The notes under the pieces: model-generated
Told to the model about the DNA's origin: nothing
Seen by the model: the letters and a program-made list of their open reading frames with translations, nothing else
The model's database searches: none
From: an uncultured Planctomycetaceae bacterium
GTDB lineage: Bacteria > Planctomycetota > Planctomycetia > Planctomycetales > Planctomycetaceae
Direction: 5' to 3'
DNA length: 64,000 nt
NCBI GenBank assembly: GCA_963813715.1
Contig: CAWFAK010000017.1
Span: 1,088,001 to 1,152,000, forward strand
Made by a program: the position numbers and the translations under genes
Shown here: positions 1 through 64,000 of the stretch, piece by piece
Layout: each line of letters starts with the position of its first letter
Position numbering within the stretch: the first letter of the stretch is position 1

Positions 1-403
1 AAGCAGGAGGGAAAAACGGTCGTCATGTGCAGCCACCAGCTGGCTGACGTGCAGGACGTTTGCGACCGGATCGCCATCCTCTACGCGGGTGAACTGAAGG
101 TCTCGGGAAAAGTCGACGAGCTGCTGCAGGAGCAAGAACGAGACGCAAGTGCTCACGACGCGGCTCAGCGACAATGTGATCAAAGAGATCGAACAAGTCG
201 TCGCCCGCAACGGCGGCCAGGTGCACAAAGTCGATCACCCGGCCGTTACCCTCGAAGATCTCTTCTTGCGGATCGTCAAGCAGAGCCAGGAGCGTCCCGG
301 TCAGCGGTTCACCACGGACGCAGCGGCCCCCACGCGGCCGACCGACGGTGCCAAAACCGGGGCTCCGGCCCGTGAACCGGCTGCTGCCGGCGAGCAACAC
401 TGA
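1..403 (+). CDS. ABC transporter ATP-binding protein, C-terminal part (5' truncated by window; frameshift near 140)
   Basis: [23 protein letters not shown] (H-loop region) in frame 1, continuing in ORF 149..403 with the typical ending [10 protein letters not shown]. Confidence 0.85.
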
Positions 404-520
404 TCCCCCCCACGATTGGGGCATCCCGAACCCGATTGAACAAACGGCCGGAGCGCCGGCACCCTCTCAAACTCTTGGATTCTTCGAGCGCTCACCACGC
501 TCGGTCCTTATCGGTGGTGT

Positions 521-2161
521 ATGTCATTTGACCCTCTTCCGTTCGATGTTCTTCAGGGCGTCAGCACCTGGCTCAAGGTGATGATTGCCATCGTGGGGCT
601 CGTGCTTGTCGTGTCGATCGCGGGCTCACTCGGTCTTGGACTGAGCGGTCCGGTTCGCGTGTTCAAGCAGCTCTTTAGCGCCATTCGCGACATTTCCGAA
701 ATCTCCCTGCGGCGCGTCTGGGCGCTCGCCGCGCTGACCGCCCGCGAAGCCATCCGCCGCAAAGCGCTGTTGGTGTTCGGGCTCTTTGCCCTGCTCTTCA
801 TGTTCGGCTCCTGGTTCCTCTCCGGGGGCGGCGAAAAGGCCGACATCCAGATTCAGCGGCACGTCGTCTTCGTCTTTACGGTAATCACCTGGCTCGTGCT
901 TCCCGTTGTGCTGATGCTGGCCTGCTGGGGCATTCCCGAAGACATCAAGGCCCGCTCGATGCATACCGTCGTGACCAAGCCGGTGCGTCGCGTCGAAATT
1001 GTGCTCGGGCGAATGCTGGGCTTCGGCATGATCACGACCCTCGTGGTCGCCGTGATGGCGATTGCCGGCTTCATCTGGATCGATCGCCAGGTTTCGGATG
1101 AGGCCCACGGCCAGCTCGTTTGCAAAGTGCCGATCTACGGCAAGCTGTCCTTCCTCGACCGGCAGGGCAATCCAGCGTCGAGCGGCATCAACGTCGGCGA
1201 CGTCTGGACGTTCCGCTCTTATATCGAGGGGTCGACGAAGGCGGCGGCCATTTGGGACTTCGACCGCTTAAGCGAAGCCTCGGCCATGCCCCTTCCGCCG
1301 GCCAAAGACGGTTCCGAACAGCGCGGATTGCGAGTCCAAACCGGCTTTGAATCCTTCCGGACCCACAAGGGCCTAATCGGCAGCGGCCTGTTGTGCCAGC
1401 TCACGCTGGTCAACCCGACCACGAACCTCCGCGTTCCCCTGCCCGCCTTCGAGGTGGCCGAATATCGGGGAGACGCAAACGTCACCCCGCTGCCCGCCAT
1501 GCTGACCTATTACGACAGCGAAGCCCGCAAGAACAAGACGGCCGACCTGTTCAAGGACATCGTCTCCGACGGCCGACTGAAGATCGAAGCCCGCTGCCTC
1601 AACGGTGAGCAATTTCTCGGCATGGCCCGGCCGGACCTGTTCATTCGCACGGCCGACCGGCCGTTCGCCGTCGGCTACTTCAAGGCAGTCGTCGGCGTGT
1701 GGCTCGAAGCGCTCATCGTGGTGATGATCGGCGTGGCGGCCAGCTGCTTCCTCAAGGGGCCCGTTGCCACCTTGATGACGTTCGCGATGCTGATCGTCGG
1801 CGTGTCGTTCCGCGGCATGGTCGATAAGATCGTCTCGGGCGACCAGCTTGGTGGCGGGCCGACCGAGTCCATTTACCGCATGGTCACGCACTTGAACCAG
1901 ACGGTCGACATGGACCTCAGCAAGACCGTGACCGGCACGATCAAGTGGACCGACTGGCTCGCCCAGCAAGGGATCTGGCTGGTGCAGCAAACGTTTCCGA
2001 ACTTTAGCTACTTCAGCATGTCGGCGTACGTAGCCAAGGGCTTCGATGTCGACTTCCGGGCGGCGATTCTGCCCAGCATCGCCGTAGCGCTCGCTTATCT
2101 CATCCCATGCGTGCTGTTGGGCTACTTTGCCCTGAAGCTGCGGGAGCTGGAATCCAAATGA
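521..2161 (+). CDS. ABC-2 type transporter permease with a large extracytoplasmic loop
   Basis: Several TM segments; IPEDIKARSMHTVVTKPVRRVEIVLGR motif typical of ABC-2 permeases; follows an ABC ATPase. Confidence 0.8.
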   Translation: MSFDPLPFDVLQGVSTWLKVMIAIVGLVLVVSIAGSLGLGLSGPVRVFKQLFSAIRDISEISLRRVWALAALTAREAIRRKALLVFGLFALLFMFGSWFLSGGGEKADIQIQRHVVFVFTVITWLVLPVVLMLACWGIPEDIKARSMHTVVTKPVRRVEIVLGRMLGFGMITTLVVAVMAIAGFIWIDRQVSDEAHGQLVCKVPIYGKLSFLDRQGNPASSGINVGDVWTFRSYIEGSTKAAAIWDFDRLSEASAMPLPPAKDGSEQRGLRVQTGFESFRTHKGLIGSGLLCQLTLVNPTTNLRVPLPAFEVAEYRGDANVTPLPAMLTYYDSEARKNKTADLFKDIVSDGRLKIEARCLNGEQFLGMARPDLFIRTADRPFAVGYFKAVVGVWLEALIVVMIGVAASCFLKGPVATLMTFAMLIVGVSFRGMVDKIVSGDQLGGGPTESIYRMVTHLNQTVDMDLSKTVTGTIKWTDWLAQQGIWLVQQTFPNFSYFSMSAYVAKGFDVDFRAAILPSIAVALAYLIPCVLLGYFALKLRELESK

Positions 2162-3495
2162 ACCGACTGACTTCTCGGCAGCGGAAGCTGGTTTACCTCG
2201 GCGTCATCGTCGTGCTCTTGGTCCCCATCATCATCCTGGGGCGCCCCGCCTCGGGCACGGGTTCGTCGCGCGATCAGGGCGTTTTGGCCCAGCTTCGCAC
2301 CAAGTACGACCTCGGCGAAAACCAGCTCGGCCAGGTCGACCCGACCAGCTCGGCGATGAATCTGGTTCTGCTCGGCTTTCGCGGCATCGCGGCCGACCTG
2401 CTCTGGTCGCAGGCTGACGAAAACGAACAGACGAAAAACTGGGCCGAACTGAAGGCCAACGTCGACGCCATCATCATGTTGCAACCGCACTTTGTGCGGG
2501 TGTGGCAGTTCCAGGGTTGGAACCTCGCCTACAACGTTTCGGCCGCGTGGGACCTGGTGGCCGACCGCTTTTTCTGGGTCAAAGAGGGGGCGAAGTTCCT
2601 CAAGAAGGGACGCGCAATCAACGAAAAGGTCGCCCAGATCCCGTACGAAGAGGGACGCGTGCTGGGAACGAAGATCGGCCGCGCCGATGAATGGAAATAC
2701 TACCGGAAATTCTTCCGCAACGATCCGAATACGGAACTGTATAAGGGCGGCCCGGACAAAGATGTGAATCCGAAGGGGACCGACAACTACCTGGCCGCCA
2801 AGGACGTCTACCTGATCGCCAACGACCTGCAGGCGAAGTATCCGCAGTCGATCTCGATGCTCGACGTGCTCTTCCGCAGCTATCCGTACCGATCGCAATT
2901 GAACGAAGCCGACGCGCTGCAGCGCGAGGGGCATTTCGACGACGCCTCCAAGAACGCATGGGACGAAGGCTATCGCGAGTGGGTCGAAAAGTTCGGCCAG
3001 GAGAAATTCTTCGGGCCGGGGCAGATCGAGTACCACCTCGAAATGCAGCCGCGCGACGTTCAGGAAGCGTCCGCCGCCCAGAACACCGATCCCGACGAAT
3101 TCGAGCACTGGGTGATGCGGATGCAGAATGAGACCCGCTACCCGTATTGGAAGTTCCGGTCGCAGGCGGAGTCGGCCCAGTTGATGGTCGACGCTCACAA
3201 GCTGATTTACGACGGCGAAAAGCTGTTCGTGCAGGGCAAACTGCCGCAGGCCAAAGACATGCTCTTCCGCGGCATGACTCTCTACGAGCAGTTGTTCAAC
3301 AAGTACCCGGTGCTGGCCACGGACGACGAAGCCCTCGAAGAAGCGATCACGGCCGTCTATTATTGGCAGCGAATCCTCAAGCTGGAGTTCAAGCCGGTGC
3401 AAGCCCAGTATCCCCTGGCGGTCACCTACGAGAACCATAAGGGGATGCTTCCCCAGATCGAATCCCGCTTCAAGCGGGAAACGGGCCAGGACTGA
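2158..3495 (+). CDS. Conserved planctomycete membrane-anchored helical protein (family often labelled IRE-like)
   Basis: ATGA overlap with the permease stop; N-terminal TM; LLGFRGIAADLLW and WQFQGWNLAYNVS motifs. Confidence 0.6.
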   Translation: MNRLTSRQRKLVYLGVIVVLLVPIIILGRPASGTGSSRDQGVLAQLRTKYDLGENQLGQVDPTSSAMNLVLLGFRGIAADLLWSQADENEQTKNWAELKANVDAIIMLQPHFVRVWQFQGWNLAYNVSAAWDLVADRFFWVKEGAKFLKKGRAINEKVAQIPYEEGRVLGTKIGRADEWKYYRKFFRNDPNTELYKGGPDKDVNPKGTDNYLAAKDVYLIANDLQAKYPQSISMLDVLFRSYPYRSQLNEADALQREGHFDDASKNAWDEGYREWVEKFGQEKFFGPGQIEYHLEMQPRDVQEASAAQNTDPDEFEHWVMRMQNETRYPYWKFRSQAESAQLMVDAHKLIYDGEKLFVQGKLPQAKDMLFRGMTLYEQLFNKYPVLATDDEALEEAITAVYYWQRILKLEFKPVQAQYPLAVTYENHKGMLPQIESRFKRETGQD

Positions 3496-3497
3496 CT

Positions 3498-3953
3498 TTG
3501 CGAACGGCAATTGCGGAGCGGCAGCCGCCTGGAGGCGGAATTATCACCAGTCAGCCTGAACTCGACCTGTCCGCCGCACGACGCAATGCGGCGATTCGCC
3601 AGGCTTGCCTGTGTGCCAAGATCGCGGACGAATATCGCGGCCGCGATACGGTCGTGCTCGACCTGACCGCCGTCACGCCGATCTTCGACTTCTTCGTGCT
3701 GAGCACGGCCGGCAGCCCGCGACAGATGCGGGCCATTGCCGACGAGGTCCACCGCGTCCTCTCCGCGGAAGGCTCTAAGAGTTTGGGGACCGAGGGAACC
3801 GAGTCGGCCACCTGGTTGCTCCAGGACTACGGCGACATTGTCCTGCACGTCTTCACGCCGGCAGCAAGATCGCTGTATGATCTGGAGCACTTGTGGGCCG
3901 ACGCGGTCCGAGTCGACTGGCAGGGCTATCTCGACAGCTCGAAAACGGCATGA
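3498..3953 (+). CDS. rsfS: Ribosome silencing factor RsfS (Iojap)
   Basis: DFFVLSTAGSPRQMRAIAD, WLLQDYGDIVLHVF and YDLEHLWADA motifs; start uncertain. Confidence 0.92.
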   Translation: MRTAIAERQPPGGGIITSQPELDLSAARRNAAIRQACLCAKIADEYRGRDTVVLDLTAVTPIFDFFVLSTAGSPRQMRAIADEVHRVLSAEGSKSLGTEGTESATWLLQDYGDIVLHVFTPAARSLYDLEHLWADAVRVDWQGYLDSSKTA

Positions 3954-5684
3954 ATTTGCTCGCTCTCTTCCGGCGCCGCTTCGCCGCCGCCTTGTCGCCG
4001 CTTTCTGACGAGGCCCCCGAGCTGGCCAACCTCGTCAAAGCCGTCCAGGACCCGAAATTCGGCGATTACCAGGCCAACTGCGCGATGCCGTTGGCCAAGA
4101 AGCTGGGCGAGCCTCCACGCAAAGTGGCCGAACGCATCCTGGCAAACCTGGACGTGGCCGACTGCTGCGAGCCGCCGCAAATCGCCGGCCCGGGCTTCAT
4201 CAATCTCACGCTGACGACGGCCTGGCTCGAGCGGGCGCTCGGAGAATTGGTAACCGACGAGCGCCTGGGCATGCCGCTCACCGACATGCCCAGGCACGTG
4301 ATCATCGATTTCTCCTCCCCCAACGTCGCCAAGCCCATGCACGTGGGACATCTCCGTAGCACGGTGCTCGGAGCGGCCCTTTATCGCCTGTTCCGCTTCG
4401 CCGGCCACGACGTGCAGAGCGACAACCACATCGGCGACTGGGGCACGCAGTTCGGCATGATCCTCTACGGCTACAAGCATCTCCTCGACCGCGAATCGTT
4501 TGCCCGCGACCCGGTCGGCGAGCTGGCGCGGTTGTATCGCGAGGTCAATCGAATCGGCGAGGAAGACCCGAACGTCGCCCGCGGAGCCCGAGACGAGACG
4601 GCGCGGCTGCATGCTTTCGACAGCGAGAATGTCGCGCTCTGGCGGGAGTTCGTGCAGCTCTGTCAAAAAGCGCTCGATGCGATGTACGAGCGACTGGCAA
4701 TTACGTTCGACATGACGCTGGGAGAAAGCGCCTACCACGACATGCTCCCCGGCGTCGTAGGTTCACTCGAAGAGCGAGGCATTGCCCAGGTGAGCGAAGG
4801 CGCGCTCTGCGTCTTCGTCGAAGAGAATGCAGCCCCGTTCATTGTCCGCAAGAGCGACGGCGCCTTTACCTACGCGACGACCGACCTGGCCACCATTCGC
4901 TACCGGGCTGAAACGCTCAAGGGACAGGAGTTCCTCTACGTTGTCGACGCCCGGCAGGCCGAGCATTTTCGCATGCTCTTCGCCACCGCGCGGCTCTGGG
5001 GCTACGATCAGCTCGATTTGCGTCACGTCAGTTTCGGCACGATTCTGGGCGAAGACAAACGCCCCTTCCGGACCCGCTCGGGAGACACCGTCGGCCTCGA
5101 GAGCCTGCTTAATGAGTCCGTCACGCGGGCGCGCAAGATCGTCGATGACAACGACGACTCCAAAGACACGCCCGAGCTCGACCAGCAGACTCGCGCGGTT
5201 GTCGCCGAGACCGTGGGCATCGGCGGAATCAAGTACGCGGACCTCCGCCACAACCGCGACAGCGATTACGTCTTCTCGTGGGACAAGATGCTGGCCGTCA
5301 CCGGGGACACCGCAACCTACATTCAGTATTCCTACGCGCGGATCTGCGGCATCTTCCGCAAGGGAGGCATCGATCGCCAGGCACTCCGCCGCCACGACGC
5401 CGGCCATCCACCTGCGCTCTCCGGCCGAACGCCGGCTAGCCGTGCTTCTCTTGCGGTTCCCCGAAAGCATCGAGGCGGCGATCGAGGACTGCCGGCCGCA
5501 CTTCGTGACACAATACGTGTTTACGCTGGCCGACGCCTTCACGAAGTTCTACGAAGAGTGCCAGGTGCTGAAGGAGACGGACGAGTCGCTGCGTCAAAGC
5601 CGCCTCGTCCTTTGCGATCTGGTCGCGCGGATGCTCAAAAAGGGGCTCTGGCTTTTGGGCATCGACACGTGCGAGCAGATGTAA
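3950..5684 (+). CDS. argS: Arginine--tRNA ligase (frameshift near 5390, probably a sequencing error)
   Basis: FGDYQAN, AGPGFIN, DFSSPNVAKPMHVGHLRST (HIGH), GDWGTQFG, YIQYSYARI; the anticodon-binding C-terminus (FTKFYEECQVL...LLGIDTCEQM) lies in the next frame. Confidence 0.95.
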
Positions 5685-5738
5685 GCTGAATCGGCGGCCC
5701 GCGCCGTTTGCAGAGGTGCGGCGAAATTGCTCGCGAGC

Positions 5739-6800
5739 TTATTTGCTCGTGTGGTGGACCTGGCGGCCGAAGATCATGCGGCCGGCGCTACTTTGCAGCA
5801 TACTCGTCACGATGATGTCAATGTCCTGATTGAGCAGGTGGCTTGCCTGCTCGCACACAACCATCGTCCCATCGTCGAGGTAGCCGATACCCTGTCCGGC
5901 CGCTTCGCCTTCCTTCAGGATGCGGATACGGAGCCGTTCGCCCGGCAGGTAGCGGGGCTTGAGGGCGTTGGCGACGTCGTTGAGGTTGATGACCTCGACC
6001 CCCTGCACGCCGGCCACCTTGCTGAGGTTGAAATCGTTGGTGACGACGCGGCCGCCGATCCGCTTGGCGACTTCGACCAGCCGCTGATCGACGGACAGGC
6101 CCTGCGGGTCGTCCCCGCTGTTTTCGCGAACGCGCACGTCGGCGTGAGGACTGCTTTGCAGTTTGCTCAGCACCTCGAGTCCCCGCCGTCCGCGAGTCCG
6201 CCGCATGCGATCGGCACTGTCGGCGACTTCCTGGACTTCGCGGAGCACGAACTGCGGCACGACCAACTGCGAGTCGATGATCCGCGTTTCGACGAGGTCG
6301 GCGATCCGGCCGTCGATCAGCGCGCTCGAGTCGATCACCAGCGGGCGGTTGCCCTTCAGATCACGAGAAAACTCGACGTACGGAATCAGGAAGCGAAAAT
6401 CGTCCTTGGTCTGCAGCAGGAATGACGTGCAGGCGTATGGAACCGACAAAAACAGGATCATCTCGATGATCCGAATGTAATACGGATCGACCATCAGACC
6501 GGTCAAAACGGGATCGAGCACGCGCACCAGCAGATAAACCAGGAGCACGCCCACCACCAGGCCGAAGTAGATCGACGAGATGATTTCGATCCGCTTTTTG
6601 ACGACCAAGACGTCAATCAGTGGCACGATCTGACTGACCAGAAACAGCACGCAGAAGGCGACGATCGGGTGCTGATCGACGAACCAGGGAGCCCCGACAC
6701 TGGGCCGCAAGAGAGCGACGATCACCCACACGCAAATCAGGGCGTAGACGAAGCGCACGGCGAAGAGAAGTGGGCTGGGGCGGCGCAAAGTCGGCGTCAT
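5739..6800 (-). CDS. Membrane-anchored PIN/TRAM domain protein (YacL-like)
   Basis: Four N-terminal TMs, IDSSALIDGRI, RGRRGLEVL, VVTNDFNLSKVA, QGIGYLDDGTMVV, SSAGRMIF. Confidence 0.92.
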   Translation of the reverse strand: MTPTLRRPSPLLFAVRFVYALICVWVIVALLRPSVGAPWFVDQHPIVAFCVLFLVSQIVPLIDVLVVKKRIEIISSIYFGLVVGVLLVYLLVRVLDPVLTGLMVDPYYIRIIEMILFLSVPYACTSFLLQTKDDFRFLIPYVEFSRDLKGNRPLVIDSSALIDGRIADLVETRIIDSQLVVPQFVLREVQEVADSADRMRRTRGRRGLEVLSKLQSSPHADVRVRENSGDDPQGLSVDQRLVEVAKRIGGRVVTNDFNLSKVAGVQGVEVINLNDVANALKPRYLPGERLRIRILKEGEAAGQGIGYLDDGTMVVCEQASHLLNQDIDIIVTSMLQSSAGRMIFGRQVHHTSK

Positions 6801-6988
6801 GAAGAGTTCGGATTCCGGCGGGGTTGAGGAGCGTGTGTGGGCTCGAGAGGTCGAGTGCTCGCCATCATAGGAGAGGCGCGGGGGGATTGCTATACGGTAA
6901 TCTACGCACTCTGGGGCGATTTCTCGCCAGCGTGAATCGCCGATAAAGTCGTAACGATCCTGCCGAATTTACCGGCGACGGATGGGGG

Positions 6989-7495
6989 TCATTCGCCTGT
7001 GGCCGAGTCCGATTTCAGCATCGCGTAGAGCGCCTCGAGCGATTGAGAAATCACGCGCACGTCGTCGATCACGGACATGAAGTTTGTGTCGCCGTTCCAG
7101 CGCGGCACCAAGTGCCAATGCAGGTGGCCCGGGAGACCAGCGCCCGCCGCCCGTCCGAGATTGAGACCAATATTGAAGCCGTGGGGCTGCAAGAGGCGGG
7201 CGTAAACGCCGGTGAGCCGCCGCAACTCGTGCTGACATTCCAAGAGTTCGCCGTCGTCGAGTTCATCGAGCGTGCCCTTGTGGGCCAGTGGCGCCACCAG
7301 CACGTGGCCGTTGTTGTAGGGAAAGCGGTTGAGCACGGTGATCGTGTGCTCGCCGCGGCTCACGACAAAGTTCTCCGCGTCGCGGGCTTCCTCGCGATAG
7401 CGGCAGAGAAAGCATCCCTCGGCCGTCGGCTCGCTGTCTTTCGCGCCGGCCACATAGGCCAGGCGCCAGGGTGCCCAGAGACGTTCGTGCGACAC
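6989..7495 (-). CDS. HIT family hydrolase (Ap4A hydrolase / Fhit-like)
   Basis: LWAPWR, CFLC, LNRFPYNNGH, AGAGLPGHLHWHLVPRW; GTG start at 7495. Confidence 0.9.
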   Translation of the reverse strand: MSHERLWAPWRLAYVAGAKDSEPTAEGCFLCRYREEARDAENFVVSRGEHTITVLNRFPYNNGHVLVAPLAHKGTLDELDDGELLECQHELRRLTGVYARLLQPHGFNIGLNLGRAAGAGLPGHLHWHLVPRWNGDTNFMSVIDDVRVISQSLEALYAMLKSDSATGE

Positions 7496-7500
7496 GCGAG

Positions 7501-8503
7501 TTAGCCTTGCTGCTTCGTTCGACGGAACTGCCCAACGGCCGCCCAAGCGTTGCGGAACAGTTCCCCGCTGACGAGTTGCGACGTCCACGTGGGCCGAGCG
7601 GTCGCAAAGTTGGTCCAGACTGCCTGGCGATAGGGGGCCGAGGTCTCCCGCACGAGGGAATAGAATCCCTGCTCGCGAACCGCCCGCAGCCCCGCCGCAT
7701 AATGACCGAGGACCTTGCGATTGAACAGACCGCCGGCCACCTGCACGCCGGTGAGTGTCCCGTTTGCCACTGCACCGACCTTCTGCAGCATGTTCATGGT
7801 CAGCGCGCCGGAGACGCCCAACAGGCTGACGTTCTCGCGCGCGGCGATCGCCCGCATCTCGTTCCACTGCTCGGCCAGTTCCTGCTGCGGCAAGAGCGCG
7901 GTTAGGTCGGCCGTCTTGATTTTCTCGACGCTCGACTTGAGCTCGGCAAGCGACAACGGAGGGGTAGCGATCATTGTGGCCGTCTCGCCTGTGGCCGAAC
8001 GAATCGCGTCGAACGAGATCCTCCACTCGATTAATGGTCGAGTCCGGGCGGATCAGCCCTCGTTGACGCAACTCGGCCGCCAGCTCGTTGAGATAGACCT
8101 TCGAGCCATAGGCCACGTCGCTGACGACGGCAAATACCCAAATGGGAGACAGATGCAGCGTCGCCAGGCCAGCCAGATCGACGAAGTTGCCGACGGCCTT
8201 GCGGGCCAGAAAATTATCGACGTTCGGGGCCTCGCCGGGTCGAGCTTGCTGCTCGACCCCGCCGATGTCCTCGGTCAAAAAGTTGAGCGAGCTGGCGATG
8301 ACCAGCTCATAAACTTTCGAGCTTTGGAAGGCTTGGGGAACCAGCGCATGGGCCGCCTCGCGGGCCGCGCCGGCTGTGACGCCCACCGTGCTGCGGACGA
8401 CGCGCTCGGGCAGGCTGAGTGTGTACAGCAGAAACCGCGACAACCCGGCCTCCGGTTCGCCGGACGGGTTTTCGGCAACGTTTGGCGCGGTGGGAGCCGA
8501 CAT
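7501..8503 (-). CDS. Conserved hypothetical protein (frameshift near 8015)
   Basis: N-terminal half is the start of ORF 6989..8503 and C-terminal half is ORF 7501..7974; both read as ordinary globular protein. Confidence 0.6.
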
Positions 8504-8719
8504 CAGAGTCTCTCTGAGGGGAACTTATCCCCGACGCCAACCGAATTCCCGGGGAATTTGGCTCGGGCACGGCTTCGGCGTCAGGCAATGCGCAGTAGAA
8601 TACCAGACCCCCGCATTTTGGCGAGATCGGCCCTTGCGGCCGGCTGCGCGGGGCATTTAGAGTAGAATTTGCGGGTCGATTCGCTCGCGGAGGGTCCGGA
8701 ATTGACGACCAAGAACTCG

Positions 8720-9237
8720 ATGGCGCTGGCGATGATTGTGCCGGCCGTTCCTGCGGCGCTGCTCGGCTTTTTTCTCGTCACGAGCTTCTTGAGGCAGCTC
8801 GATCCACTGCAGAAGCAGGGGACGATGTACGTCGCACTGTACGGCACCACTTTGGCCGCCTGTGCTGCCGTGCTCTTTTTGCCGCTGGCCGTGCTGATCT
8901 TCGGGCCCCGTTCGGCCAAGGCGCCAGCAGCTCCCAAGGGCGCGGCTGACAAAGGCGGCTCCCAAGAGCGGCACCGTCCCGGCGACCGGCGAGGAAGAAT
9001 CCGTTGGCTGACGAGTCGGCCGAATCGCTGGGCGATAAAGAGTCGGCGGCGGCCACTGCCGGGCACGGCATGTCGACGGGCGAGTTGGAGGTCGTCGAAC
9101 CGACCCCCTCGATGGACAACATCGCCGCCTACGACGATGAAGTCCTGCCCCCCTCCGGCGAAATGCCCGCGTTCGAAGAGGAAGAGTTCGCGTTCGACGA
9201 AGAAGAGCCGGAACCGCCGAAGAAAAAGAAGAAGTAA
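8720..9237 (+). CDS. Small membrane protein, two TMs plus acidic tail ending KKKKK (frameshift near 8960-9000)
   Basis: Hydrophobic helices in ORF 8669..9274; acidic low-complexity tail in ORF 9004..9237. Confidence 0.5.
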
Positions 9238-9324
9238 GCGTCGGAGCGCGGACGGGCCGCCTCACGCAGGCTGAATTCATTCGGTCATTCTCTCGTCCTT
9301 CGGGCTTCGTTATTCGCTCAGCAC

Positions 9325-10182
9325 TCAGCTGCTCGCGCTACGATACGCGCGGAGCGACGAGCGAAAGACGGCCCGCGAAATCACCAGCCCCAGCGCGGCC
9401 GCCGCCAACGCCACCAGCGTGAGCCAGGACGGCGTGAGGACTTTTGCCAAAAGCACGCGGGACGGCACGGTGACGACGAGCAGAATCGGAATCATGAACG
9501 AGAACGTGAACTGCAGCGCGTCGCCCGCCAGCGAGCCGCTATAAATCTCGCGCGGATAGCGGGCAAAGATGATGATGTAGAACCAGAAGTCGTAGAGCCC
9601 GGTGTTGCGGCCGAACCACACGCTCGTTGAGGCCAGCATGAGCATCAGGCTGTAAAAAAACGCGACCCCGACCGCCACAAACAGCACGTACATCGCCACG
9701 CGGACCGGATCGATCGGCCCGCCGATGCGAACCAGGGCGTATCCTAAGAGCCCCAGGGCCAGCAGTGCCTGGTTCAGCATCGCCAGCTCCATCTTCTCGA
9801 ACGAGATCAGGAACTGCGGGTCGATTGGCTTCAACAGCACGAAATCGAGATTCCCGGTCCGAATGAGTTCACTGAAGTTGGCGCAGTTGGGCATGAAGAA
9901 CGTTTCGACTAGCGAGTTGATCAGCATGCCGGTGGCCAGGAACGCGAAATATTCGGGACGCGTCCAATCGTCGATGGCGTTGACCTGGCGATAAATGATC
10001 TCGAACAGCGCCACCTGCGCCACGAAATAGAAGAGCCGCGTGACGATCGTGATCAGCAGGTTGCTGCGAAACGTCATTTCGCGAACGAGCGAATTGCGAA
10101 AGAACGTCGCGAAGACGCGGAAGTAGTTGGCGCCCTTCGCAGGCTGCGGCGCGGCGACGGCCACCGACGGGTCGAGGGCCAT
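9325..10182 (-). CDS. ABC-2 family transporter permease (DUF990-like)
   Basis: [33 protein letters not shown] ending; multiple TMs; starts just downstream of the purM stop. Confidence 0.88.
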
Positions 10183-10186
10183 CCCT

Positions 10187-11250
10187 TCAGTCGACGAACT
10201 CGACACCGCTATCCCCCTGCTCGATCCGGCCAATGATCGCGTGTTCGACACCGCTCGCGGCCAAGCGAGCGGTCACCGTGTTCGCCTGCCGTGCGGCGAC
10301 CACCAGCACGAAGCCGATCCCCATGTTGAAGGTCTTCCACATTTCGGCATCGGCGACCGACCCGAGCGACTCGAACCAGGAGAAAACGGCCGGCGGCGTC
10401 CACTTGCGGCGGTCGATCAGCGCCCGACACCCCTCCGGCAGGATCCGCTCGACGTTGTCGACCAGGCCGCCACCGGTGATATGGGCCATTCCGTGCACGG
10501 CCTGCTTGCGGGGCGACGCCGCCAAAACGTCGAGCACCGACCGTACGTAAATCCGGGTCGGCTCCAGCAGGGCCTCGCCGACTGTGCGGTCCAATTCGTC
10601 GATTCGATGATCGGAACTCAGCCCGGCCCGTTCGACAACTTTGCGGACCAGGCTATAGCCGTTGGAATGAAACCCGCTCGAAGTCAGGCCGATGAGTTTG
10701 TCTCCCGGCTGAATCGCCTTGCCGTCAATGAGCCGACTGCGTTCCGCCACGCCGACGCAGAAGCCGGCCATGTCGAAGTCGCCCGGCCCATAGACGCCGG
10801 GCATGATCGGCCGTCTCGCCCCCTAAAAGAGCCATCCGCGCTTCGATACACCCATCGGAGACGCCCTGCACCAGGTCGGCCAGGCGTTTAGGGTCGTCTC
10901 GATCCATGGCGATGTAATCGAGAAAGAAGAGGGGCTCCGCCCCCAGGCAGAGCACGTCGTTAACGCACATCCCGACGAGGTCGATGCCGATCGTCGAGAA
11001 GCGATTCAGAGACGCGGCCACCTTCACCTTGGTGCCGGCTCCGTCGGTGCCCGAGACGAGCACCGGATCCTTGTAGCGCCGCGGCTCGTTTCCCGCAGGC
11101 ATCGTTCAGGCGAAACAGGCCGGCAAAACCGCCGGCCAGCTCGATCACGCGGCCCGTATTCGTGCGCCGCATGAGGTCCGGCAGTTTGCCCATCGCCTCG
11201 GCATAAAGGCCCAAATCGACGCCCGCATCCTTGTAGGTGAGTTGTGCCAT
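10187..11250 (-). CDS. purM: Phosphoribosylformylglycinamidine cyclo-ligase (frameshifts near 11095 and 10810)
   Basis: [65 protein letters not shown] and TFNMGIG spread over three frames. Confidence 0.95.
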
Positions 11251-11314
11251 GGCCGGATCATATCGAAAGAACGATCGCGAGTCTTGCCGCCGTCTGTGCA
11301 AGACGGCGGGCGGG

Positions 11315-11941
11315 TCACTTGGCCGCGAATCCGGCAGCGCGCAGAGCCGCGAGATACTCGGCGGGCGTATTGACGTTAACCAGCGATTGCAGTTCCGGAT
11401 CAACGGCTTGGAGCTCCGTGCCCTCAACGATTCGGACGTCGCACAGCCGCACAAATTCAGTCAATCCGCGACGGCCGGCGGCCAGAAAGTGGTGCACGCG
11501 TTCCGCGCAGGTGGTTCGGTAAACGGCCGCCAACGGATGATCGCGTTCCTGGTCCCGCACGACCGCCACTTCATGCGTCCCCAGCGCATCGATCAACGCT
11601 CGGATCAACGCGGCATTGAGGAGCGGCACGTCGCACGAGGAAACGTACGCGGCATAGGCTGAGTCGCCGAGCGCCGTCAGTCCAGCCGCCAACCCGGCAA
11701 GCGGACCCTGCGCGTCGATCTCGTCGCGAGCGACAAGCGTCACCAGCGGCAACGCGGGCAGCTCCTGACCGGCCGCCGCGACGACGACCACGGGCGATAC
11801 GACCTCGCCGACGATTCGCACGACGCGGCCAAGCATCGTCTCGTCGCCAAACGGCAGCGACAGCTTGGGACGGCCCATCCGCGCGCTCTGTCCTCCGCAG
11901 AGCACGATTCCACCCACGCGCGTCGTGCCGATGCTTTCCAC
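11315..11941 (-). CDS. mobA: Molybdenum cofactor guanylyltransferase
   Basis: [41 protein letters not shown]. Confidence 0.88.
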
Positions 11942-12144
11942 ATCTTTCTTCTATCTCGGCAAGTGGTCGCTGTCAGCCGACGCTCCGTGCTTTCGACAGA
12001 CTGACGTCCGACGCAGGCCCGCATTGCACTCGGGACGCGAAGCCTGGGCGCACTGCCAGCTGGCAGCCCCGCTGGTGATCGGCTAGATTTCAAAACGTAA
12101 GCCGGCCTGCGATCGGCCGTTCAACTGGCACTCTGGAATTGCGG

Positions 12145-13516
12145 ATGGTTGTCTCGCCTGGAACGTTGGACCGATTCTCGCGCCGACATCTCTTGCAGGT
12201 CGGCGGCCTTGGACTGCTCGGCGTGACCCTGCCGCGACTGCTCGAGTCGCAGGCACGGGCCGCCGCGTCTGGAATCGTCCCCAAGGCCGATGCCTGCATC
12301 CTGCTCTTCCTCAACGGCGGGCCCAGCCATCTCGACATGTGGGACATGAAGCCCGGAGCGCCGGACGGCATCCGCGGGGAATTCAGTCCCATCGCCACCT
12401 CGCTGCCGGATTACCAGGTCAGCGAGCACATGCCGCGGCTGGCGCGGCACATGCATCGGGCCACGATCGTGCGTTCGATGCATCACGGCGTGAACAACTC
12501 CCACGCGGCCGCGGTTTATGCTTCGCTCACCGGGCACGACCGGGGCGAAATTGGCGGCGGAACGCAGCCGACCGACTACCCGTCGACGGGATCGCTCGTC
12601 AGCCTGTTGCGACCACCCGCGGTCCCCGTGCTCTCGCACGTCACGCTGCCGTATATGACGAAGGAAGGCGCCGGCGGCCCCCCGCAGCCGGGATTCTTTG
12701 GCGGATTCTTGGGACACGCCCGCGATCCCCTCTTCGTGCTCCGCGATCCGAACGCCAAGGATTTCGCGGTACCGGAACTGACACTGCAAGCCGACATCAG
12801 CGCACAGCGCCTCGAGGTCCGTCGGGCCTTGTACGAACAGCTACAGAGTAACGTGTCGGCCCAGTTCGGCGGCAACTCGGCGGCTTCGATGAGCGCGTTT
12901 CAGGCGAGAGCCATCGACCTCTTGACCGCGCCGGCCACTCAGCGCGCGTTTCAGAATCTCACGCGAACCGGACAAAGTTCGCGACGATTACGGACGCAAT
13001 ATCTATGGCCAGAGCGTGCTCCTGGCCCGGCGGCTGATCGAAGCGGGTACGCGCGTGGTCACGATCTCCTGGGCGCCGGACGCCAACGCCACCTGGGACA
13101 CGCACGGTAGCAACTTTGTCAGTCTCAAGAACGTCCTCTTGCCGCAGCTCGACGCGGCCTGTTCACGCCTCGTCAGCGATCTTGACCAGCGCGGGCTGCT
13201 GGAGCGGACGATCGTCGCGGTCTTTGGCGATTTCGGGCGTTCCCCCAAGATCAACGGTAGCAATGCGGGCCGCGATCATTGGAACTATTGCTACAGCCTG
13301 ATGATGATTGGCGGCGGCTTCCAGAAGGGGCTCGTGTACGGCACGAGCGACGGCATCGGGGCCTTTCCCGCCAGCAACGCCCTGATGCCAGGCGACGTTG
13401 TGTCGACGATGTACCACCTCTTGGGCATCCCGCACGACGGCCAGGTCCGCGACGCCTTCGGCCGCCCTTATCGCATCGTCCCCAGCGGCGACGTGATCAA
13501 CGACCTCATCGCTTGA
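12145..13516 (+). CDS. DUF1501 family protein with Tat signal (frameshift near 12955)
   Basis: SRRHLLQVG Tat motif, LFLNGGPSHLDMWDMKP, LLARRLIEAG, WDTH, GDFGRSPKIN, GRDHW. Confidence 0.9.
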
Positions 13517-13635
13517 TTTACCCGGTCATAGCCGGCGAAATCCGCCTTCTGGCAAATCTCCGGGGCGCGCGTTACAACCGAGAGCGTTGGCAAGCGGGGT
13601 CCGGTTTCGCGAGCGCGGCGCAGGGAGCGGCGAGC

Positions 13636-14001
13636 ATGGGGCTGTTCAGCGGCACAAAAGATTGGAACGTGGTGGCGGTCCTCTATGAAAAGAAGGGCCA
13701 CCTCCAAGTCAACGGCAACCGTGCCAAGGGGGGCGATGCCGAGAAGGTGCGGGACGTCGTGAAGCGGCACTCGCGCGCGGTCTTTTGGGCCGTCTTCAAT
13801 CAGAAGCGGAGTTTCATTGAAGGCGGGCCGGGAGCGGGCCGCGAGTTTATCTCGCTCGAAACGCTGCAATACATCGAAAAACAAATTGCCAAGGCCAAGC
13901 CTGTCTCGCAGGTGCTGACGTTGCTCGAAACGGGCAAGACCGACAAAGCAGCGACCGGTTGGGAAATCGCGCCGCAGCCCTCCGCGTCCAGTGAGGAATA
14001 G
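13636..14001 (+). CDS. Hypothetical protein (121 aa)
   Basis: ATG preceded by GGAG; clean ORF (MGLFSGTKDWNVVAVLY...) filling the gap between two genes. Confidence 0.6.
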   Translation: MGLFSGTKDWNVVAVLYEKKGHLQVNGNRAKGGDAEKVRDVVKRHSRAVFWAVFNQKRSFIEGGPGAGREFISLETLQYIEKQIAKAKPVSQVLTLLETGKTDKAATGWEIAPQPSASSEE

Positions 14002-14099
14002 GCCGCCGGTTTCTACGACCGTTCTGATCGGCCGCCGAACGCGTCGCACACGATCAGGCGTTCGACGCGTGTTATCATGTGGGTCGAGGAGAACGGCCC

Positions 14100-15812
14100 A
14101 TGACCGCGATCGAACATCGTCCCGACGTCGCCGCTTTACCCGCGCCGGATGAAGAGCCGCAAAGCCCCTTCGACACGCACCGCGTCGAGAATCAGCCGCC
14201 CGCGCTGGAGAACTACAACGTATTCACGAGCGACGTCGCGCTGCGCGAGGCCGTCTCCCGTGAAGGGGGCGCCTGGGGCTTCGACCGCCTGACTCGCTTC
14301 GGCGACGCGATCGGGAGTGCGCAGGTCATCGCTTGGGGCTTTCAGGCCAATCGGAATCCGCCCGTGCTGCGGACGCACGATCGCTTCGGCCACCGCATCG
14401 ACGAGGTCGAGTTTCATCCGGCCTGGCACGAGTTGATGAAAATTGGGGTCGAGCACGAAACGCATGCGCTCGCCTGGCGTACGCCGAAAAACGGGGCGCA
14501 CGTCGTGCGGTCCGCCCTCGGCTTCCTGCAATATCAGCAGGAAGCAGGCGTTGGCTGTCCGCTCACGATGACCTTCGCCGCTGTCCCCGCGTTGCGGAAA
14601 GAGCCGGAGCTGGCCGCCGAATGGTTGCCACGAATTACGTCGAATGTCTACGACCCCCGGTTCATTCCGGCTGCCGAGAAAAAGGGCGCGCTCATCGGCA
14701 TGGCGATGACGGAAAAACAAGGCGGTTCGGACGTCCGCTCGAATACGACCCAGGCCCGACCGCAGGGGCACGACGGGTCAGGAAGCGAATATCTGCTCAC
14801 CGGACACAAATGGTTCTGTTCGGCGCCGATGAACGACGCCTTCCTCACGCTGGCCCAGACCGACCGTGGCCTGACCTGTTTCTTCGTCCCGCGCTGGCGG
14901 CCGGACGGGCACCGCAACGCGTTTGCCATCCAGCGGCTCAAGGACAAGCTCGGAAACCGCTCCAACGCATCGAGCGAGATCGAATATCGCGACACGTGGG
15001 CGCAACGAGTGGGCGAAGAAGGCCGCGGTGTCCCCACGATCATCGAAATGGTGAATCACACGCGGCTCGATTGCGTGGCCGGCTCGGCCGCCTTGATGCG
15101 GCAAGCACTGGCCCAGGCCATTCATCACGCGACTTACCGGCGGGCCTTCGGCAAACGCCTGATCGAGCAGCCGGCCATGCAAAATGTGCTGGCCGATCTG
15201 GCGCTCGAGTCGGAAGCGGCCACCTCCCTGATGACGCGGCTGGCGCGGGCGTACGACCGCGCAGCGACTGATGAGCAGGAACGGGCCTTCGCGCGGATCG
15301 CCACGGCCGTCGGCAAGTTCTGGGTCTGCAAACGCTGCCCGCCCGTGGTCGGCGAAGCCCTCGAATGTCTCGGCGGCAACGGCTACGTCGAGGAATCGAT
15401 CCTGCCGCGGCTTTATCGCGAGGCGCCGCTGAACTCCATCTGGGAGGGTTCGGGCAACGTCATGTGTCTCGACGTGTTGCGGGCCATCCAGAGAGAGCCG
15501 CAGTCGCTCGCGGCCCTGCAAGGCGAGCTGGAATCCGTCAGGGGGATGGACACGCATTACGATCGGCTTTTGGAGCGACTGAAACGGGAACTCACGTCGC
15601 CCGACGAGATGGAAAATCGGGCGCGTCAAATCGTCGAGCTGCTGGCCGTCGCGCTTGAGGCCGCGGTCCTGCTCCGCGCCTGCGTCCCGGCGGTCACCGA
15701 AGCCTTTCTTGCCACACGCGTCGCTCGCGGCGGCGGGCAAATCTACGGCACGCTGCCCAGCGGCACGAACTGTCTCGCCATCCTCGAGCGGGCGCGGCCG
15801 GTGCTGAATTGA
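14100..15812 (+). CDS. aidB: AidB-type acyl-CoA dehydrogenase
   Basis: VENQPPALENYN, HDRFGHRIDEVEFHPAWH, CPLTMT, GMAMTEKQGGSDV, LKDKLGNRSNASSE, REAPLNSIWEGSGN. Confidence 0.9.
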   Translation: MTAIEHRPDVAALPAPDEEPQSPFDTHRVENQPPALENYNVFTSDVALREAVSREGGAWGFDRLTRFGDAIGSAQVIAWGFQANRNPPVLRTHDRFGHRIDEVEFHPAWHELMKIGVEHETHALAWRTPKNGAHVVRSALGFLQYQQEAGVGCPLTMTFAAVPALRKEPELAAEWLPRITSNVYDPRFIPAAEKKGALIGMAMTEKQGGSDVRSNTTQARPQGHDGSGSEYLLTGHKWFCSAPMNDAFLTLAQTDRGLTCFFVPRWRPDGHRNAFAIQRLKDKLGNRSNASSEIEYRDTWAQRVGEEGRGVPTIIEMVNHTRLDCVAGSAALMRQALAQAIHHATYRRAFGKRLIEQPAMQNVLADLALESEAATSLMTRLARAYDRAATDEQERAFARIATAVGKFWVCKRCPPVVGEALECLGGNGYVEESILPRLYREAPLNSIWEGSGNVMCLDVLRAIQREPQSLAALQGELESVRGMDTHYDRLLERLKRELTSPDEMENRARQIVELLAVALEAAVLLRACVPAVTEAFLATRVARGGGQIYGTLPSGTNCLAILERARPVLN

Positions 15813-15883
15813 GTCGCTCGTGGCCTCGATCAAGGATCGGCACCGCGACCTCGGTCCCTGCCCCTTAGTCTGCCAACCAAACC

Positions 15884-16327
15884 ATGAATAAAGCGTTCGT
15901 CCGCGATCCGGAACCGACCATCGAACGCTGCCCGCGCTGTGGAGCGGCTGGCCAGCCGGTCGGCAGCGTGATTTTGGACGCCTTCGTGCGTCCCGAGTCG
16001 CGCAATCAGCTCGGGGCGGAGGCCTGCTTTTGTCCTACGGCCACGTGTCCCGTAGCCTATTTCGATGCGTTTGATCGGCTGGTCGAAGTCCTGCAGCTCG
16101 CCCGACCCGTTTATCCGAAGGACCCCGAGGCGCCGATCTGTGGCTGCTTCGGTTTTACCTGTGCCGAGATCGACGAGGACCTGCGCGAAGGAGTCGCAAC
16201 ACGAACGCGGGCCCAGCTCGAGCGAGCGCGATCCTCTGACGCCCGCTGCTCGCAGGCGGCGGCCAGCGGGGCCTCCTGCGTGGCCTCGGTCCAGAGCTAC
16301 TTCATGCAACATCGCAGCCGCGACTAG
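15884..16327 (+). CDS. Cys-rich Zn/[2Fe-2S] protein (CopZ N-terminal / BFD-like)
   Basis: CPRCG, FCPTATCPVAYF, PICGCFGFT and CSQAAASGASC cysteine pattern. Confidence 0.7.
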   Translation: MNKAFVRDPEPTIERCPRCGAAGQPVGSVILDAFVRPESRNQLGAEACFCPTATCPVAYFDAFDRLVEVLQLARPVYPKDPEAPICGCFGFTCAEIDEDLREGVATRTRAQLERARSSDARCSQAAASGASCVASVQSYFMQHRSRD

Positions 16328-16370
16328 TCGCCCTCTGTTCGAGAGCCTCGCGCGGAAACGACGTGCGGGT

Positions 16371-17098
16371 TTAAGCCTTCGCCAAGGCACGGTGCGTCCC
16401 GTGCTCTCTCGTCACGCGCATGCTCAGAAAGATCCACGGTCCGGGCCCAAGGATCGAAAGACGAAAATACCGCGTGCTTTGCAGTTTCAGGCCGAGGGCC
16501 GGGAAGTATTCGGAGTAAGTGTAGATTTTGTGCAAAGCGCACAGCCCCAACATCCAATGGGAAACGTTTGCAACGGTGTAATAGAGCCAATGCCGGAACC
16601 GCAGCACGATGTTCCCGCGCGGCGAGGCAAAGTCTGCGATGACGAGATCTCCCCCGGGACGGACCAGCGAAACGAGCCGAGTCAGCATTCGTAACATCGC
16701 GGGTCGCGAGAAGATGTTCAGGAAGAAGTTCGATACCACGACATCAAACGGTTCGTCCGCCTCGAATTCCATGATGTCGGCGCAGACGAATTCCCCCGGC
16801 AAATCGGCCGCCTCGAACCGCTGACGGACGATTTCGATCATGCTGGGTGACAAGTCGACGCAGGTCACCTCGACACCACGACGCACGGCCTCGAGCGCTT
16901 CCTCGCCCGGTCCGACGCCGACGTAGAGGACCCGCTGCCCGGCGGCATATCCTCGATCTGGGACAGCCGGGTGGCCAGATTCTGCCCGCCGGTACACAAG
17001 GCGGTCAGCCGTTCGTAGATCGGGGAAATCGATTCGTAACTGCGGGCAATTTGTTCGCCCGACGAATGTGGCTTCGCCTGGACCTGAGCGGCCATCAC
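16371..17098 (-). CDS. Class I SAM-dependent methyltransferase (frameshift near 16945)
   Basis: VLYVGVGPG motif I, VDLSPSM, FDVVVSNFFLN, LVRPGGDLVIADF; N-terminus in ORF 16865..17098. Confidence 0.85.
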
Positions 17099-17160
17099 GC
17101 GTCCCCCCCGGAGTTGTCCTCGGCCTCAACTGAGGCTCACTAGGCCTGATGAAAAGGTAA

Positions 17161-18393
17161 TCAGCACATGCCCACATCGACCGCAGCAAGGTCCGCGACA
17201 GGGGGGAGCGTCGCGGTGGGGTCGTCAGTGTTCGGTTGCACTTCATCGCGAGGATAAAGCAGTGGACGGGGAGGAAAGATCGACGAGAATCCGGCCTTGA
17301 GAACCGCCCGCATCGTCCAGCGGCCACCCTTGACGAAAATCGACAACGGCACCTGGTAGCAGCCGAGCTTGTCGTGCTTGAGCGCGTCGGTTGTCTGACC
17401 GATGCAAATCTCTTGCGCACCGTGCCGAAATGCGGTGTCGATCGATTGATACAAGAGGTTGAAATAGACCTCCGCTTCGGCGTTCACCTCGTAGTCGACT
17501 CCCAGCACCATTCCATGGAACGTCGTCTCGGAGACAAGCGAGAGGGAGAAGCCGACGATTTCCTCGCCGCGATAGATCAACGTGAAGACCGTGTTGTCGG
17601 GCATCCGTCGGGCCAACTCCCGAGGAAACTCGAGAGGCAATTGCTCGAATTGAACGTCGGAACGGTCAGCGACCGCCTTGTACAATTTGTGAACCGCGTC
17701 CGTGTAAACATCCGCAACTCCGTCGCGACCGTACAGCTCGACAACCCGCAACCCGTTTTCCGGGAGCCTTTTTTGCGACCGGCGGATCGGCCGGCGTTTC
17801 TTCGACGGAAATCGGGACAGGTAGTCGGCGAAGTCGCGCGATCCGGGCTCGACGCGGTTCATCGGGAAACTATCGGCACGGCGGTAACCGAGCGACTCCA
17901 GTGGCTCCAGGTCCGAGCAGCCTGCTTCATCGATTTCTTTGAAGAGAATCAGGCGGGCCCACTCGCGCCGCGCGAATTGACACGCCACCCGATCGAGGCA
18001 TCGCAGCACGGCCGCGCGATCGGCCTCGGGCGTGAAGCGAACGTGGCTTTGTCCGGCCGAAACAGGCAGGCCGCACAAGATCAACTTGCTGCGGAACAGC
18101 CACGGCGCCACACGTTCCAGGCCAGCCACGACTTTCTGCACGCGGCCCTTCGCCAAGGAGGCGCCGCCGATGCTGTAGGAACTTAGACAGGCAATTGCCA
18201 TGGGCCGACGTCGGCCATCTCGCACGATGACGTGCCGAAAGCGGCACGCCTTGGCAAACCCGATCTCGACGGCTTCGATGAAGCGCGGATCCATGAACGG
18301 ATCGCTCGCCGCGTCCCGGAGGCTGTTCCATTCGCCCGGGTCCACGCGGCCGATCGAATCGTAGACCTCAAATTGATAGTCAGCGCTGTCCAT
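17161..18393 (-). CDS. FemAB-like / BioF2-like GNAT-fold transferase (paralog 1)
   Basis: DSIGRVDPGEWN, LILFKE, DFADYLSRFPSKKRRPIRR, GVDYE, YFNLLY, IGQTTDALK; co-linear with 39182..40363. Confidence 0.8.
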   Translation of the reverse strand: MDSADYQFEVYDSIGRVDPGEWNSLRDAASDPFMDPRFIEAVEIGFAKACRFRHVIVRDGRRRPMAIACLSSYSIGGASLAKGRVQKVVAGLERVAPWLFRSKLILCGLPVSAGQSHVRFTPEADRAAVLRCLDRVACQFARREWARLILFKEIDEAGCSDLEPLESLGYRRADSFPMNRVEPGSRDFADYLSRFPSKKRRPIRRSQKRLPENGLRVVELYGRDGVADVYTDAVHKLYKAVADRSDVQFEQLPLEFPRELARRMPDNTVFTLIYRGEEIVGFSLSLVSETTFHGMVLGVDYEVNAEAEVYFNLLYQSIDTAFRHGAQEICIGQTTDALKHDKLGCYQVPLSIFVKGGRWTMRAVLKAGFSSIFPPRPLLYPRDEVQPNTDDPTATLPPVADLAAVDVGMC

Positions 18394-18471
18394 CGCCTTG
18401 AGCCGTTCTTCGTGGTCAGTTACCGATCAGGCGCGAGCGTTTGCCCGCGCGGCTCGCCGCCCTGCACCGAC

Positions 18472-19896
18472 TCAATGAACTTCTGATCCGGCGACGACGT
18501 GAGACGGATCTCGCCTCTTGCGAACGCCGTCCGTCGGACTCTGCGAGATCTCCGCCGGCTGAGGCCCGGTCAGAGGCGACCGCGGGTGAGCGGCAAGATG
18601 TGCGCGCTCTCGACGCTTGAAATGCTTCTGGATGAGACTCAAACACGTTCGCTTCAAGCTGAAGTCCAGCATGCCGCTCATGCGGACCAACGCCAACCCA
18701 GTGAGCAAGGTCGTGCCGGGAAGGGCACAGATGTAACGCCCCTCATAACGTGGACGGAAACGACTCTTGAAATGGTAAATGCCTGCGAAGTCGAACAGGA
18801 AGTTCAGATACTTCAGACCGATGGTGAACGCGTGACGCGTCATGGCGCTATCGCCCTTGAGCGGTTGTTCACAACCAACCGCGGGAACGAGGCAAAGTGA
18901 AACCGCCTCGATCCCTTCGGACTTCATCCGCGTCATCGCCACATGAAAGAGATGGGGAACGACACCGCGGACGGCATCGCTGCGGTGACGATACATCTCG
19001 AACGACCAGTGCATACCGTTTCGGCTCGGAAGGGCGATCAGAAACCCCTCGATGCGTTTGGGAGAATCGCCGGAGTAGGCAACGAACAGGCGTCGACGAC
19101 CCCAGCCATTCTCATCGAGCTGACCTTCGAGCAGCCGGATTGCGCCGGCGTGAGATTTGGTCGCCAGATGCTCGTCGGAAACCGCGCGTAAGTCTTTGAT
19201 GAGCGACGTCCACGCGGCATCATCCATGTCTTCGCGACGATGTTCGATGACGCTGATGCCCGCCCGACGGCAGTAGTTGGTTTGGCGACGCACCCACTCG
19301 AACTGCTTGCCGGACCAGGTGCAGGTTTGCAGGTCGACGTACGGTTCTTCACCCCATTTCGTCACTTGAAAGCCATGCTCGCGAAACAGAGGGGCGTCTT
19401 CCTCGGTTACGTTGAAACAAGTGACGAGCAGCCGGTGCGAACGGGCGAAGGCGACGAACTCGCGCAACAACTGCGGCTTATCTTCATCGCGTGCGAGAAG
19501 TCCCCCGATGACCTTCACATACCGGCCCAGCCGCCGATACGACACGAGGCCGCGGCGATCTGTCGACCAGAATCGTTTCCATCCGCTTTCGGTCGCGAAG
19601 TACGAATCGTAGACGGCTCCGCAAGTGAAAGCCTGATGCTCGACTCGCAGCCATCGATTCGATTCCAGGCTCTCTTGCGGCCGAGTCAGAATCGTCTGAT
19701 CGCAATCGGATGCGGGCTCGTCTTCCGTCGCGACCCGTTCGCTCCTAATCGTTCCATTCGTTGGCTCGAGCAACGTGTCGAGTTGGGGATCGGAATCCGA
19801 CAGCGCGTTGCCGCTCGTGCGGGAGCGCCAAACCTGGACAGCCCAGGAGCGTTGACCGTTCAGATAGTTGTGGGTTGAAGTCACCGTGTCCGTCAT
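18472..19896 (-). CDS. Stand-alone DUF2156 (MprF/LPG synthase C-terminal-like) aminoacyl-tRNA-dependent transferase
   Basis: TKWGEEPYVDL, WSGKQFEWVRRQTN, EMYRHRSDAVRGV, FAGIYHFKSRFRPRYE; no N-terminal multi-TM flippase domain. Confidence 0.82.
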   Translation of the reverse strand: MTDTVTSTHNYLNGQRSWAVQVWRSRTSGNALSDSDPQLDTLLEPTNGTIRSERVATEDEPASDCDQTILTRPQESLESNRWLRVEHQAFTCGAVYDSYFATESGWKRFWSTDRRGLVSYRRLGRYVKVIGGLLARDEDKPQLLREFVAFARSHRLLVTCFNVTEEDAPLFREHGFQVTKWGEEPYVDLQTCTWSGKQFEWVRRQTNYCRRAGISVIEHRREDMDDAAWTSLIKDLRAVSDEHLATKSHAGAIRLLEGQLDENGWGRRRLFVAYSGDSPKRIEGFLIALPSRNGMHWSFEMYRHRSDAVRGVVPHLFHVAMTRMKSEGIEAVSLCLVPAVGCEQPLKGDSAMTRHAFTIGLKYLNFLFDFAGIYHFKSRFRPRYEGRYICALPGTTLLTGLALVRMSGMLDFSLKRTCLSLIQKHFKRRERAHLAAHPRSPLTGPQPAEISQSPTDGVRKRRDPSHVVAGSEVH

Positions 19897-20035
19897 CCCC
19901 TCTCCAACTGACGTCGGATGGCGGCAGGCTGTAATCCGCCTGCCCCCGTCCGCTTCGCGGATTCAATCGGCCCATCAATCCGTGAAAGGGGCGCGACGGT
20001 GAGAACAAAACGAGCTGGAATGAACCTGGCCAGCT
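19880..20035 (-). promoter_or_regulatory. Candidate structured 5' leader hiding the RBS, copy 1 (before DUF2156 gene)
   Basis: On the mRNA, CCCCUUUC pairs with the SD GAGAGGGG directly before AUG 19896, enclosing two hairpins. Confidence 0.55.
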
Positions 20036-20343
20036 TCCATTGAACGGAGCGAAGAGCTCCAAGAAGAGCGATTCGCGAGGAGCCGTTGTCCCCCCGCGCC
20101 CCGCTTTGGAAACGCCTCACGGGGCGATCGCCCCGGAAAGGCAAAAATGCGGCAAACTCGCATCAGACCGAATTGCGATTGGACATTTCTCCAGCGCGTG
20201 TAGGTCCCGAAATAGACCTTCTGCGCCTCGCCGCGTTTACGAGAGGACTCTGGTCCGCTCGAGGGGGCCTGCAGGAGCCCGACGCGGCTTGAGAAACCTT
20301 CGCCGTCGAAGCGATCGTGGCTGGAAGTCACCGTGTCGGTCAT
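19975..20343 (-). CDS. Possible upstream ORF or paralog remnant (122 aa)
   Basis: Strong SD AGAAGGGG; starts MTDTVTSSH like the DUF2156 gene; the remainder is not recognisably protein-like. Confidence 0.3.
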   Translation of the reverse strand: MTDTVTSSHDRFDGEGFSSRVGLLQAPSSGPESSRKRGEAQKVYFGTYTRWRNVQSQFGLMRVCRIFAFPGRSPREAFPKRGAGGQRLLANRSSWSSSLRSMEAGQVHSSSFCSHRRAPFTD

Positions 20344-20485
20344 CCCCTTCTCGAACCGATGTCGGTGGCTGCAAGATGACTCCCATCTGCTGCCGTCCGA
20401 TTAGCCGCGGATTTGATCGGCCCATCAATCCGTAGAAGGGGCGCGACGGTGCGAACTCAAAGGTTGGAAAGACTTTTGCCAGCGT
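20328..20485 (-). promoter_or_regulatory. Candidate structured 5' leader hiding the RBS, copy 2
   Basis: CCCCUUCU pairs perfectly with the SD AGAAGGGG before AUG 20343; same two internal hairpins with changed sequence. Confidence 0.55.
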
Positions 20486-20840
20486 CGTTTGGGTGCAGTG
20501 CGGATCGCCGGGAAAAGCGACTCGACAGGAGCAGTCCGTGTCGGTGGAGCCTCCGATGCCCAGCGACGGCTCTACGTCCGAAAAGGCAACTCATTCAACC
20601 GACTTTATTCAGAACCTGTAATCGAAGTCAAGGACGCAGTTTACGTGATCAGAAAATCCTAACATCAGGTCTCGAATCGACCTTGATGCTCCGGCATGTT
20701 GCGAAAAAGCATTTCGCGATGGGGCCGAGTCGCAACGTCTCCGCGCGAACCTTCCTCGATCGGCCACCTCGATTAGCCGAAACTGGCTTTGGTTCCGGCT
20801 GCGTGCTAACGTAGCGTCCCTCGACCGACCGGAGTTTTCG

Positions 20841-21236
20841 ATGTCCGAGACAAGCCAAAATGGTCCCGACTTCTCCAAGGCGGACCTCATTCCCGTCATC
20901 GCGCAGGACGACGCCTCGGGCGACGTTCTGATGCTGGCGTACATGAACGAGACGGCCTGGAAGGAAACGCTCGCCACGGGACGAGTCTGCTATTACAGCC
21001 GCAGCCGGCAAAAGCTCTGGCGCAAGGGCGAAGAAAGCGGCAACGTCCAGGAGGTCAAAAGCATCTTCTACGACTGCGATGCCGACACCATCCTGATCCG
21101 CGTCAATCAGATCGGCGGTGCTGCATGTCACGAAGGTTACAAGAGCTGCTTCTTCCGCAAACTTGACCCGCAGACGGGTCGCGTCGAGGTGATCGGCAGT
21201 CGTCTGTTTGATCCGAAGGCCGTCTACAAGAAGTAA
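20841..21236 (+). CDS. hisI: Phosphoribosyl-AMP cyclohydrolase
   Basis: [44 protein letters not shown]. Confidence 0.96.
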
Positions 21237-21268
21237 GCGCGGACCGAGGGGCCGCGCGAGGATGATGC

Positions 21269-22147
21269 ATGCCGGAACGAAAGCTGAAACTGGGCATCCC
21301 GGCTGGGAGCTTGCAAGAGGCGACGGCCGCGCTGTTCAAAAAGGCCGGTTACAACATCACGTTCTCGTCGCGGTCGTATTACCCGCAGATTGACGACCCG
21401 GAGATCGAGTGCCTGCTGATCCGCGCCCAGGAGATGGCCCGCTATGTGGAGGAAGGGATCCTCGACGCGGGCATCACCGGCCACGATTGGATCGTCGAGA
21501 CGCAGGCCAAGATCGTCGAGATCTGCGAACTTGTCTTCTCCAAGACGAGCCGCCGCCCGGTCCGGTGGGTACTCTGCGTTCCCAACAATTCGCCAGTGAA
21601 ATCGGTCAAGGATCTGGAAGGAAAACGGATCGCCACGGAAGCGGTTGGGCTCACCAAGGCTTTCTTGGCTCGACATGGGGTCAACGCACGGGTCGAGTTC
21701 TCCTGGGGCGCGACCGAAGTCAAGCCGCCGCGATTGGCGGACGCGATCGTCGAAGTCACGGAAACGGGCAGCTCGCTCAAGGCCAACGATCTGCGGATCC
21801 TGGAAGAAGTCCTACAAAGCACCACACGTCTCGTTGCCAACCAAGCGGCTTACAAAGACGCCTGGATCAAGACCAAACTCGACAACATCGCCCTCATGCT
21901 CCGTTCGTGCCTGGCCGCAGAGGGCAAAGTCGGCGTGATGATGAATGTGCAGCGCAAGGATCTGCCGGCGGTGCTCTCGAAGTTACCCGCGCTACAAACA
22001 CCGACTGTTTCGTCCTTGTCGGATCCCGACTGGGTCGCTCTCAACACGATCGTCGATGAATCGCTGGTCCGCACGATGATGCCCGAGCTGCGGGCTGCCG
22101 GCGGTCGGGGCATTGTCGAATATGCGATCAATAAGATCATCGACTGA
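21269..22147 (+). CDS. hisG: ATP phosphoribosyltransferase (long form)
   Basis: [44 protein letters not shown]-terminal PTVSSL regulatory domain. Confidence 0.96.
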
Positions 22148-22149
22148 CG

Positions 22150-22905
22150 ATGCCCGTTGACAAGTCCGACCGACGCATTCGGGAGATGTTCGGCGAGATC
22201 TCTCCCCGGTACGACTTCCTCAACCATTTTTTGTCGGGTGGTACCGACTTCTATTGGCGCTGGCAGTGCGTCCGTTCGGCGCCGGTTGAAAACGAGCTGC
22301 CAATCCTCGACGTCTGCACCGGAACGGGCGATCTGGCCATCGCCTTCTGGCGTCGAGCCGGCGGCCGAGTTCGCGTCGTCGGGGCCGACTTCACGCACGA
22401 AATGCTGCGGATCGGTGTTCGCAAAGTCGAAGCACTTGGTCGTCACACGGCACATTCCGGCGGATGCACGCGAGCGGCCATCGACTTCGTCGAGGCGGAC
22501 GCGCAGCGTCTCCCCTTCGCCGACAACCAGTTTCAGATCGTGACCGTCGCCTTCGGACTGCGGAACGTTGCCGATACTCAGCAAGGTCTGCGTGAAATGG
22601 CCCGGGTCTGCGCTCCGAGCGGACGCGTCGTCGTCCTCGAGTTTTCGCTGCCGCAAAACCGGCTGATCGGCGGGCTTTACGGCTGGTACTTTCGCCATAT
22701 CTTGCCGCGGATCGGACAGCTCATTTCGCGGAACCGCCAATCGGCCTACAGCTATTTGCCCGACTCGGTGTCGGAATTTCCCAGCGGACAGCGCCTGGCG
22801 GATATGATGAATTCGTGCGGCCTCGAGCGCGCGACCTGGCAGCCGCTGACGTTTGGCTTGGCGACGGTTTACGTCGGGGTGAAACCGGGCGGGAAAATGA
22901 CTTGA
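22150..22905 (+). CDS. ubiE: UbiE/MenG family quinone C-methyltransferase
   Basis: MFGEISPRYDFLNHFLS, LDVCTGTGDLA, VAFGLRNV, AYSYLPDSV. Confidence 0.92.
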   Translation: MPVDKSDRRIREMFGEISPRYDFLNHFLSGGTDFYWRWQCVRSAPVENELPILDVCTGTGDLAIAFWRRAGGRVRVVGADFTHEMLRIGVRKVEALGRHTAHSGGCTRAAIDFVEADAQRLPFADNQFQIVTVAFGLRNVADTQQGLREMARVCAPSGRVVVLEFSLPQNRLIGGLYGWYFRHILPRIGQLISRNRQSAYSYLPDSVSEFPSGQRLADMMNSCGLERATWQPLTFGLATVYVGVKPGGKMT

Positions 22906-22945
22906 GCCGTTCGGCTGCTCGATCGCGCGAGAAGATCGCTGGTCT

Positions 22946-23536
22946 ATGAATGACGTGGTCCTCGGGATTACCGGTGCCAGCGGGGCCGCTTATGCGAAGC
23001 GGCTGCTGGAAGTGTTGCTAGGTGCGAGTGTCCGCGTTCACCTGACCATCAGCCCCGCCGGCGCGCAGGTCCTGTGGACCGAATTAGGCCTGGCCTGCGA
23101 ACTCGACAACTTTGAGTCGCGATCGCTGGCGCTCGCCGTGGGAACCGAACGCCTGACTTACCACCAGTATCAGGACTTTTCGGCGTCGATCGCCAGCGGT
23201 TCGTTCGTGACCGGCGGCATGGTGATCTGCCCCTGCTCGATGGGCACGCTGGCAGGCGTCGCCAACGGTCTCTCGACCAACTTGATCCTCCGGGCGGCCG
23301 ACGTCCATCTGAAAGAGCGGCGGAAACTGATTGTCGTGCCCCGAGAAACGCCGCTGGGCAGCATTCAGTTGGAAAACATGAAGCGTCTGGCCGACGCCGG
23401 GGCGGTGGTGCTCCCCGCGATGCCCGGCTTTTACCATCAACCGAAATCGATCGAGGACCTCGTCGATTTCGTGGTCGCGCGAATTTGCGACCAGCTCGGT
23501 GTGCCAGTCGAATTGATGCGTCGCTGGGGAACGTAG
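22946..23536 (+). CDS. ubiX: Flavin prenyltransferase UbiX
   Basis: GITGASG, IASGS, PCSMGTL, RAADVHLKERRKL, PRETPL, PAMPGFYHQP. Confidence 0.95.
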   Translation: MNDVVLGITGASGAAYAKRLLEVLLGASVRVHLTISPAGAQVLWTELGLACELDNFESRSLALAVGTERLTYHQYQDFSASIASGSFVTGGMVICPCSMGTLAGVANGLSTNLILRAADVHLKERRKLIVVPRETPLGSIQLENMKRLADAGAVVLPAMPGFYHQPKSIEDLVDFVVARICDQLGVPVELMRRWGT

Positions 23537-23594
23537 ATCCTGCCGGGCACTTGACATCGGTCCGTCAATCGATTGTCATTTGTCCAAGCCCATG

Positions 23595-23707
23595 TGGCAC
23601 GCTGGGTGTCCGTGGGCGGCTCTGTTTGCAGCGCCGTGGGTGCGGACCGCAAGGTCCGCGAGGCGCTGGTTCATATGCCAGGAGCCGATGGGTTCACCTG
23701 CCTGCCA
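23595..23707 (+). ncRNA. Candidate structured RNA (long irregular hairpin capped by a GCAA tetraloop), unassigned
   Basis: Nested pairings UGGCA/UGCCA, GGGUG/CACCU, UCCGU/AUGGG, CGGCUC/GAGCCG, CAGCGCC/GGCGCUG and GCGGACC-GCAA-GGUCCGC; TTGACA at 23551. Confidence 0.35.
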
Positions 23708-24065
23708 AAATCTCGCCTGCCTTGTTTCGTTGCATGCCAGCCGGTGCGCGCCGCGTCCATACGGCGCCGTCTTCACTCGTCATTCACGGGACGCGTCCTT
23801 GAAATTCACGACGAACAGCCAGACTGTCTGCCGGGTAAACTCAGGGATTGCCCCTACAGGCTGCCAAGTCAGCTCGAGACGACCTGAAAGCATGCCCAGT
23901 AAGACAATTCGTTAATGGTTTGTGGGTACGAGAGTTGCACTTACGGTCGGGCTCATTGGCTGAGGCAGGACAATCTGCCGTCAGCGGCCCGCCAAGCAAC
24001 TTCCAGCCTTTTTGCCTCGTCTGTGACCGGGAATTCTCGGTCGAACGGTTAAGGGAGACCATGGA

Positions 24066-25361
24066 ATGATCACTCGCCCGAATCGACGCGATTTCCTGCA
24101 CGTGGGTTTTGCCGGAGGCATCGGACTCACGCTGGCAGACCTCTTCCGCCTGCAAGCCATAGGCGGGGACGAGCAATACAACACGTCCGAAGGCAAAGCC
24201 AAGTCCGTCATCTTCATCTACTTGCCCGGCGGTGCGCCGCATCAGGAGACCTTCGATCCCAAGCCGTTCGCACCGGTCGAATACCGCGGCCCGATGAGCT
24301 CGATCGCGACGAATGTCGACGGCATTGTGCTCAATGAGTGTTTGGCGCAGACGGCCAAGGTCTGCGACAAGCTCGCGCTCTGTCGCTCGATGACGCACGG
24401 CGAAGCAGCCCACGAGCGGGGCACGCACAACATGTTCACCGGCTACAAGCCGAGCCCGGCCCTGGCGTTTCCGAGCATGGGCAGCGTCGTGACGCACGAA
24501 TTCCCGCCGCGCAACAATCTGCCGCAGTACGTCTGCATACCGAGCATGCCGAACGAGTTTGCGGGGACAGGCTACCTGAGCTCTTCATTCGCGCCGTTCA
24601 GCCTCGGCGGCGATCCGGCCGACAATGGTTTCACGGTGCAGGATCTCAAGCTGCCCGGCAGCGTGAGCGATGGCCGCTTCAGCCGTCGCCGCCGCATCCT
24701 CGATGCGGTGAACGATTACTTCGAACACAAGGAAAAGGCCGACTCGCTCAAGGCGGTCGACACGTTCTATCAGCGAGCCTACTCGATGGTCAGTTCGCAG
24801 AAGGCCCGCGAGGCATTCAACATCAAGGCTGAGCCGGCCAAGCTTCGCGATGAGTACGGCCGCAACACGGCTGGCGCCCGCATGCTATTGGCTCGGCGGT
24901 TGGTCGAGGCGGGCGTTCGCTTCGTGACGATGACGTATGGCAGCTGGGACCTGCACGACAACGTGCAACCCAACATCAAGAATCAATTGCCGGCCTTCGA
25001 CCAGGGGTTTGCCGCCCTGATTCGTGATCTCGAGCGTCGCGGGCTGCTCGCCAGCACGCTGGTGTGCATCGCCTCGGAATTCGGCCGCACGCCCAAGATC
25101 AACGGCACGGCCGGCCGCGACCATTGGCCGAAGGTCTTCACCGTGGTGATGGCCGGCGGCGGCATCAAGGGCGGCTTGTCGTACGGGTCCTCTAACGCCA
25201 CTGCCAGCGAGCCCGAGGATAAGCCGCTGTCCGTGGAGGATTGGGCAGCTACGATTTACCAGTGCCTAGGAATCAATCCCGAGAAGAAACTGTTGGCCCC
25301 GGGCGCCCGGCCAATCGCGATTGTGAAAGACGGAGAGGTCCGCAAGGAATTGCTGGCGTGA
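24066..25361 (+). CDS. DUF1501 family protein with Tat signal
   Basis: NRRDFLHVG, IYLPGGAPHQETFDPKP, LLARRLVEAGVRFV, WDLH, SEFGRTPKIN, GRDHW. Confidence 0.92.
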   Translation: MITRPNRRDFLHVGFAGGIGLTLADLFRLQAIGGDEQYNTSEGKAKSVIFIYLPGGAPHQETFDPKPFAPVEYRGPMSSIATNVDGIVLNECLAQTAKVCDKLALCRSMTHGEAAHERGTHNMFTGYKPSPALAFPSMGSVVTHEFPPRNNLPQYVCIPSMPNEFAGTGYLSSSFAPFSLGGDPADNGFTVQDLKLPGSVSDGRFSRRRRILDAVNDYFEHKEKADSLKAVDTFYQRAYSMVSSQKAREAFNIKAEPAKLRDEYGRNTAGARMLLARRLVEAGVRFVTMTYGSWDLHDNVQPNIKNQLPAFDQGFAALIRDLERRGLLASTLVCIASEFGRTPKINGTAGRDHWPKVFTVVMAGGGIKGGLSYGSSNATASEPEDKPLSVEDWAATIYQCLGINPEKKLLAPGARPIAIVKDGEVRKELLA

Positions 25362-25584
25362 TGATCCGCGCAGGCGCGGCCCGCAAAACTACAGCAGATG
25401 ACGCTTTCCAGCCTGGACCTTCGTCGAGGACTATTCATTCGAGCGGGATACTTTGCGAGTCGCGAACGCAGGCGCCGGCAATCTTCGGCGAGCCACCCCG
25501 ACCGGGATGCTCGTTGACGCCCGCGCGATTCGTGTGTTCTTTTTCTCCCGCCAGTTGGCTCCGCCGGTAACCGGAGAGGAATCA

Positions 25585-28035
25585 ATGCGACAGTTTCTCC
25601 GTTTGATGGGCTTGTTCTCCTTCGGGTTGGCCATCGCCCTAGCCGATGGCGCGGCGGCTTGGTCCGCTTCTCCATCGCTGGGCGTGATTTTGCCGCGCGG
25701 CCTGCAACGTGGCGCGACGAGCGTGCTCACGTTTCACGGCGGGAATCTGGCCGACGCGAAAGAGATCTTGTTCTTCTCGCCCGGTTTCGAAGTGACAAAG
25801 CTCGAGCCGAGCCCTGGGGCCGTCAAAGCGACGATCAAAGTCGCCAAGGACTGCCGGCTGGGCGAACATGTGGCCCACGTCCGCACGGCGACGGGACTGA
25901 CCGAGTATCGCACGTTTTGGGTCGGTCCGTTTCCGGACGTGAAGGAGAAAGAGCCCAACAGCGACTTCAAATCGCCGCAACCCATTCCGATGAACGTGAC
26001 CGTCGCCGGCGTGATCGACAACGAAGACGTCGATTACTACGTGATTGACGCCAAAAAAGGACAGCGGATCAGTGCCGAGATCGAAGGCATGCGGCTCGGG
26101 GTGACGATGTTCGACCCGTACATCGCGATTCTCGACTCCAAGCGATTCGAGCTGATTACGGCCGACGACTCGCCCCTGTTGAAGCAGGACGCGCTCGCTT
26201 CGATCATTGCCCCGGCTGACGGCAAGTACGTCATTCAGGTCCGCGAGAGTTCCTACGGCGGCGACGGCAATTGCCACTACCGGCTGCACGTCGGCAACTT
26301 CCCGCGACCGATCGCCGTTTACCCGGCCGGCGGGAAACTCGGAGAGGAAGTTCAGGTCCGCTTCCTCGGCGATCCGACCGGCGACATCGTGAGGAAAGTG
26401 AAGCTGCCCTCGCAGGCCGTGCCGGATTTTGGCCTCGTTCCAGAAGACGCGACCGGGACGGCGCCCTCGGAGATTCCGTTCCGCTTGTCGACGGCCGGAA
26501 ACGTCCTCGAGAAGGAACCTAACGACACGCTCAAGGAGGCCACGCCGGCCGAACTCCCGAACGCGCTGAACGGCATTCTGGAGAAGCCGGGCGACGTCGA
26601 CTTCTTCAAGTTCAACGCCAAGAAGGGTCAGACCTACGAAGTGGAGTGCTATGGACGGCGGATTCGCTCGGCCATTGATCCGGTGATGTACCTCTATAAC
26701 GCACAGGGGGGCGCGCTACTGGCCAACGACGACTCGCGCGGTCCCGATCCGTACTTCCGCTTCACGGTTCCGGCGGACGGCGAGTACTACCTCTCGATCA
26801 CCGACCACTTGAAGCGCGGCGGGCCGGGTTTTGTCTATCGCGTCGAATTCCTCCCCGTCGAGCCGAAAGTGACGACCGGATTGCCGCAGGTCGCCCGCTA
26901 TTCCCAGTTCCGTCAGCAGATGTACGTCGCGCGGGGCAACAGGTTCGGCGCGGTCATTTCCGCCAGTCGTGAGAACTTCGGTGGCGACCTCTTGCTCGAC
27001 CCTCGGAACATGCCGCCGGGCATCAAGGTGATCGCCGACCCGATGCCGGCCAACGCCAGCACGATGCCCGTGGTGTTCGAGGCGGCCAAAGACGCGCCGC
27101 TGTCGGGACGGCTCGTTGACCTGCAGGCCAAGAGCATCGATCCCAAGCTCAAAGTCAGCGGCGGATTCTTCAATCATGCTGAGTTCGTGATCGCGGCTCC
27201 GGGGCAGTCGCTCTTCAGCTGGTGCGACGTGGACCGCATGGCCGTGGCCGTGCTCGATGAGCTGCCCTACACGCTCGAAATCGTCGAACCGAAAGTGCCC
27301 CTCGTGCAGAGCGGGCTGATGCAGCTCAAGATTCGTGCCCACCGCAAGCCCGGCTTCGTCGAGCCGATCAACGTGCAAGTTCCGTTCTTGCCGCCGGGCG
27401 TTGGCGGAGTTCCCGCAGTCGACATCCCCAAGGGTCAGAACGAAGTGCTGTTTCCGCTCAACGCCAACGGCGGGGCCGAGGTCAAGAAATGGAAAATCTT
27501 CGCCCTAGGTTCGGCCAACGTGAACGGCGGGGCCGCCTGGGCCTCCTCGCAAATGGCCAACCTGGAGATCACGCCTCCGTACATCCAATTCAACATTCAG
27601 CGGGCCGCCGTTGAGCAGGGACAGAAGACCGACCTGGTTTGCGGCGTCACGGTGAACCATCCGTTTGACGGCGCGGCCAAGGTGCAGGTGTTGGGATTCC
27701 CGCCCAAGGTCACGTCGCCCGAAATGGAATTGAAAAAGGACATGAAGGAGCTGGTCTTCAAAGTCTCCACTGAGAAAGCCAGCCCCGCGGGGACCCACCG
27801 CAACATCTTCTGCCAGGCGATCATTATGGAGCACGGCGAACCGATCGTGCACTACGTCGGCGGAACGGAGCTGCGGATCGATCAGCCTCTGCCGGCGCCG
27901 ACCAAACCGGCCGCCGCCCCTGCGGCGGTCGCGAAAAAAGAAGCGCCGAAAGCAGCGGCCGCCCCCAAACGGCTCACGCGGCTGGAGGCACTCCGTCTCG
28001 AGGCCAAAGAAAAAGCGCAAACCGTCGCCAAGTGA
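25585..28035 (+). CDS. Secreted PPC (pre-peptidase C-terminal) repeat protein of planctomycete type
   Basis: Signal peptide; repeated EKEPN...DVDYY/DVDFF...DP and NDD modules; no protease catalytic motif seen. Confidence 0.8.
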   Translation: MRQFLRLMGLFSFGLAIALADGAAAWSASPSLGVILPRGLQRGATSVLTFHGGNLADAKEILFFSPGFEVTKLEPSPGAVKATIKVAKDCRLGEHVAHVRTATGLTEYRTFWVGPFPDVKEKEPNSDFKSPQPIPMNVTVAGVIDNEDVDYYVIDAKKGQRISAEIEGMRLGVTMFDPYIAILDSKRFELITADDSPLLKQDALASIIAPADGKYVIQVRESSYGGDGNCHYRLHVGNFPRPIAVYPAGGKLGEEVQVRFLGDPTGDIVRKVKLPSQAVPDFGLVPEDATGTAPSEIPFRLSTAGNVLEKEPNDTLKEATPAELPNALNGILEKPGDVDFFKFNAKKGQTYEVECYGRRIRSAIDPVMYLYNAQGGALLANDDSRGPDPYFRFTVPADGEYYLSITDHLKRGGPGFVYRVEFLPVEPKVTTGLPQVARYSQFRQQMYVARGNRFGAVISASRENFGGDLLLDPRNMPPGIKVIADPMPANASTMPVVFEAAKDAPLSGRLVDLQAKSIDPKLKVSGGFFNHAEFVIAAPGQSLFSWCDVDRMAVAVLDELPYTLEIVEPKVPLVQSGLMQLKIRAHRKPGFVEPINVQVPFLPPGVGGVPAVDIPKGQNEVLFPLNANGGAEVKKWKIFALGSANVNGGAAWASSQMANLEITPPYIQFNIQRAAVEQGQKTDLVCGVTVNHPFDGAAKVQVLGFPPKVTSPEMELKKDMKELVFKVSTEKASPAGTHRNIFCQAIIMEHGEPIVHYVGGTELRIDQPLPAPTKPAAAPAAVAKKEAPKAAAAPKRLTRLEALRLEAKEKAQTVAK

Positions 28036-28112
28036 TTTGGCGAGCTGACACTCGCCGTTCGCCAGCCAAATACCGGACCAAAGCAGAGAACGGAATCGGG
28101 AGAGCAAGAGTT

Positions 28113-30569
28113 ATGCGACAACGAGTTCGCCCCCAATTGCTGGTCATTGCTGTCGCGTTCGCCGCGGCCCTGGCACCGGCCTCGACCTTTGCGGCCGAAT
28201 CCGCTCCGCTGCCCAAGCCGGCCGAGATTCTTGTCTTTCCCCCCGACGTCGAGCTGACGACGGCCCGGGACCGGCAGTCGCTGATCGTCCAGGCTCGCTA
28301 TCCCGACGGCATCACCCGCGACGTCACCGCCGACGCGAAGTTCGTTTTGGCGGACAGCAAGTTGGCCCGCTTTGACAATCACACGCTCTATCCCGTTGGC
28401 GATGGCAAGACGCAGCTCGACGTGACCTACGCCGGGCTCAACGTCAAGCTGCCGGTAACCATCAAGAATGCCAAGCTCGATCCGCCGATCAGCTTCAAAC
28501 TCGACGTGATGCCCGTCTTCATGAAGGCCGGCTGCAACATGGGCAGCTGCCATGGCGCGGCCCGCGGCAAGGACGGCTTTCGCCTGTCACTGTTCGGCTT
28601 CGACCCTGATGGGGACTACCAGCGCCTGACACGCGAACTTTCCGGCCGCCGCATCAACCTCGCCCTGCCCGAAGAGAGCCTGATCATCCAGAAGGCGCTG
28701 GGCAAGGTGCCGCACACCGGCGGCAAGCGCTTCGAGGCCGGCTGCGAGATGTACCAGACGCTGATGCGCTGGCTCAACGCCAGTGCTCCGGCCGACCCGG
28801 GAGAAGTCCCCAAGGTCGTGTCTGTCGAGCTGTATCCGAAAAACGGCGTGCTCGATGGCAAGGGAGCCACCCAGAAGCTCACCGTCCGCGCCAAGTACTC
28901 CGACGGCACCGACCGCGACGTCACCACGCTCGCCTATTACATGACCAATAACGACGTCTCGGCCGCCGTCTCGCAGGACGGTGTGATCACCGCCGGCGCG
29001 CGGGGCGAGGCCTTCATCATGGCCCGCTTCTCGACGCACACCGTCGGCTGCCAGTTCATCGTGCTGCCCAAGGGTCTCAAGTTCGAGTTCCCCAAGGTGG
29101 CCGAGAACAACTACATCGACACGCACGTTCACGCCAAGTTGAAGAAGCTTCGCATTCAGCCCTCGCCGGTCTGCGGCGACGAAGAGTTTCTGCGGCGGGT
29201 GACGATCGACGTCACCGGCACGCTGCCCACGGTCGACGAATATCGCCACTTCATGGCCGACAAGTCGGCCGACAAGCGGGCAAAGGTCGTCGACGATCTG
29301 TTGACCCGCAAAGAGTTCGTCGAAATCTGGCTGATGAAGTGGGCGGAGCTGTTGCAGATCCGCACCAACCAGAACATCAGCACAAAGTCGATGCTCTCGT
29401 ACTACACCTGGCTACAGAACAAGATCGCCAACAACGTGCCGATGGACGTGATGGTGCAGGAGCTGTTGGGGTCGGCGGGCGGAACGTTCGCGAACCCGGC
29501 TACCAACTACTACCAGAACGAGACCGACACGCTGAAGACGGCCGAAAACGTGGCGCAGGTCTTCATGGGCATGCGGATCCAGTGCTCCCAGTGCCACAAC
29601 CATCCGTTCGACCGTTGGACGATGGATGACTATTACGGCTTTGCCGCCTTCTTCTCGCAGATCGGCCGCAAAGGTTCCGAGGATCCCCGCGAGCTGATCG
29701 TCTTCAATAGCAGCAGCGGCGAAGTCGCCCACCCCGTCGGCGGCCGAGTGATGAAGCCCAAGTTCCTGGGCGGCGCGACGCCCGACGTCGCCGGTAAGGA
29801 CCGGCGGCAAGTTTTGGCCAAGTGGCTGGCCTCTCCTGAGAACCCCTACTTCGCCAAGAACCTGGCCAACATTGTCTGGGCCCACTTTCTCGGCCGGGGC
29901 ATCATCCACGAGGTGGACGACGTCCGCGTGAGCAACCCGGCCGTCAATCCCGAGCTGCTCGACGAGCTGGGGAAAAAGTTCACCGAGTATCACTACGATT
30001 TCAAGCGGCTAGTCAAAGACATCTGCGCTTCGCGCACCTATCAGCTCTCAACCGAGGTCAACCCGACCAACCTCGACGACCATCGCAACTTCGCCCATGC
30101 CGAGCTGCGCCGCATGCGGGCCGAGGTGATGCTCGACTGCATTAGCCAGGCGACCGACACCAAGAATAAGTTTCCTGGGCTGCCGTTGGGAGCCCGTGCC
30201 GTGCAAGTGGCCGACGGCAACACTTCGACCTACTTCCTCACAACCTTCGGCCGCGCCACCCGTGGCACGGCCTGCTCTTGCGAAGTGCGAGTGGAGCCGA
30301 ACTTGTCGCAGGCCTTGCACCTGCTCAACGGCGACAGCTCGAACTCGAAAATTCACGAAGGCCAGCTCGTCCGCCGGCGGCTCGACGCAAAGAAGCAGCC
30401 GCTCGAAATCCTCGACGAGTTATACATCCGCTGCCTCTGCCGGCAGCCGACCGAAAAAGAGAAAGCGGCCGTGACCGCGATGATGACCGAAAACTCCTAC
30501 ACGCGGCAGGTGTTGGAAGACACGTTCTGGGCCCTGCTCAATTCGCGGGAGTTTTTGTTCAACCACTAA
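28113..30569 (+). CDS. DUF1549/DUF1553 protein with Ig-like domains and haem-binding motifs
   Basis: Signal peptide, CNMGSCH, NYIDTHV, EFLRRVTID, IQCSQCHNHPFDRW, NPELLD, QALHLLN, WALLNSREF. Confidence 0.9.
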   Translation: MRQRVRPQLLVIAVAFAAALAPASTFAAESAPLPKPAEILVFPPDVELTTARDRQSLIVQARYPDGITRDVTADAKFVLADSKLARFDNHTLYPVGDGKTQLDVTYAGLNVKLPVTIKNAKLDPPISFKLDVMPVFMKAGCNMGSCHGAARGKDGFRLSLFGFDPDGDYQRLTRELSGRRINLALPEESLIIQKALGKVPHTGGKRFEAGCEMYQTLMRWLNASAPADPGEVPKVVSVELYPKNGVLDGKGATQKLTVRAKYSDGTDRDVTTLAYYMTNNDVSAAVSQDGVITAGARGEAFIMARFSTHTVGCQFIVLPKGLKFEFPKVAENNYIDTHVHAKLKKLRIQPSPVCGDEEFLRRVTIDVTGTLPTVDEYRHFMADKSADKRAKVVDDLLTRKEFVEIWLMKWAELLQIRTNQNISTKSMLSYYTWLQNKIANNVPMDVMVQELLGSAGGTFANPATNYYQNETDTLKTAENVAQVFMGMRIQCSQCHNHPFDRWTMDDYYGFAAFFSQIGRKGSEDPRELIVFNSSSGEVAHPVGGRVMKPKFLGGATPDVAGKDRRQVLAKWLASPENPYFAKNLANIVWAHFLGRGIIHEVDDVRVSNPAVNPELLDELGKKFTEYHYDFKRLVKDICASRTYQLSTEVNPTNLDDHRNFAHAELRRMRAEVMLDCISQATDTKNKFPGLPLGARAVQVADGNTSTYFLTTFGRATRGTACSCEVRVEPNLSQALHLLNGDSSNSKIHEGQLVRRRLDAKKQPLEILDELYIRCLCRQPTEKEKAAVTAMMTENSYTRQVLEDTFWALLNSREFLFNH

Positions 30570-30692
30570 GGCAGCGCCGGCGCTAAGCTGGAGTATGTGG
30601 CGGGATCTTGCCGAGCAAGGGATAGCCGCCCCTGCGGAACCGCCCTAAGGAAACAACAACAGATTTTGCACGGACGCGGGATGGGTGATTCG

Positions 30693-33376
30693 ATGTCGGT
30701 TCGTTCTGGTTTACGAGTGTTGAGCCTCGCGGGGCTTCTGGCCAGTTTCGCCTTTGCGCCAAGCGGCGCGCGGTCCGACGACAACAAATCGACCGCGGCC
30801 AAGGGCCCGAAGATCACGTTTGAGGATCACATCAAGCCGATCTTCCGCGAAAAGTGCGCCGCCTGTCACAACACCGACAAGAAGACCGCCGGTCTCGACC
30901 TGACAAATTACGCCGGCACGATGGCGGGCGGCGGCTCGGCGCGGTGGTCAATCCCGGCAGCTCCGGCGACAGCTACCTATACTCGCTCGTCACGCATCAG
31001 TCGCAGCCCTACATGCCGCTCAAGGCCGATAAGCTGCCCGACGAAATGATCGCCACAATCGCCAAGTGGATCGACGGCGGGGCGCTCGAGACGAGCGGCA
31101 GCAAGGCCCTCGCTCCCAAAAAGCCAAAGCTCGATCTCGCGCTCAAAGGCGCGCCGACCGGGCGGCCGGCCGGACCGCCGCCGATGCCCGAGCACTTGAC
31201 GCTCGAGCCCGTGGTGCGGACGCAGCGGGCCACCGCCTCGCGGACGCTCGCCGTCAACCCGTGGTCGCCGCTGGCGGCGCTCGCCGGGCAGAAGCAGGTC
31301 CTGCTCTACAACACGAAGACGCTCGAACTCGTCGGCGTCCTCCCCTTCCCCGAAGGCGTGCCGCAAGTTTTGAAGTTCAGCCAGAACGGGCTGTTGCTGC
31401 TCGCGGGCGGTGGACGCGGGGCGGCCAGCGGTCGTGTCGTCGTCTGGAACATCAAAACGGGCGATCGCATTTTCGAGGTCGGCGAGGAGCTGGATAGCGT
31501 GCTGGGGGCCGACATCAGTGCGGACCAGTCGCTGATCGCGCTCGGCGGCCCGGGCAAAATCGTCCGTGTCTACTCGACCGCGGACGGCTCGCTCAAAGCC
31601 CAAATGAAAAAGCACACCGATTGGGTCACCTCCGTCGCCTTCAGTCCCGATGGAGTGCTCTTGGCATCGGCCGATCGCAACGGCGGCGTCGTGATTTGGG
31701 AGGCTCAGACGGGCCGCGAATACGCGGTTCTCGCCGGCCACCCGAGCGCGGTCAACGCGTTGTCGTGGCGCATCGATTCCAACTTGTTGGCAACCGGCAG
31801 CGAAGACACCACCATCAAGCTCTGGGAGCCGGAAAACGGCAATCAAGTGAAGACTTGGGGGGCTCACGGCGGCGGCGTGACGTCGCTCGCATTCACGCGG
31901 GACGGACGGCTCGTTTCCTGCGGGCGCGACGGCGTCGCCAAGCTCTGGGACCAAAATGGATCGGCCAAGCGCGCGTTTTCCGGCTTTGCCGACCTGCCGC
32001 TCGCGGTCGCCTTTTGCGACGAGACGAACCGGGTAATTGCCGGCGACTGGACCGGTGCCGTGCGGGTCTTCGACGCCAACGACGGCAAGCAGATCGGCGT
32101 GCTCGATGCCGATCCGCCGACACTCGTTGAACGGCTCGATACGTCCAAGAAATCGCTGGCGGCACGAGAAGCCGAGCACGGCCAACTGGCTGAACGGCTA
32201 AAAGTCGCCAAGACCGAATCCGCAAAGCGTCACGCGGAGCTGGAAGCAGCCCGCAAAGAGCTCACGACCGCCGAGGCGAACTGGACGACGGCCGCCACCA
32301 TTGCCGGCAAGGACAAAGCGGCTGCGGACGCTGTGGCCGCCGAGATCAAGTCGACACCAGCCCGCATCGCCGCGCTCGAGGCCGCCCTGCCTTCGCTCAA
32401 AATTGCCGCCGAAAAGAGCGAGCAGGCGTTGGCGAAGATCGCAGGCGACAAGGATCTGGCTGCGGCGGCCGCCGTTGTGAAGGCCCAGGTCGCGCAGAAG
32501 ACTAAAGACCTCGACGCCGCCAAGCACGCTCTGCCCGAGCTAAAGAAGCGATTCGAGAAAGCCCATGGCGCACAGGTGGCTTCCGAAAAACGTCTGGCGG
32601 ACCTCAAGCCGGGGCTCGAGGCAGTACGCAAGAAGGCCGTCGATCCGGCTGCGGCCGTGCAGCCAGCATTTGACGCCTCGGCACAGTCGCTGACTCGCGC
32701 CGAGCGGGACGTGGCTCGTTGGACAGAAGAAATCGCCTTCCGCGATAAGGCCGTCCAGGTTGCGGCCGCGCAAGCGAAGTCCGCACAGCTGGCCGATGCC
32801 GTGCAATCGGCGCAAGCGGCGCTCGACTCGGCCAAGGCAGACGTCTCGAAGCTGGAGCAAGGCGTAGCCGCCGCGATCAAAGAATCCGAGGCTGCCACCA
32901 CCGGCATCAAACGGGCGCAGGAATATGTCGCCCAGTTGGGAGCGGAGCAGCAAGCGGCCGTGCGGCACGCCGCGATCATCGATGCGCTCGTTCCCGCCCT
33001 GGGCGAGTCGTTGGCACGGGCCGAAGAGGCCGCGCGGCGCGGTCCCGGGGAAGCCGATGTCGCTGGACAGGTCAACGAGATCAAGCAGCTGATTGCCAAG
33101 AAAACGGCCGAGTCGGAACTACTCAAAAAGACGGCCGCCGAAAAGCCGAAGGCAATCGAGAACGCCCGCAACCAGGTGGTTGCCGCCGAAAAGCGACTTG
33201 CCGACAGCAGGGTGGCGATTGAGTCTTCCCGCAAAAAGGTCGCTGACGCCAAGGTGGGTCTCAAGCCCTTCGAAGAACGGGTCGCCGCCGCCAAGTCGAA
33301 CGCCGGCGAGGGAACGAAAATTCTCGAGGCGGCCAAAAAGAGGCTCGAGGCTGCGGCCCCGCACCGCGCGGCCTAG
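30693..33376 (+). CDS. Planctomycete cytochrome c + WD40 repeat + long coiled-coil protein (frameshift near 30940)
   Basis: Signal peptide, IKPIFREKCAACH...MP...WIDGGA, WD repeats (HTDWVTSVAFSPDG, GHPSAVNALSW), Ala/Lys-rich helical tail. Confidence 0.85.
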
Positions 33377-33513
33377 ACCGGAAAAACGGTCTTGGAAAAG
33401 CCTCCGGTCGGCCGCTATCATCGCGCCTGCACCGCGGTCTTTACCGGTTGATGCAAGCGGCAGCGAGCCGCTGTCATCCGTTGGAAAAATCGACCGCGCT
33501 CTTCGCGCAATCC

Positions 33514-34248
33514 ATGAAGCCTTTGGTCACGATCTCGCTTGCGTTGTTGGTCGCCACCGTGGTCGGCACGTCGCCCGCACGGGCCGTCGACTCGCGCCAG
33601 CACCCGGCGCTCGCCAACGCGCCGCGGATTACGCATGCGCCGAATGGCGCGGCTGGCGACCCGGTCAACATCGCATTCATTGGGTCCGAGGAGGATCTGC
33701 ACCTCTGCCTGCTCTCGGCCAAATGGGCCCCGGCCGATCCGATCACACTCAAATCATCGATGCGGATCGTCGGAGACACGGTGTTTCGCCGTTCCTACAT
33801 TGATGCCCCAGTGAGCAACCTCCTCTTGTGGGGCCGCAAACAGGACTTTGCCTTTGAGCAGCCGGTGGGAAAAGACCCGCGGCAGCGGCACCACGTGCGG
33901 TTCTGGCGGGCCGACAAGGTCGACTCTCTGGGCCGTCCGCTCTGGGTGGGAGCAGCGACCTACGACACGCGAGTCGGCTTCAAGCAGCGCAGCGTCAAAG
34001 TCACCCACCACATCGCGCCGGACGTCGATACCGAGCGCGACAAAGTGATTCGGGACGCTCGGGAAACCGGAGATCTCGTCGACTTCTTCTGGGTCGACGG
34101 CTTTCACGAGAAGGTGCGCGGCAAGAACGGCGGCGGCGATCCCTGGTTCACCGACGGTCGCCTGGCCGTCGGCGTGATTATGCTGCACAATCGGTTCACG
34201 ACGAAGCCGTCAGGGGCCGAAGCAGGCCCCGCCAATGGACGCAAGTGA
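33514..34248 (+). CDS. Secreted LssY C-terminal domain protein
   Basis: Signal peptide, GDPVNIAFIG, APVSNLLLWGRKQDFAFE, RHHVRFW, WVGAATYD, THHIAPDVDTERD, WFTDG. Confidence 0.85.
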   Translation: MKPLVTISLALLVATVVGTSPARAVDSRQHPALANAPRITHAPNGAAGDPVNIAFIGSEEDLHLCLLSAKWAPADPITLKSSMRIVGDTVFRRSYIDAPVSNLLLWGRKQDFAFEQPVGKDPRQRHHVRFWRADKVDSLGRPLWVGAATYDTRVGFKQRSVKVTHHIAPDVDTERDKVIRDARETGDLVDFFWVDGFHEKVRGKNGGGDPWFTDGRLAVGVIMLHNRFTTKPSGAEAGPANGRK

Positions 34249-34287
34249 GCCAATCAAATCGGGCGGCGAAAGCCGAAAACCGCTTCC

Positions 34288-34572
34288 TCAGCCCTCTGAT
34301 TGCGCCGGACGGTCGAGTCGCGCGGAAATCAACCTGGCCCATCCGTTCAGCGACGTCGGCAGTTCGTCGGGCAGCATCTCAGAGAGGATGTCGATTCCGA
34401 ACTCGTTTTCAGCGCGCAGCACGAACTCCATCAAGTCGACGGAGTTCACCCCCAGCGTCGCGAAGTCGGCCTGCGCGTCGAGCTGCGACGGATTGACCCG
34501 GCCCTTGCCGCCCTCCCCGATGACACGCGCTAAGATCTCTTTGAGCTTTTGTTCCGCGCTGGCTGCGTTCAC
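34288..34572 (-). CDS. Acyl carrier protein
   Basis: FATLGVNSVDLMEFVLRAENEFGIDI, with the phosphopantetheine Ser in NS rather than DS; GGAGA RBS before GTG. Confidence 0.85.
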   Translation of the reverse strand: MNAASAEQKLKEILARVIGEGGKGRVNPSQLDAQADFATLGVNSVDLMEFVLRAENEFGIDILSEMLPDELPTSLNGWARLISARLDRPAQSEG

Positions 34573-34616
34573 GCGTTTCTCCGTCGAGGGAAATCGTGAG
34601 GCGTCGCCCGCAACGA

Positions 34617-36118
34617 CTAGGGCAACTGGTCCTTGATGATCTTGCCCGTGGGAGTGCGAGGCAAGGCCGCGAGTGGAATGATGACCTCGGGCCGCTTGTA
34701 GGCGACGAGATTGGCGGCACAGTGCTCGCGCAGCGCGACCATGTCGAGCGTTTCCGGCGCGACGGCCGCTTTGACAATTTGCGAACCGGAGCGGTGCTGT
34801 CCGGCGTAAACCTTCACGTCGGTGACGCCCGGAAAGTCGCGGACGACGCTCTCGACTTCGCTGGGGATCACCTTCATGCCGAACACGTTGACGACTTCGC
34901 TTTCACGCCCCACCAGGTTCACGCGGCCGGCCGCATCGACAAAACCCAGGTCGCCTGTCTGGAACCAGCCGTTGCGAATCGACGACGCGTCGATACCGGT
35001 CGGCGTCAGGTATCCCGCCATCATCGACGGCGATTTGACGGCCACGTGGCCGATTCCCGGCTTCCACTCGGACGAGTCCGGAATCGGGCGGATCTCCACC
35101 GAAACGAGACGCATCTTGGGGCCGACTGATCCCGGGGCGCCGTCGGTCGGCGCGTCCACGTCGACGCAGATGCCGCCCGTCTCGGTGCTGCCATAGAGCG
35201 ACCAGGCCGTCTGCCGGTTCTTCTCGAAAAACTCCCGGGCCGTGTGCTCGGCCAGCGGGGCGCCCGCCGAGAGCACGCGGCGGGGCAACCGAGCGATCGG
35301 TCCGCGGCTGGCGACGAGCAAAAGGTGCAACATGGCCGGGACAGCCGGGAAGGTGGTGATGTTCAGGTCGCGAAGAGCCTGAAAAACCGCGTGCGGCTGG
35401 AACCTCCGGCTGGAAACGACGCTCGCGCCGGAAACGAGGGGCATCATCGCGCTGGTACCGAACCCGTAAGCATGACTCATCGGCACGACGCACAGGATGT
35501 CGTCGTCCGGGCCGATGCCCATGGCTTCCTGGTAATGCGCAGCCTCGGCAATCGCGGCAATACCGTGTCGCGCGGCCAGCTTCGGGATGCCGGTGGTTCC
35601 TGACGTGGGATGCAGGGGCATGCCGGCGATTGGCGGCAGCGACCGCTTGTCCGTTGCGGCCCCACCCTTGAGAGCCGCGAAGTTTAACGACGCGCCAGGC
35701 GCAAAGTTCAACGGAACGACCGATTCGGCAAAGGGAGCCAGGTCGTTTTCCGACCAGGCGTCGCAAAGCGCGAACCGCGCGTCGTAGGACCGTGCCAGCC
35801 GATCAAGTTCGGCCGGCGGAGTCTCAACGTGCAAGAGCACCGGCGCCCTACCGCGCTCAGGACGGCCACAAACGCAACAAGGAATCCCGGGCCATTACCG
35901 ACCGCCAACAACACGCGGTTGCCGGATCTGAGGGGATTTTTTTCGCGCGCGAACCCGGCAACTAGCCCGTCACGCGCTGCCCGCATTTGGGCCCCGTCCA
36001 GCTTCAATCCACGATCGAGATCTTGAAAGGAGCCGCGGTAGTTCTCGAAGAGGTCGAGCAGAGGCGCGGGAGCGAGATTTGGCTTGTTTTCCAGGGTTTT
36101 TTTGGGGGCTAAGCTCAT
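34617..36118 (-). CDS. Class I adenylate-forming ligase (acyl-CoA/ACP ligase family; frameshift near 35845)
   Basis: TSGTTGIPK, YGSTETG, WFQTGDLG, VGR..GMKVIPSEVE, LPRTPTGKI; N-terminus in ORF 35708..36136. Confidence 0.88.
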
Positions 36119-36553
36119 GAAGCGTTTTGTCCACACGTCGGCAAGGGCTGAGCGCTTCGAACAACCGGCCGCTCGTCGCCCGGAATTGTCGCCGCAGGCT
36201 GTTTATCTTTGCAAAGCGCGGGCGCTTTCACGAGAATGGGACGTTAGCCAACCTTTTTTAAATCGCCGGACACGGAACGAGAAGTGCAATCTTTCCGGCG
36301 GAAAAAGGGTGACCGGATTGAGGAAGCCGATCCTGGCCCGCTCGGTCCACCGGGCATTTTTTGTCGAAAGGGAGATCACAGAGAAGACTGCCGGCAGCCA
36401 GCCGAGTTTTGATCCGGGATGTCCGTATCGGGTTGAAATGGACGTCAGAGCTCGTCGCGACCAGCGACTCGGGAAATGGCCCGAAACGCCGGTTGAGTTA
36501 ACAACGGATGAGCTCGCCGGGGGCCGACCCGAAACTCTCACAGATTGACATCG

Positions 36554-39142
36554 ATGCGATTTGCCTTTCTGGTTCATCCAGTCGCTGACACTACCGAATC
36601 CTTCATCAAGTTGGATGAGGGGGGCGTCCTCCGGAAGCTGTGGGGCGCCGACCCCCTGCGGCTCACCGGTGCGCTGCACAAAGTCGTGCAGCAGGTGCTC
36701 GCCGGCGCGGACGAGCCTCACGTCCCGGAAGTGCGCATCGTCGACGAGCTGACCGACCTCGTCAGTCCGACGGGCGCCACGGCCCACGGGCGGCTCTACG
36801 AGATCCCGATGGGCGCAATGGCCATCCTCGAGGATCCGGACCGAGCCCTGGGATACATGCATCAGGCCGTCCGCCAGGCCGTCGATTGGGGTGCAAGGAT
36901 CGTCGGCCTGGGATCGATGACGGGAATCGTGGGCGGCCGCGGAACGGTCGTCGCTGAACAGAGCCCCATTGCCGTCACGACCGGAAACAGTCTGACCGCC
37001 TACACCGCCTTGCAGAATGTCTTTGAGACCGCTGCCGAGCTGAATATCGATCTGGCTCACGAGACGGTGGCAGTCGTCGGCATCCCGGGAAGCATTGCCT
37101 CCGTTGCCGCGACGTTGATCGCCCCCCACTGCGGACGGCTGATCCTGGTTGGACGATCGGCGTCAGGACCGGCCCAGCGGTTGGCACGGCAACTTTCGTG
37201 CGAATTCGTCACCGACATGGCCGAGGCGCTGAGCCAGGCGACGATCGTCGTTTCCGCAACGTCGTCCGGCAGCTGCATTGAGCAATCGTGGCTGAAGCCG
37301 GGAACGCTGGTGGTCGACGTCGGCGTGCCGACCGACGTCCGCGGCAGCGCCGCCGAGCGGGACGACGTGCTGATCCTCACCGGCGGCTTGATCCGCGTCC
37401 CCGAGCCGATGGCCCAAGCGTCGCGGCTCTTGTGGTTCCAGCACGGCATGATCCCCAGCTGCCTCAGCGAAACAATGCTATTGGCCCTCGAAGAGCGCGA
37501 GGAATGCTTCTCGCTCGGCCGTGAGCTGTCGCCCGAGGGAGTGCAGGAGATCGGCTCAATCGCCCGTCGCCACGGCTTCGACTTCTCGCGACTCTATTCC
37601 TTCGGCTGCCCGCTGGGCGACGACGCCCTCGTGCGTTTTCAAAAGACACGGGCGCAGATGGCCCGCCGCACGACCCTCTCGGCGCCGGCCGCCAAGGCCG
37701 CGCCGACACCGCGACAACTGGCCGACCGCGCCGCCAAGCTCTACGCCCGCTACATCAATCCCGTTCTGATGGCGATGAACGGGACGAGCGGCTTGTTCGA
37801 GACCTTTGTCCGCGGCGAGGGAGAGTATCTCTACGACGCAGCCGGCAAAAAGTATCTCGACTTCGTCGCCGGCTTTGGCTCGCTGAATTTCGGCCACAAC
37901 CACCCGGCCGTTGCTGAGGCGGTTAGCACGGCCATCCGCGAGCAGGCCCCCGGTTTCACGCCGACGTCCGTGAATCCCTACGCGGCCACGCTTGCCGAAA
38001 AGCTCGTCTCCAAAGCGCCGAGCGGCCTCGAGATGGCCTTCTTCTGCAACAGCGGCACCGAGGCCGTGGAAGCGTCGATCAAGCTGGCCCGTGCGGCGAC
38101 CGGCCGGAGCGGCCTGTTATCCTGCGACGGGGCATTCCACGGCAAATCGATGGGCTCACTCTCGGTCACGGGCAATCCCGGATATCAGAAGGTGTTTCAG
38201 CCGCTCGTCGGGGATTGCCACCGCATTCCGTACGGCGACTTCGAGGCGCTCGAGCGGACGCTGTCCACGCGGCGCTTCGCGGCGTTTATCGTCGAGCCAA
38301 TTCAAGCCGAGGGCGGCGTGCGCATGGCTCCGGCCGGCTACCTCCGCGAGGCGCAGGCCATCTGCCGATCGACCGACACGCTCTTGATCGTCGACGAAGT
38401 GCAGACCGGCATGGGCCGCACGGGCATGAACTTCGCCGTCGAGCACGAGGACGTCCATCCCGACGTCATGACCCTGGCGAAGTCGCTCGGCGGCGGGCTG
38501 ATGCCGATCGGCGCGATGCTCGCTCGACGCGACCTGTGGATGAAGGCGTACGGAACCGTCGCGAACTGCACGCTGCACACCAGCACCTTCGGCGGCGGCA
38601 GCCTGGCCACGGCCGCGGGACTCGCCGCACTCGACGTTCTCGATAACGAATGCCTGGCAGAGAACGCGGCTCGCCGCGGCGATCAACTGCTCGCCGGGCT
38701 GAGCGAAATGGCCAAGCGGTTCCGTTGCGTGAAGACCGTGCGCGGCCGGGGCTTGTTGCTCGGCGTCGAGTTCCAGCCGCTGCAGGCCAACGTCAAGGCG
38801 CATTGGATGCAGATCGATCCGACCGGCATGTCGCGGTATATCGCGGCCGAGGTTGGTCAGATGATCGACGCGTTCCACGTGCTGCACGCCATGCAGACCC
38901 TGATGCAGGGCCACGCGATCTATACGCAGTTCACGCGATCCAATCCGCTGGTCCTGCGGATCGAGCCGCCCCTGACGATTACGGAGGCCCAGACGCAGGA
39001 ATTTCTCACCGCCTTCGAGAAAACCTGTGAGGAAATCGACTTTGTCGTGTCGATCATCGGCGAGATGATCGCCAAGACGAGCGTCGGCAAGCATGACGCG
39101 GCCCAGCGCGCCGGCTTCACTCCGGCAGATGCGGCTCAGTAA
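36554..39142 (+). CDS. PigE-like fusion: acyl-thioester (acyl-ACP) reductase + class III PLP aminotransferase
   Basis: N-half FAFLVHP, VGLGSMTGIVG, VTTGNSLT, VAVVGIPGSIA, IPSCLSET; C-half FCNSGTEAVE, FHGKSMG, DEVQTGMGRTG, TLAKSLGGG, HTSTFGG. Confidence 0.88.
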   Translation: MRFAFLVHPVADTTESFIKLDEGGVLRKLWGADPLRLTGALHKVVQQVLAGADEPHVPEVRIVDELTDLVSPTGATAHGRLYEIPMGAMAILEDPDRALGYMHQAVRQAVDWGARIVGLGSMTGIVGGRGTVVAEQSPIAVTTGNSLTAYTALQNVFETAAELNIDLAHETVAVVGIPGSIASVAATLIAPHCGRLILVGRSASGPAQRLARQLSCEFVTDMAEALSQATIVVSATSSGSCIEQSWLKPGTLVVDVGVPTDVRGSAAERDDVLILTGGLIRVPEPMAQASRLLWFQHGMIPSCLSETMLLALEEREECFSLGRELSPEGVQEIGSIARRHGFDFSRLYSFGCPLGDDALVRFQKTRAQMARRTTLSAPAAKAAPTPRQLADRAAKLYARYINPVLMAMNGTSGLFETFVRGEGEYLYDAAGKKYLDFVAGFGSLNFGHNHPAVAEAVSTAIREQAPGFTPTSVNPYAATLAEKLVSKAPSGLEMAFFCNSGTEAVEASIKLARAATGRSGLLSCDGAFHGKSMGSLSVTGNPGYQKVFQPLVGDCHRIPYGDFEALERTLSTRRFAAFIVEPIQAEGGVRMAPAGYLREAQAICRSTDTLLIVDEVQTGMGRTGMNFAVEHEDVHPDVMTLAKSLGGGLMPIGAMLARRDLWMKAYGTVANCTLHTSTFGGGSLATAAGLAALDVLDNECLAENAARRGDQLLAGLSEMAKRFRCVKTVRGRGLLLGVEFQPLQANVKAHWMQIDPTGMSRYIAAEVGQMIDAFHVLHAMQTLMQGHAIYTQFTRSNPLVLRIEPPLTITEAQTQEFLTAFEKTCEEIDFVVSIIGEMIAKTSVGKHDAAQRAGFTPADAAQ

Positions 39143-39181
39143 GGCGCGGCGGCGTTTCACAAACGCTTGACGGGCGACTCC

Positions 39182-40363
39182 ATGACGATGGTCGTTTCCA
39201 GCGATCCCTCTTCCTCGCGGCTCGCATACACGGCCTCGGTTTACGACTCGATTCGCAACGTCGATCCGGACGAATGGAACCACGTCCGCGAACCGCACGC
39301 CGATCCCTTCATGCATCCGGGCTTCGTGGCGGCCGTCGAGAATTCATTCGCCGACGTGTGCCGCTTCCGCCACGTCGTGATCCGTGACGAACACGCTCAT
39401 GCGGTGGCGGCCGCCTGCCTCTGCTTCTTTCCGGTCGACGCGGCCGTGCTCGCCGACGGTTTTGCCCGCCGCATCGCCAACGCGATCAACGGCGTGGCGC
39501 CGTTTCTGTTGCGGGTCCCCCTGCTCTTGGTCGGGATGCCCGTCTCCTGCGGCGCCAGCCACCTGCGATTCGCCCCTGAGGCCGATCGAGAAGCGGCGCT
39601 CAAGCTGATCGACGAAGAGGCCCGCAAATTCGCGCGGGAGACGAAGGCCAAGTGCATCGTCTTCAAAGAATTTGAAGCTCACGAATGTCACGACCTCGAG
39701 CCGTTGAAAACTCTCGGTTATTGCCAGGCCGACAGTCTGCCCATGAACTGCGCCCCGGCCCAGTACACCAGCTTCGACAATTACCTGGCCAGCGTCCCTT
39801 CGGCCAAGCGGCGCACGATCAAGAAAGCCCGCGACAAGTTTGCGAAGTTCGGTTTTAAGGTCGCGCACTTGCGCGGCGGCGAAGGGGCCGATCGCCTTTA
39901 TACCGACGAAGTGCATGGGCTTTACGACGGCGTGCTCGACCGGGCCAAGGTCCGCTTCGAGCGTCTGCCGGCCGAATTCTTCCGCGAGATCGCGCGGCAG
40001 ATGCCCGACAATTCGCTCTTCACTTACATCTTTCAGGGCGAGCGGATCGTGGCATTTGCGGCAACGCTGACCGTTGAAGACGTGTTCGACCAGATGTTCG
40101 TCGGCTACGACTACGAGCTCAACCCCGAGTGCGATCTCTATTTCAACCTGTTCTTCGAGGCGGTCGCTGCCGCCTTCGAGCGCCGGCCGCGTCGGATTTA
40201 CATCGGCCAGACGAGCGACGACTTCAAGCACCAGAAGCTGAGCGGCTTCCAGATTCCCCTATCGATCTACGTCAAGGGGACGCACCCGCTGGTTAGCGCA
40301 CTCATCAAGAACGCTTTTGGTCTGTTCTTCCCGCTGCGCCCGCTCCAGTATCCGCAGCCGTAG
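39182..40363 (+). CDS. FemAB-like / BioF2-like GNAT-fold transferase (paralog 2)
   Basis: DSIRNVDPDEWN, IVFKEF, SFDNYLASVPSAKRRTIKK, GYDYE, LYFNLF, IGQTSDDFK. Confidence 0.8.
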   Translation: MTMVVSSDPSSSRLAYTASVYDSIRNVDPDEWNHVREPHADPFMHPGFVAAVENSFADVCRFRHVVIRDEHAHAVAAACLCFFPVDAAVLADGFARRIANAINGVAPFLLRVPLLLVGMPVSCGASHLRFAPEADREAALKLIDEEARKFARETKAKCIVFKEFEAHECHDLEPLKTLGYCQADSLPMNCAPAQYTSFDNYLASVPSAKRRTIKKARDKFAKFGFKVAHLRGGEGADRLYTDEVHGLYDGVLDRAKVRFERLPAEFFREIARQMPDNSLFTYIFQGERIVAFAATLTVEDVFDQMFVGYDYELNPECDLYFNLFFEAVAAAFERRPRRIYIGQTSDDFKHQKLSGFQIPLSIYVKGTHPLVSALIKNAFGLFFPLRPLQYPQP

Positions 40364-40393
40364 ATGGGCGGCGTGAGTTGATCGGCGCCGGAT

Positions 40394-40411
40394 GCGCGGC
40401 AAGTGCCGCGC
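40394..40411. terminator. Possible bidirectional hairpin between convergent GNAT and nadK genes
   Basis: GCGCGGC-AAGT-GCCGCGC inverted repeat; no U-tract. Confidence 0.3.
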
Positions 40412-40414
40412 CGT

Positions 40415-41287
40415 CTACTCCGTTTCCTTATCGGAGATGTAGCGCGGCTGCGTGCCCCAGTGGAGCTTGCGGCGTAGCGTGGCGTAGTAGCTCAACCCGC
40501 TGACGCGCGCCAACTGGAACGTGACCGGCGCCCGCCGAACCTCGACCACGTCCCCTTCGCTGAGCGGACGATGCACCTGCCCATCGATAATGACGGCCGC
40601 CCCGCTCTGGCCGCGTCGCAGGGTGAGCGTGTAGACACAGTCGGCCCGATCGACGAGCGGCCGATTGGTCAGCGCGTGCGGGCAATTCGGCGTCACCACG
40701 AACGCCTCGAGGTCTTGCCGCAGGATCGGCCCGCCCGCCGCCAGGCTATAAGCGGTCGAGCCGACCGGCGTGCTGACGATCAGCCCATCGCAGCTATAAG
40801 TCGTCACAGGCTCACCGTCAATCGCCAGGTGGACGTCGACCATGTGGAAGGAGCCGCCGCACGAGACGACCACCTCGTTCAGTCCCAAGAACTTCTCAAC
40901 GGGCCGTCCCGCCGCCTTCACGGAACACTCGAACATCAGATGTTCGATGATGTGGTAGTCGCGGGCCTGCAGCTTGGGAAACTGTTCGCGAAACTCGACT
41001 GGGGAAAGATCGGCGAGAAAGCCCAGGCGTCCCAGATTGACGCCGACGATCGGCAACTGCCGCATCCCCATTTGCCGGCAGGCGCGGAGGATGGCTCCAT
41101 CACCGCCGAGGACAGCCACCAGATCGGCTTCGAGGTCGTCGAGGACGAGATCGTCGGTGACCGCCGCCGCCACCACCTCGACGCCCGGTTCGCTGGCGAG
41201 AAATTCCGACATTTCCCGCCAGGCATCCTGCACGCGGGCCGTCTGGTCTCGAGCCAGCACAATTAATTGCAGGGGCTTTCTCGCCAT
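40415..41287 (-). CDS. nadK: NAD(+) kinase
   Basis: LGGDGAIL, GVNLGRLGFL, LNEVV, DGLIVSTPVGSTAYSLAAGGP. Confidence 0.95.
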   Translation of the reverse strand: MARKPLQLIVLARDQTARVQDAWREMSEFLASEPGVEVVAAAVTDDLVLDDLEADLVAVLGGDGAILRACRQMGMRQLPIVGVNLGRLGFLADLSPVEFREQFPKLQARDYHIIEHLMFECSVKAAGRPVEKFLGLNEVVVSCGGSFHMVDVHLAIDGEPVTTYSCDGLIVSTPVGSTAYSLAAGGPILRQDLEAFVVTPNCPHALTNRPLVDRADCVYTLTLRRGQSGAAVIIDGQVHRPLSEGDVVEVRRAPVTFQLARVSGLSYYATLRRKLHWGTQPRYISDKETE

Positions 41288-41406
41288 CACATGTCTTTCG
41301 CGCCGAATTCCTGGGAAGCGCGCAAGGGATTGTGCACAATGAGGCCAGCGGTGACAACACCGCGCGGCCGCCGACGGTTGCCGCCAACCACGGACTTGCC
41401 CGCTCA

Positions 41407-42099
41407 ATGAATTATTTTGCCCACGGAATTCGCTTTGTCGACCGTCCCTGGTTCCTGGCCGGGACCGCGCTGCCCGACTGGCTGTCGGTCATCGACCGCC
41501 GAGTCCGACTGCGCCCGAAACTGATTCTCCAGCGGGCAAATGGCTCCGGTTCGATCGACGCGGAGATGGCCGCCGGCGCCTGTCAGCACTTTGAGGACGA
41601 CCGCTGGTTCCACAAGACGCGGGCATTTGCAGAGGTGACGGCTCAGCTCGCGCGGCTCTTTCGCGACTTTTTGGGAGTCGGCGACAACTTTCGCTGCGGC
41701 TTCCTGGGCCACATCGCCAGCGAATTGCTGTTGGATGGCGTGCTCATTGAGCGGCATCCGGAGTTGCTCGACCGATATTACAGCGTGTTTGCCCGACTCG
41801 ACGCGGCCCGGCTGACCGAAGTCATCGGCGACCTGGCAGGACAGCCGGTCGACGTGGGACATTGGCTGCCGATCTTCTGCCGCGAGCAGTTTTTGCGCGA
41901 TTATGCCGACAGCGTGCGACTGGCCTATCGCTTGAATCAAGTTCTGCGGCGGGTCAAACTGGATCCGCTCCCGGCGGGCATCGAGGAGCCGCTGTCGGCC
42001 GGCCGCAGCATCGTGCGAGCCAATGCGGACGGCCTGCTCCCCGCGTCCCATTTTGCCGTCGTCCCGCTCTCCATCACACCATCCGTCGAGGCAGGCTGA
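41407..42099 (+). CDS. AcpH-like (ACP phosphodiesterase-like) metal-dependent hydrolase
   Basis: MNYFAH start, LPD, QHFEDDRWFH, HIASELLLD and EQFLRDY resemble the AcpH motif pattern. Confidence 0.55.
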   Translation: MNYFAHGIRFVDRPWFLAGTALPDWLSVIDRRVRLRPKLILQRANGSGSIDAEMAAGACQHFEDDRWFHKTRAFAEVTAQLARLFRDFLGVGDNFRCGFLGHIASELLLDGVLIERHPELLDRYYSVFARLDAARLTEVIGDLAGQPVDVGHWLPIFCREQFLRDYADSVRLAYRLNQVLRRVKLDPLPAGIEEPLSAGRSIVRANADGLLPASHFAVVPLSITPSVEAG

Positions 42100-42100
42100 T

Positions 42101-42943
42101 ATGAAATATGGCATGAATATGCTGTTGTGGACGACCAATGTCGATGCGTCGCACGACAAGGTCTTCGAGATGCTGAAGGAGACGGGCTACGACGGCGTCG
42201 AAATCCCGATCTTCCAGCTCGACGACGCCAACTTTCAGCGAATCGGCAAAACGCTGTCCTCGCTCAAGCTCGAGGCCACCACGGTCGTCTGCGTCGGCGC
42301 CGCGGTGAATCCGATTTCGCCCGATGCGGCCATCCGCAAAAGCGCGATGGACCACCTGAAGAAGGCGATCGACCTGAGTCGCGTCTGCGGCTCGAAGCTC
42401 CTGGCCGGCCCCTTTCACTCAGCGATCGGCGAGTTCACGGGCAAAGGCCCCACGTCGGACGAATGGAAGCGGGGCACCGAGTTCTTCGGGAATTTGGCCG
42501 ACTACGCCAAACAAGCCGGCGTGACGCTGGTGCTCGAATACCTCAACCGCTTCGAGTGCTACTTCCTCAATACGGCCGCCGACACGGCCCGCTTCTGCCG
42601 CGAGGTCAATCACCCGAACCTGCGGATGATGTATGACACGTTCCACGCGAACATCGAGGAAAAGAGCATCGCGCAGGCGATTCGCGAGTGTGCGCCGTAC
42701 ACCGCGCACGTTCACATTTCGGAAAACGACCGCGGCACGCCCGGCGAGGGGCATGTCGATTGGGATACGACCTTCAAGACCCTCAAAGAGACCAAGTACG
42801 ACGGCTGGATGGTGGTCGAAGCCTTCGGTCTCGCTCTGCCCGATTTGGCGGCTGCGACAAAGATCTGGCGACGCATGTTCACGAGCGAAGAGCAGCTATC
42901 GAGAGACTCGCTGCGATTCATGAAGTCACGCTGGGCGAGTTGA
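42101..42943 (+). CDS. Sugar phosphate isomerase/epimerase (D-psicose/D-tagatose 3-epimerase family)
   Basis: GYDGVEIP, LEYLNRFECYFLN, YDTFHANIEE, HVHISENDRGTPG, VEAF. Confidence 0.9.
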   Translation: MKYGMNMLLWTTNVDASHDKVFEMLKETGYDGVEIPIFQLDDANFQRIGKTLSSLKLEATTVVCVGAAVNPISPDAAIRKSAMDHLKKAIDLSRVCGSKLLAGPFHSAIGEFTGKGPTSDEWKRGTEFFGNLADYAKQAGVTLVLEYLNRFECYFLNTAADTARFCREVNHPNLRMMYDTFHANIEEKSIAQAIRECAPYTAHVHISENDRGTPGEGHVDWDTTFKTLKETKYDGWMVVEAFGLALPDLAAATKIWRRMFTSEEQLSRDSLRFMKSRWAS

Positions 42944-44068
42944 TCAGTCGCTGCCCGCTCCGGACGATCAAGGCGAACGTCATAAAGGCGGCTCGACTCC
43001 GGTTGCTGGTGCTGTTGTTGCTGTCGCTGGTGCGGCTCGACCTCTGGGATCATGATCGGCGAAGGTGTAAAGCCGACGATCACGAAGGCCAGGGTCAGCC
43101 AGCCAAGCACGATCCGCCCGGCCCCCAAGGGCATCTGGTCGTCGGTCGTCGGCGGATGACGCGGGCCCGACAAAAACAACAGCACGACCATCAGGCCGTA
43201 GCTGATTTCGCCTTGCCGGATCATGTAGGCGATGGCCAGAACCAAAAGCAAAATGGCCACCCGATGGGCGCCGCGACCGATCAGCGTGTAGAGAATGTGA
43301 CCGCCGTCCAGCTGTCCGATCGGGACCAGGTTGAGGGCAGTGATGAAAATTCCGACCCAGCCCGCAAACAGCCAGGGATCGTCGTATCTGAGTGCGTAGC
43401 CCGCGGGAATCGGCCCTTTAATCAAATGGATGAGCCAGCGGAGGATCATCGGCTCGCCGTAAATCGGGTCGGCCGAATTCGCGTTGAAGGGTTCGAAGCC
43501 GGCCTGGTGCAGGCCGATGATCGTGATCGGGATGGTCAGCACCAAACCCGCCAAAGGCCCACTGATGGCAATGTCGAACAGGCTTTTCCGGTTTGCGACC
43601 CCGGCTCCCTGAATGATCACCGCTCCCATCGTGCCGAAAGGTGAAATCGGAAAGGGAATAAAGAACGGCGGCGTCGCCGGCACTTTGTTCCACTTGGCCT
43701 GCAAAAAGTGCCCCATTTCGTGCGCGATCAGGATGGCCATCACCGCGCCGAAATAGATTGCCCCCTCCTTGAGCATTGGGGGAACGACCGCTGCCAGCTG
43801 GTCTTTTTGCGCCCTCACGCAGACGATCGAGCGCGCCGAAGACGCCCCGGCTCGGCGAGAGTCCGGCGGCGAAGACGCTGACGCACGTCGCCAGAAAAAA
43901 AGTGATCGCGACGGGATGTCTGCCGATCAGCGAAGGCCGCGGAGTCGCCGGTCGGACAAAGCGCACCGAAGTCGGACGCGGAGCCGTTGGGGGCGTGTAG
44001 AACGTCGTGATTTCAAGCGGCCGGGCAACGTCAGAGTGCTCCCCCGCTCCGGGCGTCGGTTCGTTCAT
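42712..44068 (-). CDS. Site-2 protease (peptidase M50; frameshift near 43815; 3' end uncertain)
   Basis: HEMGH, PFGTMGAVI, DIAISGPLAG, LNLVPIGQLDGGH; N-terminus in ORF 43418..44068. Confidence 0.88.
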
Positions 44069-44139
44069 GCTGAGCGTATTTTAGGGGAGGCCGGCTTGCA
44101 GGCGAAGGGGACAACCAGACGCCAACAATTTCGGCCGTC

Positions 44140-44679
44140 TCAATCGGCCATTTCTTCGAGCACGCGGGCGAAGGCGCCGTAGCTGCCCGCGTCGAAGAGG
44201 ACGAAGCGCACCTCGAAGGGTCGCGCTAGCTCGAGTTCGAAGGCACGAACCGTCTTCAACGCACAGTTGGCCGCCAGGTCCCGGGGGTATCCGTAGACGC
44301 CTGTGCTGATCGCCGGAAAGGCGATGCTCCGGCACTGGTACTCGACCGCCAGTTCGAGGCAGCGCTGATAGGCGGACGCCAGGAGCTTCGCTTCCTGCTG
44401 CTGGCCGCCACGCCAGACCGGGCCCACCGCGTGAAAAACGTAACGGGCACTCAGCAGGCCCCCCGCAGTCGGCACGGCGTCCCCGGTGCGGCAACCCTGT
44501 GGATAGCGACGACGTGTCTCTTCCATCAGCGATGGCCCGGCCGCGCGGTGGATCGCGCCATCGACGCCCCCACCCCCCCCCAATTCGGGGTTGGCCGCAT
44601 TCACGATCGCGTCGGCGTTCTGCTCGGTGATGTCGCCCTGGACCAGCACCACCTGAGCCGGACCGAAATAGACTCGCAT
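44140..44679 (-). CDS. ymdB: Macro domain O-acetyl-ADP-ribose deacetylase
   Basis: GDIT, AIVNAAN, GGGGVDGAIHRAAGP, HAVGPVW, IAFPAISTGVYGYP. Confidence 0.9.
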   Translation of the reverse strand: MRVYFGPAQVVLVQGDITEQNADAIVNAANPELGGGGGVDGAIHRAAGPSLMEETRRRYPQGCRTGDAVPTAGGLLSARYVFHAVGPVWRGGQQQEAKLLASAYQRCLELAVEYQCRSIAFPAISTGVYGYPRDLAANCALKTVRAFELELARPFEVRFVLFDAGSYGAFARVLEEMAD

Positions 44680-44741
44680 GGCTCTCCGCTCGAGTGGCAC
44701 CTCCGTGTGCTCGACAGTTCGCGGTTGGTGACCGGATCGGC

Positions 44742-45524
44742 CTATTGCTTTTTCGCGGCGGCTTTGAGCCGTTGGGCAGCTGTCGAAGCCGCGTCCTGAA
44801 GCAACTGAACCTCGTTGGAATAGGAAATAAATCGCATCCCCTTCCGCGCCCAGTGCTCCAAGTTGTTGATGTCTAGCCCGATTGCGCCCGCCGCGACATT
44901 GTGCTTTTGGGCCAGGTGAATTGCGCGCTCGGTGATCGCCGTCATCCGCGGATGATCGATCTGTCCGGGAATTCCCAGGTCGATCGACAGGTCGGTAAAT
45001 CCCAGGCAGGCCACGTCGACGCCGGGAAATGACATGATTTCGTCCAACTCTTCCAGCGCCTCCTTGCGTTCGATCTGGATCGCGCACAAGGTCTGTTGAT
45101 TATTGGACTCCATTAGCGCCTGGATCGACGTCTCGTCGAAATCGGTCTGCCCCATGGTCGCTGAAAAGCTCCTGGCGCCGTCCGGCGGATAGCGCATCCA
45201 CGAAATGATGTCTCGCACCTGCTCGGGCGTGTTGACCCGCGGCACCATAATTCCCATCGCCCCCTGGTCGAGCACGCGGCTGACGAGCGAATAGTCGGCC
45301 TGCGGGACGCGGACGATGGGCACGATGCCGCGGCTGCGGGATGCAGTAATCAAGTCGGCCACGCTCTCCATGCTGTAGGCCGAATGCTCCATGTCGATGA
45401 AGACGAAATCGAAGCCCGCCCGCGCATACATGCGGGCAATGTCGGGACTGCGGAGACGCGAGATTTCGCTGCCGACGACGGTCTGACCCGCCTTGAGGGC
45501 CTGCTTTACCGGATTGCTGCGCAT
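44742..45524 (-). CDS. HpcH/HpaI aldolase family protein
   Basis: GFDFVFIDMEH, PIVRVP, LDQGAMGIMVP, QIE, GFTDLSIDLG. Confidence 0.9.
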   Translation of the reverse strand: MRSNPVKQALKAGQTVVGSEISRLRSPDIARMYARAGFDFVFIDMEHSAYSMESVADLITASRSRGIVPIVRVPQADYSLVSRVLDQGAMGIMVPRVNTPEQVRDIISWMRYPPDGARSFSATMGQTDFDETSIQALMESNNQQTLCAIQIERKEALEELDEIMSFPGVDVACLGFTDLSIDLGIPGQIDHPRMTAITERAIHLAQKHNVAAGAIGLDINNLEHWARKGMRFISYSNEVQLLQDAASTAAQRLKAAAKKQ

Positions 45525-45808
45525 CGGTGTGACCAAAGAGGGGTTGTCGAACGAGAGGATGGCTGATTTCCCATCCTGGCTTTGCAAAAGTCGGGCCGCT
45601 CGCCACCGAGAGGGAGATCGGCTCCAGAATATCCAAATTCCGACGCGGCGTGATGCCCATTTTCTCGTCACCGGCGGACCTGGTCGGACCCGGGAGCAGA
45701 CCGGCCGCAAACTCGCCTTGTTCCATCCTGCCACAATCGCGAAACTTCGCCTCCCCGAACGGGGCGGGCAGGAGCGGAGGCGTGGGGGTGGTCAGGCGGG
45801 AGCGAGGC

Positions 45809-47053
45809 GTGGCGGAGTACACCGACCGGGAACAATTCATTCCGATCCGCAAGACCGATCTGGTCGAATTGTTGTGTCGGGATTGGCCGCTGACGCCCCA
45901 CGACCGTGAGCAATTCCGCCGCTTTTGCCGTCGCCTCGATGCGACGCTGCACTGCGAGTACCACGCCCGGCTGGAGCAGCTCAAGGACGCCTACGCCGGC
46001 TTCGACCCCGACGCCGACACGCATCCCCTCGAGCCCCACGCGGCCGGCAAGCATGCCCAGGAAATTGAGCTGCTCTTTTCCCAGTTCATCGCCCTGTTGG
46101 AGCGGGCCAACTTCAAGCGGCTCTCGCCCGCGGAATTGAACGCCGCCCTACAGAGTGCGAGCGACTGGGGCATCAATCTCGAAGTCGATTTCGACGTCTT
46201 CGATCGTCTGGAAATCTTCGTCCGCGGCGACGTCGTCGGTCAACGCACCCGGCGGCGCTGGCGAAACCTGATGCGCCTTGAAGAGGTGAAGCTGCCCGTC
46301 TATCAGCGGCTCGTCGTGATTCTCAAGCTGCGCGAGGACGGTGGTCAGCCGGCCCACATCGACACCGATTCGGTCTATATCAAGATCTTCAAAGACATCC
46401 CCAAAGTCGACGTCGAGATGCTCTTGCCGGGCACCCGCGTGAAGCTGAGCCTCACCGATCGCGGAAAGATTGTGCTCCCCACGCTCAGCGGCGTCGCCAT
46501 CACCGGCTGGAAGCTACTGCAAGGGGCTCTGACTCTCGCCCTGTCGAGCGCCTATCAATCGCTGGCTCTCTTGAGCCTGGTCGGCGGCACGGTGGGCTAC
46601 GGTCTGCGGTCGTTTTACGGTTACCTGCAGACCAAACAGAAGTATCAGCTCAGTCTGGCCGAGAGCCTCTACTATCAAAACCTGGACAATAACGCCGGCT
46701 CGCTGTTTCGCTTGTTGAACGAGGCCGAAGAGCAGGAATTTCGCGAAGCCGTGCTGGCCTATTTCTTCCTGCTGACCAAGGCGGGCGACGCCGGCTGGAA
46801 GCGCGAGCACTTGGACGATGCCATCGAAGAATTCTTGGACGCGGCGATGGACATCAAAGTCGATTTTGAGATCGGCGACGCGGTCGACAAGTTGGTGCAC
46901 TTCGAGCTGATTCAGCACAGCGAAGACGGCCTGCTTCGAGCCGTCTCGCTGCGCGAAGCGCTGATCGCCCTCGATCGGGCGTGGAGCCACGCCGGCCACG
47001 AATTCAGCCTGGGCCACGTGCGTGAAAGCGTCCCGTTCCGCCGCAGCGCGTAA
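45809..47053 (+). CDS. DUF3754 / TMEM143 family membrane protein
   Basis: REQFIPIRK, YAGFDPD, KIFKDIPKVDVEMLLP, LYYQNLDNNAG, AEEQEFREAVLAY. Confidence 0.8.
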   Translation: MAEYTDREQFIPIRKTDLVELLCRDWPLTPHDREQFRRFCRRLDATLHCEYHARLEQLKDAYAGFDPDADTHPLEPHAAGKHAQEIELLFSQFIALLERANFKRLSPAELNAALQSASDWGINLEVDFDVFDRLEIFVRGDVVGQRTRRRWRNLMRLEEVKLPVYQRLVVILKLREDGGQPAHIDTDSVYIKIFKDIPKVDVEMLLPGTRVKLSLTDRGKIVLPTLSGVAITGWKLLQGALTLALSSAYQSLALLSLVGGTVGYGLRSFYGYLQTKQKYQLSLAESLYYQNLDNNAGSLFRLLNEAEEQEFREAVLAYFFLLTKAGDAGWKREHLDDAIEEFLDAAMDIKVDFEIGDAVDKLVHFELIQHSEDGLLRAVSLREALIALDRAWSHAGHEFSLGHVRESVPFRRSA

Positions 47054-47252
47054 TGAACGGCGAGTTTTTCTCAGCTTCTGGCGGGTTCACGCGCGAGCGG
47101 CGGACGCGTTCGCCCCCCCTGCGTTGCCGCCGCCAATGTCTTCCCATAGACAAAAGGCACTCGGAATCGCGTCTTCTGGGAGAGCCCATCGCCCGTGAGA
47201 GACCCGGTACACCCAGAGAGGCCCCATAAAGCCTTTCGGGGCAGGAACTTCC

Positions 47253-47281
47253 TTGAATCCGTCCGCGCGGGCTTCTATGTT
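47253..47281 (+). promoter_or_regulatory. Putative sigma70-type promoter of the long downstream operon
   Basis: TTGAAT-N17-TATGTT, 45 bp upstream of a GGAGG RBS and ATG 47326. Confidence 0.4.
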
Positions 47282-47325
47282 GAAATCAGCACAGGATTCG
47301 CACGTTGTCGCTCGGGAGGTCAGCG

Positions 47326-48991
47326 ATGCCCACTCCGACTGAGGCCGCACCTCAGCGGCCGGCTGGAACGCCGCGTCTGCTTGATCGCACGCAGCGACTG
47401 CTTGCCAGCACCCTGCGGCGGTTGCGCTGGGCCGTCATCACCCGACGGGCCCTATTCGCCTTCTTCGCGCTGGCTGCCGGTTACTGTGTCGCGGTGTTGG
47501 TCGCCCGCTTGACCGGGGCATTTTCGCTGAATGTGCCGTTTTGGACGCCGGCGGTGCTGCCGTTGGTCGCGCTTGTGCTCGGGGCGATCTGGCCGAATCG
47601 GCCCGGCGCGCGATGCGGCGCGGGCCATCGACCGCGGCGCCGGCACCAACGATTTGTATCTCACGATGGTCCTGCTCGAGGGCAGCGCCGGCGAATACCA
47701 ACCGCTGGTGGCGGCCAAGGCCGAATCGCGGGCTGCAACCATCCGCCCGCGCGAAGTCGCCCCCCTCAAGGTCAATCGGCGATTAACGTCGATTGCCGCG
47801 GTGTTGGCTGTCGTGGTCGCGGCCGTTCCCTTCGTGCCGCAGCTCGATCCGTTCGGCAAGGTCGCCGCGGCAGAAGAGACGCGAGAGGAACTCCGCCACG
47901 TCGAGGAGAGCAAGCAGGCGACTAAGGAGCGGCTGGCCAAGATCGAGCGCGAGAACCTCTCGAACGAAGAGGCCAAAGAAGTCCAGCAAGCGCTCGAGCA
48001 GCTGAAAGCCGCGATGAAAGCCACACAGGTTAAGGCTCGGCAAGCCAACGGCAAGCTGATCGCCGGCGCTCAGAAAACCGTTGCCGGCGAGTGGCGGAAG
48101 ATCAGCTCGGAGAAACTCAACGACCTCTTCGCCAAATCAGCCGCCAACGCGGGGCAGGAAATGGGGGCCGGCTCTTCCGCGCTCTCGAAAAAATGGTTGG
48201 AGGATCTGCAGTCCGGCTCGACCGAATCGATCAAGAAGGAGCTCGCGGCCGTGCAGCGCGATCTCGAAGAGCTGGCCAAGACCAAGGACCCGGCCAGAAA
48301 GGCTGAGCTCACCCAAAAGCTCCGCGAACGGCTCGACGCCCTCTCGCAGTTTGCCAACGAGCAGTCGGGATCCAAGCCGCTCGCGGCGGCCCTCAAGCGG
48401 ACCCAGGAACAAATGCGGATGGCGGCCAAAGCTGGCCAGTCTGGCGATGCGCAAGATCCGGCCACTGAAGAGGCGCTCAAGGCCGCCGCCGAATCAGCCA
48501 AGCTGGCCGACAAGGAGCTCGAGCAGATCGCGCAGTCGGCTAAGGACCTCAACGAATTGGAAAAGGCGTTGAGCGTGCTGCAGAAAGCCAAACAACTCAA
48601 CAACTCCGACTTGCTCGACGGCTCGAAAATGGACGGCCTGCAGTCGATGTCCGACTATGAAGCCATGTACGACAAGATGATGAAAGGTGCCCAGCCGGAT
48701 ATGGGCGAATTCGGCGACGGCGGTCCGGCCGAAGAAAACGACTCCAAGAAATCGGGGTTCAAGACGGAGCTGTCGAAGTCGCAGATCGCCAAGGGGAAAG
48801 TGCTGCTCACCCTCAAGACCAAGGGCATGGGCGATCCGGCCGAGGTCAAGGAGCAGTATCGAACGGCCGTCCGCGACGTCAAACAAAACCTCAGCGAAGC
48901 CATTCTCCGCGAAGAAATCCCGCCCGGATACCACGAAGGCATCAAGGGCTACTTCGACTCGATCGACGAAACGCCCGCTCCGGGCAAATAA
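47326..48991 (+). CDS. Membrane-anchored coiled-coil protein (frameshift near 47605)
   Basis: N-terminal TMs, long K/E/A/Q helical region, C-terminal EEIPPGYHEGIKGYF motif like those ending MoxR-operon partner proteins. Confidence 0.7.
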
Positions 48992-49000
48992 CGAACCGGC

Positions 49001-50063
49001 ATGCCAAACAAGAAACGGACCGCAGTAGCGGCTGCCGGCATCATTCTGGCGGGCGCCCTGGTCAGCTTCGCCGTCTGGCCCCGCATGTTTGAAGCGGGCA
49101 CGCCGGTGGTCAACGTCTACTGCGCGCACGACGCGATTTTTGCCGACGCCATCTTCGACGAGTTCACGCGCCAAACAGGGATCAAGGTCGCCATCACCTA
49201 CGACACGGAAGCGACGAAGTCGTTGTCATTGGTCGATCGGCTCAAGCGCGAACGCGAGCATCCGCAGTGCGACGTGTTCTGGAACAACGAGCAGGTCGGC
49301 ACGATGGACCTGGCCGGCCAAGACGTGCTGGCTACGTACAAGGGAAGCGGTTACGGACGAATTCCCGCTCTCTACAAAGACGCCGACGGCCGCTGGACCG
49401 GGTTCGCGGCACGAATGCGGGTCTGGATCGTGAACACCAAAGCGATGCCGCCCGACCGCGAGAAGGTCGAAACGTTTTTCAAAAATCATCCCGAACATTG
49501 CCGCAATGGCCAATCCGCTGTACGGGACGACGCTGACCCAGTTCAGCATCCTGTGGCAGCTGCGCGGGCCCAAGCACGTGAAGAGCTGGCGGGCCGACCT
49601 GCGCCAGCGGGGTCTGCGCGAGATGGCGGGCAACGCGCCGGTCAAGGACGCCGTAGCGGAAGGCGTCTGCGAAGTCGGCTGGACCGACACCGACGACTTT
49701 TTCGAGGCGCTCGACGACAAGAAGCCGGTCGCGATGCTTCCCCTCTTTGTGTCGGACGGCAAAGCGACGGGCGCCGAGTCGAAGTACACAATCATCGTGC
49801 CGAATACGGTCGGCCTGATCCAAAATTGCCCGCACCAGAGCGAGGCCCAGCGGCTCGTCGACTTTTTGCTCTCCGCCGAGACCGAGCTCGCGTTGGCCCG
49901 GTCGAAGTCGCGGCAGATCCCCCTCGGACCCGTCGACAGCCAGAAGATCCCGCCAGAGGTCCGCGAGCTGGCCCAGTCGGTGCCACAAGGCTACGACCTG
50001 CGTAAGCTCGAGATGCCGCGGCGCGAGTGTATCGACTGGCTCAAGTCGGAGTCGCGGCGATGA
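49001..50063 (+). CDS. Fe3+-type ABC transporter substrate-binding protein (frameshift near 49500)
   Basis: VNVYCAHD, FTRQTGIKV, CDVFWNNE, WTGFAARMRV, MANPLYGTT, AQRLVDFLLS. Confidence 0.8.
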
Positions 50064-51570
50064 GCCTGGCCGCGGTCTGCGCCTGGTCGTTTTTGCGGAG
50101 CGCAGCGGTCGCCCTCTTCGCAGCGCTCCTCTCCCAGCCTCTTGCCAACGTGCTTGTCGCCTCGAAGGCGCCGCTCGCCACCGGGAGCGGAATTAACGGA
50201 CGGGAACGAACGCGTCGACGGGCGGCGTTGCTCGGCCGAGGCGTTCTTTGGGGGTTGCTGCTGGCTCCGTTTCTCGTTCCGCCGCTCTTGGTCGGCTACG
50301 CGTATTACCGACCGGCGCTGATGCTGGTGCACTATCCACGGACGACCGAGGCCATTTATTGGGCCGTGCTTTTTTTGCGATTCTTCGCCGCGGCAGTACT
50401 GATTCGTGTCTTCGCGCCGCCGTCGCCGCTGTCGGCCGAAGCCATTCACTGCCAGCGGCTGTTGCGCCCTCGCAACAAAGCCCGGCTGCGGCGCTGGGCC
50501 GCGGACGTTTTCACCTGGTTGCGCGGTCCCGGCCAGCCTTCAATTGCGGCGTTCGCCGTAATCTTTCTGTCGGCCTTTCAAGAGTTTGAAATCGCCGCGC
50601 TGATGGGAATCACCGCCGGCGACGTGCAATCACCGGCCAGCTGGACTGTTTGGCTCTTCAATTGGCAGGCGGGTGGCGCGCCCCTCTCTGAATCGCTCAC
50701 CTTCGCCATGACTCCGCTCTTCTACGAATTGGTGGTGATCGTGCCGGTGCTGATTCTGCTCGGCTCGTGGATGTCGTCACCCTGGCGCGTGGAACGTGAA
50801 GCGGACGGCAGCGTGAGGGCGCGCGTCGCGAGCGAGATCTTCTTGATCGCCGCCACGCTGGTGATCGCCAGCGGACCGAGCTTGATTGTCTTCCGCGGCG
50901 CTCTGCGCGGGCTGCAAAGCCGGGCCGCGACGGGCCCTTTGTTACCCGAAATCGGCATCGCCGCGGCCATCGCGTCGACAGCGGTGCTGTTGATCGGCAT
51001 TTTGTGTGCGGCCGCTCTGGGCCTTACGCCGCGACGGCTGCGGGGCGCAATCGTCTCGTTACTCTGCCTGCCCGGCGCGCTCGGTTCCCTGGTGTTGAGC
51101 ATGGGCGTGCTGTGGCTCTTCCAACAGCCGGGGCTGCAGTCGTTATCGCAATCGCTGGTGCCGGTCGTGCTGGCCATTGCTTTCGTCCTGCTACCGCGCT
51201 CGCTCATCCTGACGGCCATGCTGGGCTCGAGTCGCCGCGCCCAGGCCGCCCACTGGCGCGGATGCTCGCACAATCGCCTTCGGCTCCACAGCGGCGTGCG
51301 GCGGCCCGGTTAATCGACGAGTTGGAAGTCCGCCGTTTCTTCTGGGCAGCGGTGCTCGTTTGGTATTGGGCCTACTGGGAGCTGACCGCGCCGTCGATCC
51401 TGGCTCCGCCGGCCGCGACGCCTTTTGTCGTGCGGATGTACAACTTCATGCACTACCGACAGGACGATCCGCTGTCGGTGATGATCGTGGCGTCGATCCT
51501 CGTCCCGCTGGCCGCCATTGCCCTTCTGGCGGCCGCGCGGCGGTTCGTCGTACGCTGGGTGCTGCAATGA
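50060..51570 (+). CDS. Iron-type ABC transporter permease (frameshift near 51255)
   Basis: Two repeated multi-TM halves (PFLVPPLLVG...FQEFE; LPGALGSLVL...YWELTA); ATGA-coupled to the binding protein gene. Confidence 0.7.
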
Positions 51571-51646
51571 ATTGTTGCCACCGCATTCGACGTAGCACCA
51601 AGAAAAACTCGAAGGCTGCAGCGAACCCGGGGGCGCGGCGTCGGAC

Positions 51647-52569
51647 ATGAGCGATCGACTGTGGCATCTGGAAGACGTCCGCGTCGAGGGCTGGTCCCGC
51701 CCTCGGCTCGACGTTCCGGACCTCGACATCCCTCGCGGCATCACGGCCGTCCTGGGCATCTCCGGAGCCGGCAAAACGACGCTGCTCAACCTGCTCTGCG
51801 GCTTTGCCCGCCCCGATCACGGCCGCGTCGAATCCTTCATCGACCGAAATAATTGCCGCCTGCCGTTGTTTTGGGTGCCGCAGAATGACGGCTTGTGGCC
51901 GCACCGAACGGCCCGCGCCCATCTCGCGCAAGTGGAAAATGGCGCAGCCTCGGCCGGCCCTCGACTGGTTGGCCGATTTCAATCTCGAAGAGCATGCCGA
52001 GAAAACGCCCGAACAACTATCGCACGGCGAGCGAAATCGACTGGCCATCGCGCGGGCCCTTGCCAGCGGTGCCGCCGTGCTCGTCCTCGATGAACCGATG
52101 GCCCACGTCGATCCGGCGCATCGGCGACTACTGGTCGGTGATCCGCGATTGGTGCCGGAAGTCGGGCACGTCGCTGATTATCGCCACGCACTCGCCAGAG
52201 GTCGCACTCTCCGAGGCCGAGCACGCGATCTGCCTTCGCGACGGACGCGTGATTTCCAGCGGCCCGATGCGCGACCTCTATCATGCGCCCGCGCACGCCG
52301 AAGAGGCCGCCCTGCTCGGCCCGGTCAATTGGCTTTCGCCGGCCGACCTACGGCAATGGCTCGGCGACAACGGCCGACACCGATGCCTGCTTTCGTCCCG
52401 AGCAGATCGTCGTCAGCGCCGTCGCCGGATGGTCCTTTCGTCGTCGAGGACTCGCGGTTCGCCGGTTCGTTTGGCGAAGTGACCCTCTCCGACCCGCGGA
52501 CGACTTCCAAACGTCGATTCTTTCATCGCCCGGCCGGTCCGCGGCTCGAGCGCCGGCCAGCGCGTCGCC
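51647..52569 (+). CDS. ABC transporter ATP-binding protein (several frameshifts; possibly fused to the NHL domain)
   Basis: Walker A GISGAGKT, signature LSHGERNR, Walker B VLVLDEP and H-loop IATHS spread over several frames. Confidence 0.8.
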
Positions 52570-53475
52570 TTGCGATTGATTGTTGCGCTCTGTATGTGCT
52601 TCTTCGCGGCAGCCTGCGACAAGCGCGACCAGCCGCTGCTCAAGGTGCGCGAAGTTCATTACTGGCCCGTTCCGCCGCAAGGCTCGCGGTTTCCCGCTCC
52701 CCGCAGCGTCACCTGCGGGCCGAACCACGAAAACTACGTGCTGGACCGCGGCGGTCGCGTCCTCGTCTACGGCGAAACGGGGTCGCTGCTCCGCCAATGG
52801 GATATGCCCGATGCCCACAACGGCAATCCCGAGGGAGCCTGTGTCTTTCTCGATGGGCGAATCGCCGTGGCCGACACCCACTACAGCCGCGTTGTCTTCT
52901 TCAATCACGATGGCAAGGTCGTAGGCATGCTCGGCAGCGCCGGACAAAGTCCGTCGCAATTCATCTTTCCCGTCTGCGTAACACAGGACCCGCACGGAAA
53001 CTTCTACGTCGGCGAGTACGGCGGCAACGATCGCGTGCAGAAGTTCTCGGTCGACGGCAAATTCCTGCTGCAAATCGGCCGCTGCGGGTCCGGTCCCGGC
53101 GAGTTCGAGCGGGCCAGCGGCGTGGTGTGGCGCGACGGCCTGCTCTATATCGCCGACTCCTTCAACAACCGCATTCAAATCTTCTCCGACACGGGTGAAT
53201 TTCGCTCGGTCTTCGGACAGCCCGGCGAGACGGTCGAAATGGGGTACCCCTACGCGCTGGCCCTCGGCCCACAGGACGACCTGTTCGTGATCGAGTATTC
53301 GACGGCACGCGTCTCGCGGTTCGATCTGAAATCTGGACGGCTCCTCGGCCGCTTCGGTAGCCCAGGACGGGGCGAGGGGCAGTTCGCCACCCCCTGGGGC
53401 ATCGACGTCGATCCCAAAGGAACGATTCTCGTCGCCGACACCGATAATCGGCGGATTGTGGAGCTGTTGCGATGA
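52570..53475 (+). CDS. NHL repeat beta-propeller protein or domain
   Basis: Repeats IAVADTHYSRV, FYVGEYGGNDRVQKF, LYIADSFNNRIQIF, ILVADTDNRRI; hydrophobic N-terminal segment. Confidence 0.85.
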   Translation: MRLIVALCMCFFAAACDKRDQPLLKVREVHYWPVPPQGSRFPAPRSVTCGPNHENYVLDRGGRVLVYGETGSLLRQWDMPDAHNGNPEGACVFLDGRIAVADTHYSRVVFFNHDGKVVGMLGSAGQSPSQFIFPVCVTQDPHGNFYVGEYGGNDRVQKFSVDGKFLLQIGRCGSGPGEFERASGVVWRDGLLYIADSFNNRIQIFSDTGEFRSVFGQPGETVEMGYPYALALGPQDDLFVIEYSTARVSRFDLKSGRLLGRFGSPGRGEGQFATPWGIDVDPKGTILVADTDNRRIVELLR

Positions 53476-56400
53476 AGCGGCTCCGCCGAGTGCTCCGGTC
53501 CGTCTTTCCGCCTCCGCGGCGGCCGGTGACGCTGCGCCAGGTGCTGCTGCTCGTGCTGTTTTTCGCCGTCTATTTCGGTACGTGCGCGGCTCTCGTGTTC
53601 ACGCACAAGGTGCTGTTCGTGCGGCCCGTCGAATGTTCGTGCTGATGGCCGTCTGCGTCTGGATCTGGTGGATGTACGTGGCCGGCTATTCGGGACTTCC
53701 CGGACGCCGCGCGGGTATTGCGTTTCTCGTCCGTGCGATCTTGGTCGGCGTTTTTTGCCTGGCGCTGGCCGAGCCGCGGGCCGTGCGGACGAGCGACCTG
53801 CTCTCGGTGGTTTACGCGATCGACCTGTCGGATTCGATCGGCGAAGGCTCGACCGAGACCGCGCTGCAGTTTATGGCTACGACCGTGAACCAAAAGCCGG
53901 AACGCGATCAGGCCGGGCTCGTCGTCTTCGGGCGGAACGCAGCCGCCGAGCTGCCGCCCCGCCAGGCATTTCCCTTCGATTCGGGCTCGGTCTCGATCAA
54001 TTCGCACGTCGACCGGGGCGCGACGAACATCGAGCAGGCGCTCTCCTTGTCGGCCGCCATGTTGCCGGAAGAGAACGCCGGACGGATCGTGCTTGTCTCC
54101 GATGGAGCAGCGACCGAAGGCAGCCTGACGCGAATTCTCGACGATCTCAAATCGCGAGACATCGCCGTCGACGTCTTGCCGGTGCAGTACGACTACTCGC
54201 GTGAAGTCTGGCTCGAGCGGCTCGATCTGCCCCGTTTCGTAAAGCTCGGCGACAACTATGAAGCGGTGATCGTGCTGTCGAGCTTGCAGAACGGTTCGGG
54301 CCGTCTCGTCGTCCGCGAGCAGGGGCGCGTGATCTCGGAGCAGTCGGTCGACTTCCGCGCGGGCAAGAACCGTTACGTCGTTCCCATCAAGCTGCGCGAG
54401 CCGGGATACTACGAATACTCGGCCACGATCGAAACGCCGAACGGCGCCGACCACCTCAAGCAGAACAACACCGTCCTCAACTACCTCTATGTGAAGGGGG
54501 AGGGACGCGTGATGGTCGTGCGCGATTCGGCCGGCAAGAAAGAGGACTGGCGCCGCTGGTGGCCGCACTCAAGGCCGAGCAGCGGCTGGTCGACGTGTTC
54601 ACGGCCGAACAATTCCCCCGCGACGCCCTGTCGCTGATGCCTTACGACGCGGTGATCTTCGTGAATGTCGCGGCCGACGCTTTCGATCCGGTCCAGTTCA
54701 AGGCGGTCCACGACGCGGTTCGCGACTTGGGTGTCGGCTTTCTGATGGTCGGAGGCCGCAACAGTTTTGGGCCCGGCGGCTACAACAAGACACCGATCGA
54801 GGATGTGCTCCCCGTCAGCATGGACATCACCAAGAAGAAGGTGTTGCCCAAGGGGGCGCTGGTCATCGTGCTGCACACGTGCGAATTCCCGGAAGGAAAC
54901 ACGTACGCCAAGCGCGTGACCAAGGAAGCCATCCGCGTTCTCGGCTCGCAGGACGAGGCCGGCGTGTTGGCCTTCATGCAGGGCGATTCGTCCTGGGTCT
55001 TCGAGCTGACGCCCGTCAGCCAGTACGACGCGATGGTCCGCAAGATCAACGCCGCGACGCCCGGTGACATGCTGGCGTTTCAGCCGATCATGGAAGCCGG
55101 CTACACCGCGCTCGCGAAAAGCGACGCGGCCGCCAAGCACATGATCGTCATCTCCGACGGCGATCCGCAGCCGCCGACTCCCCAATTGCTGAAAGACTTC
55201 AAGGCCAAGGACATCACGATCTCGACGGTGTCGATCTTCCCCCACGGCGGGGTCGAAGTCGGCACGCTGCAGGCAATGGCCAACCTCACTGGCGGCCGGT
55301 ACTACACCACCACCGACCCGGATCAGCTCCCCTCGATCTTCATCAAGGAGGCCAAGTCGCTCAAACGCTCGATGGTGCAGAATAAAACGTTCACGCCCGA
55401 AGTCGGATTCCCCTCTCCCATTCTCAAAGGGTTGGGCGGCCTGCCTCCGTTGCACGGCTACGTGCTGACGACTCCCAAGGAGCGGCTGACCGAGTTGATT
55501 CTTGAGGCCCACTTGCCTGACGACGATTCGCTCGACCCCGTGCTCGCCCGCTGGAAATTCGGCCTGGGCACGACGGCCGCCTTCACCTCCGACCTCTCGA
55601 GCAACTGGGGCGCCGATTGGGTCGGCTGGGAGGGCTATCGGGCCTTCGTCAAACAACTGATGACCGACATCGCCCGCGTGCAGGATGAGGAGCACTTGCG
55701 GCTGTGGGCCTATTCCTCAGGCACGCAGGGTGTGATCGTGGCCGAGGACTTCCATCCGCAGAACATGTTCCTCGAAATGCAGGCGCAAGTCTCCGGGCCG
55801 CAGGACAAGTCGGAAGCGATCCAACTGCGGCAGATCGCGCCGCGGCGTTACCAGGCGACGTTCCCGCTCTGGGGACCGGGCCGCTACCAGGTGATGGCGA
55901 TCGGCAAATCGGGCGATCGCACGGCCCGCGCGCAAGGGGGCTTTATCGTCTCCTACTCGCCCGAGTACCTGCGGTTCCGCTCCAATCCGATGGTCCTCGA
56001 CGAGATCGCCGAAAAGACCGGCGGCAAGGTGCTCAAGAAAGACGCGACGGCCGACGACATTTACCGCTCTCGCCGGCAGCCCAAGCGCAGCTCGCGGCCG
56101 ATTTTCGACTGGTTCCTGGTGGCGCTGGCCTGCCTGCTGCCGCTCGACGTGGCTTTTCGCCGAATCCAGATCGATCGGAATTCGTTCGCGACCCTTCTCG
56201 GGACTCGGTCGACGCAAGACGGAATCGACCGCCACGATGGGGACGCTGTTGTCCCGCAAGCAAACGCTCAAGAAAGCCTTCGACGCCCAGCGCTTGCCGG
56301 TGCCCGGTCCGCTCCGCACGCCGAGCGGATCCGCAGCCGGCGGCTCCCTGGCGGGACCGCCGCGCCGCCCAAAGCCGGGCCTCCCAAACCCGAACCAAAA

Positions 56401-56499
56401 CCGGCCGAGCCCAAGAAGCCGGGCGACGAATCGACGACCGGTCGGTTGCTGGAAATGAAACGCAAACGTCAGCAAGACGGAAAAGAGGGAAAACCGTGA
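53472..56499 (+). CDS. Membrane protein with two VWA domains and a GATase-like domain (several frameshifts)
   Basis: LALAEPR, MIDAS DLSDS, RIVLVSDG, GFLMVGGRNSFGPGGY, KHMIVISDGD, LDVAFRR. Confidence 0.8.
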
Positions 56500-57529
56500 G
56501 CACAAATCTGCGCGAGACCCAGTCGACCGAAGAGTTTCAGGTGCTGCAGGCCGAGGCGGACGACTTTGCCGCGATGTTCAACGCGGCCCGCACCGGAAGT
56601 TGGGCACGTGATCGTCGGCCAGGAACGGGTGGTCGAAGAAACGCTCACGGCCATCTTCTGCGGCGGCAATGTGCTGCTCGAGGGTGTGCCGGGGCTCGGC
56701 AAGACCGAGCTGGTGAAGGCCCTGTCGCGCGTGCTCGACCTCGACTTCCGCCGCATTCAGTTCACACCCGACTTGATGCCGGCCGACATCATCGGCACGC
56801 GGATCATGACCACCAATGCCGACGGGCGCTACGAATTCGAGTTCCGTCCAGGGCCGATCTTCACCCAGCTCTTGCTGGCCGACGAAATCAACCGCGCCAC
56901 GCCTAAGACCCAGTCGGCCCTGTTGGAAACGATGCAAGAGGGTTCGGTCACGACGGCCGGCACGATCTACCAACTCAAGCAGCCGTTCTTCGTGATGGCG
57001 ACGCAGAACCCGATCGAGCAGGAAGGAACCTACCCGCTGCCCGAAGCGCAGCTCGACCGCTTTCTGTTCAAGGTCGAAGTGCCGTTTCTCAATCGCAGCG
57101 AGCTCAACGACGTTGTGATGCGAACGATCCTCAAGCGGCCGACAGAGCCGAAGAAACTGCTCGACTCCGACCGAATTCTCGGACTGCGGAAGGTGCTCGA
57201 CAAAGTGGTGGTCGCCGACCCGATCCGGGATTACGCCGTGCGGCTCGTGCTCTCGACGCATCCGGGAACCGACTTCGCCACCGACGAAATCCGCAAGTAC
57301 GTCCGCTGGGGCGCCAGTCCGCGGGCCGCGCAAGTCCCTGATCCGTGCCGCACGCGTGCGGGCCTTGAGCCAGGGCCGCGCGCACGCCGGCTTCGACGAC
57401 GTGCGGCATTTCGCCGCCAGCGTGCTGCAGCACCGCGTGCTGCTCAATTACGACGGCCAGGCGGAAAACATGACCACGCCGACGCTCATTCGTCAATGCG
57501 TCGAGCGACTCTCGGAGGAGCAGGTGTAG
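56496..57529 (+). CDS. moxR: MoxR family AAA+ ATPase (frameshifts near 56590 and 57335)
   Basis: LLEGVPGLGKT, RIQFTPDLMPADI, LLADEINRA, ATQNPIEQEGTYPLPEAQLDRF, WGASPRA. Confidence 0.93.
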
Positions 57530-57600
57530 CCGCGCCCGGGACGAACGCTCACTAGGCGGGCGGGAAAGACTGAATCAAAGAGATCGTTGAGAAGATTCCG

Positions 57601-58503
57601 ATGGCCGACGAAGCCGTCAAACAATTCACCACGCTACTCGATAACTCCATCCTCGGCCGGCTGGAGCGGATGCGGATTGCGTCGCGGCGGCGGCTCACCA
57701 ACCGTGCGCACGGCGAACACCTCTCCGGCAAAGGCGGGACGAGCATCGAATTCTCCGACTTCCGCGATTACGTCGCGGGGGACGACCTGCGATTCGTCGA
57801 CTGGAACATCTTCTCGCGGCTCAACCGGCCCGTACGTGAAGCAGTACCGCTACGAAGAGCAGATGTGCATCGTGATCATTATCGACGCCTCGACCTCGAT
57901 GGCGTTTGACGGCAAAGTTCCAGCGAGCGTGCCAGCTGGCCGGTGCGTTTGCGCTGATGGGCCTCTTCTCGCTCGAGCCAGTGAGCATTTATGCCTGTGG
58001 GCCAAGTGGCAGCGAGCCCGCGCTTTGTCCTCCGTGCACGGGGCGGGTCAGCCGCGCGCGGGTCTTCACGTTCCTCGAAGGACTCAAAGCAGCGGGCGAT
58101 TCGTCCATCGAGTCGGCCGTCGAAGCCGTGTTGCGGCGGCACCGCGGGCGGGGCATGGCCATCGTCCTGTCGGATTTTCTGACGTTCGGCGCGCTGGGCC
58201 GGCCGTTCAATCTGCTGTTTAGCCGGGCTCGAAGTTTGTGCGATCCAGATCCTGAGCCCGGCCGAGATCGATCCCGAGCTGACCGGCGACCTGCGGTTCG
58301 TCGACAGCGAGACCGATCAAACGCTCGACATCTCGAACGTCGGCGAGTTGCTGTCGGTGTATCACGACCGCCGCCGCGAGCTCGAGCGTGAGCTGGACGA
58401 GCACTGTCGCCGGCGGCGCGGGCGGTTTCTGACGACGCGGTCCGACGATCCGATCGAGTGGCTCCTGTTCGACCGGCTGCGGCGGCAAGGCTGGGTGCGA
58501 TGA
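57601..58503 (+). CDS. DUF58 family VWA-like protein (several frameshifts)
   Basis: GEHLSGKGGTSIEFSDFRDYVAGDDLRFVDWN, IIDASTSM, IVLSDF. Confidence 0.88.
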
Positions 58504-60390
58504 ACTGGCTGGGCTTCTTTTCGCTCGGCAGCGCGTGGCTGGCACTTTTGCTGGTGCCGCTGGTGCTCGTTTATTTCCTCAAGCTCCGCCGCCCGCGGCA
58601 GTCGGTTTCATCGCTCGCGCTCTGGTACCAGGTGATCAACGACCAGCGGGTCAATTCGCCGTTTCAGAAATTCAAGCGGAATTTGTTGCTGTTGCTGCAG
58701 GTGCTGGTGCTCGTCTGCCTGGTGTTGGCCGCCATGCAGCCCTTCTTGCCGCGGGCGAGCGTGCGGGCCCAGTATCAGCCCATTCTGATCGACTGCTCGG
58801 CCAGCATGGGAGCGCTCGACGCCCCCGGAGGGCGAGCGACGGTTGGACGCGGCGAAGAAACAGGTCCTGACGATCGATCGACAATCTCCTCCCCGATCAG
58901 CGGGTCTCGCTCGTGGCCTTCGGCTCGACGGCCCGGCGGCTCACCGATTTCACCGACAACAAAACGATCCTGAAGGACGCGCTTGCAAAACTGGATGTCG
59001 TCCCCGTCCCCAGCCACACGGTCGACGCGCTGCGGATGACCCAGGCCCTCGCACACACGGTGCCGATCGAGCGCGTGCTGATGGTCACAGACGGCAACGT
59101 TCCCGCTGACGCCGACTTCGAGCTGCCGTTCGACCTGGTCTACCAACAGATTCCCTCCCGGCGGCCCGAACCTGGGAATCACCGCGTTCAACGCCCGTCG
59201 CTCGGCGGCCGATCAATGGGAAGTCTTTGTCGGGGTCGAAGGCTCGGAGACGGCCAGCCAGGCGAGCGGCAAGCTCGAGCTGTTTCGCGACGGCGTCTCC
59301 GTCGGCACCGAGCCCGTGCTGCTTGTGCCCGGCCACACCAAGCGGGTCGTCTTCCGTCTCGAGTCGCCGGCCGCATCGAGCCTCGAGGCTCGCCTGACGC
59401 CCGACGGCTTCGACTCGCTCGAATCCGATAACTCGGCCTACCTGCAACTGCCGAAGAGCCGACCTCTGTCGGTCTTCGTCCCCTCCGAAATGACGTCGTT
59501 CCGCCGGGCTTTCCGCGTCCAAAAGGGTATCGAACTCGTCGACGAAGCGGCCGCGCGGTCGGGAACCGCCTTCGACGTCGTCGTCAGCAATCGCCCGGAA
59601 GACGTGAAGCTGGAGGGGTCCGCCGCGCTCTTTGTCGGTTTTGTGCCCAAAGATCTCGCCAAGCTCGTCAGCATCGGCAAGGGCTCGATCGACGTGGTCG
59701 ACTGGGAGCGGAGCAGCCCGCTGCTGGCACACGTGGTGCTCTCCGAAGTGACGGGCGTCGAGCAGCCGAAAGTCGGCCGAAGGCGTTCGCGACGGCGACT
59801 TTGAAAAACTCGGCTACACGGTGCTGGCTTCCGGCCGGACGGGTCCGCTTCTACTGGAGCGCCGCATCGGAGCGCGAGTCGAATATTATTTGCTGTTCGA
59901 CGTGGACCGCTCGACGCTCCCGTTCCGCGTCGGATTTCCCATCCTGGCGGCCAACTTGTTGGAAATCGGCCGGCTTCAGGCTGGCCTGGCGGAAGTCCGC
60001 GGCAGTCGGACGGGCGTACTGCCGCCGCTGCAACTGAAGCCGAAGACCACTTACCGCGTCGCCGGCCCGCAAGGAAGTGCCGTCGACGTCGTCACCAGCG
60101 AATCGGGCGTCCTCAACGGCGTGTCCGCACTGGCCATCGGACAATATCGGGTCACGGAGGGCGGCGCAGAAGCCGCGCACGTCGGCATCAGCCTGCTCGA
60201 CTCGATGGAGACTTCGCTCGTCGCGGTCAAGCAACTGCGCTTCAAAGAGGATCAAGAGGTGGCTGCGACGAACGATCGCATCGATGCGGACCGCCCGCTG
60301 TGGCCGACCTTCGCTCTGGCCGGCCTCGGAGTGCTGCTCGTCGAGTGGTGGTATTTTCAGCGCCGTCCGGGAGGCTGGCCCTCGACATGA
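58500..60390 (+). CDS. BatA-N / VWA domain membrane protein (several frameshifts)
   Basis: PLVLVYFLKLRR..VSSLALW, LAAMQP, LIDCSASM, VTDG, C-terminal LLVEWWYF TM. Confidence 0.85.
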
Positions 60391-62512
60391 GCCCACCCCG
60401 CTGCCAACGTGGCGTTTGGCAAATCGTAATCGTCGCGATTGTGGCCGTCTCCATCCTCGCTGAAGGTCGGATGATCGCGCAGGCGCAAGCCCAGCCCGTG
60501 GTGCAGCTGCCGGCGAAGCTCACGTTGCGCTATCGCCGGGCTCGATCGGGCGCCCCCTCCCCGTAGTTTGGCGTTTCGAGTGGGCGGAAAAAACGCCCGC
60601 CACCGGAGCGCTTGAATACGAGATTTACGACGAGGGCACCTGCCTGGCGCAATTTCGGGTTCCCGATTTCGTCCTGTCACCGGGAAAGAACGAATTCAAC
60701 GCTCTGCTGCCCGCGTTTTTCGTAGGCAGTTCCGCCTCCCTGTTGACGATTCACGGGCGGTTCGTGACCGGCAAACGCAGTCTCGATTTTGACGAGCAGA
60801 CGCTGCGCGCGCCGACCTCTTATGTGCAGTGGTTCAGCGTCGGCGTGGCGGCCGGCCCCAAAGCGCCGCCTCCAGATTCGCAAATGCGGTTTTACGACAA
60901 AATCCGCATCGAGAGCTTTTTGTCGCCCGACCAGGCGGTGAACCAGTCAGCCACGGTGGGCTACGAGCTGAAGTCGACGGAGATTCCCAACGATCCGCTC
61001 ACGTTTTGCAATTTCGACGTCTTCGTGCTCACGCCGCCGGCGCTGGCCGAACTGCGCGCCGACCAGGCCAGTGCCTTGCTGAAGTGGGTCCGCGGCGGCG
61101 GCAGCCTGTGCATCGTGACGGGCGGTGGTCTCGAGCCCCGACAAGCCGATTGGCTCAACGAGGTGACCAACGAAGATGCGAAACGCGAAAAGTTCGTCGT
61201 CGGGCCCAAGGGATTTCTCCTCCCCGGCGAAGATGCGACCGGAACGATGCTGACTTTGATGAAGGGGCTGGGGCGCGTCGCCGTCCTTCGCGAACACCTG
61301 CTCACCACGATCGAGCCGAACGATGCCAGCTGGATGGCAACCGCCCGCTTCCTGCTCAAAGGCCATAAGGATAACGATGCACTACATGAGGCCATTCGCG
61401 CACTGTTTGACCCGCAGAACCGAGTTGGTGGTGCCATTGCCCCAAGGAGAACGCCACGCAGAGCGAGTTCCGCACGACCGTCGGGCAACCGCTGGCCCGC
61501 TCCACGTTCGAGCAACCTCAACGCGGCTCCGCTGGGCGACTTGGGAAGCCTGTTCCAGCTCTTGATGCCAACCGGAGTCTCGGCCATTCCGGTCAAGGTG
61601 ATTGCGATCATCCTGGCGGCGTACGTGCTGACGATCGGACCGATCGATTATTTTCTGCTCGGTGCCCTGCGGCTGCGACGATTCACCTGGATTCTTTTCC
61701 CCGTGGTCACAGTAGGATTCGCCGGCTTTACCCTTTGGCTCTCGCAGCGGTACCTGGGATCGAACGACAGCCGGCGGGCGATCGAGATTTACGACTTCGT
61801 GCGGGGCGGCACGGTCGCGCGGCGCACGCGGATCGAGATGCTCTTTCTCAGTCAAGAAAAAGATCTGGAGACGCCGATGGAGAACGGCCTCTTCGCGGTG
61901 GTGGGGCGCGGCAATGTGATGAACGGCGGGCCGTTTTTACAAGTCGCGACCAAGGACACGCCGGAGACGGTCGGCGTCGACGATCGCTTTCCGAGCAAAT
62001 ACGGGATCGTGCAGCAGGTGCCGCAGTGGCGGCCCGTGCTCAACCGCTTCTTCTGGCTCGACCCCAAACCCTCCACGATCTATCAGCCGCCCGATTTGCC
62101 CGGCGCGGCGGGATTCGATTGGGACACGCCTCCCGGGGTCACCGGTCGGGATAACCAACCGACACTCGCGGAGCGCGTGCGCCGCGCGTTTGGCCCCAAG
62201 GCGTGTGCCGTCGTGCTGCACGGCTCTTCCAAGAGCTACGCGCTCAACGATCTCTCCGAGCTGGAACACTTCCGCGCCAAAGGGCCCATGTACGTCGAGA
62301 GCCCGGTCGCGCAAATCGTCCAAGAGCTGACCCAGCGCCTGCCGGAGCAACTCTTCGAATACGTGTCGACCGTATCGCCCAACGGCGGAGCCGAACTGGA
62401 TGATCTCGCGCTGAGCGACCCCAGCGACAATAACCAAAGCGTGCTGGTGATCGCCGTCGAGACCGAGTCGACGCTCCACCTCTATCGCCGCGCCTATGCC
62501 GGGAGCCCCTGA
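60387..62512 (+). CDS. Hypothetical membrane protein of MoxR operons (frameshifts 60550-60750)
   Basis: ATGA-coupled start; WVRGGGSL, GLGRV, YVLTIGPIDYFLL..WILFP motifs. Confidence 0.65.
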
Positions 62513-63443
62513 TGCTCGTCGTCAATGTCGAGAATCTGTACGTCGACTACGGCACGATCCATGCCGTCCGCGGCATCTCGCTGCAGATTCCCCGCGGAGA
62601 GGTTTACGGCTTTATCGGCCCAAACGGCGCGGGCAAGTCGTCGACGATCAAGGTCCTGGCAACGCTCTTACCCGGATACCGGGGCCAAGCGCAGGTCAAC
62701 GGCATCGAGGTCTCCCGCGACCCCCAGCTCGTCCGAGAGAACATCGGCTACATGCCCGACTTCTTCGGCGTCTACGAAGACCTGACCACGCGGGAATACC
62801 TCCACTTCTTCGCAGCCACCTATCGCATCCCCGGACCCGCCGTGCGGCCATCGTCAACGACGTGCTGGAGCTGACCGATCTGACCCACAAGATCGACAGC
62901 CAGGTCGATTCGCTCTCGCGGGGTATGAAACAGCGGTTGGCCCTGGCGCGGGTGCTCTTGCACGATCCGGACCTCTTGCTCTTGGACGAGCCGGCCAGCG
63001 GCCTCGATCCGCGAGCCCGCATCGAAGTCCGCGAACTGCTGAAAGAACTGAAGAACATGGGCAAGACGATCCTGATCTCGAGCCACATCCTGCACGAGCT
63101 GGCCCAGATGTGCACGCGGATCGGCATCATCGAGGCGGGGCAGATGGTCGCCCAGGGGCCGCTCGACGAAATTTATCGCCGGCTGCAGCTGATGCGCGTG
63201 GTTCACGTACAACTGACCCACTCGGGCGAAGATGTGCTGAACCGGCTGCGGAGCATCCCCGGTGTCGAATCGGTTGATCCGCAAGTCGACCGCATCGCCA
63301 TTCGCCTGCACGAAGACCGCCTGTCGGTTGAGGATCTGCACGACGCCATTCAAGAGGCCGGCGGACGGATCCGCATGTATCAGCCCGAGGCGATGGACAT
63401 GGAGACGGCCTTCATGAAACTGACGCAAGGCACGACGGCATGA
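62512..63443 (+). CDS. ABC transporter ATP-binding protein (frameshift near 62835)
   Basis: GPNGAGKS, LSRGMKQRL, LLLDEPASGLDP, ISSHIL. Confidence 0.92.
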
Positions 63444-64000
63444 AACTCCGCTGGCCGCGTTTCGGCCTGCCGCTCCTGTCGCGCGAGTTGGCCGAGCAGT
63501 CCGCCCACGCCCGGCATTACGCGCTGCGCTGTCTGTGCGCCATCGTGATCTTCGGCATTGGCTTCGTCGCCATCCGAGACGTACTCGTCTCGGACGAGTT
63601 TTCCGGACAGATGCTGCTCGGCCGCGGGATCGTGCTGGTCGATTGGGTCACCAGTGCGCAGGCCTTTTTGATCCTGCTCTTTCTGCCGGCCATGACCTGC
63701 GGCGCCATCGCGGGCGAAAAAGAACGCAACACCCTCGCGATCCTGCTGACCACGAGGCTCGGCCCGCTGACGATCATCCTCGAAAAACTGGCCAGCCGGC
63801 TGGTCGTCATTTTCATGCTGCTTTTGCTGTCGCTGCCGCTGTTCGCCGTCGCCTATTCGATGGGCGGCATCGGTCTGCCCGACTTGCTCAGCCGCGTGAC
63901 GTGGCTGGTCGAACTGAGTCTCTTCGTGGCGTCACTCTCGCTCATGTGTTCGGCGTGGTGCGGCAGCACAGTCTCGGCCTTTTTCATGTCCTACTTCGTC
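63440..64000 (+). CDS. ABC-2 type permease (3' truncated by window)
   Basis: ATGA-coupled start MKLRWPRFGLPLLSREL; LPAMTCGAIAGEKERNTLAILLTTRL..IILEKL motif. Confidence 0.8.
   Translation, partial: MKLRWPRFGLPLLSRELAEQSAHARHYALRCLCAIVIFGIGFVAIRDVLVSDEFSGQMLLGRGIVLVDWVTSAQAFLILLFLPAMTCGAIAGEKERNTLAILLTTRLGPLTIILEKLASRLVVIFMLLLLSLPLFAVAYSMGGIGLPDLLSRVTWLVELSLFVASLSLMCSAWCGSTVSAFFMSYFV

Follow-up and report, generated by a model that had tools for sequence, protein, structure and literature searches.

The SMK/SAM-III and TPP riboswitches regulate translation through a three-way junction in the 5' leader, in which the SD is sequestered. In ROSE and fourU elements and in the long prfA leader, the SD is held in a stem with G-U pairs and loops, and the weak, U-rich anti-SD of the ROSE and fourU thermometers melts in the physiological range. 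In coupling of the SecM, MifM and CutF type, an upstream frame ends beside a helix that hides the ribosome-binding site of the next gene. Tandem riboswitches for glycine or TPP place two similar structured units in one 5' region. It has also been reported that the leader of the MS2 maturation gene forms a cloverleaf, which a complementary sequence further upstream closes over the SD, and that translation occurs briefly before closure (PMC4615214).

In this study, we analysed a 64-kb stretch of planctomycete DNA (the window) that carries, on the minus strand, two copies of an element of about 120 nt (120-123 nt), at 20451-20329 and 20001-19882. Each copy is predicted to fold as a three-way junction, and its long basal stem would hide both the SD and the start codon of a standalone DUF2156 gene. 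Together with related genomes and metagenome contigs, the sample held 19 copies, 10 of them distinct; an upstream complement closing a multibranch fold over the SD is predicted in all 10, with substitutions that keep the pairs. The 5' UTR of the levivirus (MS2) maturation gene is likewise a leader of about 120 nt with such a complement and fold, and with low translation (PMC4615214), which we infer for the element as well. In MS2 there are three inner arms, and experiments have shown that a conserved metastable hairpin delays closure (PMC4615214). The element, by contrast, has two inner arms and a stem that extends over the start codon as well, and a conserved metastable hairpin was not found in it. 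The likeness is one of functional analogy only, and there was no Rfam match to any such family.

The other systems differ further from the element. Unlike SMK/SAM-III and TPP, it has variable unpaired bases and no conserved alternative state, and it gave no Rfam match at the gathering score or below E 4.6. Unlike ROSE, fourU and prfA, which it also did not match in Rfam, it has a C-rich rather than U-rich anti-SD and a far more stable fold. As in the SecM, MifM and CutF type, an upstream frame ends by the helix, but without a conserved peptide or codon signal. In contrast to glycine and TPP tandems, each unit has its own start codon and gene remnant, and the spacer of 201-330 nt is coding debris. 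The original prediction had recognised no known riboswitch consensus, and the covariance models of Rfam 15 agreed, with 0 matches at the gathering threshold in the window. At up to E 10, the region 19600-20800 gave two weak matches (E 4.6 and 6.8) that fall in the spacer or flank, outside the element. No cis-regulatory RNA of a DUF2156 gene was found described in the literature searched, although motif tables in survey supplements may hold the element. The only planctomycete motif found there is Rhodopirellula-1, named in one survey (PMC2864571), in whose main text DUF2156 does not appear. The element is a real, selected and apparently uncatalogued SD-sequestering leader of narrow range.

The two copies share 77% identity over 172 nt (E 2e-28) and 74% over 221 nt, so that the likeness between them reaches about 220 nt. 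Both copies, and every motif that had been reported in them, were found in place, as follows (all on the minus strand).

20329-20451: structured leader, upstream copy; its 123 nt carry 0 changes across four close strains
20451-20423: its 5' arm, with the anti-SD at 20441-20434
20422-20403 and 20399-20363: its hairpins P2 and P3, respectively
20361-20329: its 3' arm, with the SD at 20351-20341, AUG at 20343 and GUG at 20331
19882-20001: structured leader, downstream copy; its 120 nt carry 1 change across four close strains
20001-19973: its 5' arm, with the anti-SD at 19991-19984
19952-19915: its hairpin P3
19913-19882: its 3' arm, with the SD at 19904-19894, AUG at 19896 and GUG at 19884
20463-20483: small hairpin 5' of the upstream copy (third stem), with a counterpart at 20014-20034; its register varies among relatives (by eye)

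No third copy was found in the 7.5-Mb genome by BLAST, pattern searches or nhmmer. An assembly artefact was ruled out by the same tandem in G002, L099 and L100 and by contigs of runs X1 and X2 that span the spacer without a gap. A coding sequence was ruled out as well, as indels disrupt every frame in at least one copy. A mobile repeat (MITE/REP) was rejected on the grounds that the genome holds only two copies, plasmids hold none, and the lone viral pattern match has no model score. A terminator-like site at 20164-20146 was taken as chance (5 such sites found, 5.8 expected).

In the consensus fold, the basal stem consists of three helices with about 23 consensus pairs, and the two hairpins P2 and P3 stand on top. 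The 5' arm, whose anti-SD is a G-C rich C-run, pairs first with the region of the start codon, then with the SD and last with CAUCRGUU. The proposed anti-SD/SD helix and its CACCGU/ACGGUG extension were both present in the predicted fold of both copies. The proposed second hairpin corresponds to P3, which was kept in 10/10 distinct copies and holds all 3 double-sided changes. The tight-ended folds of the two copies reached -57.9 and -59.8 kcal/mol, in the top 1.5% and 1.0% of 1500 GC-matched genome windows, and z was -2.6 and -2.5 when the copies were folded with their flanks.

Other parts of the proposed structure did not hold, or held in part. The hairpin described as nearly invariant was absent from the minimum-energy fold. 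It is a weaker alternative, worth -3 to -8 kcal/mol, that loses to a competing helix in 10/10 copies: its 5' strand pairs with CAUCRGUU just 5' of the SD with a probability of 0.93-1.0, compared to at most 0.05 for the hairpin itself. This hairpin was pairable in 85% of cells with 0 double-sided changes, and its stability was no better than that of shuffles (P 0.08-0.91). As an open state it was rejected: it is predicted to leave the SD paired in 9/10 copies, and the hairpin's own pairing is kept no better than the null. The compensatory changes claimed for the anti-SD are both real between the two copies. Across the sample, however, the better of the two positions pairs in 6/10 copies (C-G four times, U-A and G-C, by eye) and breaks in 4/10. 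Similarly, the third stem is present in the window, but not in a constant register among relatives.

We examined whether the element is conserved beyond its surroundings. Among six genomes, its mean pairwise identity was 0.85, compared to 0.55 at fourfold-degenerate gene sites, 0.54 upstream of the promoter and 0.70 in the rest of the leader. Four close strains have one deletion in common; their two elements together had 1 change in 243 nt, whereas third codon positions had 35 in 304. The interleaved spacer of these strains had 10 changes in 327 nt (P 0.03 against the elements), and the upstream copy alone gave P 0.07 against the spacer, a count dominated by one strain pair. On a hand-set tree, the 78 paired columns account for 35 substitutions and the 44 unpaired columns for 65, with 16 pair-breaking substitutions against 22.5 +/- 1.4 expected. 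Cells were paired in 95.6% compared to 27-53% with slid partners, G-U cells numbered 41 against 4 A-C cells, and z was better on the minus than on the plus strand in 9/10 copies; as the structure was derived from 9 of the 10 copies, these pairing, substitution, G-U and strand tests are partly circular. In the held-out copy, L102, 3/4 private changes preserve pairing. The original prediction had called its covariation evidence weak, and it stayed so with more copies: double changes occur in 3/39 pairs, all in P3 and 0 in the helices that hide the ribosome-binding site, and 21/500 shuffles reach the score. These results support an RNA structure of the minus strand under selection, in which substitutions mostly keep the pairs and double-sided covariation is not significant.

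The same data bear on whether the RNA has any function at all. A recently duplicated GC-rich UTR could be conserved by shared descent or recombination, and the narrow distribution, the lack of significant covariation, a low-change block between G000 and G002 that extends over the spacer too, and the decaying upstream copy of G010 (z -0.9, four broken pairs) would all fit such a history. The excess of identity over neutral sites across species, and changes that avoid paired columns and keep pairs, argue against it, and we consider it very improbable.

The start codon of the DUF2156 gene had been taken to be the AUG that directly follows the SD. This codon is ACG in 4/10 copies, which include those of all three single-copy genomes, where the genes are intact; all four downstream-type copies have AUG. 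An in-frame GUG four codons downstream is invariant. The frame from GUG was open for 90-95 codons up to the first conserved core motif in 6/6 genomes, and its codon positions (0.69/0.70/0.57) have a coding signature. GUG is therefore the likelier start, with AUG a less likely candidate in downstream-type copies. The SD of the two copies forms duplexes of -10.7 and -10.1 kcal/mol with the genome's own 16S tail. The best duplex overlaps the AUG itself and sits 11 nt 5' of GUG. Across the genome, an SD-like word precedes 476 of 2228 long ORFs, where the spacing peaks at 5-8 nt and is 11 nt in 28.

Both the SD and GUG are predicted to be mostly paired in 9/10 copies, and the tenth has GUG partly free. 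Compared with 150 other starts, the cost of opening the ribosome footprint ranked at percentiles of 0.26-0.95, which is unexceptional for this GC-rich genome; the copy that leads into the intact gene stands at 0.62 and the upstream copy at 0.94, which speaks against strong repression. This overlap with ordinary genes would be expected if the structure had been selected for mRNA stability or processing and the SD pairing were a by-product. Conservation of P2 and P3 far from the start codon, and of the upstream copy among close strains although its gene is gone, point the same way. On the other hand, the 5' arm is complementary precisely to the SD and the start codon, and the consensus helix ends at GUG, so selection for stability or processing alone seems to us distinctly unlikely.

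We next consider how such a stem could open. At 25 C, the closed fold is 12-27 kcal/mol lower than any open fold. No open conformation recurred among the 10 copies in the predictions; the open folds differ between copies, and pairing of the anti-SD by an anti-anti-SD in the 5' half was dominant at some transcript length in only 5/10. Hairpins of the 5' prefix formed in all copies with different registers (z -0.2 to -1.6; barriers of 1.3-19.5 kcal/mol), and no metastable hairpin was found to recur across copies in the prefix folds. In the upstream copy, removal of the first 12 nt of the 5' arm did not lower the opening cost. Opening became cheaper as the temperature rose and still cost 16.6 and 9.5 kcal/mol at 55 C for the two copies. 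Among unpaired columns, 10/48 were invariant, and four of these can pair with one another (a shallow sample). The absence of a recurrent open fold, the variable unpaired bases and the absence of heat opening in the computed range make a riboswitch and a thermometer unlikely.

A riboswitch was among the readings first put forward; its ligand might be, for example, SAM, an amino acid or tRNA. A three-way junction in a 5' leader with a buried SD and no Rfam match would fit a new element of this kind, and the downstream genes use aminoacyl-tRNA and SAM. The energy gap without a conserved alternative fold that frees the SD, and the concentration of substitutions in unpaired columns, which is unlike a ligand pocket, stand against it. 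So do its restriction to part of one genus and one gene class and the origin of the tandem by deletion. We regard this reading as improbable. An RNA thermometer is far less probable still: the long SD-sequestering stem does contain several G-U pairs and internal loops, and its opening cost drops with temperature, but the C-run of the anti-SD lies in G-C pairs that remain costly to open at 55 C, and the downstream genes include no heat-shock gene.

A closed leader might also be opened in trans. Candidates are a protein, a small RNA, or cleavage of the long stem by RNase III, which would free the SD strand. In favour are the length of the basal stem and RNase III, which is encoded in the genome, and the size of the energy gap suggests that outside help is needed. 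One unpaired A in the stem and two unpaired bases at the junction are invariant. DUF2156 domains bind and use aminoacyl-tRNA according to PMC7334510, so that binding of the leader by its own product is conceivable. No specific factor or cut site was identified in this analysis, and the presence of RNase III, a nearly universal enzyme, says little. Opening in trans seems unlikely, though it deserves a serious hearing.

The features around the element were then mapped as follows.

20602-20631, minus strand: sigma-70-like promoter (TTGACT, 18 nt, TAAAGT); same site in 7/7 element-bearing genomes, 89% identity
20457-20594, minus strand: possible leaderless upstream ORF of 45 codons, doubtful; it stops 8 nt short of the upstream hairpin's 5' arm
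18472-19884, minus strand: standalone DUF2156 gene, type A (PF09924, MprF synthase-like); its N-terminal extension, some 60 aa long, is typical of the leader clade
17161-18393, minus strand: FemAB-like/GNAT gene, second in the operon (PF04339, PF13480)
16371-17098, minus strand: SAM-dependent methyltransferase gene, third in the operon; split over two frames near 16944 in the assembly
20841-21236, plus strand: hisI, first gene of the divergent operon (NF000768); the same neighbour at related loci marks a conserved locus

The promoter search found 1 site against 0.9 expected by chance, and transcription is predicted to start near 20594. An ATG lies exactly 7 nt past the -10 hexamer in 7/7 genomes (window 20586-20594, minus strand), as expected of a leaderless start. 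The frame of the methyltransferase gene is probably broken by an assembly indel, as run X2 has a one-base insertion at 16944. A second assembly frameshift probably accounts for the overlapping ORFs 12139-13110 and 13016-13516 on the plus strand (12139-13516), which jointly match a single unbroken gene at 24066-25361, as well as continuous stretches of G003 and G009. The N-terminal extension of the DUF2156 gene (19612-19884, minus strand) carries a short conserved acidic motif near codon 30, and two relatives of the gene are labelled Planctomycetaceae. Standalone DUF2156 genes (L044-L073) occur in 12/12 genomes of the genus, up to several in each, and form at least three subtypes by eye. Parts of the stretch occur in 14 RNA runs; four of 16 listed runs were examined, and all consist of contigs with low depth alike over the genes, the leader and the divergent intergenic region. 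Since the depth is low over all three, DNA carry-over is possible, and the runs show neither transcription nor a start site nor enrichment.

As an explanation of the locus, we tentatively prefer a clade-specific translational leader that is closed by default and acts as a damper rather than a ligand sensor. The mRNA would begin near 20594, and the 120-nt element would fold into the long stem crowned by two hairpins, its 5' arm paired with the SD and GUG. The finished RNA would then translate the DUF2156 gene poorly. Translation would most likely take place in short windows, either while the transcript is still nascent and the long-range stem has yet to close, or when a ribosome from an upstream frame runs into the 5' arm. 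Weak covariation, unexceptional opening of the footprint, the distance of 11 nt between SD and GUG, and genomes with the same gene and no leader count against this explanation. The regulatory reading of the original prediction keeps a selected structure that buries the DUF2156 ribosome-binding site, 3' of a conserved promoter-like site and outside any Rfam family; its switch is unsupported.

Coupling to an upstream ribosome is a weak candidate for the opening route. In every context read, the stop of an upstream frame falls in the range from about 20 nt 5' of the hairpin to 70 nt within it. The stop of the 45-codon ORF has a common position in 6/7 genomes. The evidence is weak because such frames are open by chance in 21-55% of shuffles (40-55% for the 45-codon ORF) and have no codon signal. 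The 45-codon ORF was not taken as a conserved peptide, since its codon positions gave no signal (31/29/31 of 45).

The two copies had been described as a tandem leader, but a functional design of that kind is not supported. The spacer contains a gene remnant:

19975-20331, minus strand: remnant fusion ORF of 118 codons, in which a type-A start is joined in frame to a type-B end

The front of this ORF (about 20337-20248) is the start of a deleted type-A DUF2156 gene, with 43% identity over 30 aa. Its rear (about 20241-20146) corresponds to the last 32 codons of a type-B DUF2156 gene (56% over 32 aa, E 2e-10), and the stop lies 24 nt inside the downstream hairpin. The type-B part shares 71% DNA identity over 102 nt with the type-B end in the metagenome contig L102. 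In this contig, the last 158 type-B codons, open to the contig edge, stand directly before a downstream-type copy, a type-A gene and FemAB. Spacers of other lineages, 201 nt in G007 and 221 nt in G010, differ in origin; the G010 spacer retains some 40 codons from the start of a type-A gene. In the tree, the downstream copies form one clade and single copies group with the upstream ones (support 100/99). The deletions have three different end points, and 3/7 genomes are single-copy. These sequences suggest an ancestor with the order leader-A', B, leader-A'', followed by three losses of A' and B; the full ancestral arrangement was found in no contig. Each copy would have led its own duplicated DUF2156 gene, with the first gene and the intervening paralogue deleted later. 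Independent samples confirm that the tandem exists; it arose through deletion. A further type-B paralogue elsewhere in the genome (G000:C17:410864-411636, minus strand; L063 and L069) is split over two frames and has no leader copy upstream.

A more elaborate reading would make a two-stage relay of this gene debris. The upstream hairpin would be the sensor, for example of charged tRNA, the DUF2156 protein or a metabolite. On its opening, ribosomes would translate the 118-codon fusion, enter the second hairpin by 24 nt, strip off the anti-SD and switch on the intact gene. If true, it would account for the survival of both hairpins, with an open frame from one to the other, in each of three separate deletions, and for the lack of change in the upstream copy among close strains despite its lost gene. 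We think such a relay rather improbable, and the damped leader remains our tentative preference.

The element was found in 7/12 genomes of one genus of soil planctomycetes, with two copies in G000, G002, G007 and G010 and one copy in G003, G006 and G009. A protein search of a metagenome collection gave seven loci, six with the element, of which only L102 contributes new sequence; with this kind of search, copies before other genes fall outside its reach. With the covariance model, true copies score 119-165 bits. Among 150 family genomes, strong matches to the model (R1) occurred only in two genomes of the same genus, and the best other match (23.3 bits, partial) was rejected as antisense within a long ORF. 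The 150 phylum genomes gave one match of 20.8 bits, and neither sample yielded a credible copy from beyond the genus. Nor did the five genomes of the genus that BLAST had not matched, where the best score was 20.9 bits, yield a credible copy; three of them are only 65-74% complete. No copy was found upstream of 15 other DUF2156 loci and L105 or on plasmids, and viral contigs gave 1 pattern match with no covariance-model score. At least four genus genomes (G004, G005, G008 and G011) have the same gene type with a shorter N-terminus and no leader. The N-terminal extension is found in leader-bearing genomes, so that leader and extension appear together in one sub-clade.

The reach of the finding is small, as the element does not extend beyond part of one genus, for which only unannotated assemblies of genomes and metagenomes were available here. 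Genomes with one copy, with two copies, or with the same gene and no leader provide natural controls. If confirmed, the leader would be a first handle on the regulation of standalone DUF2156 operons that use aminoacyl-tRNA.
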